Positions 1 to 64,000 of a stretch of 64,000 nucleotides of DNA are shown piece by piece. The stretch is from Albugo candida (Eukaryota). The translations under genes and the position numbers were made by a program. The stretch lies in contig JBDOQK010000029.1 of assembly GCA_040437565.1 (NCBI GenBank), forward strand, positions 248,001 to 312,000. The letters are read 5' to 3'. A model generated the notes under the pieces. It did not search any database, was not told the origin of the DNA, and was given only the letters and a program-made list of their open reading frames with translations. Numbering within the stretch: the first letter of the stretch is position 1; each line of letters begins with the position of its first letter.

Positions 1-1850
1 CGTAGGCCATGTGTCGCCATCTTTGAAAATGTTGTAGATTTCGGATCTCAAAAGCTGTAGCGAAAGTTTCCAAAATTTAAGATGTTGCTCGTCCACCATG
101 CCAAGATTGTATCAAATATTGTGAGTACTTGGCTACTAGTAGCAGCTTCAAAATGCATAACTTGGCCGCTGTAAAACCTCCGGTTGTTCCATAGAGTACT
201 AAAGGCGCTGAAAAGATCCAAATCTGAGATTGTAATGCCCCAAACCATTCCATGCGACATTTTGATAGCTTTTTCCACCAAGAGGATGTGCTTCCTTATT
301 TTACCATTTTCTCACCGCCGTGTGGTGCGATGGGGATGATGACCATCGCCTTGTGTGGTCTAAAGTGAGGGAGGTCAAACAAGTTTTTATAATTCTGTCG
401 AAGCAATTTTCAAATGCGCAGAAATGAGTGTCGATGCATTGAATTCGAAAAATTGGAGGAATTGGTGGGTTGTAGCTAAGTCGTCGCATCAAGAACTTGT
501 TTTGTTGTCCATAATATATTGATGAGGTTATGAATAGTCTCTGCTGAGCAGGAGAATGTATACCAAAATCTTTCTTGTTTTTCCGACCAAGCAGCGATCA
601 ATTCAGCATTGGACATTACTATCGAATTGTCTCTTGTGACTTGTCCATATACTCTGCACAATCGAATATGCACGAACAGTACATCCACGTCGAAACCATA
701 CAACAAACCCAGCCTAAAAACGCCTGCCGAGAGTTGATAAAACCATCGATTCAGTCAGTATCTGAATGAACCGGCTGTCTGGACCAATTCTTCAAGCCTA
801 ATATGGGCAAACTGGGAATACGAGAACACGGCATGTTTAGAACTTGAGTGATTTGCACAAGTCCAGCTTTGCACCAGCTATCAAAATAGACTTGGACGAC
901 TTCGAGTTGCGTCGATATTCGATTCGGTGTTTCTAAGAGCAATTTCGAATCTTTCGAGAAAAATTTTCCGGTTGCGACTATGGTGCATTACAAGTAAATG
1001 CCATGTTCTTCATAGTGGCGCAGTAGCTTTCCCAAAACTTTGTTCATCATCGTTAAAGTATTCGCGAGAGAGGATCACCTTAATTAACTCCAAGTTGTGG
1101 TGCAAAAATGAACGCATAATATTACTACAAAAGGCATCAGCAACGCCTTTGTGTCGGCATACGAAAGCGAACCCAGTCGATAAATAGTTATTTAACGCTC
1201 ATGCTTTCCATATACGTCCGTTAACTCGATCATAGGCTTTCTCTAAGTAGAGGAAAATGGCATACGCTTCTTCTTCCCGATGAGGGGTCCAGTCGTGTAT
1301 ATCGGCAAAATTTCGATTGTGGTGATATATCTACCGTCCTCGCACAATTATAAAAATACATTTACATCGAGACAAGGCAGCGCGATCAGAATACAGTTGC
1401 CAGAACCACATCGTGATCCATTTTTGTACAACAAGAGGGTTGCCGAGTAACTTTGTGATCTAATTAGGATACCTCTTTGCAGATAAAATTCGAAAGATCT
1501 TAAGACACTGTTTGAAGGCTTTTTTAATGAATCCTGTAAGATACAACTGGTACTCTATTGCGGCGAGGAATACTTAGCATGTGCTTGATCTCTTCCGCCA
1601 TATCGTATGTACTTAAGCGAGTTGAGAGACGGTCCTCTCTTCTGACTCGAGGGAAACTTGTTTCGAATGGAGGAGCGTTTTGGATTTCCTATATGGATTA
1701 CTGCCTCGGTTTCTAGGCTTTTGAACGAAACCATGACACAACTTCAATGGTCGCTGAATTCGTCAATAATTTCTCGTGGGTTCGATGTCACGGAGCCACA
1801 TTTCTTTAGTAACTATTTAGATCCAAACTAGACGACAAGAACTATTGTAA
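1..1850 (-). mobile_element. Decayed L1-like non-LTR (LINE) retrotransposon, reverse-transcriptase region
   Basis: Minus-strand translation gives ordered, disrupted LINE RT motifs: LLLYKNGSRCGSGNCILIALPCLDV (~1440-1360), VRGR*IYHH, EEEAYAIFLYLEKAYDRVN (~1280-1220) and GVN*GDPL (~1090-1070), with stops and frameshifts. Bases 1-370 are homologous to the + strand LINE piece at 54498-54860. The right boundary is approximate. Confidence 0.8.
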
Positions 1851-2405
1851 GGATAATCGTAATTTTCATCTCCTTTACATTTTGCAATTTTCTCAACCAT
1901 GTTCGAAATTGTCGGAACTCGATTCGAAAAAATGCCGTGCTGGTTGGTTTCTGGACTGCTCTGCGACAAAGCTCTCGCATTATTGGAACTATTATTTATG
2001 TCTACTGCCCCGACATTTTACACAAACCATCACTGGATCCCCTATCTCACCGATAGACCAGTGATTTGGATTCCAGGTCACCATTGTCGTTTACTCCCAA
2101 TCAATGTGCTAATATTGTTGTTACGCTCCGATGTGGGCATAAAATGTTGGTCTCAATGGTTTGGTGGTAAATGGCAAGGACTTCTCTGTGGCGATATCGG
2201 CGAGCTCTCAGTCAATCTCAGCTTTTTCCCAGAAGAGATAGCAACACTTCACCTCTCAAAAGAAGATGGTGAAATGAGGTTGATTGCTGGTCCACTTCAT
2301 CGTGANNNNNNNNNNNNNNNNNNNNNNNNNNNNNNNNNNNNNNNNNNNNNNNNNNNNNNNNNNNNNNNNNNNNNNNNNNNNNNNNNNNNNNNNNNNNNNN
2401 NNNNN

Positions 2406-2468
2406 AGATAGCCTAGGCAACTAGAGAAGTCAGTTAGTCTAATTCTAGTAATATAGACACCTTCAACT
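2406..2468 (+). repeat. Repeat segment shared with 56093-56156 (probable TE terminus)
   Basis: tagcctaggcaactagagaagtcagttagtctaattctagtaa...acaccttcaact closely matches tagcctaggcaagtcgagaagtcaattagtctaattctagtag...acacctccaact. Similarity stops after CAACT in both copies. Confidence 0.75.
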
Positions 2469-3519
2469 GGAATGCTCTGCGGCTTCCAAAACACGCTGAG
2501 AACCAGGATGCATGTACAAAATACCAATATCTTCATCAGGTATTAGAAAAGTCCCCTCGTCAAGTAGAGACTCTAATGCTCAACACTAAATCTGGCAACA
2601 CTATACTTAAGCATTCAGTTGCTTCCGCTTAATTGAATATAAGTCGTTTATGACACAAATAAAAGTTGATGAGATTCTATTATCAACATATAAAGTATTG
2701 AATACGATGCTAAGATTTAGAACTAAAAATGTATACCCTTTCATATATGGAATACGTGATAATCAAATTAGTATTGATCTACAGCGTGTTATTATGTTTG
2801 GAAAAAGAACTTTTGGTTACTGAATCAAAATTGATGTTTCGTCTTCCTCCTTTACCAGAGTTTGCCGGGAGTCGAAGCCGTCCGTATAACTCGGTGATTG
2901 AGTCGGGTTTGCAGAATGTTCTTGTTCAGCCAGATGATCTCCTGCCTGTCGTGGTCAAAAATATCGAGTCTTTATATACCATGTTGAATAGATCTTCCAC
3001 CATAAAAATGTAATCCTGATAAATTTTGTGTGGTAGGAGTCACTTTTTAGTCGGATGTTGAATTCGCCAAAAACCCACCGCACCCAATTGAAGAACACTT
3101 GCATGATGACTGATGCGTACAAGTCACGGTAGGTAGAGAGATAAAAAGCCATTGCAAATACTATAGTCAACTTGACCCGTGACAAATTGCTCCACTCAAG
3201 GCATTGAAAAATGGAGCGAGTGATATGTTTAAATCATCAAATACGAGATGTGTTAAGCCCGATTCAAAAATTTTGGAGTGCAGTTATTCAGTAAATCTCG
3301 ACCTTCACCGTTGCATATACATCTTGAATATATACTAATTTCGTGAAGGAAGTCACAACACTAAGTGAAGATTTCGATTATCTATCGGGTACGTTTCTCA
3401 GGTTTTTTATAATCAGGAAAGCTCGACATTGATCACTGGGATATTGAGTTGGATGTAAAAAAGTACTGCTGGCACCATTGGAAAGTCATCATCCTGCTTG
3501 TTAGATTCTGATAAGAACT

Positions 3520-3720
3520 GAATAGATTCTACTTGACTTTGATCGTGAATTTATTATTTCTTGAAAAGAACTAATTAAGTGTTTTGGCGCATGTAATCAA
3601 TAAAAAGCTGACCATTTGTATCAACTCTATTGACGTTCGTTGTATTCAGCATTCACGCTGACGTGGACTAGCGATCAATTCCTTCTCACTATTTTGAACT
3701 GCGAGGGGGAGTGTCGAAAA
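3520..3720 (+). mobile_element. Possible Copia 3' remnant (RNase H end, polypurine tract, LTR start)
   Basis: GAGGGGGAG (3703-3711) is directly followed by TGT. Upstream NQ*KADHL weakly resembles the Copia Q.ADIFTK motif. Heavily degenerate. Confidence 0.35.
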
Positions 3721-6320
3721 TCATCACGAGTACAAGCAATGATTGCCGGATAGCTCGTCAATTTATCACATATTTAGCGAGACTTGGCTGAATTTCTTTC
3801 GGAGGGCACAGCGGATAGACACCATTAGCTTTTGCTTCCCATGTTGAAGACGTCTTGACTTTTGCAGCAGGTAAAATTTCAGGCTTGAGCGCAGGACTCA
3901 ATAAAACTAAGAAATAATGTTGAAAGAATCACTCAATGCAATCACGAAAGCCTTGGGGTGATCAGCAGTGCAGTACCTCTAATCGTATGACTCGCGTTGT
4001 CTCTTAAAGTAATGCCAACAGCCAATAGAAGCTGGTGGACGCAGATTCGAATTGCTGTAATCTCCAGATTGATCATACAACGTTGTTACTGAAGACTACT
4101 TGAGATATGTGTATCCTGCATATATAGAGCCCAAATAATAATTGAGATCGAGTGCTTCGTATGCAAGCTTAACGGCTGTATATAGCTTTCGAAGAAGACT
4201 GCGCACGAGCGCACAGATTCAATGTGGCCAACAAGGGAGGACGATCCAACATCAGCAGCATACAAAGTGAATGATGTCGAGGTGTTTATACTCTCTCTAC
4301 GACCACAAACCCAAGCTTTCATATGATGACTAAACGGGCATAAACGCGTCTCGAACATAGAAGATCTTGTAGATGTTTTGAGCAAAATAAAACGCGCAAT
4401 CAGATTTGGTGGAGATGGCAAGTCACGAGTCCTAAATTTTGAAACTCTGCCAAAATTTTGCAGTATCTCATCGGCTCTGATTTGCATGAGCGTGCCTGTG
4501 ATTTGGGTCCAAAAGTGAGTCATCTCCTGAGGATATCTTCAAAAAGAAGACGACTAAACCGTGAATAGTATTGAGCAATTCAGCGATATGTAATTATCGG
4601 AGAAAATTTAGTGTGGTTGAGTCGCTACATCTAGAAAGAGCATCAATGCGACAAAAGTTTGGCAACCGAAGATGCGTAATGGCGTCAAGCAGTTGCCACA
4701 AGTATTTAATACTAATTAGTGGCGCCATTAGTCACAGCAGCCTCTTTAGAAGACGTACAAATGAAAAGGAACTTGCATCAAAATTGGCCCAGTTCTATTA
4801 TTTAAGGATGCAAGCATCAAACTCATAATGTGCTAAAGGTATGTCATTACGAAGAGCGCCGGAATGGTGACTTAATAAGAAAAACCGGCACAATACATAT
4901 CTCATGATGGGAGATGTAAATACCTGTCAAGAACAGAAATGAGATTTGAGCTTGTATCATGCGCTTGGTATGTATTGTGATGTCCAAACTGAAGAAATGG
5001 GTGTGAGTGGCGATGATGGTGGGGTATTGTAGCGTGTGAACCATGACTGACAAAATCGTGCATGCACTCATACACGTCGGCGTGATGGGTCTAGCGCCGG
5101 CCGAGTGTCACGGTGGAGTTAAGCAAATATATCGACTGTAAGGCATTGACGTATGAACAAGCAAACAAAGGATGAAATGGATCTACATTGATAACGCTCT
5201 GGTTTGATCAGCAATAATAATGGAGCTTTGTCGATCGGCGGATACTACCTAAAAAAGGCCTTAAGCAGGACGTTTGGACTGAGCAAATAAATCCTAGACT
5301 ATAGGAAGGTGCACATTTACAACTTATAACTAGGTAGTGAAGCAGTGGCGGGCTCGATCATTATATATCATGAATTCATTACAAATGGATTCGATGCTTA
5401 TTTTGTTCGGACAGGAACCAAAAGAGGTTTGCTTGGGAGTTTGGCTAAATTAAGCCATTTATGGTTTTCATCGAGGATTTTTGCATACATCGAGGTAGCC
5501 AAGTTATGCATGTTCGACGACCTTGCATGCTTTCTTTGTTGAGTATTCATGTAGGCCTTAAATAACTGGATTATCATAGTGATGAAAATTGGCTGTGGGG
5601 AAATCAGCTAGCCTTCGGAAATTTGAAACTGTATCTGAGTCTTGGAATGATATGCGATCTTGATGTCTGAACGATCAAGCTGTTCATTGACGCTATATTG
5701 GACGAGACTGGAGAGCAACTCGAACTGTTTCTGCTAAATCTGTCTACTGCTGTGGATCATGCATCAGTACACATCGCAAACTGAAAACAAGTGCGGAATG
5801 GATGTCGACGACGGCACATACATAGCGTTTATTATGGTACGGTGGATGTGACGAGAAGACAAGTTTAGAATGGTCGACAATTCGTGCTTTGAATTTCAAG
5901 TTCAAGTTTTGCGACTGGCAATGCCAAGCATTGAAAATGTTGGAGCAATAGATTCGAATGGTGGATTATAATCATTGTAATAAAGGATCAAAGAAAGCGA
6001 CGCAGACTCAGATATGAAAACAAGCTATGCACTATTTGGATAACGTAGGCTCTCGAGACGCGGGCAAGCCACGAGAAGTAATATAGGTGGTACAGGCACA
6101 AATGATATCAAATATGCATCGAACCAAAAAGTCATAAGTCGTGCAAAGTGACGCATAAAGATATCAGACGGATACTTGGTAGTTGATCCGTGGACAAATG
6201 TAACCACAAAGAAATATCGAAATTTCGCTTAGATTTCTGTACTGCATTCACGAATGATCTCATCTGCCAATCAGACTTGCTCATCTTTTCACCTATCATT
6301 CGCTTTTATCGGTTGGTACA

Positions 6321-7068
6321 ATGACGACGGTAAGGATAAAACAACTTGAATGATGCATTCCACTCATTCCTAGTTTCAGTTTTGTATTGGGCCAGTTTGC
6401 GTACCTGCATACGCTCTTTTTCCGTTTCTCTTTCTCGTTTTGCAATGGGGCTGGGATTGGATCAAGAAACATGTGCTCGGAATGCACGATCAAACAGAAT
6501 TTCCGATTGTGTGTTGTATTAAACTAGTTAGGCATTTCACCGTATCTTGGCTAAGATATCCTCGGTAGTCACGCGTAATCCACATCAAATCCAAGCAAGA
6601 GTGGGAAAATCTGCTACAAAAGCATAAGCATACCGGACGAACGGTACGCGAACGATCCTTTTTGGACAAAAACACGGACGCTGAGCTGATCGTGTAGCTT
6701 GTGGTGGATTTTACGGCGTCGTGGTGTGGACCTTGCCGAACGATAAAGCCGTTTTTCCACGAGCAGAGCGTGAAGTATCCTTCTGCGTTGTTCGCTACCG
6801 TTGATGTGGATGAATTGCAGGTTAGAACTCGATGTATTCGTTGCGATGATGTGATTCTAAATGAAATTTCTAGCAAATTGCGAAAGAAAGTGGAGTAAAT
6901 GCAATGCCGACGTTCCATTTGTACAAAAATGGACAGCAATGTGATGAAATACGTGGTGCTGATCGTGCTGGACTCGAGCAATGCATCAGAAAACATTACG
7001 TGAAGGTCGACCTTCCAGAGGAGATGTCAGCAGGAGAGGCGGAAGCTTCCAATAAAAAGCAGCAATAG
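6321..7068 (+). CDS. Thioredoxin with N-terminal hydrophobic segment (5 exons)
   Basis: Exons 6321-6329, 6374-6508, 6569-6643, 6698-6820 and 6874-7068, joined by GT-AG introns, give [32 protein letters not shown]...[13 protein letters not shown]...NAMPTF...NKKQQ*. The active site WCGPC and the cis-Pro MPTF motif are present. Confidence 0.85.
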
Positions 7069-8154
7069 ATTGAACGTTTTTTTTACTTAAAACGAGATCT
7101 CGATACTCAAAGTTTGTAATGCACAACACGCATTCACGAAACGTCAAGGTCTTCGAAATGCTTTTTGACTTCGCATACTCATAAAGCTAATGGTATATCA
7201 TCATAAGTACGAGGATGCCATTCTTACATGTCATCTCAACTAAGATGTGACATGGAAAGTCATAGGCAACATTGGCACAAGTTGCATCGATGCTACGTAA
7301 CCACTTACAGAATATATCAAAGGAAAACAAAGGCGAGTTGAAGTTGCACTTTCTTATCACTCCAATTGTCAAACGTAGGTGTCTTCTTGATGGCGTTTGA
7401 CTACAGTCAAAGGAACTCCCTGTATATTTGTCAGACAGACGGCATTAATTGTAAGTACGACCTAATAGCTCTATCGTAAGTCTTAAGGTTGAAGTCCCAT
7501 CGTTTGCTAGATAGGTGCACTGGATCTGATGATTCCTCAATCTTTTCCTGCACCTTCAACAAAAGCTAGAGCGGTCGACTAACGCTTCGGTCCTGTCTAC
7601 CTCATATACACTTTGGCAACATGGATCGGATCTTTGCCAAAACAAGTCTCTAATCATACTTATCACACCATGACCAAGCCACTCCTCTCTTTGTTGCTCC
7701 TTCTGGCTCCAGTGCCCTTAGCAACTAGCTTAAGTCGAACCAAAAAAGTACAATATGATGTTTTTTATTGCTTCCAGTCTCTCGATGATATCTTGTTTTT
7801 GCCGCAGTCTTTTCATACAAAGTATCATTGACTTGGTGAGCTCTCAAAAGTGCAACCCCTTTCAGACGCACTACAGCATTGGCTCCATGATATATAGATT
7901 GCACGAAGCTCTAATTTATTTTAGAAACTTTCCGAGATTGTGGTGCGATCAAAATGTCGTCCACAATACACCATCCCGGACAAGAAAGGTGCTATTAATT
8001 GTAAATGAAGATAGTCCAGGCTTGCAAGGCGATCTTTTGCATGTCAAAATATTTAGCCACGAGGTTCCGGTGAGGAACATTTTGCGGCAGTACAAGCCCC
8101 GGTCTCTTGCAAGTCTTTCTCATCGCATACATTCCGCTATTGTGTTTCTAAGTA

Positions 8155-9393
8155 ATGCTTTCCGCGTTGTTTCGTTGCAACTGTTTACGCGCGTCACGAG
8201 ACGTGACCTTATCATTTCGACGGAATGGATCGGATATAAATACTCCAGTTCGTCGGCCCAGTGACTCAGAAGGGGTTTCAGCGTTGACAGCGTTTCAGCT
8301 TCACCACGACACTCGCTCACAACGTCCTTCAATGCTGTACAAGGGTAACCCAACTACAAGAGCACAATGCAGAGATCTATATCAATCAGTGCCATACCAA
8401 CTTTGTGATTTCGAGCTCCTTAAAGTGCTTGGCGTGGGTACTTATGCTACCGTCAGACTTGCCAAACACTACGCTTCCAACGTGTTTGTGGCACTCAAAA
8501 TTATTTCAAAACGACATATTCTTGAGCATCGTCAGGAGAAGCATCTTTTACGAGAGCGCTCTGTGCACTCTGCGCTTTCGCATCCATTCATTGCGACTTT
8601 ATACGGAACATTCCAGGACACGCACTATTTGTATTTCATCCTCCAGCATCTTCCCGGTGGCGACTTATGGCGACATGTATACGGTGAAAAAGATACAATG
8701 GTAGTGATACGCAAAGGCATTCCAGAGCATCACGCTGTATTTTATCTAGGCTGTATATTGCTCGCGTTGGCCTACCTTCACGACCATGCAAAGGTTCTCT
8801 ACCGCGATCTCAAGCTTGAAAATATCGCGTTAGATGCTGACGGGTACCCCAAACTCTTGGACTTTGGTTTTGCTGATTTCCAGCCTCGAAAATCAACTTG
8901 TCGATACACTTTTTGTGGAAGTATAGATTACATGGCGCCAGAAATTCTTCAGCATTGCGGTCACGATCACCGTGCTGATGTTTGGTCATTTGGAGTGTTA
9001 ATGTACGAGTTACTGCATGGACGCACACCGTTCTATCATGAGAATGCTTATCAGCACACTCAAAATATCGTTTCCAACTCGGTGGAGTTCGACGTAGAAA
9101 TCGAGAGTCTTTATCCACAAGCGTGCGACCTTATTGCAAAAATACTGGTCAAGGATCCGAATCACCGTGCTGCTTCACTAAACTCGATTCGTTTGCACCC
9201 GTTCTTCACACGTTATTACTCTAATTCGAACGATTGGAGTCGACTTGTAAGAAGGGAGTGGAATGCTCCATTCATTCCGTCTCAAAACCAGTCAGTGGTT
9301 TCGGAAGACGCAATTTTTAGTGAATCGGAGCCATTTTCGGAAACAATAGAGGGCGCTGCGGAGTCAGACACACACATATTCCGCTCATTTTGA
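8155..9393 (+). CDS. AGC-group Ser/Thr kinase, PKA-catalytic-subunit-like (true start may be 8332)
   Basis: Motifs LGVGTYATV, VALK, YRDLKLEN, DFG, TFCGSIDYMAPE and DVWSFG. The protein ends in FRSF, an FxxF motif as in PKA. Confidence 0.92.
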   Translation: MLSALFRCNCLRASRDVTLSFRRNGSDINTPVRRPSDSEGVSALTAFQLHHDTRSQRPSMLYKGNPTTRAQCRDLYQSVPYQLCDFELLKVLGVGTYATVRLAKHYASNVFVALKIISKRHILEHRQEKHLLRERSVHSALSHPFIATLYGTFQDTHYLYFILQHLPGGDLWRHVYGEKDTMVVIRKGIPEHHAVFYLGCILLALAYLHDHAKVLYRDLKLENIALDADGYPKLLDFGFADFQPRKSTCRYTFCGSIDYMAPEILQHCGHDHRADVWSFGVLMYELLHGRTPFYHENAYQHTQNIVSNSVEFDVEIESLYPQACDLIAKILVKDPNHRAASLNSIRLHPFFTRYYSNSNDWSRLVRREWNAPFIPSQNQSVVSEDAIFSESEPFSETIEGAAESDTHIFRSF

Positions 9394-9907
9394 CGCATCA
9401 GGGCGCGGGGATGGTGGTGTTCGGATTCTGCAAATAGATTCCGAAAATAGCTTAGTAGCCGGTGACTTGGCACTTGAATGGGTGCGAAGAAGAACTCGCG
9501 CTCGTGTGGCGACTTGAAGGCCTCTTTCCACCGGGATATGGAGACTCCGATGGCTCACTACCAGCCAGAAACTGTCGCGTTGCATGCGAGTGCCATGACA
9601 AANNNNNNNNNNNNNNNNNNNNNNNNNNNNNNNNNNNNNNNNNNNNNNNNNNNNNNNNNNNNNNNNNNNNNNNNNNNNNNNNNNNNNNNNNNNNNNNNNN
9701 NNCATTCCGTCTCAAAACCAGTCAGTGGTTTCGGAAGACGCAATTTTTAGTGAATCGGAGCCATTTTCGGAAACAATAGAGGGCGCTGCGGAGTCAGACA
9801 CACACATATTCCGCTCATTTTGACGCATCAGGGCGCGGGGATGGTGGTGTTCGGATTCTGCAAATAGATTCCGAAAATAGCTTAGTAGCCGGTGACTTGG
9901 CACTTGA

Positions 9908-10618
9908 ATGGGTGCGAAGAAGAACTCGCGCTCGTGTGGCGACTTGAAGGCCTCTTTCCACCGGGATATGGAGACTCCGATGGCTCACTACCAGCCAGAA
10001 ACTGTCGCGTTGCATGCGAGTGCCATGACAAAGACTATCGCCCGTGGAGTTCGTGAAATTCATGCTTCGAAACTCATGGATAAACGCGTTTACTCGCACC
10101 ATTGTAAAGAGAAGCGCATAAATTCGTCCCAGTTAAAATATGAAAAACGCCGTACTTGCGCATTTTGCCAATTCGCATTCCATGTCGTCAACCTCCCACA
10201 TGAAATTTCTTACAATCGCATTCTGGAGCTATATGCACAGTGGAATTACTCACCGAAGGATGAAATGCTTTCCGCCAAGTACAAACCCCCACGACGTTAT
10301 GACGTTGTACGCGTCTGCCGAATGTGCGCATCCCTCCTTTCTGCTCCAATTACGTGTCCCGGAACCTCGCAACAAATGACCACACCGGAGCAACTTGTCA
10401 AAGCCTCCGACAAGTTCGCGCTTCCACCTTTATTTTCATTAGAAGACGATACAACTCCCCGACAAATTAAGGCAGATTTCGCGTCTAAGAGTGGGTGTAG
10501 CAGCGCACAAGTGAAAGCGGCCACTTGCTCAAAAGTAAATGCTCCTGATTTCACTAGTTTGAGGGAATGGGCCGCAAACAAGTCGAAACGCATATCGATA
10601 TCCTGCTTGATGGAATAA
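9908..10618 (+). CDS. Hypothetical protein with two CxxC pairs (possible Zn-binding)
   Basis: 236-aa ATG-initiated ORF with CAFC and CRMC. Its 5' part is also present at 9478-9602 in the gap-flank duplicate. Confidence 0.65.
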   Translation: MGAKKNSRSCGDLKASFHRDMETPMAHYQPETVALHASAMTKTIARGVREIHASKLMDKRVYSHHCKEKRINSSQLKYEKRRTCAFCQFAFHVVNLPHEISYNRILELYAQWNYSPKDEMLSAKYKPPRRYDVVRVCRMCASLLSAPITCPGTSQQMTTPEQLVKASDKFALPPLFSLEDDTTPRQIKADFASKSGCSSAQVKAATCSKVNAPDFTSLREWAANKSKRISISCLME

Positions 10619-11313
10619 ATCAATGGTTACAAAAAATGCACAATCAGTGACTGGTTGCATGCATCCGAAGGAAGAAGGTCAGATTCCTATACAATGATCC
10701 AACGCTAAAGAAATAGCATGCATCAGAAACCAGTACGTCTGACAGACGCAATATTGCTTTAGCTTCTTCTGCTATAACGTTTGGATGAGATGGAAGCAGT
10801 CAAGGTTACTTATATTACTGAGGAAGTGTGTGGGCATTGTGAGGTTGGGACGTGATTAGTTTCAAATGATTGCCGGACAGATACAAAAGCCCGCTAAAAG
10901 ACCCAACTAGCGTCGTATATTTATTACTATTGGAATCAGTTGCATCTTTTTATCATCAAAACACATTCTCTTCCAAATTTTTGCACATGCTTTATGCGTC
11001 TGTTACTTTTTCTGGACGTTGTGCAAGCCGGTTCACCTGTTGAGGATAACGAAGATATGTGCTTAAGCTCTTGATCGAGCATCTTTCTTGTCCACTGATA
11101 CGTCCATTCTCGTGTGGGAATACGTGTAAATATCCAGGTATCTTGCTTTGCGCTCGTCCGAGAAATCTTACATCGAATGAGAGTCAAATACTACAATATT
11201 TGACACCAGAAGAGCAAAACTGCCAAGTGCTTCTTTGTATTGCATTTCAACCAGCATCACTATATCCGATATGTGAGATATATATGCGTCATTGACCTTG
11301 TTACAAAACTGAT

Positions 11314-12276
11314 ATGGACCGAAGCAAATCAGCGCCAAAGAAGCGGCGCATTACACCAACTTTAAGCAATGATCACACGCCAATAAATATCAATTTTACC
11401 GGATTTGACAGATCCGAAGGAAGGCGGTACCCGATGAGCGATAGCAAGGTCAAAGTAAGACGAACTCTTACTGCCAAAAGTCCTACTAAAAAGCGACAAA
11501 AAGCGCAGGCTTTGGAATACCATCATGCGATAAAATCGTCTAGTAGTACTAGTACTAGCATCGCGGAGTCACATCCGGATCATCAAGCATTTGCAGGAAT
11601 GAATGAGGGAAGCGGTAGGGAATCAAGGCAGCTCGACTTTAGTGAAAATGAAATTGAGAATAAGAGCGCTGAATTGGATGCGAGGAAGAGCAATGACGAA
11701 CGTTCGTTTCCTGTCATCTTTCAATGCAACAAATGCCGCTCGATTTTGGGCGATTCTTTTTCGTTCGTTTGCTCCAGCAAAAAACTTTCCACGTTGACTC
11801 TCGACGCTGTTACCAATGTGGTGATCAAGGAATACACCAAAACATCACAACAGGGTATCGATATCGGAAGTTCATTTCGAGATGTGTTCTGTCGGAAGTG
11901 CAAGATGCTGATCGGTCAGTACTACCTGACAACTCCGAGGGAGCTGGATGATATTCGAAATTGCTATAGTCTTTTTACAAAATCGATTGCCAGCTATCAA
12001 TTAGGCCATCCTCACCGCATGCGATCTCAGAGAAGACAAGATCAAGATGAAAATGATGTACGGAGCATGAGCTCCTTTGCCGAGACAACGAGTAACTGCG
12101 TCATGGAGGTGGAAGCTTTATCGCATGACCGAGCAAAAGTGAGCAAACTTTACGATGACATGAGCAAAGTACAGAATCTATTACTTGTCCTCGATGAACG
12201 ATTGCACGCTGTCGAGAAACAAGAAGAGCAGAAATATGATGCTGTTGATGAAATTGAGAGCGAGAGTGAGGCATAA
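11314..12276 (+). CDS. MIS18: Mis18-like protein (Yippee/Mis18 Zn domain plus C-terminal coiled coil)
   Basis: PVIFQCNKCRSILGDS...FCRKCKMLIGQYYLTTPRELDDIR...IASYQLG, followed by a heptad-rich helix. Confidence 0.8.
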   Translation: MDRSKSAPKKRRITPTLSNDHTPININFTGFDRSEGRRYPMSDSKVKVRRTLTAKSPTKKRQKAQALEYHHAIKSSSSTSTSIAESHPDHQAFAGMNEGSGRESRQLDFSENEIENKSAELDARKSNDERSFPVIFQCNKCRSILGDSFSFVCSSKKLSTLTLDAVTNVVIKEYTKTSQQGIDIGSSFRDVFCRKCKMLIGQYYLTTPRELDDIRNCYSLFTKSIASYQLGHPHRMRSQRRQDQDENDVRSMSSFAETTSNCVMEVEALSHDRAKVSKLYDDMSKVQNLLLVLDERLHAVEKQEEQKYDAVDEIESESEA

Positions 12277-14338
12277 TATACTATTCTGATTCTAGCAATG
12301 TATAGATATTTTGTCTCATTTGTCCAATTGTATCGATCGAAGAGTTCCCTCGGTTCAGTGGCTCCTGTTTGGCTATTGTGACCTGGCTCACAAATTGACT
12401 TAGTCCAAAGCTAGTACAACGCTGCAATGAACATTAAGGAGCAACATTGTGCACCATTAATGTGAAGTACAATGGTGGTCTTGTGCTACATTACCAATAT
12501 ACTCAAAGACATAAATCTGTCGACATTTCATGTATCTGTACGATTATCAATTGAGCGCAGTACCAAACTTATCTTTGTCCGGAACTACTACCCATCATCT
12601 ATCATCGTTAGGCCTCCATTAAAAATTCTTTCCGCTCATTAGCATACCCGCATCGCGTCTATTACGCTCGATTGTCTCCCTCCCACTAAAACATCTCAAC
12701 TGGAAGAGAATGACTTGGTGCAGATGTACGTGTCCTATGGATTATGCTGATAAGAAGCTAGCTGCTTATTTCTACGATCAGCGCGAGTGAATCCCTCTTT
12801 CAAACAAATCTTATGCGAATTTTTTTTTCTCTACCGCAGATCGCAAGCTCTTACAAATTTGGCAAATCATCGTAGGCAAGCAACTGTCTGGTGCACTTCA
12901 TTTGAGTGCACAATACACATTGGTGTCTTAGTCATAGAGCTACGAATGCCTTCTTGCCGTACTACTCATCCTACACACAAACAACGCTCCAAGAAGAGAT
13001 TTTATATCGCTGCAGCATGAACTCTGGGTTTGAACGTTGCCGTCCCAGTTAATGACAGCTGTCGATTGCGATTTCCAGGACGTACTTGCATTAAACACGT
13101 ACTATGGCAGTATTCGCGCGGTCATCGAAAAGTTACCATAGAAAGCTAGCGAAAGCATGAAGAGATCAGTTCCTTCGAGAAGAATCGATAAAATTGCAAA
13201 AATACAGCTCCTACATAGCTTTATCACGTCCTGCCAAGCGCTAGCACGCTAGACTCCAAACCATTCAAAAGAATGCAAAGTCGCTTTGTGTATCGCATTC
13301 TGGTGATCATCGAGCTAGAGTAGACGAGTCTTGCTCGGTCATGGGCTTTCATGTTGTATTGATCGGCATTAATATCTGATTACCATTCACAAACTCAAGC
13401 TTGTATCGCTAGAGCAATACCAGCTACTAATACAAACTTTAAATCAGAAGTGATGACCTTAGCGTCATGTCAGAATCTTTTGCAATAGCACTGGTATCGA
13501 AGAATGATCCAGGCTTTGGAAGTTCCCCGTACCTTGTATACAAACCCCTGAGAAAATACAGGTGTCGCATCCTGGTGAATTTTATACCCCACAAGCTCAT
13601 CATACTGCTCTGTCTATGAATAAGGTGGTCTCTTAAAAGCGCATATTTCAATTTCGAATTTCCGATCACACGTCTGGGACGCAGTTTTTGCCTTCTTGTA
13701 CCTATGTCTTGTCAGTCCAGTTTGGAGAGACAGAATCGAACTTCACAGGGTAGGAGAAAAGGCCGAGACGAACGTCCGAAGCGCCAAACGATGGCTGGGA
13801 CTGGATAGCTCATTCTTTTATCGTAGCTGGTCTTCTCGATGCGGGATACACTCAAGTACCTTTTGACATGTGTTATATATCTGCATGAAATCTTTCAATG
13901 CGAGTGCTATGGTTTTTTACGTTGTTGAAGGGATAATGTTTTTTGCTGAATGATGGCAAAAGAGGCGAAGCAATACATGCTCATTATCGTAAGTATCCAA
14001 GAAGTAATTCCCCACATATTGGGCAAAAAACGTTTTCTTACACCTCTATGATCTGAAGCGATGCTGAATAGCGCGGCCTTTCAGTCCTTTGTCCGACTAA
14101 AAAGCGACAACAATCAACGTGTTTGTGATCTCTGAGGAGATGAGATCGAAAGAAATTGATAGAGAATTCGTGAAGGATACCGATTGCTGACAGATAGGAA
14201 TAAATGTTGCTTGTGCTCCTTCAGATATTCTAAAAAATCAGATAAGATACGTACATGCTTCTGACCACGTGATTAGTGACACTACACTTCTCTATCCCGC
14301 CTATACGCTTCATCTATTCGTTCCCTCCATGACTACAC

Positions 14339-15061
14339 ATGGATCCAACAAGACCACCAATACTGGCGCGACGATGGATACAAATTTGCAAGTGGTGTCT
14401 ATCCAACTTTGATGTGGCATCCTGCTGCGTATGATTGGTGGTTGTGCCTGATTTGTCAATATGTAAATAAGATATATGCGTAATTGGCATTTGACACATG
14501 TTCAAACGCCATCGCCCCATAACAAATACAATTTTCGTCATGAGTGGCGCCTACGTTTGGAGTCGGCACGCTGTCGATATTCAGTATGGATTAGGCCCGT
14601 CCATGGAACCGGAACTTCCCAATGGATGTCTTATAATAATAGATCGAATGTCTCGCTCATTCAGAAAACATCGTCGAGGAGATGTCGTTTTGCTGGAATC
14701 GCCCTGTAAAAGTCGTGGAGAAACCATGTGCAAGCGGATTCTCGCCATTGTACGTGACAAAGCGTTGAAAGAGACGGAATGTCACATGACGTGCGTTTGT
14801 AGGAGGGTGATGCAGTCAAAATAAATAGGGTCCAACAGCCTGAATCAGTTCAGGTGACAATTCCAAAAGGCCATGTGTGGGTAGAAGGTGACAATTCGTT
14901 GGTCTCGGTCGATTCTCGTCATTTTGGTGCGGTACCGAAGGCACTTATACGTGGACGAGTGCTTTTTGTGGTAGGATTAACGTCTGGATTATATACTTGA
15001 TACTCATTACTACCATTATTAGGTCTATCCCTTCGATATGTTTCATCGAGTGAATCGATAA
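14339..15061 (+). CDS. Mitochondrial inner-membrane protease subunit (S26 peptidase, IMP1/IMP2 family), copy 1
   Basis: GPSMEP (Ser), RGDVV, CKRI (Lys), then spliced exon EGDAV...PKGHVWVEGDN...DSRHFGAVP. Stop TAA at 15059-15061. Start uncertain (14339 or 14498). Confidence 0.85.
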
Positions 15062-16677
15062 GTCGAAAAGTCGAATTTGCTTTATGAAGCGGGTAGTTTT
15101 GTTTCTTCGGTAACAAAAAGCGCAACTTTATCAAAAACAGTAGCATGCATCNNNNNNNNNNNNNNNNNNNNNNNNNNNNNNNNNNNNNNNNNNNNNNNNN
15201 NNNNNNNNNNNNNNNNNNNNNNNNNNNNNNNNNNNNNNNNNNNNNNNNNNNATACACATTGGTGTCTTAGTCATAGAGCTACGAATGCCTTCTTGCCGTA
15301 CTACTCATCCTACACACAAACAACGCTCCAAGAAGAGATTTTATATCGCTGCAGCATGAACTCTGGGTTTGAACGTTGCCGTCCCAGTTAATGACAGCTG
15401 TCGATTGCGATTTCCAGGACGTACTTGCATTAAACACGTACTATGGCAGTATTCGCGCGGTCATCGAAAAGTTACCATAGAAAGCTAGCGAAAGCATGAA
15501 GAGATCAGTTCCTTCGAGAAGAATCGATAAAATTGCAAAAATACAGCTCCTACATAGCTTTATCACGTCCTGCCAAGCGCTAGCACGCTAGACTCCAAAC
15601 CATTCAAAAGAATGCAAAGTCGCTTTGTGTATCGCATTCTGGTGATCATCGAGCTAGAGTAGACGAGTCTTGCTCGGTCATGGGCTTTCATGTTGTATTG
15701 ATCGGCATTAATATCTGATTACCATTCACAAACTCAAGCTTGTATCGCTAGAGCAATACCAGCTACTAATACAAACTTTAAATCAGAAGTGATGACCTTA
15801 GCGTCATGTCAGAATCTTTTGCAATAGCACTGGTATCGAAGAATGATCCAGGCTTTGGAAGTTCCCCGTACCTTGTATACAAACCCCTGAGAAAATACAG
15901 GTGTCGCATCCTGGTGAATTTTATACCCCACAAGCTCATCATACTGCTCTGTCTATGAATAAGGTGGTCTCTTAAAAGCGCATATTTCAATTTCGAATTT
16001 CCGATCACACGTCTGGGACGCAGTTTTTGCCTTCTTGTACCTATGTCTTGTCAGTCCAGTTTGGAGAGACAGAATCGAACTTCACAGGGTAGGAGAAAAG
16101 GCCGAGACGAACGTCCGAAGCGCCAAACGATGGCTGGGACTGGATAGCTCATTCTTTTATCGTAGCTGGTCTTCTCGATGCGGGATACACTCAAGTACCT
16201 TTTGACATGTGTTATATATCTGCATGAAATCTTTCAATGCGAGTGCTATGGTTTTTTACGTTGTTGAAGGGATAATGTTTTTTGCTGAATGATGGCAAAA
16301 GAGGCGAAGCAATACATGCTCATTATCGTAAGTATCCAAGAAGTAATTCCCCACATATTGGGCAAAAAACGTTTTCTTACACCTCTATGATCTGAAGCGA
16401 TGCTGAATAGCGCGGCCTTTCAGTCCTTTGTCCGACTAAAAAGCGACAACAATCAACGTGTTTGTGATCTCTGAGGAGATGAGATCGAAAGAAATTGATA
16501 GAGAATTCGTGAAGGATACCGATTGCTGACAGATAGGAATAAATGTTGCTTGTGCTCCTTCAGATATTCTAAAAAATCAGATAAGATACGTACATGCTTC
16601 TGACCACGTGATTAGTGACACTACACTTCTCTATCCCGCCTATACGCTTCATCTATTCGTTCCCTCCATGACTACAC

Positions 16678-17400
16678 ATGGATCCAACAAGACCACCAAT
16701 ACTGGCGCGACGATGGATACAAATTTGCAAGTGGTGTCTATCCAACTTTGATGTGGCATCCTGCTGCGTATGATTGGTGGTTGTGCCTGATTTGTCAATA
16801 TGTAAATAAGATATATGCGTAATTGGCATTTGACACATGTTCAAACGCCATCGCCCCATAACAAATACAATTTTCGTCATGAGTGGCGCCTACGTTTGGA
16901 GTCGGCACGCTGTCGATATTCAGTATGGATTAGGCCCGTCCATGGAACCGGAACTTCCCAATGGATGTCTTATAATAATAGATCGAATGTCTCGCTCATT
17001 CAGAAAACATCGTCGAGGAGATGTCGTTTTGCTGGAATCGCCCTGTAAAAGTCGTGGAGAAACCATGTGCAAGCGGATTCTCGCCATTGTACGTGACAAA
17101 GCGTTGAAAGAGACGGAATGTCACATGACGTGCGTTTGTAGGAGGGTGATGCAGTCAAAATAAATAGGGTCCAACAGCCTGAATCAGTTCAGGTGACAAT
17201 TCCAAAAGGCCATGTGTGGGTAGAAGGTGACAATTCGTTGGTCTCGGTCGATTCTCGTCATTTTGGTGCGGTACCGAAGGCACTTATACGTGGACGAGTG
17301 CTTTTTGTGGTAGGATTAACGTCTGGATTATATACTTGATACTCATTACTACCATTATTAGGTCTATCCCTTCGATATGTTTCATCGAGTGAATCGATAA
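16678..17400 (+). CDS. IMP1/IMP2-family peptidase, copy 2 (identical; probably the same locus duplicated by assembly)
   Basis: Lies in block 15252-17490, which appears identical to 12913-15151 (offset 2339) across a 100-N gap. Confidence 0.7.
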
Positions 17401-17915
17401 GTCGAAAAGTCGAATTTGCTTTATGAAGCGGGTAGTTTTGTTTCTTCGGTAACAAAAAGCGCAACTTTATCAAAAACAGTAGCATGCATCCCTCAAATGA
17501 AATCAAATTACACACTGAAGACTCGATATAACTCGAATACAACTCAACTGCTACTGTGACAATCGTTTCGTCGATGATCTATTCATCACAGAGATGCGGA
17601 AGGATATGGTCCATCCACCTGTTTGGTGTACTTCTATCTTCTATGGTGACATTGCGACACATTTGACGCTTCATGATTGTTAGCAGCGCTTAATTCGGCA
17701 AGGTCCAGCTTATCAATTGTATACCTCCACATCCTACTCTTCGTCGATTATGGATAACCGTCACTACCAAATACTAATGCCGTCCTTGTTTCGAGACTGA
17801 CGAGATTGCTTCGATGCCGTGGCTCTTGCTCCTGTTCCCGCCTGTTCTCATCTTCAGCTTCTGGTTCACCGACTTCAACCACTGATTCATCGATAGCCAT
17901 GAGATCTTTTGGGGC

Positions 17916-20243
17916 GGTATCAGTACATCTGATGACAGTACGCTGCGTTCCCGCATTATGATTGACTTTCTTACCAAAAAAGTGCTTTAATTCTCTTAAG
18001 CTCACTCCGAGCTGCGCAAATACGCGCATGCATTGGAATGACAGATACAATGTCAAGTGTCATTGTGGGAATAAACGACCTCACCAGTACATATCGTTTG
18101 CAGACTTCGTGGCGCCCGTACAGTCTGTACACCACCAGACGCACATAAATGGTCATGGAGACAATAATGCCGTACACAGGGTCCAACTATAATCATTTCA
18201 ATGGGAAATGAGCACAACGTGTTCAAGCAAATGCCGCAAGTGGAAAGCTGTTTGCAGGTAAGTTTTCTTTATGAAGGGTTGCTCAAATCAGATCTTGATG
18301 GAAAGCGATGAGGACAATAATTGGCAGGGCTCGAGAATTTTCTTAGTGCTCAATATTAGCAGGAACTGAGCTCTTACAGCTACTTGTGAAAATATTGGAG
18401 CTTGCGTTTATTGAGAGGTTGGATCGGTCGAGCATTGCTACACTTTAGACATTTGCGAAATTGATCCAGTTGCTTTTGAGACACCTGCCAGATGTCTTTC
18501 GAAATCGTCCATTCCACTCCTTCTGAGTATGGAGGTGTGGTCAAAGATCCTCGGAGTCGGTAAAATCCTTTCTCTAATTTCAGTAAAGATGACAAATCGA
18601 TAGAATCGATCGCTTTGTTTTCTTTTACTGCACTGAGATCAAGTGTTTGTAAGTGATCCCAAAATTGAGCCAAGAACGGACTCTCGTCGCCGACTTCGAA
18701 TAAGATGCCAAAAACTGCAAGTGCACCATCCTCAGCTTGATTTACCAAATGGAATTCCATATCATATTGCTTCCCATTAATCGTATGCTCGCCTAAACAT
18801 CAGACATTTAAAAGTCGACGAGGGGAGGATAAAGCGCACAAACTTGGTGTGTGAAAGTGGAATTGTGCACAGCGGAATGTTTTTTGTGTGACGCAGATAT
18901 GATTTTCCTGGTTCAAATCCTGTAAACAGACTTTAAAATTGGCCCCATCGGCCTGTATCTCAGCTTTCATCTCGTTCGTTGAGCAGAAAAAAATCGATGA
19001 CAAATCCTCACACTTCTCGTCGGTAGCAANNNNNNNNNNNNNNNNNNNNNNNNNNNNNNNNNNNNNNNNNNNNNNNNNNNNNNNNNNNNNNNNNNNNNNN
19101 NNNNNNNNNNNNNNNNNNNNNNNNNNNNNGGTATCAGTACATCTGATGACAGTACGCTGCGTTCCCGCATTATGATTGACTTTCTTACCAAAAAAGTGCT
19201 TTAATTCTCTTAAGCTCACTCCGAGCTGCGCAAATACGCGCATGCATTGGAATGACAGATACAATGTCAAGTGTCATTGTGGGAATAAACGACCTCACCA
19301 GTACATATCGTTTGCAGACTTCGTGGCGCCCGTACAGTCTGTACACCACCAGACGCACATAAATGGTCATGGAGACAATAATGCCGTACACAGGGTCCAA
19401 CTATAATCATTTCAATGGGAAATGAGCACAACGTGTTCAAGCAAATGCCGCAAGTGGAAAGCTGTTTGCAGGTAAGTTTTCTTTATGAAGGGTTGCTCAA
19501 ATCAGATCTTGATGGAAAGCGATGAGGACAATAATTGGCAGGGCTCGAGAATTTTCTTAGTGCTCAATATTAGCAGGAACTGAGCTCTTACAGCTACTTG
19601 TGAAAATATTGGAGCTTGCGTTTATTGAGAGGTTGGATCGGTCGAGCATTGCTACACTTTAGACATTTGCGAAATTGATCCAGTTGCTTTTGAGACACCT
19701 GCCAGATGTCTTTCGAAATCGTCCATTCCACTCCTTCTGAGTATGGAGGTGTGGTCAAAGATCCTCGGAGTCGGTAAAATCCTTTCTCTAATTTCAGTAA
19801 AGATGACAAATCGATAGAATCGATCGCTTTGTTTTCTTTTACTGCACTGAGATCAAGTGTTTGTAAGTGATCCCAAAATTGAGCCAAGAACGGACTCTCG
19901 TCGCCGACTTCGAATAAGATGCCAAAAACTGCAAGTGCACCATCCTCAGCTTGATTTACCAAATGGAATTCCATATCATATTGCTTCCCATTAATCGTAT
20001 GCTCGCCTAAACATCAGACATTTAAAAGTCGACGAGGGGAGGATAAAGCGCACAAACTTGGTGTGTGAAAGTGGAATTGTGCACAGCGGAATGTTTTTTG
20101 TGTGACGCAGATATGATTTTCCTGGTTCAAATCCTGTAAACAGACTTTAAAATTGGCCCCATCGGCCTGTATCTCAGCTTTCATCTCGTTCGTTGAGCAG
20201 AAAAAAATCGATGACAAATCCTCACACTTCTCGTCGGTAGCAA
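17916..20243. repeat. 1.11-kb direct duplicate flanking a gap (17916-19029 / 19130-20243)
   Basis: Offset 1214, identical ORFs. The first copy contains a 5'-truncated carbonic anhydrase at 18380-19029. Confidence 0.9.
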
Positions 20244-20307
20244 CCGCATCCGACAAATCAATAGGCGATTGCTCCTCGCCATAATAGTCCTCTTGTTGAT
20301 TAGTCAT
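19594..20307 (-). CDS. Alpha-class carbonic anhydrase (2 exons)
   Basis: EQSPIDL, QFHFHTPS|EHTINGKQYDMEFHLV (three Zn-ligand His), RGSLTTPPYSEGVEW and NARPIQPLN. Confidence 0.93.
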
Positions 20308-21489
20308 TTTACAGCAAATGAGACCGAGTATAGAACTCTTATCAACCTCACAACTTTGACACGCTTCTACAATCCTATCAGTCTACAGCTATAGATCAAA
20401 TTTTCAAAACTGAGCTATTACGTATGCTACCACGTGCTATACACAATTCGTATTGATACTAATCACTCGAGATCACGTCAACTCACAGTATCTTTGTCGA
20501 ACGCTCTGTCTACAATGAGCTTTACTCGACCACAATCCTACGGTATACATCGCTTCGTTATTTGTTCGATATTTTTCAAGACGTACTGTGTGTATGTATG
20601 CGGACAAACATATATCAAATGCACTTAGAATCTTGGAAGCAATCCACCAATTTGAAGTCGACAGCATAAGTTTGTTATCTCGTGCTCGTATTTGGTCGTG
20701 ACAATGGGGAGGAAAAATCTTAATGTCATATCTGATGTGAGGATTCGTAGCATAGAAATCCAAGTCTAGTACACAGTTGAAGCTTCATCTCATCAATCAC
20801 TGACCTTCGTAAAATGAAAATTCAGGATCGGATATGTCGAAGCCAGCAAAACATCATGGTTTACGTATCCGATACGATGGACGCTAGCAATTATCTGCTA
20901 CTCAACTCGGCCTTACTTTCGTCAGTGGTTTTGCGCTGGATACTCTCGCAGTCAATGTGGGAAGCAGGTGCTACTTTTATTTTCGACAAACTTTTTCGCG
21001 TAACAAAACGTCGTAATTGAATTTTCACGAAAGTCATCAGCTATAGCGAGAGTCATGCGAGCATTTTGTTGCCAGGACTTATTACATCGAGAGATTGCTG
21101 TAACCTATGACGTCCAAACAGTAGAAATAGATAACATCAACATTAAAATTTTAAGCGAGAAGCTCACCATAGCTTACGCATCGACTTCCATGCGTCAAAG
21201 ATGGTCAAGTTCATGCATTCCATCGTTTGAGTAACATGCTGTCCGATTCATCGTTGAATTGATGTCTATTACTCTAGCATTTTTGCACGAGTCTCGACGG
21301 TAATCGCAAATGAAGCAATAGATATATCGATACTTTGAGGCTCTGTAGATGGATCGCGAAGGTAACTCGCAGGCTGTTAGAGCTTAGATTTACAGATGTT
21401 TCAGCAGAGATTTACACTTAAGCAGAGTGCGAAAAATATTCTTCCATTCGATTCTTCATCAGCTGATAATTATCGTTACTAACTATCGA

Positions 21490-23944
21490 ATGTTACAATC
21501 AAAGCAATCTTTAATGACGACCTCGACATGCGCACAAGATCGAATACAAGTAGAAGACAATGAGAATATGGATAATTCCGACGCACACACTGCGACCACG
21601 AGTATGTTAAATGACTTCACACAAACCATTGCTCAGGAAGTCGATCATGCAACCTCCAAATGGCTCAAGCTTTTCTCGTCCACTTTTCTTGGCACCAGCT
21701 CTGTTGCTGCAAATGATGAAACCTCTCAGCCATCCTTAAACAGTCGAAATTCGATTTCTGGTAGTAAAAGACACGAAACAATGCAAACATATAAAATTGC
21801 ATTGGTTGGAGGTCCGGCTGTGGTATGAAGAATGATCTAGCTCGTTTTAATCGAACTAATAAAAAGCTTCAAGGGGAAAACAAGTATTGTGAGGCGATGG
21901 AGGCAACAAGCTTATCCCACAAAGTATCGGAAAACTATTGGAATCGATATCAGCTCAAAGATATATCAATTGAGGAATGGGCAATCGGTTCAATTGATGT
22001 TCTGGGATATCTCCAGTGCTGAAGTGGAAGAAAATAAGTTCTCGGCATTGCATTCGCTAATTTGCGATCAGTTGGATGGTGTCTTTTTCGTAGTCAACAT
22101 CGAACGTCTTAATTCGATAGCGGCAATTGATAGATGGCGAAATGCTCTGTCGAAATATATCTCTGCAATAGAGATTCCTTTTTACTTGCTTTGTCACAAA
22201 GCAGATCTTATTCACAACAGAGTCATGTCGACGGAGGATATCGCTGTGTACGCAAAGGTAGGCGTAAAAATGACAAGGTGTCTGGTTTAAATTGTGCTCA
22301 CAGGTGGCCGGGTATCGAGGCTGGCTATGGACTGTAGGATGTCGCAGTTTTGGCGAAAACGATCGACACCCTGCGGTCTTGGAAGCACTCGAATCGATGG
22401 TAGAAGACGTATATACCAATCGGAAAAATTCACGAGCAAAAGAAATTGTATGCGACCGAAAAAATACTGAAGCGCGTTCCACTAATATAGAATGCGAATT
22501 CTGTAGAGTTGTCTATTTGGAAGTACCGGATCGCTGTCATTGCCTGAGGTGATTCACGTGGATGAGACCTTGAACTTTTTTTCTTCATCGCTTGTGAAAA
22601 ATGCAACGAAAGCTATCACCACAGCAGCACGAGACGGGAAAGAATACTTGGATGAGAAGAGGGATTCAAGCAGTCAAGAAGTACCAAGTTTGGGTAGCAA
22701 CTGGATGCTGGGATGCGAGAAAGAAATGTACTGGCGTCCAACCAGCGACAGCGTTCTCACTCGTTACGGCTCGGACGACGATGAGTCGATAGATTCCAAC
22801 GATTACTCATTTCCATTCGCGAATCTGGAAAGCATCAGTGTGGATCCAAACGACCATAATTTGCCTCATCCAGAGGATCGAATTTCCAAAGAGCCGACTG
22901 ATAAAATCCCGGGACCGAGAACGTCGGCTTCCGGCTCACCACAAGTCGTGATACCTGAGCTGACCGAAGATGCAGCATGGCAATTCTTTGGTGGAAATAT
23001 CAGTCGCCAGCAAGCCGAAAACATATTACAGTAAGCGATTGAGGAAATTCCCGATGTTCGCTTACCAATTTACGATAGCGGGCACGAGAATGGAACTTTC
23101 TTGCTACGTCGTAAAGACGAAAGAACGCTTGTATTGTCGTATTTGGAAGGCTATGAAACTCACCACGCGCTGATTGAGTACTCTAAGAAGCAGTATCACA
23201 TCGGATCGTCCAAGGTATTGTGTCGACTATAAAGCGGAAATCTGCTAATTTTGTATCAAGTAGAGTTCTCAGTTATCGTTTGAGACTTTGGCCAAGTGCA
23301 TCCGAAGCGTACGAAAATATGCGTATCGAGGTCTACTTTTCTCGAAATGCTCAGGCGCCCATAAGAGCGTTCAAGAGTATCGAGTACTGTCCAAAGTGCA
23401 TGCTAATAATGGAACCAAAACAATCTCCGAGGGCAATCTAAAATGGCAACTCAGTGAAGCCGATGATGCCCATGTTGGGAGGAGGAAGGTGATATTCTCA
23501 AATTCAGAGCAGTCGATACTTCAAATCAGACAAGAAAGCATCGATACTCCTTCTCAGCAAAGTATTTCCGATCTGTGTGATGACTACTATGATCGACTGC
23601 AATGTCGTCTAGAAGGCTTGCGATTGCGAGGTCGGAAAATGTCTGCATTTGTTGCACTGCTGATAGTATTCGATGATAGACACCAGGCTTAAAGATATGT
23701 ACGACAATGCCTGCCTTGTGGAACAATGCAGAAATGAGAGATTAGAATTCAAGCGGCTTGATTTCAGCGAAAATAGCTCATTACAGTGGCGAACATTCAT
23801 CAAGAATATGGATACGTGGAACCGAATCATTCTCAATTTCGTAAGCTTTCTCACATGACAAAATTTGCTTGCTAATGAAATGTCATGCAGGAAGAACTCG
23901 ATGAGATGGATGAAAGTGACGAAATAGAGTCAGAAATCTCGTGA
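21490..23944 (+). CDS. Rab-like small GTPase domain + SH2 domain + C-terminal helical region (multi-exon)
   Basis: Spliced G1 KIALVGGPAV|GKTS, G2 KTIGID, degenerate G3 FWDISSAE, G4 CHKAD. Later WQFFGGNISRQQAENILH|GHENGTFLLRRKDERTLVLSY...HHALI...SFETLAKCI (SH2). Stop TGA at 23942-23944. Confidence 0.8.
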
Positions 23945-24053
23945 GCCCTTTCGATTCGCTTCCTGACGCAGAATTTTTTCATCCCGAAAATTGTGACATG
24001 TCAAAAACGGAGCGCTGTACTTATAAACTCACTCTATTATTGCCACAGATTTT

Positions 24054-26394
24054 TCATTCTTGACGTGATGTGTTCCTCCGCTTTTTCACCCGTCGTTTGT
24101 ACACCGCGATCGTGTCATCGACTCGAATTCCCCATTGAAGGTGATCGGCTTTGACTGCAGCGCTTAAGAATCGATTCAATTTCTCAGCTCGTTCCCCAAT
24201 TGTTTTCTGAGAGAAATTTCCAATGATTTGACGATGAGGAATTTGTGGAATATTCTTCTTCTTGACGCCAGCTTCTTTATGCAGCCGATCGCATAGATTT
24301 CGGAATGTGCTGTAGCGCTTCCAGCAATATACTGTGCCATAGTTGTTTGTGTTTATCTCCAATTTGTATTGAATAAACTTTTTGCCCTTTTGAGTGATCA
24401 CGCGGCTGTCAGTAATTCGAACCGAAACAATGCCAATTTCTTCCGGAACTAGTGAAACAATGAATCAGTGATGAGAGAGGATTGGGTAATAGACAACGTA
24501 CCGGGTAATTGCTCATCAACAATCACAGTCTCACGCTCTTCTCGAGCAGGTACAATGACATCTCTGATCTGCACAAAGGCCAAAACATGATCCTCCTCGA
24601 TGATAGTTTCAGATTCTGTGTGGACGGCATAGCAACCGACATGAGGGTCCAGCCCAATGATTTCACCAAAGCCAAAAGGAGTGTTGACTCGAGTTCGTGG
24701 TGATAGAATACGGTCATCATCCAACTCGATGGCGCTACTGGGTACGGTCAACACCTCCTCTGAAGGTACTTCCGTCAAATGTACATCGTACATGTCCGTG
24801 TCTTTGTCATATTTGATCACACGCCCACGACCGTATCCGTGGACAAGAACGGGAACATCCAAACTATATGACTGATCGTAATTTTCCATTCTTTCAAACC
24901 GAAGTTGGTCTAGACGAGCTCTCTCAGCTTCATCTTCAGTGACCATCTGTTGCTGTTCCTGATAACATAGTTGCCTCTCTTGCTCAATGAACGTGACTGT
25001 TTCATATTCTTCATTAGCCATGAGNNNNNNNNNNNNNNNNNNNNNNNNNNNNNNNNNNNNNNNNNNNNNNNNNNNNNNNNNNNNNNNNNNNNNNNNNNNN
25101 NNNNNNNNNNNNNNNNNNNNNNNNGTACATGTCCGTGTCTTTGTCATATTTGATCACACGCCCACGACCGTATCCGTGGACAAGAACGGGAACATCCAAA
25201 CTATATGACTGATCGTAATTTTCCATTCTTTCAAACCGAAGTTGGTCTAGACGAGCTCTCTCAGCTTCATCTTCAGTGACCATCTGTTGCTGTTCCTGAT
25301 AACATAGTTGCCTCTCTTGCTCAATGAACGTGACTGTTTCATATTCTTCATTAGCCATGAGCGCGATCTCGGTCTCTTGTAGCAGACGTTCCTCCTCTTC
25401 TTGAAGTAATAGTTGGAATCTCCGCTGTTCTTCTTCTTCGTCTTGCATTTTCTCTTGCTCTTCCACTTGGAGCCTGAGTGACTTCACGTCGTTCTGATTC
25501 AAGTCAAATTCATCGTCACCTCCTTTTCCATTCTTTTGAAGATCTTCGGTATCTAACCCGTCAGCAGAGAGGCTGTCTTCATCGGTTTCTCTGTAAGAAA
25601 AAAGCTCATTTAGCACATCAAGCGACATCATTCTCAGGCCGTATTGCTTACATGGAAAAAGTTTCTTTCTCATGTGCCTCCGAATCACTTATTCTATAAG
25701 TATGCTCTTCAAAGGATTCTTGTACGATCGTAACTTTCTCCATTGTGATTCTTTTCTCAACCGTAATCGTAGTTTCGATTCCCCCTTCAACCACCACTTC
25801 CTCTTTGATCGTCCTCTCTTCATTTCTCCTCATTTCCTCTATCAGTCTCTTCTCTGTGACTATCTTCTCCTCTTCAATTCGTGCGGCTTCGGCGATCCGC
25901 TCCTTTTCAATTCTTGCGGCTTCAGCAATCCGCTCCTCTTCGATTCTTGCGGCTTCGGCTTGTTCTCTTCGTATTCGTTTAGTTTCCTGCACACGAGCTT
26001 CATATTCTTCATGATGACGTTCTGCTTCCATTCTTTCTCGTTCCGACAGTTCTGCTAGCCATTCCTGATGCTTCTTTTTCGCATCCGTCTTGGCGAGCTG
26101 AACCGTATACCCAATCCCATACTTTTTAATCAGCTGACGCACTGCAAAAGCACGCCCAACACTTTGTATTTTGACGGCTGTCTCGTGCACAAAACGCATT
26201 GTCTTTGGACGATGCAGATACCAGTACTTGACTGCTGCTTTCGATGACATTATCGTCTCCAAATCAAGCGGTCGAAGCTGGGTCTCATCCGTCTGAATGG
26301 ATCGATGCGTAGCTTCATCGCGACTGAGAGCTTCATGATCGGTCAGAATCGTTGATTCACGACCATCTTTCGGTGTCCAGTACGAAGAATACAT
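24054..26394 (-). CDS. IQ-motif / coiled-coil / C-terminal PX-domain protein (multi-exon, spans a gap with a 237-bp overlap duplicate)
   Basis: AVKIQSVGRAFAVRQ (IQ), E/R-rich helix with AEAARIEEE repeats, and PX motifs YKLEI...KRYSTFRNL...IPQIP...ERAEKLNRFL. Confidence 0.8.
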
Positions 26395-26952
26395 CGTCTA
26401 ACTGACTGTAGGCTCGTTAGGAAGCGACAAAGGCTTGAGCTGGCAAAATATGTCTGACGAGTTTTTATGTCGGGTAACGCTACAAAGTACTNNNNNNNNN
26501 NNNNNNNNNNNNNNNNNNNNNNNNNNNNNNNNNNNNNNNNNNNNNNNNNNNNNNNNNNNNNNNNNNNNNNNNNNNNNNNNNNNNNNNNNNNAATGAAACC
26601 AATGACCAATGAGGAAGAGTATGGAGGTAGAGAGCTTGAAGCGGATGCAAGCTGTTAATGAGACTAATTTGCGGTTAGAAACAGTAGTGTACCCACAATG
26701 GAGTGCTACGTAAACCGTAACCCTTTTTGCAAAGGACTGACGTGTCACGGTATTGAAATCAGGCTCTATGTGGAAAGTTTTCATCCGAAATCGAAGCGAT
26801 GTTGCTTACGTGCGTCGCGTGACTGGATTCTATAAATTACCTATCGCATGACGATTACTGCCAGATTTCTGCCGGAATAGAGCGTTGTAATCGGGATTGG
26901 TAAATAGTGTGTCAATGGTACATGAATCCGACACAAATTGCTTTTTTGTTAA

Positions 26953-27546
26953 ATGGCGGATGACAATGAGAAGTTGAGCTGTTTTTTTAATAAATCCAAG
27001 AAGAGTGCAAAGAAGACAGTCAAATCGAATGTGATCAACACAATTGGACAGAAGCAATTTAATTCTCCGGTAAAGGAGTCACATTGTGCTACTAATCACT
27101 CAATGTCGACTAATTTTTGCTAAATTCGGAGATCAGTTGAGCACAACTACTGCTAAATCAGGTACGTCATTGAAAACAGGCAAAAGTAGGACTTACTTGA
27201 AAGCGTCTTATAGAGAGCGATAAAAATGTGTGGTCCAAGCAGCAAAAAAAAACGAAAAATACACTATCTCAGGTTAGAAATGCCGATTTGGGGAATTTAT
27301 CAATGATTTCCAGTTGCTATGTATCAGAGTAAGATTCCACGTTCAGTAGAAGAATATGAACTGCAAACTCGAGGGAGTAAAAAGCTCAATCTGGAAAGTC
27401 AGAAAGCATTTCCAACGCTCGGAATCAGCGCGACAGCCGTCCAGCACGACTCGATGAGGATGATTCAGACCAAATCTGTTGCTACGAAAAATGTTTGGTC
27501 GGCATTAGGAAACGAGGATGAAGAAGATAATGATGAAGATAAATAA
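26953..27546 (+). CDS. Small multi-exon protein resembling the CDV3 family
   Basis: N-terminus MADDNEKLSCFFNKSKKSAKK and C-terminal LNLESQKAFPTL...KNVWSAL resemble remembered CDV3 motifs (LDNFFAKRDKKK, QFPSL, NQYAVL). The gene is likely; the family call is tentative. Confidence 0.5.
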
Positions 27547-27989
27547 ACCCATTTATTGCGTTATGATGCTATTGAATGGATCTCCTTCAAGCCATACTTG
27601 TCACAGATTTTACCAGCTGGACCACCATGTTCCGCTGACTATGGCTGGAACAGATAGCATGACACGATCTCACCTTTTCTAACGCAGATATATCGTGAAA
27701 ATGTGCTCGGTGAAATTATTGATAGGGCCAACAAGGGAATTTGGACACGATACACAACTTTTGTGTCGCAGATCCGCGGGTGATAGTCAAGAAAATAAGA
27801 GGTTGAACGCTCGCATTGTCAAGACTTTATATTGTAATTGCAACACGACATCGAAGTGGGAAATAGTGAGAGAATTCCACCGATTCAAGCCGTTACAATG
27901 GCCGAAGCGTGTATACACATGACCGTTCATCAAACATTTATATTAGATCAGTCGACGAAGCTATATATCTCCTCTATTATGTGTAAAAG

Positions 27990-29948
27990 TTAAAATGCTT
28001 TGCGATCACAAAAATGCTTTGGGGCTTTTGATGAGCTCGAAAGATTGGTCTTCAGCCGTTGGGAAACACCAGAAAACCACGACCGTATTCGTCGTCCTGG
28101 ACGTATATGCATCGATGAATCTACAAGTGAGTAACATTCCTGGCTGTATGCGTGATTTTCCTCCTCGTTGTTATCGATACATTGTGTCCGATAACGCTCT
28201 GGATGAATAGGTCCAAAGGCATGAGTTGAATGGTTCATTTCTGCGTCATCAATTGCTTCATCCAGGCCTTCATCTGGGCAGAGAAACCATCGCAAGCTGG
28301 GGTACGGGCCATCCAAATTAAACAAACTCGTGCGTCCACGAGTCCACGCAATTGACTCTCGCATGCAAGTTTCAGCAAATTCGTAAGCAATTTCAAAATT
28401 CTCCAATCTATGAGCCTCGATCGATGGCATGGATTCTCGTTCTGGTTCTTCCTCAGGACCTGACGAGATCTCGGCGTCCATAATCAAATCGCACAGACTC
28501 TTTCGTGTGGTGAGATTTGAGAGCTCAGACACATGCTTCCATGTAGCATTGTACATACTGAATCTGTATGAAGAAAGAAACTTCCAGCCGTGCTCTGCAA
28601 CAAAGTGGATTGCGTTCAGAATGTAATCGATCTCGGAATCATCCATGAAGTATGTCAAACTAAATCGAGTAAATCCAGGCTTGAAGGCACACAAGCCTTC
28701 CGTGAGAACCTGTAGAATCAATTCAGTATCCTTGGGGCTGATACCGAGCAACTTTGCAGCGTACGGACCAGCACATGCACACCCACCACGACTCTGTATC
28801 CCAAATAAATCATTGAGCAGTGCACAAACAAAGTTGTAGTGCAAGAATCTATTCCCAAATCGTATCAAGAATGAGAATATGGGCAATTGATCCAAGTCTT
28901 GATTCCCCATCAACACGATTCTCTTGTTTGCCTTCAATGACAAACGTACTCTCTGAACGTGCTCACGCTCTATGCGCATTATTTCTGCAGGTCCTGTCTG
29001 CTGCTTGAGGCGAAACGCAAGTCCGAGTCGAATACTTCCAATGATATCAGGTGTCCCTCCTTCTTCCCGGTCTTCATTGTTGTCTAAATACTTGTGATTG
29101 TTCGCCGTCACATACAAAACTGTTCCGCCACCAGGTTGACTCGTGGAGCAAGTCTTAGAAAATAGCTTTTTCTTGAGAACAAGAACACCCGGTGTACCCG
29201 GACCTCCAATGAATTTGTGCCCTGAGAAGTAAATGGCATCTTTATACACCAAATGCTTCTGGTCTCCCTCCACGACTGGATTCATATCGATCACGGTGTG
29301 AGGAGCAGCAGTGGCAAAGTCATAGATTGCCAATGCACCATATCGATGCAATAGCACACTTATCGCATCGGTGTCGGATAAAACGCCGGTGATATTGGAA
29401 GCGGCTGAAAAACATCCAACTTTCAAGACTGCTTTTGAGAACTCCTTTAGTTTTTTCTCCAAGTAGCAAAGATCGATCATTCCTTCATCGTTTTCAGGAA
29501 TGTTGACAACCTGAGCTCCACTTTCACGCCACGGAAGCATATTTGAATGATGCTCATAAGGACCGATAAAGACAACTGCATTCGACGATCCATATTTTGT
29601 AGTCAGTCCCAGGATGGATACTAATTTATTGATCGCAGATGTTGAGCCTGAGCCAGAAAAGAGGACGGAGTCTCCATTCGGCCCATCGATAAGCTTTGCG
29701 TTCACTGTATCCGCGATGATCTGTCGAGCTTCATGTCGAAAGGCCGTTATTTGATTCCCTGTCGCCGACGTTGTCGTGTGTGTGTTTCCATACAACGGAA
29801 GAACCTGTTTCTGTATATAGTCTTCAATCTTCTGAACTGCTCTCCCACTTGCCGTAAAGTCGGCGTAACACACGACCTTGCTTCCGAATGGTGACTCAAA
29901 GGTCTGAGTAGCACCGACGACATTTGCAGAAATGACATTCATCGGCAT
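27990..29948 (-). CDS. Class-V PLP-dependent aminotransferase / cysteine-desulfurase-like protein
   Basis: YADFTASG, GNTHT, EHHSN, FSGHKFIGGPG (PLP Lys), EEGGTP and SRGGCACAGPY in a 652-aa intronless ORF. Confidence 0.92.
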   Translation of the reverse strand: MPMNVISANVVGATQTFESPFGSKVVCYADFTASGRAVQKIEDYIQKQVLPLYGNTHTTTSATGNQITAFRHEARQIIADTVNAKLIDGPNGDSVLFSGSGSTSAINKLVSILGLTTKYGSSNAVVFIGPYEHHSNMLPWRESGAQVVNIPENDEGMIDLCYLEKKLKEFSKAVLKVGCFSAASNITGVLSDTDAISVLLHRYGALAIYDFATAAPHTVIDMNPVVEGDQKHLVYKDAIYFSGHKFIGGPGTPGVLVLKKKLFSKTCSTSQPGGGTVLYVTANNHKYLDNNEDREEGGTPDIIGSIRLGLAFRLKQQTGPAEIMRIEREHVQRVRLSLKANKRIVLMGNQDLDQLPIFSFLIRFGNRFLHYNFVCALLNDLFGIQSRGGCACAGPYAAKLLGISPKDTELILQVLTEGLCAFKPGFTRFSLTYFMDDSEIDYILNAIHFVAEHGWKFLSSYRFSMYNATWKHVSELSNLTTRKSLCDLIMDAEISSGPEEEPERESMPSIEAHRLENFEIAYEFAETCMRESIAWTRGRTSLFNLDGPYPSLRWFLCPDEGLDEAIDDAEMNHSTHAFGPIHPERYRTQCIDNNEEENHAYSQECYSLVDSSMHIRPGRRIRSWFSGVSQRLKTNLSSSSKAPKHFCDRKAF

Positions 29949-30192
29949 TGGAGAGATACCGAAGTTTCGCTGATGTGTTCGTAAAGAACTGCTTGCCCGC
30001 TGAAATGACTTTTGATTGCACGAGGGACTTGTAATTTTTTAATGACAGAGGAAGAAGCGTAGTAGGATTTCCATGCATAAGATCACCTGGAANNNNNNNN
30101 NNNNNNNNNNNNNNNNNNNNNNNNNNNNNNNNNNNNNNNNNNNNNNNNNNNNNNNNNNNNNNNNNNNNNNNNNNNNNNNNNNNNNNNNNNNN

Positions 30193-30431
30193 CTCGTGCC
30201 GTGAAATTGACCAATATCTACGCAGTCGATCCAAAAGTGACTGTGGTGGCCGTGAATTCCAATTACAATGATAAAGCTACGCTTACTAATGTCAAAATCG
30301 ATAAGGCGTCCAAGAACAAACCAGTGTGTGAATACACGAAAGGAAGCACCAATGCAGAACCAAGTGTGCTGGGGAAGGGTCCGTCTGGCTCTGTGTGCAA
30401 CTACAAGACAAGCACCGTCACATATGTCTAA
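30193..30431 (+). CDS. Pectate lyase (PL3), 3' part of copy A (5' part lost in gap)
   Basis: RAVKLTNIY...VAVNSNYNDKATL...CNYKTSTVTYV*, identical to the minus-strand copy but with a TAA stop and a different 3' flank. Confidence 0.85.
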
Positions 30432-30874
30432 GGATAGACACCTTTATGAGCGTGTGTTGTTATAGTGAGAAAATTTGTCCTTTGTAATAAAAAGTTGGTG
30501 TTTCCCAATTCCTGTAAAGAACCAACAAGTATAAGCGCAACAGGAAGTGAGGTATGAACGCAACAAAAATGATTTATTTAGTATATTAGAATTCATATGG
30601 CAAAATCCAGTGACGGGGTTCAGTGTGCATCATGGATCATAGATAAAGATGTCGGAAAAGTCACCAATTGTACAAAAACAACTCGATACCCTGCACAAGC
30701 CAAGTCACCCTCTGCTCCTATACTGTAACATCCATTGAGAAACGATCTGTGTACGTGGCTCTGAGCATATGATAACTGACAGCTCACCTGACGTGTACAC
30801 ACCCAAAGTCGTGTTACATTTGATTTTGAGCGTATTTGGCGATTAGAGCGATCAATAAACTCATCAGAAAATCA

Positions 30875-31159
30875 ATGCACCGCTTCATCGTATACTTCGT
30901 TGCTGCCGCTTTGTGTAGCCAAAGTGTGAAATCTGGCTTTGTGGAATTGTTCGATTTGAAAGAATGTGAAGGGAAGGAGTGCTGCGACTTCTGTGGTAAA
31001 TCGATCGCGAGCAACACAATGGCCCAGTACAAGAATATTTATATCGTTTGTCGGCAAGGGATGAAAAATGCCACGTGCCTTCTAAAGCCAACGCATCGAA
31101 TAAACCGTGATGGAGCAACAAACATTCCTTGTTCTCTGGGTACGCTACAAATGATATGA
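30875..31159 (+). CDS. Small secreted cysteine-rich protein (94 aa), candidate effector
   Basis: MHRFIVYFVAAALCSQSVKS looks like a signal peptide. Seven further Cys follow, including CEGKECCDFC. Confidence 0.65.
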   Translation: MHRFIVYFVAAALCSQSVKSGFVELFDLKECEGKECCDFCGKSIASNTMAQYKNIYIVCRQGMKNATCLLKPTHRINRDGATNIPCSLGTLQMI

Positions 31160-31553
31160 CCGGCGTGCATCAATGTAATTTGTATGTGATTAGAGTCCTT
31201 GCAGAAGGTTGTGGATGCACAAACAAAAGATAGTGAACCGAAAGCATCATTTTCCGATCTCACGAAACCATGAAGCTACATAATATAATTGATTTGATAG
31301 AGAAATTTGGGGTACTTAATTTGAAATGTAATCTGACTTACCGTTAGTAGCACCTCTTTTGAGATGATTGTGAGCTAGCCAACACGATCTCCCGGATCAC
31401 GTATCATGCAAAAATATTCGAATTTCCAGAAGTTTCACCAATTTAAGTGCGTGTTAGGAGATCAAGGACGATTGAACAGACAGAAACATTGATATTTTTC
31501 ATTACACATTCAACATTTGATTGATGCAATCGCATTCGTTTTACATGGAGGGT

Positions 31554-32673
31554 TCAGACATATGTGACGGTGCTTGTCTTGTAGTTGCACACAGAGCCAG
31601 ACGGACCCTTCCCCAGCACACTTGGTTCTGCATTGGTGCTTCCTTTCGTGTATTCACACACTGGTTTGTTCTTGGACGCCTTATCGATTTTGACATTAGT
31701 AAGCGTAGCTTTATCATTGTAATTGGAATTCACGGCCACCACAGTCACTTTTGGATCGACTGCGTAGATATTGGTCAATTTCACGGCACGAGNNNNNNNN
31801 NNNNNNNNNNNNNNNNNNNNNNNNNNNNNNNNNNNNNNNNNNNNNNNNNNNNNNNNNNNNNNNNNNNNNNNNNNNNNNNNNNNNNNNNNNNNAGACATAT
31901 GTGACGGTGCTTGTCTTGTAGTTGCACACAGAGCCAGACGGACCCTTCCCCAGCACACTTGGTTCTGCATTGGTGCTTCCTTTCGTGTATTCACACACTG
32001 GTTTGTTCTTGGACGCCTTATCGATTTTGACATTAGTAAGCGTAGCTTTATCATTGTAATTGGAATTCACGGCCACCACAGTCACTTTTGGATCGACTGC
32101 GTAGATATTGGTCAATTTCACGGCACGAGGATACTGCGTTTTGCATTTGCCGCAGGATCGATATAATTTTCCAAAATCTTCGGCATAAAAGCCTTCAATG
32201 TTGACGGTACCAGGACCATTATGCTGAATGATCTTGTCATTGGCCAACTTCGCCCCACCACCGATGACATTACTGACGCTGTTAGCCGAGCCGCCAATGA
32301 TCGACAAGGCATCTTCACATACATCAGCCCACCAAACGTTCTTAATGGTGCAGTCATGTTCCTCGCAATGCACGCCATCTTGTTGTCGAGGACCGACAAT
32401 GACGTTCTGGAGGGTAGCTCCAGCTTTCAATATAAACAGAGCGCCAGATTTACCGCCTTCTTGGTTTTCCTTGCAGGAGATATCCGATCGCTCATACGTT
32501 TTCATTCCTCCATCGAATACAGTCTTTGCTGGAATGACCTTGGGTGCGGGATACTTGACATTTCCTTGGCTTTTTGGCCAATTTCCTGTGGGCATTGGAG
32601 CAACAGCATCGGTCGTGCACTGATTTGCAAGACACACAGCTATTCCGATTGTACGAAGTTGTTTCATCAGCAT
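31554..32673 (-). CDS. Secreted pectate lyase (PL3), copy B (last 236 bp repeated across a gap)
   Basis: Signal-like N-terminus, then FDGGMKTYER, GATLQNVIVG, DGVHC, NVWWADVCEDA, DKIIQHNG and FGKLYRSCGKC. Stop TGA at 31554-31556. Confidence 0.95.
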
Positions 32674-33100
32674 CCTGAATCTCGATACGAATTTCAATAA
32701 TGTGAATGCTATCCAAACTTTGCAACAGCTTCCATAGAGGCAGCCACCATGTCTTCCGACACAGTTCACCTCAATAACGTCCAAATTCAGTCGCAATGAC
32801 CAAAACTGCTCTCTATGAAGAGCAACTGTATCGGATGCGACCAATTGAACGGACAAATTGGTCAGTGAGGAATTGAGAAGTATGACTCGAGTAGTCAGCA
32901 TTGAGGTTCGCGATAGAGTTCATTTTATGTGCTCAATAGAAAAATCGATCGAGTAGCTGTAACTTGCAAGAATGTTAGAGCGTAACGTGTGTGTCCGTGT
33001 ATCTGATTCTTCAGGCGTTTCTTGAGGGAAAAATGGCTTGAATTTGTTAGAGATGGCAGCGAGTTAAGGAGATGCACTGTTAGTGCAACGTGTATTGGAC

Positions 33101-34055
<955 letters not shown>

Positions 34056-34358
34056 NNNNNNNNNNNNNNNNNNNNNNNNNNNNNNNNNNNNNNNNNNNNN
34101 NNNNNNNNNNNNNNNNNNNNNNNNNNNNNNNNNNNNNNNNNNNNNNNNNNNNNNNTTTTATTCTAGCAAATGCGACTTCCACTAAGTTAAACCGAAACTA
34201 TTCTCAATGATGCCTTGTTGTAGAATCCCACAGTCTCTGCTGTAAGATCTACCGCTATATCCCAACCTGCCCAATCCTGAATTTGGTATTACCATATCGT
34301 CTCTATCTGAGTAAGTACTCAAGGATTGTGCTATTTCAAACCACATGACGCTCAAAAA

Positions 34359-37300
34359 TCACGTTTTCCCGGCTCGGTATGTTCCAGCCGGTGGCTTGTA
34401 GCAGTCTGGAAGCATTTTTCGCTGCATCTCATTGAACGCGTACTTTGTAGAGTGAGTATTCAAAAACACATTTCTCCTTCGTACACCATGTGAGCGCATT
34501 TGCGCGCAAAGTGACTTCATATCAACAAAATCCCACTTTTCCTGACAAATTTGTGCTTGTTCCATTGTCACTGACATTGCGGTACGATCCTTTCCACTCT
34601 TGCAACAAATGACACGAGCAGCTCCAATTTTTCGACAAAATTCTGCAGAAAACGTCAAAATTTCTGGCGTTTTCTTGAACTGATTCGCCGATTGCCGTAT
34701 ACAATTTTTGAGAGTAGTCAGTAAACCATCTAGTCTTTCAAAATCACAGCCAAACACTTCGTCTTTTGTGAGTGATTTTTGATTGCCTTGTGATCGATGA
34801 GGTTTACGCCTTTCACTCACAATCGACGTATACATCGTTTTGTATATCCGTTGGAGCTCAATCAAGTTTTCTTGGTTTATTTTATCTTGTATTTTGATCG
34901 TACTTGCCTTCAACGCGTTCATAAACGACTGTTTCTCATTAATTCCTTGTGTGAATAAAACACATTCCAACCGAAACGGATTTCCATTACGTAATGTGCC
35001 GGGCAGAACCGCGAGATACCGCGAGGACACACCCACAGACACCAGCAGACCACCTGGAATGTGTTCCGACTGTGACTGATGGCCTCGAAGACGTGTGGAT
35101 GTCGCAGTAAGCGGTCGAATTAGAATATGATTTCTATCGCCACTCGATTTACGGAACTGAATGCTAACGGTACGAAGCCACTTGACACCAATGCCGAAAT
35201 CCTCCAACATGCCAAGTTCTTTCCCATTTGTACTGAGAAGCGACTCAAATTGAATGAGAAAAGCAGTCCGAGACGCATGAACGAATTGCTTGCGATGATA
35301 TGTGCTTCCTTGAGCGGCAAGATCCAAAGAAGCAAACACACAAGCTATTCCGGCCGATAAAATCTGACTGGCAATCACATCCAGTCGATCCTGCATCTCC
35401 AGCCGCTGCTTTAGCTTCCCAAGCGATACTTCCATCGTATCCGGTCCAACCAGGAACGGATACTTTGTCGGAGGAGCGCTATTTCGCCCTTGACAATGTC
35501 GATTTTTCACGTCGATACAGCGATTTCGCCATCGGTCCAGTTTCGCGGATGCGGATCGATGCAATAGAGTTTGCTGTTCCGAGCCAAATGAACGCCACTC
35601 TTCGAGCCAACAGGCTTGTGTATTGAATCCTTTTGTATGTGCTGCTGGACAGCCCATTGTTAATGTGTGTGACATCATGCACGCGATGGAAATGGACTGA
35701 TTCTTTTTATAGGCGCATTCACTGAGAACCATAAATTGATTCTGCATATTGGTGGCGACATATTGCCATTCTTCCAGGTTTCGAAATGTGCTTCTTTTAA
35801 ATGGAGGATCGAGTGGTTCCAGAGCGGGTTTATTGGAATCAGGTTGGAGTCGGGCTAAATTCGAACATACATGACCAGTGCTTTGTTCCGATAAGAGATC
35901 GTTTTCCTTCTTCAGTAAGAATTGCCGGTGCTTGACGTATTCGTTCTGTTTTTGCTGATGAAAATTTAGCTCAAATTCCTCATTCGACCGGCACATTGCG
36001 TCATCAGGTAAGAGGAGCATACGTTCGCGAAGAGCTTGTATTCGACTCAAGGCCTTGGACTCGAGATAATCCAAGAACGCGATGGGCACCGTGAATGTTT
36101 CTTGTGGTATTCGTAGAATTTCATGGAGGGAAAATGGAGGCTTCCCAAAGCAATCGTTTGTGATCTGAGGGGTGTTAGAAAGTTCTTTTTCATAATTGGA
36201 AATCTCGCTGTGATATTTCGCGTTGGCCATATCGATTCCGGATGTGGAAAGCAATTTTTGTGAGACTTGGGATGGTGATAGATGCATCAGCAAACGCATC
36301 GCATGTTGGTTTGTTTCTGCAGCTTCATAAAAGTGATTGTGGGTGAGACGGAGGTCCTTACTAAACGGGTCAATCTCTTCAAGTAGATCGGTTTTTTGTA
36401 GAGAAATAGAGACCGAAGTGCGTGAGGTACAAGCTTCAGTTACACTGTAGTGTCCGATACCAACGCAGTGATGACCGCGCTGGGACGTGAGTCGAAACAA
36501 GGCGAGCTGAAGGTGTTGGTACCGGCCCAACGAAATGGATAGTACGATTGAGAAGCTCGGATGGATGTCGTCAGGAATCGGATTAAGGTCAGACGAATGG
36601 AATGTTCGGCTTGACTGCATGATTCTAGTGCATCCAATCTCTTCCAGTGTCCGTGTTTTCTTGGTATAGCCGTATAGGCGTATAAAAAAGTCCATTTTTG
36701 GCTCTTTCACAGAGTGATATTGGGGCCCAAGAAAAAGTTGAAAGCTAAAATCAGTGCAATTTTGTTTTCGATGTGACCCTGATGAAACTTTGCGCTTACT
36801 GGACGAAATTGGATGGTCACTACCGTCCATAGAAGTGGTCTCAATAGAGGATTCTGTGCCGTCATGACCGCCATCGTCTTCAGAGACTACCGACTCAACC
36901 CGAGCGTGCTGGCGAGACCTTGTGAACTTTTTACTCCCCTTGAATGCATTGCTATTGTCGAATCGCTTGCAACGGTCTGAAAATCCTCTTTGAGATTGGA
37001 AATATCCTTCGCGAAGTGAATCCACAAATGCTTCAATCAATTTTACCCAATTATCCAAGCTCTGCGAGGATTTTGCCTGTAAATGTAAATTTTGCGATTC
37101 TCCACGCACTTGAAACGAATACTTTCCAGACTCAGGAGGCGATCGTTGTAGCACGATTGTATCTTTTGTGATTCGAACGTGACCGAGTAAATGCAGTTTA
37201 CCTTGCGATTTGTAGTAACATAAGCTCGGATAATCCTGTCGTAGCATGAAAAATCGCTGGCATACATATCAGTTAAGGCAACTGGACAAACTGAAATACT

Positions 37301-37864
37301 ACTCACAGATTTCCAGTTACGTCTCCAGGAACCTTGTTTGAGTAGGTAGCCGAATCGTAGAACGTGATCTTTGCTGAATGAAAGCGGCACGTTATTTGAT
37401 ATTTGTGAGCGATTTGGACCCAATGTGCACAGCAGACGTTGCGCGTCGTAAATGGCTGAAGTTCGAAGTTCTGATTTGTATTTGCCTCTACGCTTCACGA
37501 CACTAGATACCCGTGACTGCTTCCTCGTTTCCAGTATGTCATCATCCTGATTACTGTGAAAAACACCTGACGACGATATAGAGACTGGAACCTGTGAAAA
37601 GCCATAAGTACGCATTAACAACTCGTGGAAATTATATACCGGAGATAGCAGATCTCTCGATCGCATTGCTTCTGATACAAGTGCAGGTGGCCGTGATTCG
37701 ACACTATAAATTACTTTCTCTGATGGTCCCGGTGAAGCTAAATCTTCTTCAATGTTTTGCTGATAGGTTCGATACCTTGGGCCAATGGACTGTTCGTACA
37801 TAATTCTCGAATTTATTCGCGTGGTATTTTCCTCATTTAGTGCATTGACTGTTGATGAGAGCAT
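34359..37864 (-). CDS. PH + C2-like + type I/II inositol polyphosphate 4-phosphatase (INPP4-like)
   Basis: PH domain GYLLKQGSWRRNWK|RFFML...LDNWVKLI, then FESLLSTNGKELGMLED, LFTQGINEKQS and the catalytic CX5R motif CKSGKDRT. One intron near 37257-37306. Confidence 0.92.
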
Positions 37865-38123
37865 ATCGAGAAAGAATGGAACAAAACTATATTTATAGTT
37901 TGCAGAATGCGTTGTATTATAGACTGAGATTGTGATCCTTCGGAGAAAACTTTCTCATGTGACATACAACGTGGCAACCCCAGCCCCAACCCAAGACACA
38001 TGACTTTGCAGAACGCACATTGCGGCGCGAACGAGCATGACACAAAGGTAGAGAGAACGAAAGGTGACAGGGAACGATTATGTGCATGGCTACAGATCCT
38101 CTAACTTTATAGTACATAAAACT

Positions 38124-41100
38124 TCATAATACGAAATAGGTGCGAACCTTTTTTGTGTAACCCGGCATTGAGAACAAAGTGTGGTATTCTACTTTGTACC
38201 CATGCCACGGTGTTTCTTTGTTCATTTGTGCCCATGTACTTTCGCTAATGTGTATTCTTCCCGGCATGCCCGAGCTCTCCAGTTGATGCGCGATAGATAC
38301 GGTCTCTCCAAACAAATGATATCGCGGATCCTTGATTCCTACGACACCAGCCAAAACGGGACCAGAGTGTATACCAATACGTATATCAAGGTCCGGATTG
38401 CCACAATTTCGGCGTAAAATGGGCAGCGTGGCGAACATATCTGTCGCTGCTGTCACGACTGCTAACGCGTTGTTTGTGGAAACTACCGGGCAGCCTCCGA
38501 CCACGAAATATGCGTCACCAATGATCTCGACTTTGTACAAGTTTTCTTTCTCCGCGATTGTATCGAATCGAGTATACATATCATTCAAAAATTGTACCAG
38601 CTCCATGGCTGTTACTTTGGAAGAATACGCCGTAAAATTCACCATGTCCGTGAATAATACCGTAGTCTGATCGAAAAAATCCGCGATCGTAGCTTCTGGA
38701 TCTTCCTTCAATTTTTCCACAATGGTTTCTGGTAATAAATTTGACAGTAGTTTTTTGGTCCGAGCTTTTTCCTCAATCAGTTTTTGCTTCTGTGCGTTCA
38801 ACGTCATCTCTCGGTAATAATTGATGCGTTGTTTGAATTCTGAATTAAAAACCGCCCATGCTTGTGCCGCAAAAAATATAAAGATGTATAGCGCATTTCG
38901 ACCCACACCATACGGTGATGAAGGAGCGGAAACTGAATTGAGAAAATGATCATTTGGAACCATGACCAATAAGGTGAACAGGTACAAAACCACTGTAAAA
39001 CAACCCGTACAAACCCGTAAGAGAAAAGATAGGTTCGCAAAATAACACTGGTACAGCGCAATGATGCTGAGGTATGCGTATCCATGTGAATGCGTCAGCA
39101 CGCTCTCTCCGTTCATCATAACCACGACAACAATGAGCAAAATCATGATACTGAGCTGTTCCCATTCGCGAAAGCTGGTGGAAAATGTAAATAAAAGAAA
39201 CGCGACACAAAACGGGTACAAAACACACAGATTGATGGCAGATACCAATTGAGCATGGATGAACAAACGATTTTTGTATAATCGCAAAACCTGGGAGAAT
39301 GTAATCAACGGTTTACAGAGAATAAATATCAATATCGAAATCCGCAAGAAACGTAACCATCGCGCCCGATTCTCGAAATGATAACTTTCCTCAAATTCGA
39401 AAGCTTCTTGAGTCAATTCCTTTTGTCGTTTTTTTGACTTCACTGCGGGTACACGATGCGCACTGGATGAATGGATACGAAAGAAAACCTCTCGTCGTGT
39501 TAAACCTTTTGGTAATCGCATTATTTCACTCGAGATACTCAACGCATTGCCTTTTTCCTCTCCAATCAAATAACTCTGAGTGTCTTGCACGAGATTAAAT
39601 ATATCAGCTTTCATCAACGTATTCAGGTCCACATTGGTGTTTTCAGGCTGGGGTGCAACAGAAGTAGCATCTTTGAATCGTTTCACGGTTCCTCTACGTT
39701 CTACTACCGGCTCCATATTTGTAATTGGGGTATTCAGAGCTTCCTCAGAACCCCTACTGAGGCGACGCACAACCGGAGTCGGTGTGGTGAGGGAACGTGT
39801 CGAGTTTGTTCGTATGAGTGCTTCCGCTTCTCGATTTTCCTCAAATGGCGTTGCAGCAATAGTTGAGGCCACAACTTCCATCAGACTGGCTGCCTGACGA
39901 GCGACCGCGGCTTGTGTGCTTGAAATCACTTCGGAAGTGCTCCCATGCGATCCACCCAACGCCACAATATCCTGAACTTTGCGGAAAGTTGAATTTGATA
40001 AAATCTTCTTTCGCATTGCCATTTGTTCTGTTCGTCGGAATAAGACTCTCTCATTCGAGTCTTGCAACTTTTGTCGAGCAGACTCAATTAGTGTGGACGT
40101 CGGTAAACTCAATTCAGAGTCTTTCGACACAAATTCCTCTTTCGATTCCCTCAAAGTCGTATGCAAAGGATCGACAAGTGATTTGCGTCGGCTTCGTGAC
40201 GATCGAGTCTCTTTCGTGATCACTGGGTGCGGTAATGCTATAGGGAGTCCAGAGGCTATACTACTTTCTGTAATGGCATTTGGAATCATTTCGGTCGCTT
40301 TTCCAATCAGAAAAAATGTGCTCATTTCGCCTCGACCTTTGATGGAAACTTTTCCTCGAAGCAAAACTTTGTACTCATTACTGAAAAGACGATGAGTGGC
40401 TTCTGAGATTTGAATTTGTCCTGGAAGATTTGTTGTCTCCATCCTTGATGCCACATTGACAGTATCGCCAAACAACTTGAAGCGAGGATTGCGAATGCCA
40501 ACAACTCCAGCCATCAACGCGCCCGAATTGATTCCGATTCTAATTTGAAGATCCTCGACCAAATTCCCCCACGAGTTCTTGACCAGTTGACTACGAAGTT
40601 CCGGCAAACATCGAAGCATGTGAATCGCTAAATCAGCGATTTTATGAGCGTGATCAGGATCGGGATCCGGGCAGCCACCTACGACCATGTAAACGGACCC
40701 AATTGTCTCCACTTTATGGACTTGATGGACATCCACCAGCGAATCAAATTTGGAAAACACAATATTGAGCAACTCCACTACGTGCTGAGGCTTCAGTTTT
40801 GATGAGATGTAATCAAATTCACAGACTTCACAAAATAAAACTGAAGTCTTGAGGTACGCGTCGGCGATCAGCTCTCGACCAAATTGGAGCTGGGCTACAA
40901 TCGACTCTGGTAGCATACTATTCAAGAGCGATTTGGATCGAGTTTCTTCCACTCGAAGTTGTTCTTGTTGAAGTAACACCATAAGCTCACTCATATAAGA
41001 TACTCGAATGGCGAATTCGCGCTGTTGGGATGGAAGAATGATGATGAAGAAGAAGAGAGCAGCATACATCGTATCATTCGATACTTTGACCCAATTCGCT

Positions 41101-41975
41101 GAAAGTTGATCGGCATTTGTGGATGTATTCTGGGGCACATGTGCCAGCATGACAATCGCATACAATGCAAGATAGCTGGAGCAAAAGACAGAGCATGGAA
41201 AAAATCGAATGGGAGCACAAAAGTAGAGATACATTACGACCATACATACCCAAGAAACCCCGTAGTCGCCCGTCAATTTGTTGTACAAAAGCGGGTACGA
41301 TGCGACCACAGTAGCACAAAGCCACGTGAGCCATCGATCTTGTCGATTTGGATACCTCGATACGCGAACATAAGTGCACGTGAGAACCGGCAGGACGACG
41401 ACGCCTTTGATCAGCAGCACACACACAAAATTAAACAGCCTGGATTTCTCACTCAACAACGACATTTTCTGAGCCGTAATCGATCCATTCGGTAGCAAAT
41501 CTTGCCACAAAACAACGTAATCGTAGGCGATCGTTACGATTATAAACGCCAGCACCGCAGTCAGCCCACGAAGGTACGCGACATTTTGTTTCATTTCAAA
41601 GTGTTTCTGAAATCTCTTCTCCATCGTAGTAATCACGCGAGACGTCCGCATGTCGATAAAGTATAGAGTAATGTAATGAATCGCGACATTTTCCATCGAC
41701 TGAAAAAAAACGGTGAAATCGGATGCCGAGGACACGCGATGAAGCGATACATTTGGGTTTTTAGCTCTGAAAGATTCAGTCGCTAGTAGAGAAGGACCCG
41801 GGCCCATTGGAGCCACTTTTGCTGTGTGCTTACCTCTCTCAATCTCTTGTTCTCGACCTCCAATCTGAGGAGATCCAGCATTCTGTTGTGCAGACTCAAA
41901 CGCCATTTTGTAAGGCGAGACATTAAATCGACTGAGCACCCAATTTTGGTCCGCATGCGCGCGGTTCTCTGGCAT
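38124..41975 (-). CDS. Multi-TM class III nucleotidyl cyclase with two catalytic domains (probably guanylyl)
   Basis: Two hydrophobic cassettes, each followed by a cyclase domain: KVETIGSVYM...LFGDTVNVASRME and LFTDMVNF...KVEIIGDAYF...LFGETVSIA. Confidence 0.93.
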   Translation of the reverse strand: MPENRAHADQNWVLSRFNVSPYKMAFESAQQNAGSPQIGGREQEIERGKHTAKVAPMGPGPSLLATESFRAKNPNVSLHRVSSASDFTVFFQSMENVAIHYITLYFIDMRTSRVITTMEKRFQKHFEMKQNVAYLRGLTAVLAFIIVTIAYDYVVLWQDLLPNGSITAQKMSLLSEKSRLFNFVCVLLIKGVVVLPVLTCTYVRVSRYPNRQDRWLTWLCATVVASYPLLYNKLTGDYGVSWVCMVVMYLYFCAPIRFFPCSVFCSSYLALYAIVMLAHVPQNTSTNADQLSANWVKVSNDTMYAALFFFIIILPSQQREFAIRVSYMSELMVLLQQEQLRVEETRSKSLLNSMLPESIVAQLQFGRELIADAYLKTSVLFCEVCEFDYISSKLKPQHVVELLNIVFSKFDSLVDVHQVHKVETIGSVYMVVGGCPDPDPDHAHKIADLAIHMLRCLPELRSQLVKNSWGNLVEDLQIRIGINSGALMAGVVGIRNPRFKLFGDTVNVASRMETTNLPGQIQISEATHRLFSNEYKVLLRGKVSIKGRGEMSTFFLIGKATEMIPNAITESSIASGLPIALPHPVITKETRSSRSRRKSLVDPLHTTLRESKEEFVSKDSELSLPTSTLIESARQKLQDSNERVLFRRTEQMAMRKKILSNSTFRKVQDIVALGGSHGSTSEVISSTQAAVARQAASLMEVVASTIAATPFEENREAEALIRTNSTRSLTTPTPVVRRLSRGSEEALNTPITNMEPVVERRGTVKRFKDATSVAPQPENTNVDLNTLMKADIFNLVQDTQSYLIGEEKGNALSISSEIMRLPKGLTRREVFFRIHSSSAHRVPAVKSKKRQKELTQEAFEFEESYHFENRARWLRFLRISILIFILCKPLITFSQVLRLYKNRLFIHAQLVSAINLCVLYPFCVAFLLFTFSTSFREWEQLSIMILLIVVVVMMNGESVLTHSHGYAYLSIIALYQCYFANLSFLLRVCTGCFTVVLYLFTLLVMVPNDHFLNSVSAPSSPYGVGRNALYIFIFFAAQAWAVFNSEFKQRINYYREMTLNAQKQKLIEEKARTKKLLSNLLPETIVEKLKEDPEATIADFFDQTTVLFTDMVNFTAYSSKVTAMELVQFLNDMYTRFDTIAEKENLYKVEIIGDAYFVVGGCPVVSTNNALAVVTAATDMFATLPILRRNCGNPDLDIRIGIHSGPVLAGVVGIKDPRYHLFGETVSIAHQLESSGMPGRIHISESTWAQMNKETPWHGYKVEYHTLFSMPGYTKKVRTYFVL

Positions 41976-42056
41976 GAAAAGATGAACAGAATGGACTTTT
42001 CAGGCAACAGGTGCACTACTAAAAATATCGAAAGCCCTCTGCGCCATACATCACGT

Positions 42057-43784
42057 ATGGTGCGCCATTGTGTCGGTGTGCCGAAAGCGGCTTATAAATC
42101 ATGGACGCCGCGTGCTGAGACCGCATTCACGTTGTTGATACTCGTACGTGGTGCTTCTGCGCTGATAAATATCATCACAGACTGCGATGAGACATTTAAT
42201 TACTGGGAACCAATGCATTTTCTTTTGTATCGTTTTGGCTTCCAAACATGGGAATACAGTCCCGTGTATGCGCTACGATCGTACATGTACGTGCTCGCAC
42301 ATGCGTCTTTACTTGATGCGAGCTACGGAGTGTGGAGAATGGCTGCGTATGTGCACAAAATGCTGGGAATATCGATATTCTCGAGCTCGAAAGTCATTCA
42401 GTTTTACACGATGCGTGCGCTGTTGGCGATTGTGTGCGCGCGAGCGGAAGCTGCGCTGTATCGAAGCAGTATTGCGATCATTGGACCACAAGCGGCGCAG
42501 ATTTTACTGATACTATTATTTTGTAATGCCGGAATGTTTCAGGCCAGTACGGCCTTCCTTCCGAGCTCCTTTGTGATGTATTGTGTCATGGTATGGATGC
42601 ATTTTTGGATTCGAAATGAGCACACCAAAGCGCTTGCTTGTGCGATCATCGCCGTTCTTTGTGGATGGCCGTATGTGGGTGTTCTATTTCTTATGTTTGC
42701 ATTCGATATGGTGCGATTTCGGGGATTTTGGTACAGCATTTTCGCAGGAGGAGTGATTGGCATTAATGTGACGGTCGCGGAAGTCGCGGTGAATTATGTC
42801 TACTATCACAAGCTTGTATTTCCCGCTTGGAATCTCTTCCAGTATAACGTGCTAAGCAAACAAGTCGACTCGACTTTGTATGGAGTCGAACCCTGGACAT
42901 TCTACGCCCAAAACCTCGTGCTGAATTTCAATATCATGGTCGTTTTTGCAGTATTTGCTGTCTTACCACTTGGATTAGTAGCATGGAAGTCAGACTTTCA
43001 GAGATTCAAAACCGAATGCAACCGGATTTTGCTGCCGATGTACATCTGGCTCGGGATCATGTTTGCACAGCCTCATAAAGAAGAACGCTTTTTGTATCCA
43101 ATCTACCCGCTAATTTGTATGGCTGCAGCTATGAGTCTAAATGCATGTGGTCGCTTACTCGACTTTCGGCTATGGTCATCAAACGTTAGATTTGGTAGAG
43201 TCGTCGTATTGGGAAGTCTCATGATGTACTCCACCTTATCGCTTTCGCGAATTGCCAGCAATTATATCAATTATAATGCGCCTCTGCGAGTGTATCAGCA
43301 TCTCCACGACTTCATTTTGCCGAATGAAATGACACAGGCACTTTACGAAAGTCCTACCGCACCTCTGATTTTATGCTTGTCGAAGGAATGGTACCGATTT
43401 CCTACAAGCTTTTTCCTTCCTACCAACGCGACCCGAGTCGAGTTCCTACCGTCCGCGTTTCATGGCCAACTGCCCAAACATTTCGAGGAGCACGTCAACG
43501 GCACATCGGTCATTCCGTCTCATATGAATAATCGGAATCAGGAGGAAACGAGTCGCTATGTCTCGGAAGACCAGTGTGATTTTATCGTCGATTTGATTTC
43601 AGCAAACGAACGGAAGAGTTTTGAAAAACGAGATACCTGGCAAGTGATTTATGAGCTTCCATTTTTGGATTCGGAAGCTTCCTTGTCTCCGTATCGTTCC
43701 TTCTACATCCCATTCGTCTCGCCAAAGTATACAAAATTCTCATCGTATGCTTTGTTAAAGCGCCTAAAGAAACCTGGAAAGTAG
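42057..43784 (+). CDS. ALG9: Alpha-1,2-mannosyltransferase (GT22)
   Basis: DCDETFNYWEP, QTWEYSPVYALRSY, AFLPSSF, QPHKEERFLYPIYP and KEWYRFPTSFFLP. Start codon uncertain. Confidence 0.95.
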   Translation: MVRHCVGVPKAAYKSWTPRAETAFTLLILVRGASALINIITDCDETFNYWEPMHFLLYRFGFQTWEYSPVYALRSYMYVLAHASLLDASYGVWRMAAYVHKMLGISIFSSSKVIQFYTMRALLAIVCARAEAALYRSSIAIIGPQAAQILLILLFCNAGMFQASTAFLPSSFVMYCVMVWMHFWIRNEHTKALACAIIAVLCGWPYVGVLFLMFAFDMVRFRGFWYSIFAGGVIGINVTVAEVAVNYVYYHKLVFPAWNLFQYNVLSKQVDSTLYGVEPWTFYAQNLVLNFNIMVVFAVFAVLPLGLVAWKSDFQRFKTECNRILLPMYIWLGIMFAQPHKEERFLYPIYPLICMAAAMSLNACGRLLDFRLWSSNVRFGRVVVLGSLMMYSTLSLSRIASNYINYNAPLRVYQHLHDFILPNEMTQALYESPTAPLILCLSKEWYRFPTSFFLPTNATRVEFLPSAFHGQLPKHFEEHVNGTSVIPSHMNNRNQEETSRYVSEDQCDFIVDLISANERKSFEKRDTWQVIYELPFLDSEASLSPYRSFYIPFVSPKYTKFSSYALLKRLKKPGK

Positions 43785-44735
43785 AACCTCTCAAATCATT
43801 CTCCGGGTGACGACTTGATCCGCTGTCTAGTATCCAGTATCCTTGCTATGAAATAAGACGATGAAGTTTGCTGATTTTTTCGGTGTGGCTATAAATCTGC
43901 TATCAACTTGATCTCTGTCCTGCGAACCGTCCAGCTGAGTTCCCAGGCACTGTCTGGGCATGCTGATCATATCGAAGATGAAAGTCATTCTTTGCGATGG
44001 AGACTCAGCGTGCTACATTGGCTGGCATTTTTCTGCCTGATGCCAATTTGTGAAATTCAGAAAGATGATTTACGGGCATATTGAAGCCTGATGAGAATGT
44101 ATACACACAACCCATGAATGCAACTCTCCGACAGGGTAAGCTTCGTGACCTTGCTATTATTACCAATTTTCAGGAAGTACATCTGCAACTGATTTGATGG
44201 GATTCAGATTGCTGGAGTAATAGCATCAGTCACCTTCCTAATAGGAGTAGGTAAAAAGTAGATCAAGCACATTTTTGTGATCCATCAATTGAACTGAGTT
44301 GGCACTAGCTATCATTTTAAAACTGAACGGTAAAAGTCGAAAAGTGTTGTGACACTTTTCCGATTTTTGCCAAAACAAAAAAGCTTGCGGTAGAAAATAT
44401 GGACTTGTTGTGCTCTGCTTTGTGTCATAATTGCTTTACGGTCTGTAAATTCTTTCGAAAGTGTATTTGTAATTGTTGAAGTATGCGCAATTTGCGTTTT
44501 TTTTAAACGTGCAGGTGTGTGGGAAATCCGGAGAAGAATATTGATGCGTAGTTAGGAGGAGAGGGAGTTCCTAAACGGCTGTATATGTGTTTAAAGAAAA
44601 ATTTATTATTCTATTCAAGAATTAGCTAGCAAAAATGCAAGAAGAAAATTCAAATTATGGAAACAATTTATAGGTGACAATTGGCCGCTGATGGATTGAC
44701 AGAGTTTTGTTATGGGTAAAAGATTTCTCTGTTAA

Positions 44736-45664
44736 TCATTGCACTGGAATTTGTTTATAGTCAGGTTGGACTTCTCGACAAGGCGAAGGCTGGACTACAG
44801 GATGTGTTTCCGAAAATGAATTCACTGGTATCTGTGCATAGTCAGGTTGGACTTCTGGACAAGGTGAAGGCTGGACTACAGGTTGTGTTTCCGGGAATGA
44901 TTTCACTGGTATCTGTGCATAGTCAGGTTGGACTTCTGGACAAGGTGAANNNNNNNNNNNNNNNNNNNNNNNNNNNNNNNNNNNNNNNNNNNNNNNNNNN
45001 NNNNNNNNNNNNNNNNNNNNNNNNNNNNNNNNNNNNNNNNNNNNNNNNNATAGTCAGGTTGGACTTCTGGACAAGGTGAAGACTGGACTACAGGTTGTGT
45101 TTCCGGGAATGGTTTCACTGGTATCTGTGCATAGTCAGGTTGGACTTCTGGACAAGGTGAAGACTGGACTACAGGTTGTGTTTCCGGGAATGATTTCACT
45201 GGTATCTGTGCATAGTCAGGTTGGACTTCTGGACAAGGTGAATGCTGGACTACAGGTTGTGTTTCCGGGAACGGTTTCACTGGTATTTGTTGATAGTCAG
45301 GTTGGTCTTCTGGACAAGGATTTGGAGGATTTTGCTGATAGTCGGGCTGGGTTCCCGATGGAGGACTAACAGTAAATGGCTGATAGTCATGCTGGGTCTC
45401 CGGAAATGGTTTCAATGGTACTTGTTCATAGCCAGGATTGATTTCGGGAAAAGGTGCGATATCTTCTTTAGGATTGTCTGAGTGAGGTAACGACCAGTCC
45501 TTCTCCTTGTATTCCTTATCAACCTGAGAAAACCGCTTGTGCATCGCCCGAAGGGTTCGACGTGGCACGCTAGTTGACGTTTCTGTATCCGTGAATGTTA
45601 CTGAGGCGTCAATTTGAGAACTGAGAAGAAGCATTCCCATGCAAAGACGTTGTGATTTTTTCAT
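44736..45664 (-). CDS. Secreted RxLR-like Pro/Gln-rich repeat protein, family member 1 (27-aa repeats; gap inside array)
   Basis: MKKSQRLCMGMLLLSSQIDA, RTLR at aa 36-39, KDWSLP, then repeats QPDYAQIPVKPFPETQPVVQSSPCPEV. After the gap the repeat frame ends ...YKQIPVQ* at 44736. Confidence 0.8.
44757..45320. repeat. 81-bp coding tandem repeat
   Basis: atagtcaggttggacttc recurs at 44757, 44838 and 44919, and at 45050, 45131 and 45212. Confidence 0.95.
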
Positions 45665-48596
45665 CGTATCTGAAGATCCTTTGCAAAGTAAATTGGAGCT
45701 GTGCTAGTAGTTGAGCCGAGAACGAAAGCTGGAAAGTGAGTTGTTGAAAAGTTTAGCACGTGAAAATGCGGATCAGATGCACTCATCCTCAAGCATGGTT
45801 AAGTATCAGCTTTCCTGCTCCATGCCTCGCCTCCATACAGGTGCTTTCATGTACTATATTGGTATAATGTTGCGGGATAGGTGCCATCTATTTTTGTACA
45901 CCGTTTTGCGGTCAGGAAGTGCATCACATACAAAAATAGAGAATCAGCTCTGGAACTATCATGCTGTTGAACATTTTTCCGTCGTCGCGGATAATTGGCA
46001 TCACATCAACTGGATATATTTACAACGCAGCGTTTGAGAGTATTTCATGCTTTGAAGCAGCTAATTAGGCTTTGAGAAAGTANNNNNNNNNNNNNNNNNN
46101 NNNNNNNNNNNNNNNNNNNNNNNNNNNNNNNNNNNNNNNNNNNNNNNNNNNNNNNNNNNNNNNNNNNNNNNNNNNNNNNNNNAAAGTGAGTTGTTGAAAA
46201 GTTTAGCACGTGAAAATGCGGATCAGATGCACTCATCCTCAAGCATGGTTAAGTATCAGCTTTCCTGCTCCATGCCTCGCCTCCATACAGGTGCTTTCAT
46301 GTACTATATTGGTATAATGTTGCGGGATAGGTGCCATCTATTTTTGTACACCGTTTTGCGGTCAGGAAGTGCATCACATACAAAAATAGAGAATCAGCTC
46401 TGGAACTATCATGCTGTTGAACATTTTTCCGTCGTCGCGGATAATTGGCATCACATCAACTGGATATATTTACAACGCAGCGTTTGAGAGTATTTCATGC
46501 TTTGAAGCAGCTAATTAGGCTTTGAGAAAGTATTGATTTAACATTGACTTTTCACTTTACTGCGACCCCATTACAGCATGGTCAATCATTCAAAGGAGCA
46601 AATACAAGCGCACTCGTCTTTTCGTCAAAAATTCACAGGAAGTCGAAAGAGTCGAAATCCCGATATACCGGACGAATAAGCAATTATCATAAATTGATAC
46701 GATTATATCTCAAATAGTCTATCTGCTCTACCTTGCAGATCAGCCAGGGATTGCTTTGATTAGTTCTTACAATTCCGGTTTGATCTTGGAGCAATGCACA
46801 AGAAATCATAGAATGTGTTCTCTTATCTCGCATCACTTCTTCCATACTTGCATGGCGTGCACTAGCGAATGAAGGGGCAGTGGTAGAGACATAGCACGTC
46901 AAAATTGTGAGCATTGTTCTTGAGAGATTTAGAAACTTTCTTAGCCTTTAAGATTACTTACTTATAATTCAAGTGGGATAATGTACAATCCGAACGTTTC
47001 TGACTAGTTCTGATCTAGTTATTAGTCACCGTACTTTGCTACAGGAGCTATGCATGGCTCTGAATCGTTGCAAGATAATTGGCTTCTTATTATGCTTGAT
47101 TTTTGTAGTCGAGTATGGGGGTATTTGCGCATTTTTGTGATAGAATCGGTCTCGTGATCACTCTAATCCTCACAGCACCATAGTAGATTGACGGAGCTAG
47201 GTCATGATCAGGATCACTAGCATTGAGAGGTGGGGTCACTTATGGTTTTCAAGACGTACCTGCTCGAGATCAAAATTCTCCGCCCCCCGAGTCCGTGTGA
47301 GCTTTCGGGGATTAGGCAGTACCGGAGTAGGCGACGCATTAGCTAGGTGACGTCACGAAAGTTATTTTTGATATTCTGAAAAAGTGTTCTCGTTTTGCCC
47401 GTCATAGTGCTTCTCATCAAGCCAATTTTCTTTTCTTCAGTGTGAGCATGTGTGACGGGTATTTCTGTTCAAGTTTACTGAGTTAAATTCTCATTCATTG
47501 CTGGAAGGGCTCGGTAAGGTAGAGTTTTTGGAGTCTATCCATTCGTCAATCACATGAAGGATCCTTCCCAGCAAAGCCGTCCTAGTTTTTATGGTATCAG
47601 GTGAAACCTTATAAAATGAAATTCAGTCGTGGTCAAAATCGTGTCCAGGATAAATAGTTGGTGAGGTTGAACGAATATGAATCAGGCATAGTTCGTACTT
47701 GTTCTCGAGTTTATACCAAATTCTAACCACAGCGCGAGTCCTTCATATCCTCGTAATTGCTGGCCAATTCGTTGCAATCATGCGCTATCTAGGTACCCAT
47801 TCGGAGAAAAAAGTGTTATTATGGATGAGAAGTCATTAATAGATGCATCCACCCATCATCATATTTCCAATAGACCAAACGTCTGCAATTGTATCGAGAA
47901 TCCTTACTTCGATCGTGACCAGCTGACACGGCTGAACATTTAATATAATTATCTGGTAGGGGGATCAAGGTATTGCATAACTAGCCCTAGAAGCGTTATT
48001 CTCCCCATCAGCATTATGCTTGCGAATGTGACCCGTCATCAAATTAATTTTGGCGGACACCCTCTGGAGGATGTATAACGGTAAGTTTGCGATAGTTTTG
48101 TGATGAGTAAACTTTGTGCGGGAATGGGTTCCCAGTTTTCACCAACTGAGGAGAACAGGAATGAATTCGATTTATTTTTAACTCATGGTCAACTATGTTT
48201 ATCACACGAAGTGCATAGAGTTCCCCACAGGTATAGAACATTGAGGTTTATGCGACAGCGATCTTTGCCTTTTCAGTTTCTCACCCCCAATTTGTGAAGT
48301 TTTTATATTGCGTTAAATAGTGCCGAGAATGTCGGAAAAGATACCGGAATAAAAACTATAAAACGGCGAAAGAAGTAGTTTTGCCAATCAATAGTACGTG
48401 GATCCTGGTTCGGCACGCACCAGTAGCGACGATGACTGGTTGTGATGGAAAGCATGAGAAATACTCGACTTCTTGGACTACGATATTGAAATGCAGATGA
48501 GAATTCTGACAGCGTGATGATTTTACCTGAATCTGTTCTAGTTTACTGGTTTCTTAACAGTGTGGCTCGGAACTTCGCAAGAATTAGAACCATCGT

Positions 48597-49225
48597 TCAG
48601 AGTGGGTAACTGGTGGGGTTGTTATCCCAGTTTAGGGTTGTCTCATGGAGATGACAATTCATCTGGTTTTGTGGCATGAGAAGGAGGAAGCGGAATCTGT
48701 TCAACGTTTTCAATGGAGTCCCATGCTTGGCTTCTGTATCTAGAACTGATAGTTTTTTAGGATTGAACGAAGTCGGCTCGTTATGGGGATTTTTCTCTGT
48801 GAACGATGGTGGGTTTGACGGAGTTTGCAATGAGAAGGATCAGTAGATGAGGGAGGTAAGGGACATGTTGCTGTTTAAAGGTAGCACCTTGTGATCATAC
48901 TCGGTCTCTGGGCTTGGTTGTGAGTTCATTCCGGATCTGCCAGAGTCGGCCCGTTTTAGGCCTTAGTTCCGGGTACGATGGTAGATCTGACGAATGTTAA
49001 CAATATTCAGGAGTAGTGCCTAATGGAGGTGTCGGGACTTGTTTGGGAGAATTTTTGCCGTGTTGCCCTCAGTCGTGTTTGTTTTTGGAGATTTTTTTTT
49101 CCGGATTGTCGGACCTTGACGGCGACCATTTCTATTCGAGTGGTGTACTCTCATACATTCCCCGCACAGAGCGAGTTGGTACTGTAGTTGGCGTCTATTC
49201 GCCGGTAAAATTTATAGCATCCCCT
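48597..49225 (-). pseudogene. Pseudogene of the secreted Pro-rich family (member 2; signal peptide missing)
   Basis: TPTTVPTRSVRGMYESTPLE*KWSPSRSDNP...KHD*GQHGK...VPTPP aligns with member 5. Its 3' end matches 58380-58450. Contains stops and frameshifts. Confidence 0.75.
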
Positions 49226-49231
49226 GGAAGA

Positions 49232-49990
49232 GAGTGGATTACAGGTTAGGAGTTAGAATCGCTGTAAAGATCATCCTTTGACCATAACAAACGTTTGACA
49301 TTGAATTACAAGTTTGTACTCAATCATCGCTGAATAATCCGGATTTGATGTACTTCCTTCCGTTTTACTNNNNNNNNNNNNNNNNNNNNNNNNNNNNNNN
49401 NNNNNNNNNNNNNNNNNNNNNNNNNNNNNNNNNNNNNNNNNNNNNNNNNNNNNNNNNNNNNNNNNNNNNGAGTGGATTACAGGTTAGGAGTTAGAATCGC
49501 TGTAAAGATCATCCTTTGACCATAACAAACGTTTGACATTGAATTACAAGTTTGTACTCAATCATCGCTGAATAATCCGGATTTGATGTACTTCCTTCCG
49601 TTTTACTGGTAATGCATAATGCATCTGGTAACTTTGGTTTTGAGGAATGCCACGTTCCAACTACTTGTGTAGTGGAGCTCTCCTTGGATTCTCTAGACGA
49701 TTGAGAACAGATAAAAAGCATTTCCGAGAATGTACACGTGACTACATTGAACAGTTCGAAGTGTCTAAATTCGAAGTTGAATTCGTTTGTCATATCTAGA
49801 ACTAATGAAATATACTTCAACAAGTATTGCGATACGCACGAATGGAGTCCAGATAGTGGATCTTGTGATCAAATGTCGTGCCGACATGAGTTGTGTGAAC
49901 ATAGAATTCGCATCTTTATCGATTGATATTTGTGCAGCAACACTAGTTGACTGCCGATTACCCGACTCACTCATAACACAACACTGTCAT
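49232..49990. repeat. Intergenic spacer repeat of the tandem gene array (related copies ~50700-50863, 51190-51620, 52057-52365, 56200-56540)
   Basis: Shared diverged blocks such as gattacaggttaggagtt...atcatcctttgaccat...gatgtacttccttccgttttactgg. Confidence 0.85.
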
Positions 49991-50136
49991 CTAACTTTAC
50001 ACACTAATCATACTGCCTCGATCCGAAACGATGTTGNNNNNNNNNNNNNNNNNNNNNNNNNNNNNNNNNNNNNNNNNNNNNNNNNNNNNNNNNNNNNNNN
50101 NNNNNNNNNNNNNNNNNNNNNNNNNNNNNNNNNNNN

Positions 50137-50455
50137 GATAGGGTGGCAAAACGTTATTAGGGTCGTTGTCAAGAAAGTTCGGTACGCCCGGTGGTGAGAT
50201 TTCTCCAGGATTTGACGCAGTCGGCGCTCCGTTAGGTTTTGTAGCTGGAGTTGATTGTCCATTACTGTACTTCTCGAACGAAGGGATCGTCGGCGACCAT
50301 CCCTTTGCAATTTCCTGAGGTAAAGTCTCCTCCTCTGCACGAAGAGCTTGGTTTGTAGTAGAAGTTGGCGTCTGTCCATCGGTAACATTTGTGGCACTGC
50401 CAATATGAACATTCAATAAAAGCATTCCCACGCAAAGACATGTTGCGTTTTTCAT
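50137..50455 (-). CDS. Secreted Pro-rich family member 3 (3' part lost in gap)
   Basis: MKNATCLCVGMLLLNVHIGSATNVTDGQTP...QALRAEEETLPQEIAKGWSP..., colinear with members 1 and 5. Confidence 0.7.
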
Positions 50456-50512
50456 GGTGTCAAGTGAGGGTATACAAAGGATACTGTAGTTGTGCAAGTA
50501 ACTGTGTTGAGA

Positions 50513-50532
50513 AAGAAATCTCGGGAATGAGT
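50513..50532 (-). promoter_or_regulatory. Candidate oomycete INR/FPR-like core promoter of family member 3
   Basis: Minus strand reads ACTCATTCCCGAGATTTCTT about 60-75 nt upstream of the ATG. Related sequence lies at the same spacing upstream of members 1, 4 and 5. Confidence 0.45.
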
Positions 50533-51621
50533 AGATGCATCGATCAATTTCGTGAGATTACACATCAATACTTCTTTCTCTGAGGCTTGAGCCATACATT
50601 CGTAGCACACTCCATCCCTTACTGCTAGTAAGCTTCTCGTTTACAATATTAGAGCGTGTTTGTTGCCATTTTATACTATCAATGGACGCATTGCGTGGAA
50701 GAGAGTGCGATTACAGGTTAGGAGTTAAGATCGTTGTAAAGATCATCCTTTGACCATAAGAAACGTTTTCAATTGAATTACAAGTTTGTACTCAATGATC
50801 GCTGAATAATCCGGATTTGATGTACTTCCTTCCGTTTTACTGGTAATGCATAATGCATCTGGTNNNNNNNNNNNNNNNNNNNNNNNNNNNNNNNNNNNNN
50901 NNNNNNNNNNNNNNNNNNNNNNNNNNNNNNNNNNNNNNNNNNNNNNNNNNNNNNNNNNNNNNNTACAAAGGATACTGTAGTTGTGCAAGTAACTGTGTTG
51001 AGAAAGAAATCTCGGGAATGAGTAGATGCATCGATCAATTTCGTGAGATTACACATCAATACTTCTTTCTCTGAGGCTTGAGCCATACATTCGTAGCACA
51101 CTCCATCCCTTACTGCTAGTAAGCTTCTCGTTTACAATATTAGAGCGTGTTTGTTGCCATTTTATACTATCAATGGACGCATTGCGTGGAAGAGAGTGCG
51201 ATTACAGGTTAGGAGTTAAGATCGTTGTAAAGATCATCCTTTGACCATAAGAAACGTTTTCAATTGAATTACAAGTTTGTACTCAATGATCGCTGAATAA
51301 TCCGGATTTGATGTACTTCCTTCCGTTTTACTGGTAATGCATAATGCATCTGGTAACTTTGGTTTTGAGGAATGCCACGTGCAAACTACTTGTGTAGTTG
51401 AGCTCACCTTGGATTCTCTAGACGATTGAAAAGCAGAACAAAAAGCATTTCCGAGAGTGTACACGTGACTATATAATCAGTTCGAAGTGCCTAAGTTCGA
51501 AGTAGAATTCGTTTTCATATCTAGAACTAATGAAATATACTTATACAAGTATTGTGATACGCACGAATCGAGTTTAGATAGTGGATCTTGTCATCAGGTA
51601 CGTACCTACACGAGCTGTATG

Positions 51622-51956
51622 TGTTGTTTCGTCTCGCGTCCGAAAAGGTAGACATAAAAGTATGATTCATATTAAACGGCGTTTCACTGTCTGCTAATAA
51701 TCGTACGTTACTTACTACCTTATTGCACACGCAGCCAACAGTCGCGTCGTTTCAACACTCCTTCCCGGGATGTGTTCACAACAGACCCACTAGCTCGCGT
51801 AGTTCGCGTAACCTCGGAGCTGCCAATGTCTTGCTTGGGGAGCACATCAGCCCGCATCATTTTAGACTCGCGATACACCACGTTAATCAAACCCTTCTTG
51901 CTGCAATCCTTTACGAACTTGTGCTTTACTGCGATGTGCTTCGGTCTTCTCTAGCT
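51622..51956 (-). mobile_element. Copia 3' LTR (51622-51757) + PPT + RNase H end, variant copy
   Basis: 136-bp TGTTG...CAACA next to CTCCTTCCC (PPT GGGAAGGAG on minus). Differs from the 52366 copy by several SNPs. Confidence 0.85.
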
Positions 51957-52365
51957 NNNNNNNNNNNNNNNNNNNNNNNNNNNNNNNNNNNNNNNNNNNN
52001 NNNNNNNNNNNNNNNNNNNNNNNNNNNNNNNNNNNNNNNNNNNNNNNNNNNNNNNNGTACTTCCTTCCGTTTTACTAGTAATGCATAATGCATCTGGTAA
52101 CTTTCGTTTTGAGGAATGCCACGTTCAAACTACTTGTGTAGTTGAGCTCTCCTTGGATTCTCTAGACGATTGAAAAGCAGATAAAAAGCTGTTCCGAGAA
52201 TGTACACGTGACTATTTTATCAGTTCGAAGTGCCTAAGTTCGAAGTAGAATTCGTTTGTCATATCGAGAACTAATGAAATATACTTATACAAGTATTGTG
52301 ATACGCACGAATCGAATCCAGATAGTGGATCCTGTCATCAGGTACGTACCTACACGAGCTGTATG

Positions 52366-54497
52366 TGTTGTTTCGTCTTGCGTCCGAAAAGGTAGACATA
52401 AAAGTATGATTCATATTAGACGGCGTTTCACTGTCTGCTAATAATCGTACGTTACCTACTACTTTATTGCACACGCAGCTAACAGTCGCGTCGTTTCAAC
52501 ACTCCTTCCCGGGATGTGTTCTGAACAGACCCACTAGCTCGCGTCGTTCGCGTAACCTCGGAGCTGCCAATGTCTTGCTTCGGGAGCACATCAGCCCGCA
52601 TCATTTTAGACTCGCGATACACCACGTTGATTACACCCTTCTTGCTGCAATCCTTTACGAACTTGTGCTTTACTGCGATGTGCTTCGGTCTTCTCTAGCT
52701 GTCCTCGCCGATGATCTGTTTAATTGCCGCCTGGTTGTCGACGTGAAGTATCATTGGAGCTTTCACTTTGATTCCAACCTCATCGTGTAGCTCTCACATT
52801 CCGAGTAGTTCACTTGTCACCAGAGAAGCCGCAACAAACTCTGCCTCCATTGTCGATAGAACCACGCTTGCTTTTTTCTTGCAGATCCACCCCACTAAAA
52901 TCCCTTTCATACACACCACTCCACCACTCAAAGACTTACGATCTTTGCGATCTCCTTCATAATCGGCGTCGCTGTAGCCTTGTAATGACACCTCGTCCAC
53001 TTTTGATATTGTCATCATCATCCATCATCCGGAATGGTAAATGCTTCGTCCCTTTCAGATACTTAACTATCCGCTTAGCCCATCGCCAGTCGCATTCGCG
53101 TGGTATATGGGCCCGTCGGCTGGCTCGATGCACGGCAAACGCGATGTCAGGTCTCGTACATGGTGCAATCCACAGCAGGCTCCCGTTCAACGATTGGAAT
53201 GTGAATATGGTCGGTTTCTCTGTCGTTCCACCGTTTAATTCAGGTAGGATCTCACCTTCGCCTTCGCTGTCTTGATCATCTCCGAACGGTGTTCGTGCTG
53301 GATTTGACAACTCAAGTCCAATAGTAATAAGTAACTCTTGAATGCATTGCTCTTGCTAAAGTGAGTACCTATTTTCGGTGTCGTACGTCACCCCATGTCT
53401 AGAAACTTTGTCACCATCCCGAGGTCCTTCACTTCTATCACGTGCATGTTCTTAAAGAACTGATCGACCATGGTCGTGTTTGTGCCCGTCACCAAAAGAT
53501 CGTTCACATACACATACACACCCATTGTCGTGGTCTCGGAATCACCGCTTTTGCAGTACAGACAGCTGTCGGTGTAACACTGTCTGAAGCCCAATTTCTC
53601 GAGAGTTATGTGTGGGAGCTCGGCCCAGGGTATTCCAGCTTGCTTTAGGCCGTATAGGATCTTCTTGAGTTTTATGCCACGTTGCTACTGTCGCCTTGAT
53701 CAGACACTTTGAACTTGTTCCCTTCCATAACCATACCTTGGGGAAGATGTAAAAAGATTTTCAAATCTTCTTCCTTCTCGGCCTTGACGTATGCGTTAGG
53801 AATGTCGCCGAGTGTTTGACGGGATCGCCACAACCTTGCAAGTGCCAGAAATATCCTCGCCTTCGTCATGTTCATCACCGCACTGAATGTAATGTTGTAA
53901 TCAAAACCATTGAATTGTTCGTTGCCACTAGACCACAAAAGCCGATGGGTATATTCACCCTCGCATCTTATCGACATGGTAAAAGGGTACAATGGGAGAG
54001 CACCTTTTTTTGGTGGAAACACGCATTTGAGTTGTGGCATCAGATGGAATGACTTATTACAATATAATATTCAAATGTTCTATAGCGCCGTCAGTACTAC
54101 ATGAAACAACCGATGTGGTTCCACTTCGACNNNNNNNNNNNNNNNNNNNNNNNNNNNNNNNNNNNNNNNNNNNNNNNNNNNNNNNNNNNNNNNNNNNNNN
54201 NNNNNNNNNNNNNNNNNNNNNNNNNNNNNNTTCCAGCTTGCTTTAGGCCGTATAGGATCTTCTTGAGTTTTATGCCACGTTGCTACTGTCGCCTTGATCA
54301 GACACTTTGAACTTGTTCCCTTCCATAACCATACCTTGGGGAAGATGTAAAAAGATTTTCAAATCTTCTAATGTCGCCGAGCGTTTGAGGGGATCGCCAC
54401 AACCTTGCAAGTGCCAGAAATATCCTCGCCTTCGTCATGTTCATCACCGCACTGAATGTAATGTTGTGATCAAAACCATTGAATTGTTCGTTGCCAG
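52366..54497 (-). mobile_element. Decayed Ty1/Copia LTR retrotransposon (3' LTR 52366-52501, PPT, RNase H, RT; truncated upstream of RT)
   Basis: GNEQ...TFSAV, DIPNAYVKA, LYGLKQAG, YVNDLLVTG, TRPDIAFAV, GYSDADY...DRKSLSG, LSTMEAEFVA, VDNQAAI and KHIAVKHKFVKD, with frameshifts and stops. Includes a duplicated segment across the gap. Confidence 0.93.
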
Positions 54498-55850
54498 TAG
54501 ACCACAAAAGCCGATGGGTATATTCACCCTCGCATCTTATCGACATGGTAAAAGGGTACAATGGGAGAGCACCTCTTTTTGGTGGAAACACGCATTTAGA
54601 ATGTGGCATCAGATGGAATGAATTATTACAATTTAATATTCAAATGTTCTATAGCGCCGTCAGTACTACATGAAACAACCGATGTGGTTCCACTTCGACC
54701 AAAGAATTACATTCTGAAGCTGCTACTCATAATCCGAGTGCTCAAAACGTCTGGTACAATCTTGGCATGGTGAGGAACCACATTTCCGAAATCGTTTGCT
54801 ACAGCTTTCGAGATTCGAAGTCCCCAAGACTTTTTTCGAGAAAGCGACACATGGCCATCGAAGGAAGCTTTCGTCGATATATATTACAGGGACGAAAAGC
54901 TGAATACATCGGATATGGCTAAACAAAAGTTACTGAGTCGACCTTCCAATGAGGTCACTCAGATACTTCATTGTTATCACTCGACAATTGGTCTCATCAC
55001 TTGGATCCCAAATACAAGTGCCAGATCGTTTTATATGGGCATACGATACAAGAAGAGAAATCATAATTTCCCGTCTATTCACGCCTTCAACTCTCACGTA
55101 CCGTCTGGAAACCTCCCGAACAAACCAAGAGCCATCCCGTGTCAATACATTGGTCCTCACGGGCGAGACCGGACGCACCAGATACAGAAAGAGTTCAAAC
55201 ATCATCACGACATCTTAAATATGCCTACCGATTTTCGGACATCTGCAATTTCGTATGGCCTTTCTGATGTTGCCAAATCCATCGTTTCTGGTTCTTCAAG
55301 AATACTCAGCCCGACACTATATTGTGTGCGCAGCCTTCGTGTGGGGCAGTGGAATCCGATCAACATCTCTGTCTCGAGTGCGATCACACGGCAAAAGTAT
55401 GGATGGAGTTGACTCCTACTTGAAATCAGATTTTCTTATCACGATCACGTTAGACGCATCGTTAGACGCATATTGCATCTGCAATTGTGCCAACGCTTCG
55501 GTCGCGGTAGAAAGAATATCAGCGAGATATGTCAGATTTATGGCTTGCATTGCAAGCGGTGACAATGCACTTCGTCAGGATCGATTGGTATCGTCGTACC
55601 CTCGATCAGCGATCATCAATTTCGACAGTTATAGCACTTTCCATGGTCTATACCACGTTTAGTGCGCACGTTCGGTACTTTCGAAGACGGTATTACGATC
55701 AAGACGAAAGTATTCGGCTTGTAAAGGTGTTGCATCAACTCGAACGCAAGAATCATTATTTAGCTTCTACAAGGATTCGAAGATCATTGCTGCGGATGCG
55801 GCACGGGCAAGTCGAAATGCAAGTGGAACTGCATTCCTAGCTTTAGCCGG
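54498..55850 (+). mobile_element. 5'-truncated L1-like LINE fragment (post-RT region with CCHC-type zinc finger)
   Basis: 54498-54860 is homologous to the reverse complement of bases ~370-5. Near 55280-55420 it reads RFWFFKNTQPDTILCAQPSCGAVESDQHLCLECDHTAKVW. Confidence 0.75.
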
Positions 55851-55854
55851 ATGG

Positions 55855-56090
55855 CAACGGACAGCCTAGTGTGGCGCACAACAAGTGGGAAAACACGGTA
55901 CTTTTGTACAATCTGACAACTTAGAGATTATAATATGTCTTCTCGTTGATAGTCATGTATTGCAGTAGTCTCAACCCACCACAATAGGACACTGTTTCCA
56001 GCGTGTAAATGATATAATATAGAAGTTGTCAGATTGTACAAAAGTACCGTGTTTTCTCACTTGTTGTGCGCCACACTAGGCTGTCCGTTG
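55855..56090. repeat. 68-bp inverted repeat (1 mismatch) around a 100-bp spacer
   Basis: 55855-55922 (caacggacagcctagtgtggcgc...ctgacaactt) is the reverse complement of 56023-56090. Confidence 0.95.
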
Positions 56091-56849
56091 TAAGGTAGCC
56101 TAGGCAAGTCGAGAAGTCAATTAGTCTAATTCTAGTAGTAAAACACCTCCAACTGAGGCTTGAGCCATACATTCGCAGTACACTCCATCTCTTACTGTCA
56201 TTACAGATTAGTAGTCAGAAGCATTGCAAATATCATCCTTTGACCATGGGAAATGTTTTTTTCGTACTCGTATTACAAATTTGTACTTAATCATGGCTTA
56301 TTAAATCCGGGCAAGGAACTCGATGTACTTACTTCCGTTTTGCTGGGAATGCATAGTGTATCTTGTAACTTAGTTTTTAAACAAATACCACTCCAGCACT
56401 ACTTGTGATCGATTGTATAACTCGTACGAGCTGCATGATCACATGTTGCATCTATTTACCGATTGAGATTTATGTATGCAGCAACACTAGCTCACTGCCC
56501 AGTTCCCGATACATTCAAACCGCATTTCTATCATCTAAAATTGCGTAAGTCCTATACTGCCCTTATGTCGAATATTCCTGGATACCTGAAATGAAAACTC
56601 TACATTGGCTAGTCCAGAGACGCATTTACTACAATAGTTTCCGGATGATGATTTGGCGTGCATAAGAAGCCACGGTGATTGAATGCAAAAAGAAAAATTT
56701 CTCGGCATACAGGAAATAAGGATACATTGATTTTCGTAATACAGACGCGGTGCTGAAAAGCATGAATATTTCACCCGATTCTTGTTCTAGATTTTCTAGA
56801 GTCGTAACACCATGGCTCGGAACCATCGCGCAGACTTGGCAAGCGGTGA

Positions 56850-57654
56850 GGCGTTTATTCCAGGCTACGGTTTGAAATGGAGATTACTCCTCATAGATTC
56901 TGTAGCTGGGAAGGAGGAAGCGAAATCTGTTTAAAGTTTTTTTACGGAGGCTTAGGATTGACTTCTGGGTCCGGTAGGGAAACTTGTCTAAGATTGGACG
57001 AAGTCGGCTCGCTTTGACGGTGTTTAGCAATGAGAAGTATATGTAGATAAGGGCGAGGGGCTTTTTCGAGGCTGTTTAAAGCTATCAACATGTGATCATG
57101 CTTGGTCTCTGGGCTTGATGGTGGCTTGACGGAGCTGGACCGTGAAAAGGATAAGTAGGTGAAGGAGGTGCGAGGGCTTGTTTTGGAGGCATCTCCTTGT
57201 GCTCATGTTTGTTCTCTAGACACGGTGGTGACATTTTTCTAGGATTTGAAGAGGTCGGATCATGGTCAGTATTTTTTGCTGGATGAGATTTCTTTAGGAT
57301 TTGACGGAGTCGGATCATCATGATATTTCGAAGCGGGAGGAGATGGTGGAAGCTGTTTGTAATGGTCTGATGGCGTTGATGCATGATCAGATTTGGTAGC
57401 TGATGCAGGTATCCGACCTTTTTTGGAAATTCTTTGCCACGATGCCCGTTGTCGCACTCGTTCTTGGCGAAAGGGTCTTTTGAGTTGTCGGAGCTTGGTG
57501 GCGACCATTTCAATTCAAGTTCCTGAGGTAAACTCTAACCATTGCCCGAAGGGATCAGCTCGTAGTTGGCGTCTTTCATCCGTAAAAGTTGCAGAAGCGT
57601 CAATCGGAGCACTCAAAGTAGCATTCCCACGCAAAGACGGCTTGATATTTTCAT
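56850..57654 (-). pseudogene. Pseudogene of the secreted Pro-rich family (member 4)
   Basis: MKISSRLCVGMLL*, where a 1-nt loss creates TGA. The AGA of RSLR has become TGA. Downstream KWSPPSSDNSKDPFAKNECD is homologous to member 5, with further frameshifts. Confidence 0.8.
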
Positions 57655-58431
57655 GATATCAGGTAAAATTCTACAAAGTTGACCGCAGTTGATACAATAG
57701 CTGTGTTGAGAAAGGAATCTCGAAAATAGACTGTCGGAAACGTTAAGTCCGTGAGATGACAGACCGATTGTGTAATGTGCGAGCGAATGTGGCAAAAGTG
57801 TATTTTATGTATGTGAACTTCACGACACAGTTAAATGAGTCAGAATTTGAAGGAGGCATTTGATGTACCTATTGTTGTTTCACGAAATTGATAATGCATA
57901 AAGTATCGTATAACTTTCTTTGTAAGCGAAATCCATTCCAACGGTGTTTCCTTGTCGAGCTCGTCTACATATCATCCCATCATAAATAGAGAGAGCATAT
58001 ATCAACTGTACAATGTAAAATAAAAAGTGTGCAAGGAATTGTAGTGCATTAATTTCGGGTAGAGTTGATTGTCTTGACACGAACGGCATGGACTAAGTTT
58101 AACAATTATAGATCGATTGGGGGTTTTGTACTAACAACTAAAAGAAAGCTATACATTGGCCAGCGTAATAGGTGCTTCTAGACAAAAGTGTCTTGATGAT
58201 GATTCGATGTGCAGGAATGTCGGCGATAAGGGATTATGATAGAAATTCAGATTTTTGGGTACAAAAGATGAGGTATATATTCACTTCAGCGAAGTACAAT
58301 CAAAAAATGCAGATGCGATACTAAACAACATGATGATTTTGCCTGAATTCTGTTCTGATTTCTTGACAACATGGCTCGAAGCTTCGCATGGCTCAGAACC
58401 ATCGTTCACTTTTGGTAACTGGTGAGAATTG

Positions 58432-59756
58432 TTAGTCCAGTTTAGGGTTCTCTGACGGGAACGGCTTCTCGTTAGATTTTGTAGCTGTCGGAGGAGGGGG
58501 TGGAACCTGTTTAACATTGTTTGACGGAGTCTCAGTCTCGCTTTTCGGATTCGTTGGTGGAAAATCTTTAGGATTTGACGAAATTGGCTCGGAGTCGGGG
58601 ATTTTCTCCGGGCACGGGGCTGGACTTGGCGGAGCAGGGCTACCTCCTTTGACATCGCTTGGTGGTGGACCCTCGTGCTCATGTTTGTTTTCCGGGCACG
58701 GTTGTGTCTTTGGAGATGGCGGGTTAACAACTTTAGGATTGCTTGGTGGTGGACCGTCGTTTTCATGTCTGTTCTCCGGGCACGGTTGTAGATTTGGAGG
58801 AGATGCGGTAACAACTTCAGGAGTGTTTGGTGGTGGACCCCCGTGTTCATGCTCAGTCTCCGGGAACGGGGCTGGAATTGGCGGAACAGGGCTACCTCCT
58901 TTCACATCGCTTGGTGGTGGACCCTCGTGTTCATTCTCAGTCTTCGGGCTCGGTGATGGACTTGGTGGANNNNNNNNNNNNNNNNNNNNNNNNNNNNNNN
59001 NNNNNNNNNNNNNNNNNNNNNNNNNNNNNNNNNNNNNNNNNNNNNNNNNNNNNNNNNNNNNNNNNNNNNACTTGGTGGAGCAGGAATAACTTGTTTAGGA
59101 TTGCTTGGTGATGGACCCTCGTGTTCATGCTCAGTCTCCGGGCACGGGGCTGGAATTGACGGAACAGGGCTACCTCCTTTGACATCGCTTGGTGGTGGAC
59201 CCTCGTGTTCATGTTTGTTCTCCGGGCACGGTTGTGGTTTTGGAGATGGCGGGTTAACAACTTTAGAATTGCTTGGTGGGGGACCGTCGTTTTCATGTCT
59301 GTTCTCTGGGCACGGTTGTGGGTTTGACGAAGGTGAGTGTCCTGATATTGGCGACTCGTGTTCAGGATTCTCTACTGGTCCCGGTGGTGTGATTTCTTTA
59401 GGCTCGTCGTGAGGTTTCGGAGCTGGCGGAGTTGGCGGAAGCTGTTTGTAATTGTCTGATGGCGTTGATGCGTGATCAGGTTTGGTTGATGACGGAGGTG
59501 TGGGAACATCTTTGGGGAATTCTTTGCCATGTTGCACGTCATCGTGCTTGTCCTTGGAGCAAGGTTCTTTTGAGTTGTCGGAGTTCAATGGCGACCAAGT
59601 TTTTTGTTCAACTTCCTGAGGTAAACTCTTGGTCATTGCCCGAAGGGATCTGCTTGGTACTGGATTTGGCGTCTGTCCATCCGTAGAGGTCACAGAAGCA
59701 TCAATTTGAGCACTCAAAAAGAGCATTCCTACGCAAAGACGTCTAGATTTTTTCAT
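58432..59756 (-). CDS. Secreted RxLR-like Pro/His/Glu-rich repeat protein, family member 5 (28-aa repeats; gap inside array)
   Basis: MKKSRRLCVGMLFLSAQIDA, RSLR at aa 36-39, KTWSP, repeats such as PCPENKHEHEGPPPSDVKGGSPVPSIPA, ending ...PSENPKLD*. Confidence 0.85.
58600..59320. repeat. 84-bp coding tandem repeat with alternating unit subtypes
   Basis: ccgggcacgg recurs at an 84-nt period (~58608, 58692, 58776). The units encode RHENDG, KHEHEG and TEHEHE/G variants. Confidence 0.9.
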
Positions 59757-60121
59757 GGTATCAGGTCGAGATGACTCAAAGTTGACTGTAGTTGATCCAG
59801 TAGTTGTGTTGAGATGAAAAACTCAATAATGAGGTCTTGAAAAGATGAATCGCGTGAGATAGCAGGGCAGCTGTCCTTGCTCTCGAGCTTAGAACAAGAA
59901 TGTCTTACACGCTCCATTCCTCGGTGCTGTCTAGGTGTTCCTTAGAGTTTTCTAGAGAATTTGGGATAGAAGAGGCTCTATTGTGAGTTATACATTGAGA
60001 AAAACTCGGTGAGTAATATAGCTATATTTGCTTTAAAAATGCCCTAGTAATAATTACATCACAAGAAGTCAGAGCAGCGCATTCTTATTCGTTACCGTTA
60101 GGACCCTTAACAGCGGTCGAT

Positions 60122-60569
60122 ATGTCACAAAATGGTGCAGACTCTGAACACATGGACGTTGTAAAGATAATCAGGTGCGTTTGTTACATCGATTGTAGGG
60201 GAGAAGGCGGAAGAGAGGATCCTTCACACTGTATCTATTGTTCTACAGTGCAGAAGGACACGAGCTGTATATAAGTCGCAAATGTGCGATGGTATCAGGC
60301 ACCATACGAGCGATGCTGACAGGTTTGTTCGATGATTGAAAGTATGCTGTACATAGACTGACGAAAGGTACATCCAAACAGGTCCATTCTCAGAATCCAA
60401 TAACGAAATTCGCTTTCCTGACATCAGCGCTCCGATTTTGGAGAAAGTGGCTCAGTATATGTATTACAAGGAACAGTATTCCGATAGCACAACCCGTTTT
60501 CCCGATTTTATGATTGAACCAGAAATTGCGATGGAATTATTAATGGCGGCAAGTTATTTAGACTGCTGA
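60122..60569 (+). CDS. ELOC: Elongin C (3 exons; absent from the ORF track)
   Basis: Spliced product MSQNGADSEHMDVVKII|SAEGHELYISRKCAMVSGTIRAMLT|GPFSESNNEIRFPDISAPILEKVAQYMYYK...FMIEPEIAMELLMAASYLDC*. Confidence 0.93.
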
Positions 60570-60837
60570 CACAATTGCCATTTCAAGTCACAAGCATACC
60601 GTAATACATCGACACAATGTATCGTTTTAGTAAGAGAATTAGCGTTGATGCTAGCAATAGTACACAAGTCACACAGTCGATGGCCGGGTCACACCTCAGC
60701 TTGTTTGATCAAACATTCGATGATTCCTATGACGCTAAAAGCGGACGTTACAACAACTTTACTTCACGAATGCTGAGATCTGCGCGGAATCGCTTCTTAT
60801 TACGCTTAAACTCCACAACGAGAGAGAGACTACAAAG

Positions 60838-62161
60838 TCATTTGGCACGGGAAAGAAGTTCTTTTGCGATAATGAGACGTTGGATTTGAGATGTGCCTTC
60901 GTAAATTTGCAATATTTTTGCGTCACGCATCAATTTCTCGACCGGGTATTCCGTATTGAATCCTGCACCACCAAATATCTGGACAGCGTCTGCAGCACAC
61001 TGATTGGCATGGTCTGCGGCAAACCGTTTTGCCATAGATGCATAGAGAGTATTGCTTCGACCACAATCTAGCTCATATGCCGCGCGATACGCGAGCATCC
61101 TTCCAGCTTCGATTCCCGTTGCCATATCTGCAAGCATGAAAGAAACGGCTTGATGCATCGCGATAGGCGTACCCATCGTTTTCCTTTCCATAGAATACAT
61201 TTGTGCTTCTTCGAATGCGCGTCGAGCTAGTCCAATGGCAATGATGGCGACCGGAGGGCGAGTGATGTCGAAGGCTTGCATAGCTATTTTGAACCCATCG
61301 CCAGGTTGTCCTAGAAGATTCTCTTCTGGAACTGCGACTTCTTCAAATGTGATGCTTCTCGTATCAGAACATCGCTGACCCATGTTGATTTCTTTCCTGC
61401 CCACAGTGATCCCCGGCGAATTGGCATCTACGATGAATCCACTGAATGCTGTTCCCGCTTTGGCTTCTGCATCTGTTTTAGCCAGCAAGAAATACCAATC
61501 TGCCACACTCCCATTTGTAATCCACATTTTAGTGCCATTAATCACCCATTTATCTCCTTTTTTGACCGCACTGGTACGAAGTGCAGCAACATCCGAGCCT
61601 GCACCAGGCTCGGTCACACAATATGCTGCTTGACGTGGTTCTTCCACTAGTCTTCCAAAGTATTTCTTGCATTGTTCATCATTTCCAGCGACTAGAACAG
61701 GTGCACTTGCCAAGTGATTTCCTTCAAAAGCCGTCGTCATACCCGTACAGCCGTACGCTAACTCTTCCGCGATAACCAGTCCATCCAGCGCCCCCAGTCC
61801 GATTCCTCCATATCGCTAAACCGAGTCACGAGTCAAACGAGCGATCATCATAGATTACAAATCGTACCTCAGGGATGTGCGAATTGAGTAGCCCAAGCTC
61901 CCATGCTTTTGTAAATATCTTTTGGGGGTATTCCATCGACTGATCGTGGTGTTTTTCCATGGGAATCATCTCTTCTTTGGCAAATTTGCGCGCTAATTCT
62001 TGCACGGCGAGTTGTTGATCCGATAACTTGAAAGACAGACCGCTTCCTTCTTCCTCGTTTGTATGCTGTGCTAGCGCAAAGGTGCGTGCACGCAGCGAAT
62101 TCTTTAGTAAAGAACCATTCAGTCGAGATGACCCACAAGAATGTAAGCGTTGTAGTAACAT
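60838..62161 (-). CDS. ACADM: Mitochondrial medium-chain-type acyl-CoA dehydrogenase (2 exons)
   Basis: Transit-peptide-like N-terminus, [40 protein letters not shown] and [17 protein letters not shown]. Confidence 0.92.
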
Positions 62162-63572
62162 CTCAGAGTGTGATCAAAGTGATCCGACGCTCGGATCTTT
62201 TCAAGTAATATTTTATTTAGCTCCGATACTACTGTATACACTTCGTATACATCCGTTAACAGATACAGTGTGATGAAGTCTAATAATGTTGCGATAGGCT
62301 TTCCATCGATAGTGCGGTNNNNNNNNNNNNNNNNNNNNNNNNNNNNNNNNNNNNNNNNNNNNNNNNNNNNNNNNNNNNNNNNNNNNNNNNNNNNNNNNNN
62401 NNNNNNNNNNNNNNNNNNCAGATACAGTGTGATGAAGTCTAATAATGTTGCGATAGGCTTTCCATCGATAGTGCGGTAGGTACATTCACCTGGCGTTATT
62501 TGCAGTCAACGTGCCATAAATGCTTCCTCTCTCGCTATTCATCCTGTCTGAAGCGGCACAGTATCACAGCTCAATTTGTTGTATGTGATATAATTATTCT
62601 GGTCGTCAGCATCCCCTCGTGAATGCGCTAGGGATGGTCCATCTTTCCATTGACATGCTCTGATATTCCTACCTGCAGATCCAATGTTACACCTCGTTTC
62701 CATTTGGAGAAGAACTCGAAGCGATCTCTCTCGTACACTTGGTTGAAAGTGTCGTCAATTTGCCCTTCAGAACACGCTAATCGAAAAGAGAGATTGAGCT
62801 GTGTTTTGGTCGATTCATTGTGATAAACTTGGATAAATGGACAGGCTGGCTTGTTCCATTTCACGTCGTGGGAGCTTTATCTCGGTAATGAAGTGCCATG
62901 TTTTCCAAGTCTATTGGCGAGAAAAATCCGATAGATAGCATGAGCTTCACATACTCATTGTGATGTTAACAACAACGAGCTCATCTGTCATATGTCAATC
63001 GATTCTGTTCACTCCAAACGTTCTCATTATATTTTTTCTGCCGTCGTCGACTGATGGCTGTACGAATCGACCGAGTTGGAAGCCTGAAAACTTCCGCCAC
63101 TCNNNNNNNNNNNNNNNNNNNNNNNNNNNNNNNNNNNNNNNNNNNNNNNNNNNNNNNNNNNNNNNNNNNNNNNNNNNNNNNNNNNNNNNNNNNNNNNNNN
63201 NNTCTGCCGTCGTCGACTGATGGCTGTACGAATCGACCGAGTTGGAAGCCTGAAAACTTCCGCCACTCGTTCCTTTCTTCGCACTTGGATTGAGTCCCGG
63301 CTTCCTAATCAATTCTCATGTACTGCGGTCCGAGCCTTTAGCGCTGATAGAATCCCTTCTGTCATAAATGACAGGAACGGATTAATTTCTCTCGCACGAA
63401 CAACTGAGAAGCATTCTATCAGCATGGATTAGGCCTACTATCCTCTTCACCTCCTGCTGCTTGCCGATTCCTCAATTGATCAGCGATAGAAGACGTGTGA
63501 TGCATCTGTTATCTCCTTCATACAATATGTGGAAAAATCGACAAATATGAAAAAAATGGAAATCGTAATTTG

Positions 63573-64000
63573 TTACACGTCGATGTTGTTGCTGCGGTAT
63601 TGATACGCGTCGTACTGTCGTGTGCCCCAAGCATTATAGCTTTTGCGGATCAGAGCGTCCACATGCTGTTCGAGTTGGTACCGACTTTGGAATTTCCGCA
63701 AACGTTGTTTCAAATCACAAATTATCTTTTCCAATTGACGACAACGCGATTTGCTTCCACGGAAGCACGCAAATGTTGAATTTTGTCCGGTCAATTGTAA
63801 CAGAGTCAGAATTTCCCGCTGATGTTTCTGCAGTGCAATCAATCCATCCGCAAGCAACGTTCGGAAGCGCTGGAACCCCATAGAAGTAAGACCGCCCATC
63901 ACCTGAACCATTTCACTCGTCAATTTGAACGGAGCATCTTCCAAACTAAATGCTCGTCCTGGCGCGATTCCAAGAATAAATCCAAAATCAATGTGAATTA
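63573..64000 (-). CDS. Type III phosphatidylinositol 4-kinase, 3' end (continues beyond the window)
   Basis: IHIDFGFILGIAPG...EDAPFKLTSEMVQVMGG...TRQYDAYQYRSNNIDV*. Confidence 0.92.
   Translation of the reverse strand, partial: IHIDFGFILGIAPGRAFSLEDAPFKLTSEMVQVMGGLTSMGFQRFRTLLADGLIALQKHQREILTLLQLTGQNSTFACFRGSKSRCRQLEKIICDLKQRLRKFQSRYQLEQHVDALIRKSYNAWGTRQYDAYQYRSNNIDV

Follow-up and report, generated by a model that had tools for sequence, protein, structure and literature searches.

The locus at positions 21490 to 23944 of the window (the whole stretch of 64,000 nucleotides of Albugo candida DNA that we analyzed) is one real, expressed and spliced oomycete gene for a multidomain protein of 700 amino acids. 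In this protein, an N-terminal helix, a Rab32-like G domain, a disordered acidic linker, an SH2 domain, a disordered stretch and a three-helix bundle follow one another (Table 1). We assign a probability of roughly 55% to the reading that the protein is a nucleotide-bound, poorly hydrolyzing Rab-like module that is recruited by phosphotyrosine. According to this reading, the G domain would still bind guanine nucleotide, since it retains Lys and Ser/Thr of the P-loop, Thr of switch I, Asp of G3, and both Lys and Asp of G4. It would lack canonical GTP hydrolysis and the switch II flip, because other residues stand in place of the Gly of DxxG and of the catalytic Gln. As a consequence of this loss, the G domain would serve as a long-lived, nucleotide-bound interaction surface and not as a fast switch. 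The SH2 domain, in turn, would read phosphotyrosine, since both pocket arginines and the histidine are kept, and would deliver the Rab-like module to a partner that carries this mark. All motifs quoted in a preliminary description of the locus, made from the sequence alone (GGPAVGKTS, TIG, WDISSAE, HKAD, ISR, FLLRR, and HH), are found in the window protein.

Table 1. Features of the GTPase-SH2 locus, in positions of the window
Feature	Position	Strand	Remarks
Whole coding region	21490..23944	+	8 exons, 7 introns, 2103-nt open frame, 700 aa
Exons 1-4	21490-21822, 21874-22257, 22304-22447, 22507-23030	+	splice model
Exons 5-8	23079-23214, 23264-23630, 23680-23840, 23891-23944	+	stop codon 23942-23944
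N-terminal segment, SKW.K..SSTFLG type	21646..21693	+	conserved in the 17 orthologues aligned; predicted amphipathic helix
Rab32-like G domain, aa 100-276	21787..22414	+	broken by introns 21823-21873 and 22258-22303
G1 / P-loop, GGPAVGKTS	21808..21885	+	split by intron 1; G, K, and S/T conserved across the family
TIG of switch I	21931-21942	+	motif present; switch-I Thr kept (KTIG), conserved across the family
Atypical G3, WDISSAE	22003..22023	+	Asp kept; DxxG Gly to Ser, catalytic Gln to Ala
G4 variant, HKAD (canonical NKxD)	22195..22206	+	invariant in oomycetes; Lys and Asp kept
G5-position motif, WTVG (Rab32: ETSA)	22328..22339	+	T, V, and G nearly invariant family-wide
Low-complexity acidic/Ser linker	22415..22977	+	intron 22448-22506; pLDDT <50 in both orthologue models
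SH2 domain, aa 445-533	22978..23341	+	spans introns 23031-23078 and 23215-23263
ISR (alphaA Arg)	within 22978-23007	+	phosphotyrosine-pocket residue
FLLRR (betaB5 / FLVR Arg)	23092-23118	+	phosphotyrosine-pocket residue
HH (betaD His)	23158-23178	+	phosphotyrosine-pocket residue
C-terminal antiparallel three-helix bundle	23540..23840	+	intron 23631-23679; pLDDT 83-94 in the P0040 model
Acidic C-terminal tail and stop	23891..23944	+	without Cys; ends ...SEIS

The likeness of the G domain to Rabs, as the preliminary description had it, holds in both sequence and fold comparisons. In Pfam scans, exon 2 alone matches Ras (PF00071) at 58 bits (cut-off 21.6) and Roc at 46.8 bits, and the A. laibachii orthologue P0001 matches Ras at 68.6 bits against the same cut-off. 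The architecture of ROCO proteins (Roc-COR) is not seen: no COR domain follows Roc in the Pfam scans of the window exons and P0001 (Roc 46.8-53 bits). The best solved sequence matches of the domain are Rab32 (62.5 bits), Rab29 (51.3), and Rab38 (49.9), and among the best 60 such matches, 59 are Rab or Ypt proteins, the remaining row being named only “Thorarchaeota Rab”. The Foldseek search with the G domain is led by Rab32 (4cym_A, TMt 0.80), with Ras, MRas, and Ral also among the top ranks; this match comes from a full-length model of P0001 (17-sequence alignment) with a mean pLDDT of 50, whose fold search returned G-domain matches only.

The window protein has the P-loop, TIG in switch I, WDI at G3, and G(F/Y)xGW before G5 in common with Rab32, Rab38, and Rab29 (Rab7L1). 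It departs from this subfamily in the replaced G3 Gly and Gln, the HKAD form of G4, TVG at G5, an unlike switch-II region, the absence of C-terminal prenyl cysteines, and some 420 further residues that include the SH2 domain. As to the RabF motifs in and after switch II, IGID and the W-D portion look similar to RabF1/F2, and the stretch after G3 aligns poorly to Rab32, with a gap of four residues. At G3 itself, where Rab32 reads WDIAGQE, the two losses claimed in the preliminary description are found in every oomycete sequence that covers the site (26/26). The loss of Gln is family-wide, and that of Gly extends over the oomycetes and most short metagenomic forms; Tribonema and three of the short forms keep the Gly. 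At G4, the 16 short forms in our residue table read NKAD (13) or HKAD (3). Given His in place of the G4 Asn and TVG instead of SAK at G5, even the binding of guanine nucleotide could be altered, as judged from the sequence.

There is a precedent for a GTPase of this kind: the RGK proteins (Gem/Rad/Rem), like other atypical or pseudo-GTPases, are without the Gly of DxxG and without the catalytic Gln, and RGK proteins such as Gem and Rad still bind nucleotide. They have the G3 losses in common with the window protein, together with the retained nucleotide-binding residues; they form another subfamily, however, and are absent among the best 60 solved sequence matches of the G domain.

These observations bear on a possible, if somewhat doubtful, alternative, namely, that the protein is an ordinary on/off switch that cycles like a Rab, receiving its catalytic residues in trans from a GAP (of the TBC dual-finger or the Rap type), with the SH2 domain serving only to target it. 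In its favor, the nucleotide-contacting positions are all kept except for the G3 Gly and Gln and the G4 Asn. Moreover, Rab GAPs of the TBC type give a Gln in trans, and therefore the loss of the Gln in cis is by itself no proof of a dead enzyme. Since the DxxG motif persists in Tribonema and three short forms, the ancestor may also have switched normally. However, the DxxG Gly, which is established for Ras as the link between switch II and the gamma-phosphate, is precisely the residue missing in all 26 oomycete sequences, and the residues that follow G3, where Rabs have switch II, show no resemblance to Rab32 in the alignment.

For the SH2 domain, which the preliminary description had proposed to be intact in its phosphotyrosine pocket, profile, model, and residue counts agree. 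Exon 5 alone scores 18 bits with Pfam SH2 (PF00017; E 0.003), which lies under the 21-bit cut-off because only a fragment of 45 amino acids is scanned; P0001, whose SH2 domain is 87% identical to that of the window protein, scores 30.4 bits. A structure model of the N-truncated orthologue P0040 (61% identical to the window protein in this domain; 46 sequences) has a pLDDT of 90-95 over the SH2 domain, and the top 50 of its Foldseek matches are SH2 domains without exception (E 5e-6 to 1e-4, TMt up to 0.71). The VIA structural comparison of the same model gives Z 8-10.1 at an rmsd of 2.0-3.0 Å over about 90-99 residues, with Z 10.1 for SOCS4 and 9.9 for the RasGAP N-SH2. The pocket residues are kept almost throughout the family (alphaA Arg 45/45, betaB5 Arg 45/46, betaD His 45/46). 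In fold and in these three residues, the domain agrees with SOCS2/4/6, the p120RasGAP N-SH2, Vav, and SHP2; the family differs from those proteins in its weak sequence likeness (against PDB sequences, the best phmmer E is 0.012) and in having no SOCS box, GAP, GEF, or phosphatase domain. Altogether, sequence and model show a canonical, normal-looking SH2 domain that would read phosphotyrosine.

If the SH2 domain reads phosphotyrosine, the mark would come from tyrosine-kinase-like or dual-specificity kinases, which are abundant in oomycetes. PMC3019232 reports 139 TKL kinases for P. infestans, along with two putative tyrosine kinases and no more than four plausible proteins with an SH2 domain; according to the same paper, the two putative Phytophthora tyrosine kinases are without an orthologue in Hyaloperonospora arabidopsidis. 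Our homologue listing shows that H. brassicae retains the GTPase-SH2 protein, and therefore these two kinases cannot be indispensable as writers. In Dictyostelium, according to PMC4758236, the tyrosines of STAT are phosphorylated by a TKL.

The near absence of dedicated tyrosine kinases (two putative ones in Phytophthora, none in H. arabidopsidis; PMC3019232) is also why a different ligand has to be weighed: the domain might read phosphoserine or phosphothreonine, or an unphosphorylated partner, as in Spt6, whose SH2 domains bind phosphothreonine and phosphoserine (PMC5599234). We consider this reading unlikely. Against it stands the Dictyostelium example, in which TKL kinases can write phosphotyrosine for SH2 readers (PMC4758236). 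In addition, nearly every sequence retains all three pocket residues (45/45, 45/46, and 45/46), and the nearest SH2 folds are phosphotyrosine binders (SOCS2/4/6, p120RasGAP, Vav, SHP2), not Spt6.

The segments that flank the two domains add candidate means of placing the protein. The N-terminal helix spans residues 12-59 in the P0001 model, at low pLDDT, and is moderately amphipathic (hydrophobic moment 0.46-0.52); it might bind a membrane or a partner. In the linker, the identity to Albugo, Phytophthora, and Saprolegnia orthologues falls to 60, 32, and 22%, respectively, with islands (KAITT, W..G..K..Y, and an acidic run) that are conserved among orthologues. The C-terminal bundle consists of helices of 21-25 residues each, located about 90 residues downstream of the SH2 domain, and matches only generic three-helix-bundle folds. 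The preliminary description had described a helical tail without prenylation cysteines, and this holds: a C-terminal prenylation motif (CC, CXC, CCXX, or CAAX) occurs in none of the 27 oomycete sequences and is absent from the window protein. Without a prenyl anchor, it would be left to the SH2 domain, the helix at the N-terminus, and the C-terminal bundle to place the recruited module. Only the likeness to Rabs hints at a role in trafficking.

In RIN1-3, an SH2 domain is combined with a Vps9 Rab5-GEF, and in Rab40, a Rab is combined with a SOCS box; all of these are animal proteins. The common logic is a phosphotyrosine reader or SOCS-family module that is wired to a Rab. Unlike in RIN1-3 and Rab40, the reader and the Rab-like domain of the window protein are in one chain, without a GEF or a SOCS box, and the Pfam scans of P0001 and P0040 revealed no homology to either beyond single domains. 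Rab40 also serves as the precedent for a further alternative, namely, that the protein is a substrate receptor for a cullin ligase, in the manner of SOCS proteins or Rab40, and that its C-terminal helices are a SOCS-box-like adaptor site. The SH2 domain does find its best structural matches in SOCS2, SOCS4, SOCS1, and SOCS6, and helices do follow it. However, the Pfam SOCS_box family has no match in P0040 (E <= 10) or in P0001 (E <= 0.1), and the distance, lengths, and generic fold matches of the helices described above argue against such a site, which makes this alternative very improbable.

The combination of the two domains is not peculiar to Albugo candida. Among the proteins listed in the homologue search, 24 of 34 carry precomputed Ras and SH2 families, all of them oomycete or unnamed, and they span Albugo, Pythium, Phytophthora, Plasmopara, Bremia, and Peronospora; further genera are Hyaloperonospora, Peronosclerospora, Saprolegnia, Achlya, Aphanomyces, and Thraustotheca. 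The same architecture is found in the xanthophyte alga Tribonema and in short metagenomic proteins. Overall, orthologues such as A. laibachii AlNc14C249G9619 are 35-70% identical. The identity to Albugo, Phytophthora, and Saprolegnia orthologues is 87/59/53% in the G domain and 87/64/53% in the SH2 domain, so that both are about equally conserved, and the linkers fall to 22% or lower. Several orthologues, Phytophthora entries among them, are named “SH2 domain-containing protein” at their source, none with a functional name. Since its orthologues are already auto-annotated in public databases, the family is uncharacterized and not unseen. This qualifies the preliminary claim that no characterized protein has such an architecture: the literature that we searched contains no paper on a GTPase-SH2 protein (the survey texts of Liu et al. 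2011 Sci Signal and Liu and Nash 2012, possibly relevant to novelty, lay outside that search), and the claim stands to this extent, but the architecture is oomycete-wide and not unique to this locus.

The wider family of short GTPase-SH2 proteins suggests that the fusion predates the oomycetes. Loci of these short forms were absent in the prokaryote genome contigs scanned with P0094 and P0059 and in the metagenome contigs scanned with P0094 and P0184. An Atlas search with the short forms returned generic small-GTPase clusters only, at 0.84, and a profile search returned 11 close clusters. A bacterial (Legionella-like) origin of the short forms finds no support in the contig scans or in either of these searches.

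SH2 domains are scarce outside animals and amoebozoans, and the protein described here contains one of the few oomycete ones, fused to a Rab-like domain that is without catalytic residues, with the two halves equally conserved from Saprolegnia to Albugo. We tentatively propose that there is a separate phosphotyrosine pathway in oomycetes, and perhaps in other stramenopiles as well, in which receptor-like TKL kinases would be the writers and the GTPase-SH2 protein the reader. The protein would dock by means of its SH2 domain, and its permanently nucleotide-loaded Rab32-like surface would recruit Rab effectors to the phosphorylated site. If true, a single chain would cut short the route taken in animals, which leads from a receptor tyrosine kinase to Rab by way of an SH2 adaptor and a GEF. 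Because obligate biotrophs whose kinomes are reduced (Albugo, Hyaloperonospora, Bremia, and Peronospora) have retained it, the protein would also be a core signaling node of crop pathogens. This single, well-delimited family, which occurs in important pathogens of crops and of fish, a number of them genetically tractable, offers a testable handle on whether oomycetes use phosphotyrosine signaling and which enzyme writes the mark, and likewise on the use of an unprenylated small GTPase that is probably non-cycling.

All of the above presupposes that the GTPase and SH2 exons form one gene, which the preliminary description had derived from GT-AG splicing. The seven predicted introns (51, 46, 59, 48, 49, 49, and 50 nt) all have GT..AG ends and leave one open frame. 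In the public run X1, a single contig of 4768 nt (depth 25.6, 0 mismatches) extends from 21474 to beyond 24100, lacks exactly these seven introns, and joins the eight exons with every joint in frame. Like every other run listed as containing the locus, X1 is not on record as RNA; it is only guessed to be RNA, and the argument for this is that all seven introns are missing from the contig. Since the contig skips the introns, one spliced sequence carries the exons of both domains, and both of the junction-bearing stretches singled out earlier (22257-22560 and 23030-23264) are spanned in spliced form. An artefact of annotation or assembly, by which neighboring GTPase and SH2 genes would have been wrongly joined, is extremely improbable: the X1 contig does continue into the convergent downstream gene, and a contig across two genes is no proof of a single transcript, but the frame is open through the 524-nt exon in which the linker passes into the SH2 domain, all 7/7 joints are in frame, the linker carries conserved islands, and the same fusion recurs in independent gene models from more than 10 named oomycete genera.

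Contigs of the runs X7 and X8 carry the unspliced form of the locus. Run X4 yields short, low-depth pieces only, as well as an “opposite strands” joint at 21775/21807 (depth 3.6), which we take to be an assembly artefact. As had been pointed out earlier, tracks of open reading frames split the gene, and the protein library contains the Albugo candida copy as ORF fragments only. When the spliced protein of 700 amino acids is aligned with P0001, 494 of 706 columns are identical, and no gap falls at the exon junctions. Against another strain, there are 10 coding differences, 6 of which are synonymous, and none alters the SH2 domain. A second in-frame ATG, at 21514, is an alternative start and corresponds to the start of the A. 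laibachii orthologue.

Spliced together, the eight exons of the GTPase-SH2 gene form one open reading frame (2103 nt, 700 aa). All seven introns are of the GT..AG type and 46-59 nt long, and most show, by eye, a CTAAT-like stretch a few bases 5' of the acceptor. For the sixth intron, 23 in-frame donor/acceptor pairs are possible, and the reads fix it at 23631-23679.

Exons of the GTPase-SH2 gene (positions within the window)
Feature	Coordinates	Strand	Gene
exon 1	21490-21822	+	GTPase-SH2
exon 2	21874-22257	+	GTPase-SH2
exon 3	22304-22447	+	GTPase-SH2
exon 4	22507-23030	+	GTPase-SH2
exon 5	23079-23214	+	GTPase-SH2
exon 6	23264-23630	+	GTPase-SH2
exon 7	23680-23840	+	GTPase-SH2
exon 8	23891-23944	+	GTPase-SH2

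Among the four public sequencing runs compared over 21300-24100, X1 yields a single contig (4768 nt, depth 25.6, 0 mismatches), which begins at 21474, 16 nt 5' of the ATG, and, at the predicted introns, omits exactly 51, 46, 59, 48, 49, 49, and 50 nt, all GT..AG. The X7 and X8 contigs retain the introns and differ from the window at 18 bases and by one 1-nt deletion. A spliced form of the gene is thus present alongside the genomic form, and it joins the GTPase exons to the SH2 exons in a single assembled sequence, in line with the fusion proposed in the preliminary description. None of the listed runs, X1 included, carries a record of RNA origin and, since the X1 contig extends past 24100 into the convergent neighbor, it does not prove a single molecule from end to end. 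Nevertheless, two separate genes within 21490-23944 are unlikely in view of the uninterrupted frame, the orthologues, and seven joints that all stay in frame. In a library of 1.84 billion proteins, the window protein is present as ORF fragments only, one of which (P0038) has 156 residues exactly in common with exon 4.

Exon 2 alone scores 58 bits against Pfam Ras and 46.8 bits against Roc, and exon 5 alone (45 aa) scores 18 bits against Pfam SH2 (E 0.003); this last score falls short of the 21-bit cut-off, which is unsurprising for an exon that holds under two thirds of the domain. A query with exon 4 retrieved the A. laibachii orthologue AlNc14C249G9619 (P0001, 685 aa) at 63% identity across the linker, and this protein scores 68.6 bits for Ras (residues 95-235) and 30.4 bits for SH2 (residues 434-504). 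The two full-length proteins are identical at 494 of 706 alignment columns, with gap-free exon junctions; the identity is 87% in each of the two domains, against 60% for the linker and 72% for the tail. The window is accordingly assigned to an Albugo-like oomycete distinct from A. laibachii.

Among solved structures, the G domain matches Rab32 best by sequence (62.5 bits, E 2.6e-16), followed by Rab29/7L1 (51.3 bits), P. falciparum Rab11 (51.2 bits), and Rab38 (49.9 bits). Rab32 (4cym_A) also ranks first in a fold search with the first full-length model (E 7.9e-12, TMt 0.80), with Ras, MRas, and Ral close behind. The HMMER alignment sets Rab32 GELGVGKTS opposite GGPAVGKSS (G1), ATIGVDF opposite KTIGIEI (switch I), WDIAGQE opposite WDISSAE (G3), NKCD opposite HKAD (G4), and GWFETSA opposite GWLWTVG (G5 position). 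Consequently, G1 is retained, as are the Thr of switch I, the Asp of G3, and the Lys and Asp of G4, and the DxxG Gly and the catalytic Gln of G3 are replaced by Ser and Ala. Neither G3 residue occurs in any of the 26 oomycete sequences spanning the site, which have Ser (25/26) or Phe (1/26) at the Gly position and Ala, Met, Gly, Ser, or Val at the Gln position. A C-terminal prenylation motif is absent from the window protein and from all 27 oomycete sequences inspected for it. The Rab-like assignment and the residue losses noted previously are borne out, and the lack of a prenyl motif and of the G3 Gly and Gln means that the protein is not a bona fide Rab.

In Ras-like GTPases, the amide of the DxxG Gly touches the gamma-phosphate and the Gln orients the attacking water. 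The residues kept and lost together suggest that the G domain still binds nucleotide without canonical hydrolysis or switching, for which RGK GTPases provide a precedent; a counter-argument is that TBC GAPs provide a Gln in trans.

The region 22970-23320, read as SH2 in the preliminary description, does fold that way and is a bona fide SH2 domain by profile, fold, and pocket. In the first full-length model (mean pLDDT 50; SH2 region 50-70), the elements alphaA, betaB, betaC, betaD, and alphaB already appear in the correct order. To test the fold more cleanly, we modeled P0040, an N-terminally truncated oomycete orthologue comprising linker, SH2 (61% identical to that of the window), and tail, with a 46-sequence alignment. 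The resulting pLDDT is 90-95 at residues about 195-295 and 83-94 in three C-terminal helices. All 50 top Foldseek matches of this model in the PDB are SH2 domains, with SOCS2 first (E 5.1e-6) and a TMt of 0.71 for both the p120RasGAP N-SH2 and the PLC-gamma1 C-terminal SH2. A search independent of Foldseek found SOCS4 (Z 10.1, rmsd 3.0 A, 99 residues) and the RasGAP N-SH2 (Z 9.9, 2.1 A, 92 residues), then Csk, CED-2/Crk, Grb10, and others. PDB matches by sequence are weak (best E 0.012), with SH2 domains making up 9 of the 11 at E <= 1. Across the family, the phosphotyrosine pocket is preserved at the alphaA Arg (45/45), the betaB5 Arg (45/46), and the betaD His (45/46).

Outside the two domains, an N-terminal segment (aa 53-68) is conserved, predicted to be helical at low confidence, and moderately amphipathic (moment up to 0.52). 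Both models show the linker as disordered, yet it has conserved islands. The C-terminal 80 residues are modeled as an antiparallel three-helix bundle that matches generic bundles only, at Z values regarded as uninformative for helical folds. Neither a SOCS box nor a COR domain turned up in the Pfam scans.

With P0001 as the query, 34 proteins were retrieved, 24 of which carry precomputed Ras and SH2 families. Represented among the 24 are Albugo, Pythium, Phytophthora (many species), Plasmopara, Bremia, Peronospora, Hyaloperonospora, Peronosclerospora, Saprolegnia, Achlya, Aphanomyces, and Thraustotheca, along with three other entries. The relatives are named hypothetical or "SH2 domain-containing protein" at source, and one from Plasmopara is already called "putative SH2 domain, small GTPase...". 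An exhaustive search gave 5023 matches at E <= 0.001, chiefly small GTPases of the ordinary kind; 16 of these reach E <= 1e-30. The weaker matches include P0052, P0156, and a set of short proteins. P0052 (662 aa) has Ras and SH2. P0156, from the xanthophyte Tribonema minus, is "SH2 domain-containing" in UniRef and scores 22.2 bits for Ras; it gives no Pfam SH2 match at E 0.001, but its SH2 motifs align. Short relatives (326-394 aa) consist of G domain, short linker, and SH2 only, lacking the long linker and helical tail. Pfam finds Ras and SH2 in six of eight (P0048, P0050, P0058, P0094, P0132, and P0133) and Ras alone in the other two, P0059 and P0072, although the SH2 motifs of both align; P0193-P0201 are further short proteins of this kind. 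Relatives and oomycete proteins share GG..VGK[ST]S, [HN]KAD, DW..TVG..FGDYD, and W.[FY][FA]G.I.R..[AS]E. No relative, whether short form or Tribonema, has the catalytic Gln, DxxG is kept by Tribonema and three short forms, and G4 reads NKAD in 13 and HKAD in 3 of the 16 short forms tabulated. All short forms derive from metagenomic or Logan assemblies, and no locus was found for P0094 or P0059 in the prokaryote genome contigs scanned, or for P0094 or P0184 in the metagenome contigs scanned.

Separately, P0092 (792 aa, ENA), which matches the query SH2, is built from SH2 repeats, six in all (182 bits against Pfam SH2 over 6 stretches). In four gene models, the amino-acid-transporter family PF01490 is joined to all or part of the GTPase-SH2 protein: P0021 (Phytophthora cactorum, 1161 aa), P0027 (Thraustotheca clavata, 960 aa), P0031 (P. 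fragariaefolia, 1144 aa), and P0033 (P. nicotianae, 559 aa). Neighboring genes were probably merged in these models; if so, this hints that the gene has a conserved neighbor in other oomycetes.

Albugo and Saprolegnia proteins are 53% identical in both the G domain and the SH2, and 18-22% in the linkers. This disparity is a stronger argument for selection than strain differences, which are few: the window and the X7/X8 strain differ at only ten of 2103 coding bases, six synonymous and four nonsynonymous (V21I, L83S, V181A, and I210T), none altering the SH2. Six of the 18 base differences and the 1-nt deletion (21359) fall within 21357-21445, in the 90 bases directly upstream of the transcript start.

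The preliminary description had interpreted the protein as a hydrolysis-impaired or pseudo-GTPase adaptor linking tyrosine phosphorylation to trafficking, a reading that is partly supported. The architecture, expression as a spliced sequence, conservation, and residue pattern are established; likeness to Rab32 is the single feature that would point to membrane traffic. In such a scheme, the G domain would bind nucleotide without canonical cycling, the SH2 would read pTyr and, as there is no lipid anchor, the SH2, N-terminal helix, and bundle would set the placement of the protein. By analogy, it would work most like an SH2 adaptor with a Rab-like output, and we take animal RIN proteins and Rab40 to be its nearest functional analogies.

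Candidate pTyr writers exist in oomycetes. In the parts of PMC3019232 covered, P. infestans is credited with 139 TKL kinases, two putative tyrosine kinases, and just four SH2 proteins judged plausible, and is reported to lack PTB domains; in Dictyostelium, STAT tyrosines are phosphorylated by a TKL (PMC4758236, in part). H. arabidopsidis lacks orthologues of the two putative tyrosine kinases (same parts of PMC3019232) and H. brassicae retains the GTPase-SH2 protein in the P0001 search, which argues against a simple link to these two kinases.

No description of a GTPase-SH2 protein was found in the literature searched, including the parts covered of PMC3019232, PMC4342544, PMC6208348, PMC3507883, PMC9694693, PMC4053784, and PMC4758236; the two likeliest SH2 surveys lay outside this scope. 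Since orthologues are deposited and automatically annotated with both domains, the family is uncharacterized rather than unseen, and it is relevant to oomycete signaling and atypical GTPases.

Downstream, a convergent ORF at 24057-24464 (-) encodes a phosphoinositide-binding PX domain (Pfam PX 39.5 bits, E 8.6e-10). The 3' ends of the two genes probably overlap or abut, because the spliced X1 contig continues into the PX gene. In X4, an "opposite strands" joint at 21775/21807 in exon 1 (contig depth 3.6) is most likely an assembly artifact. The assembly is a gapped draft of 43% G+C, and the window contains nineteen runs of exactly 100 N that represent scaffold gaps (e.g., 2306-2405 and 25025-25124).
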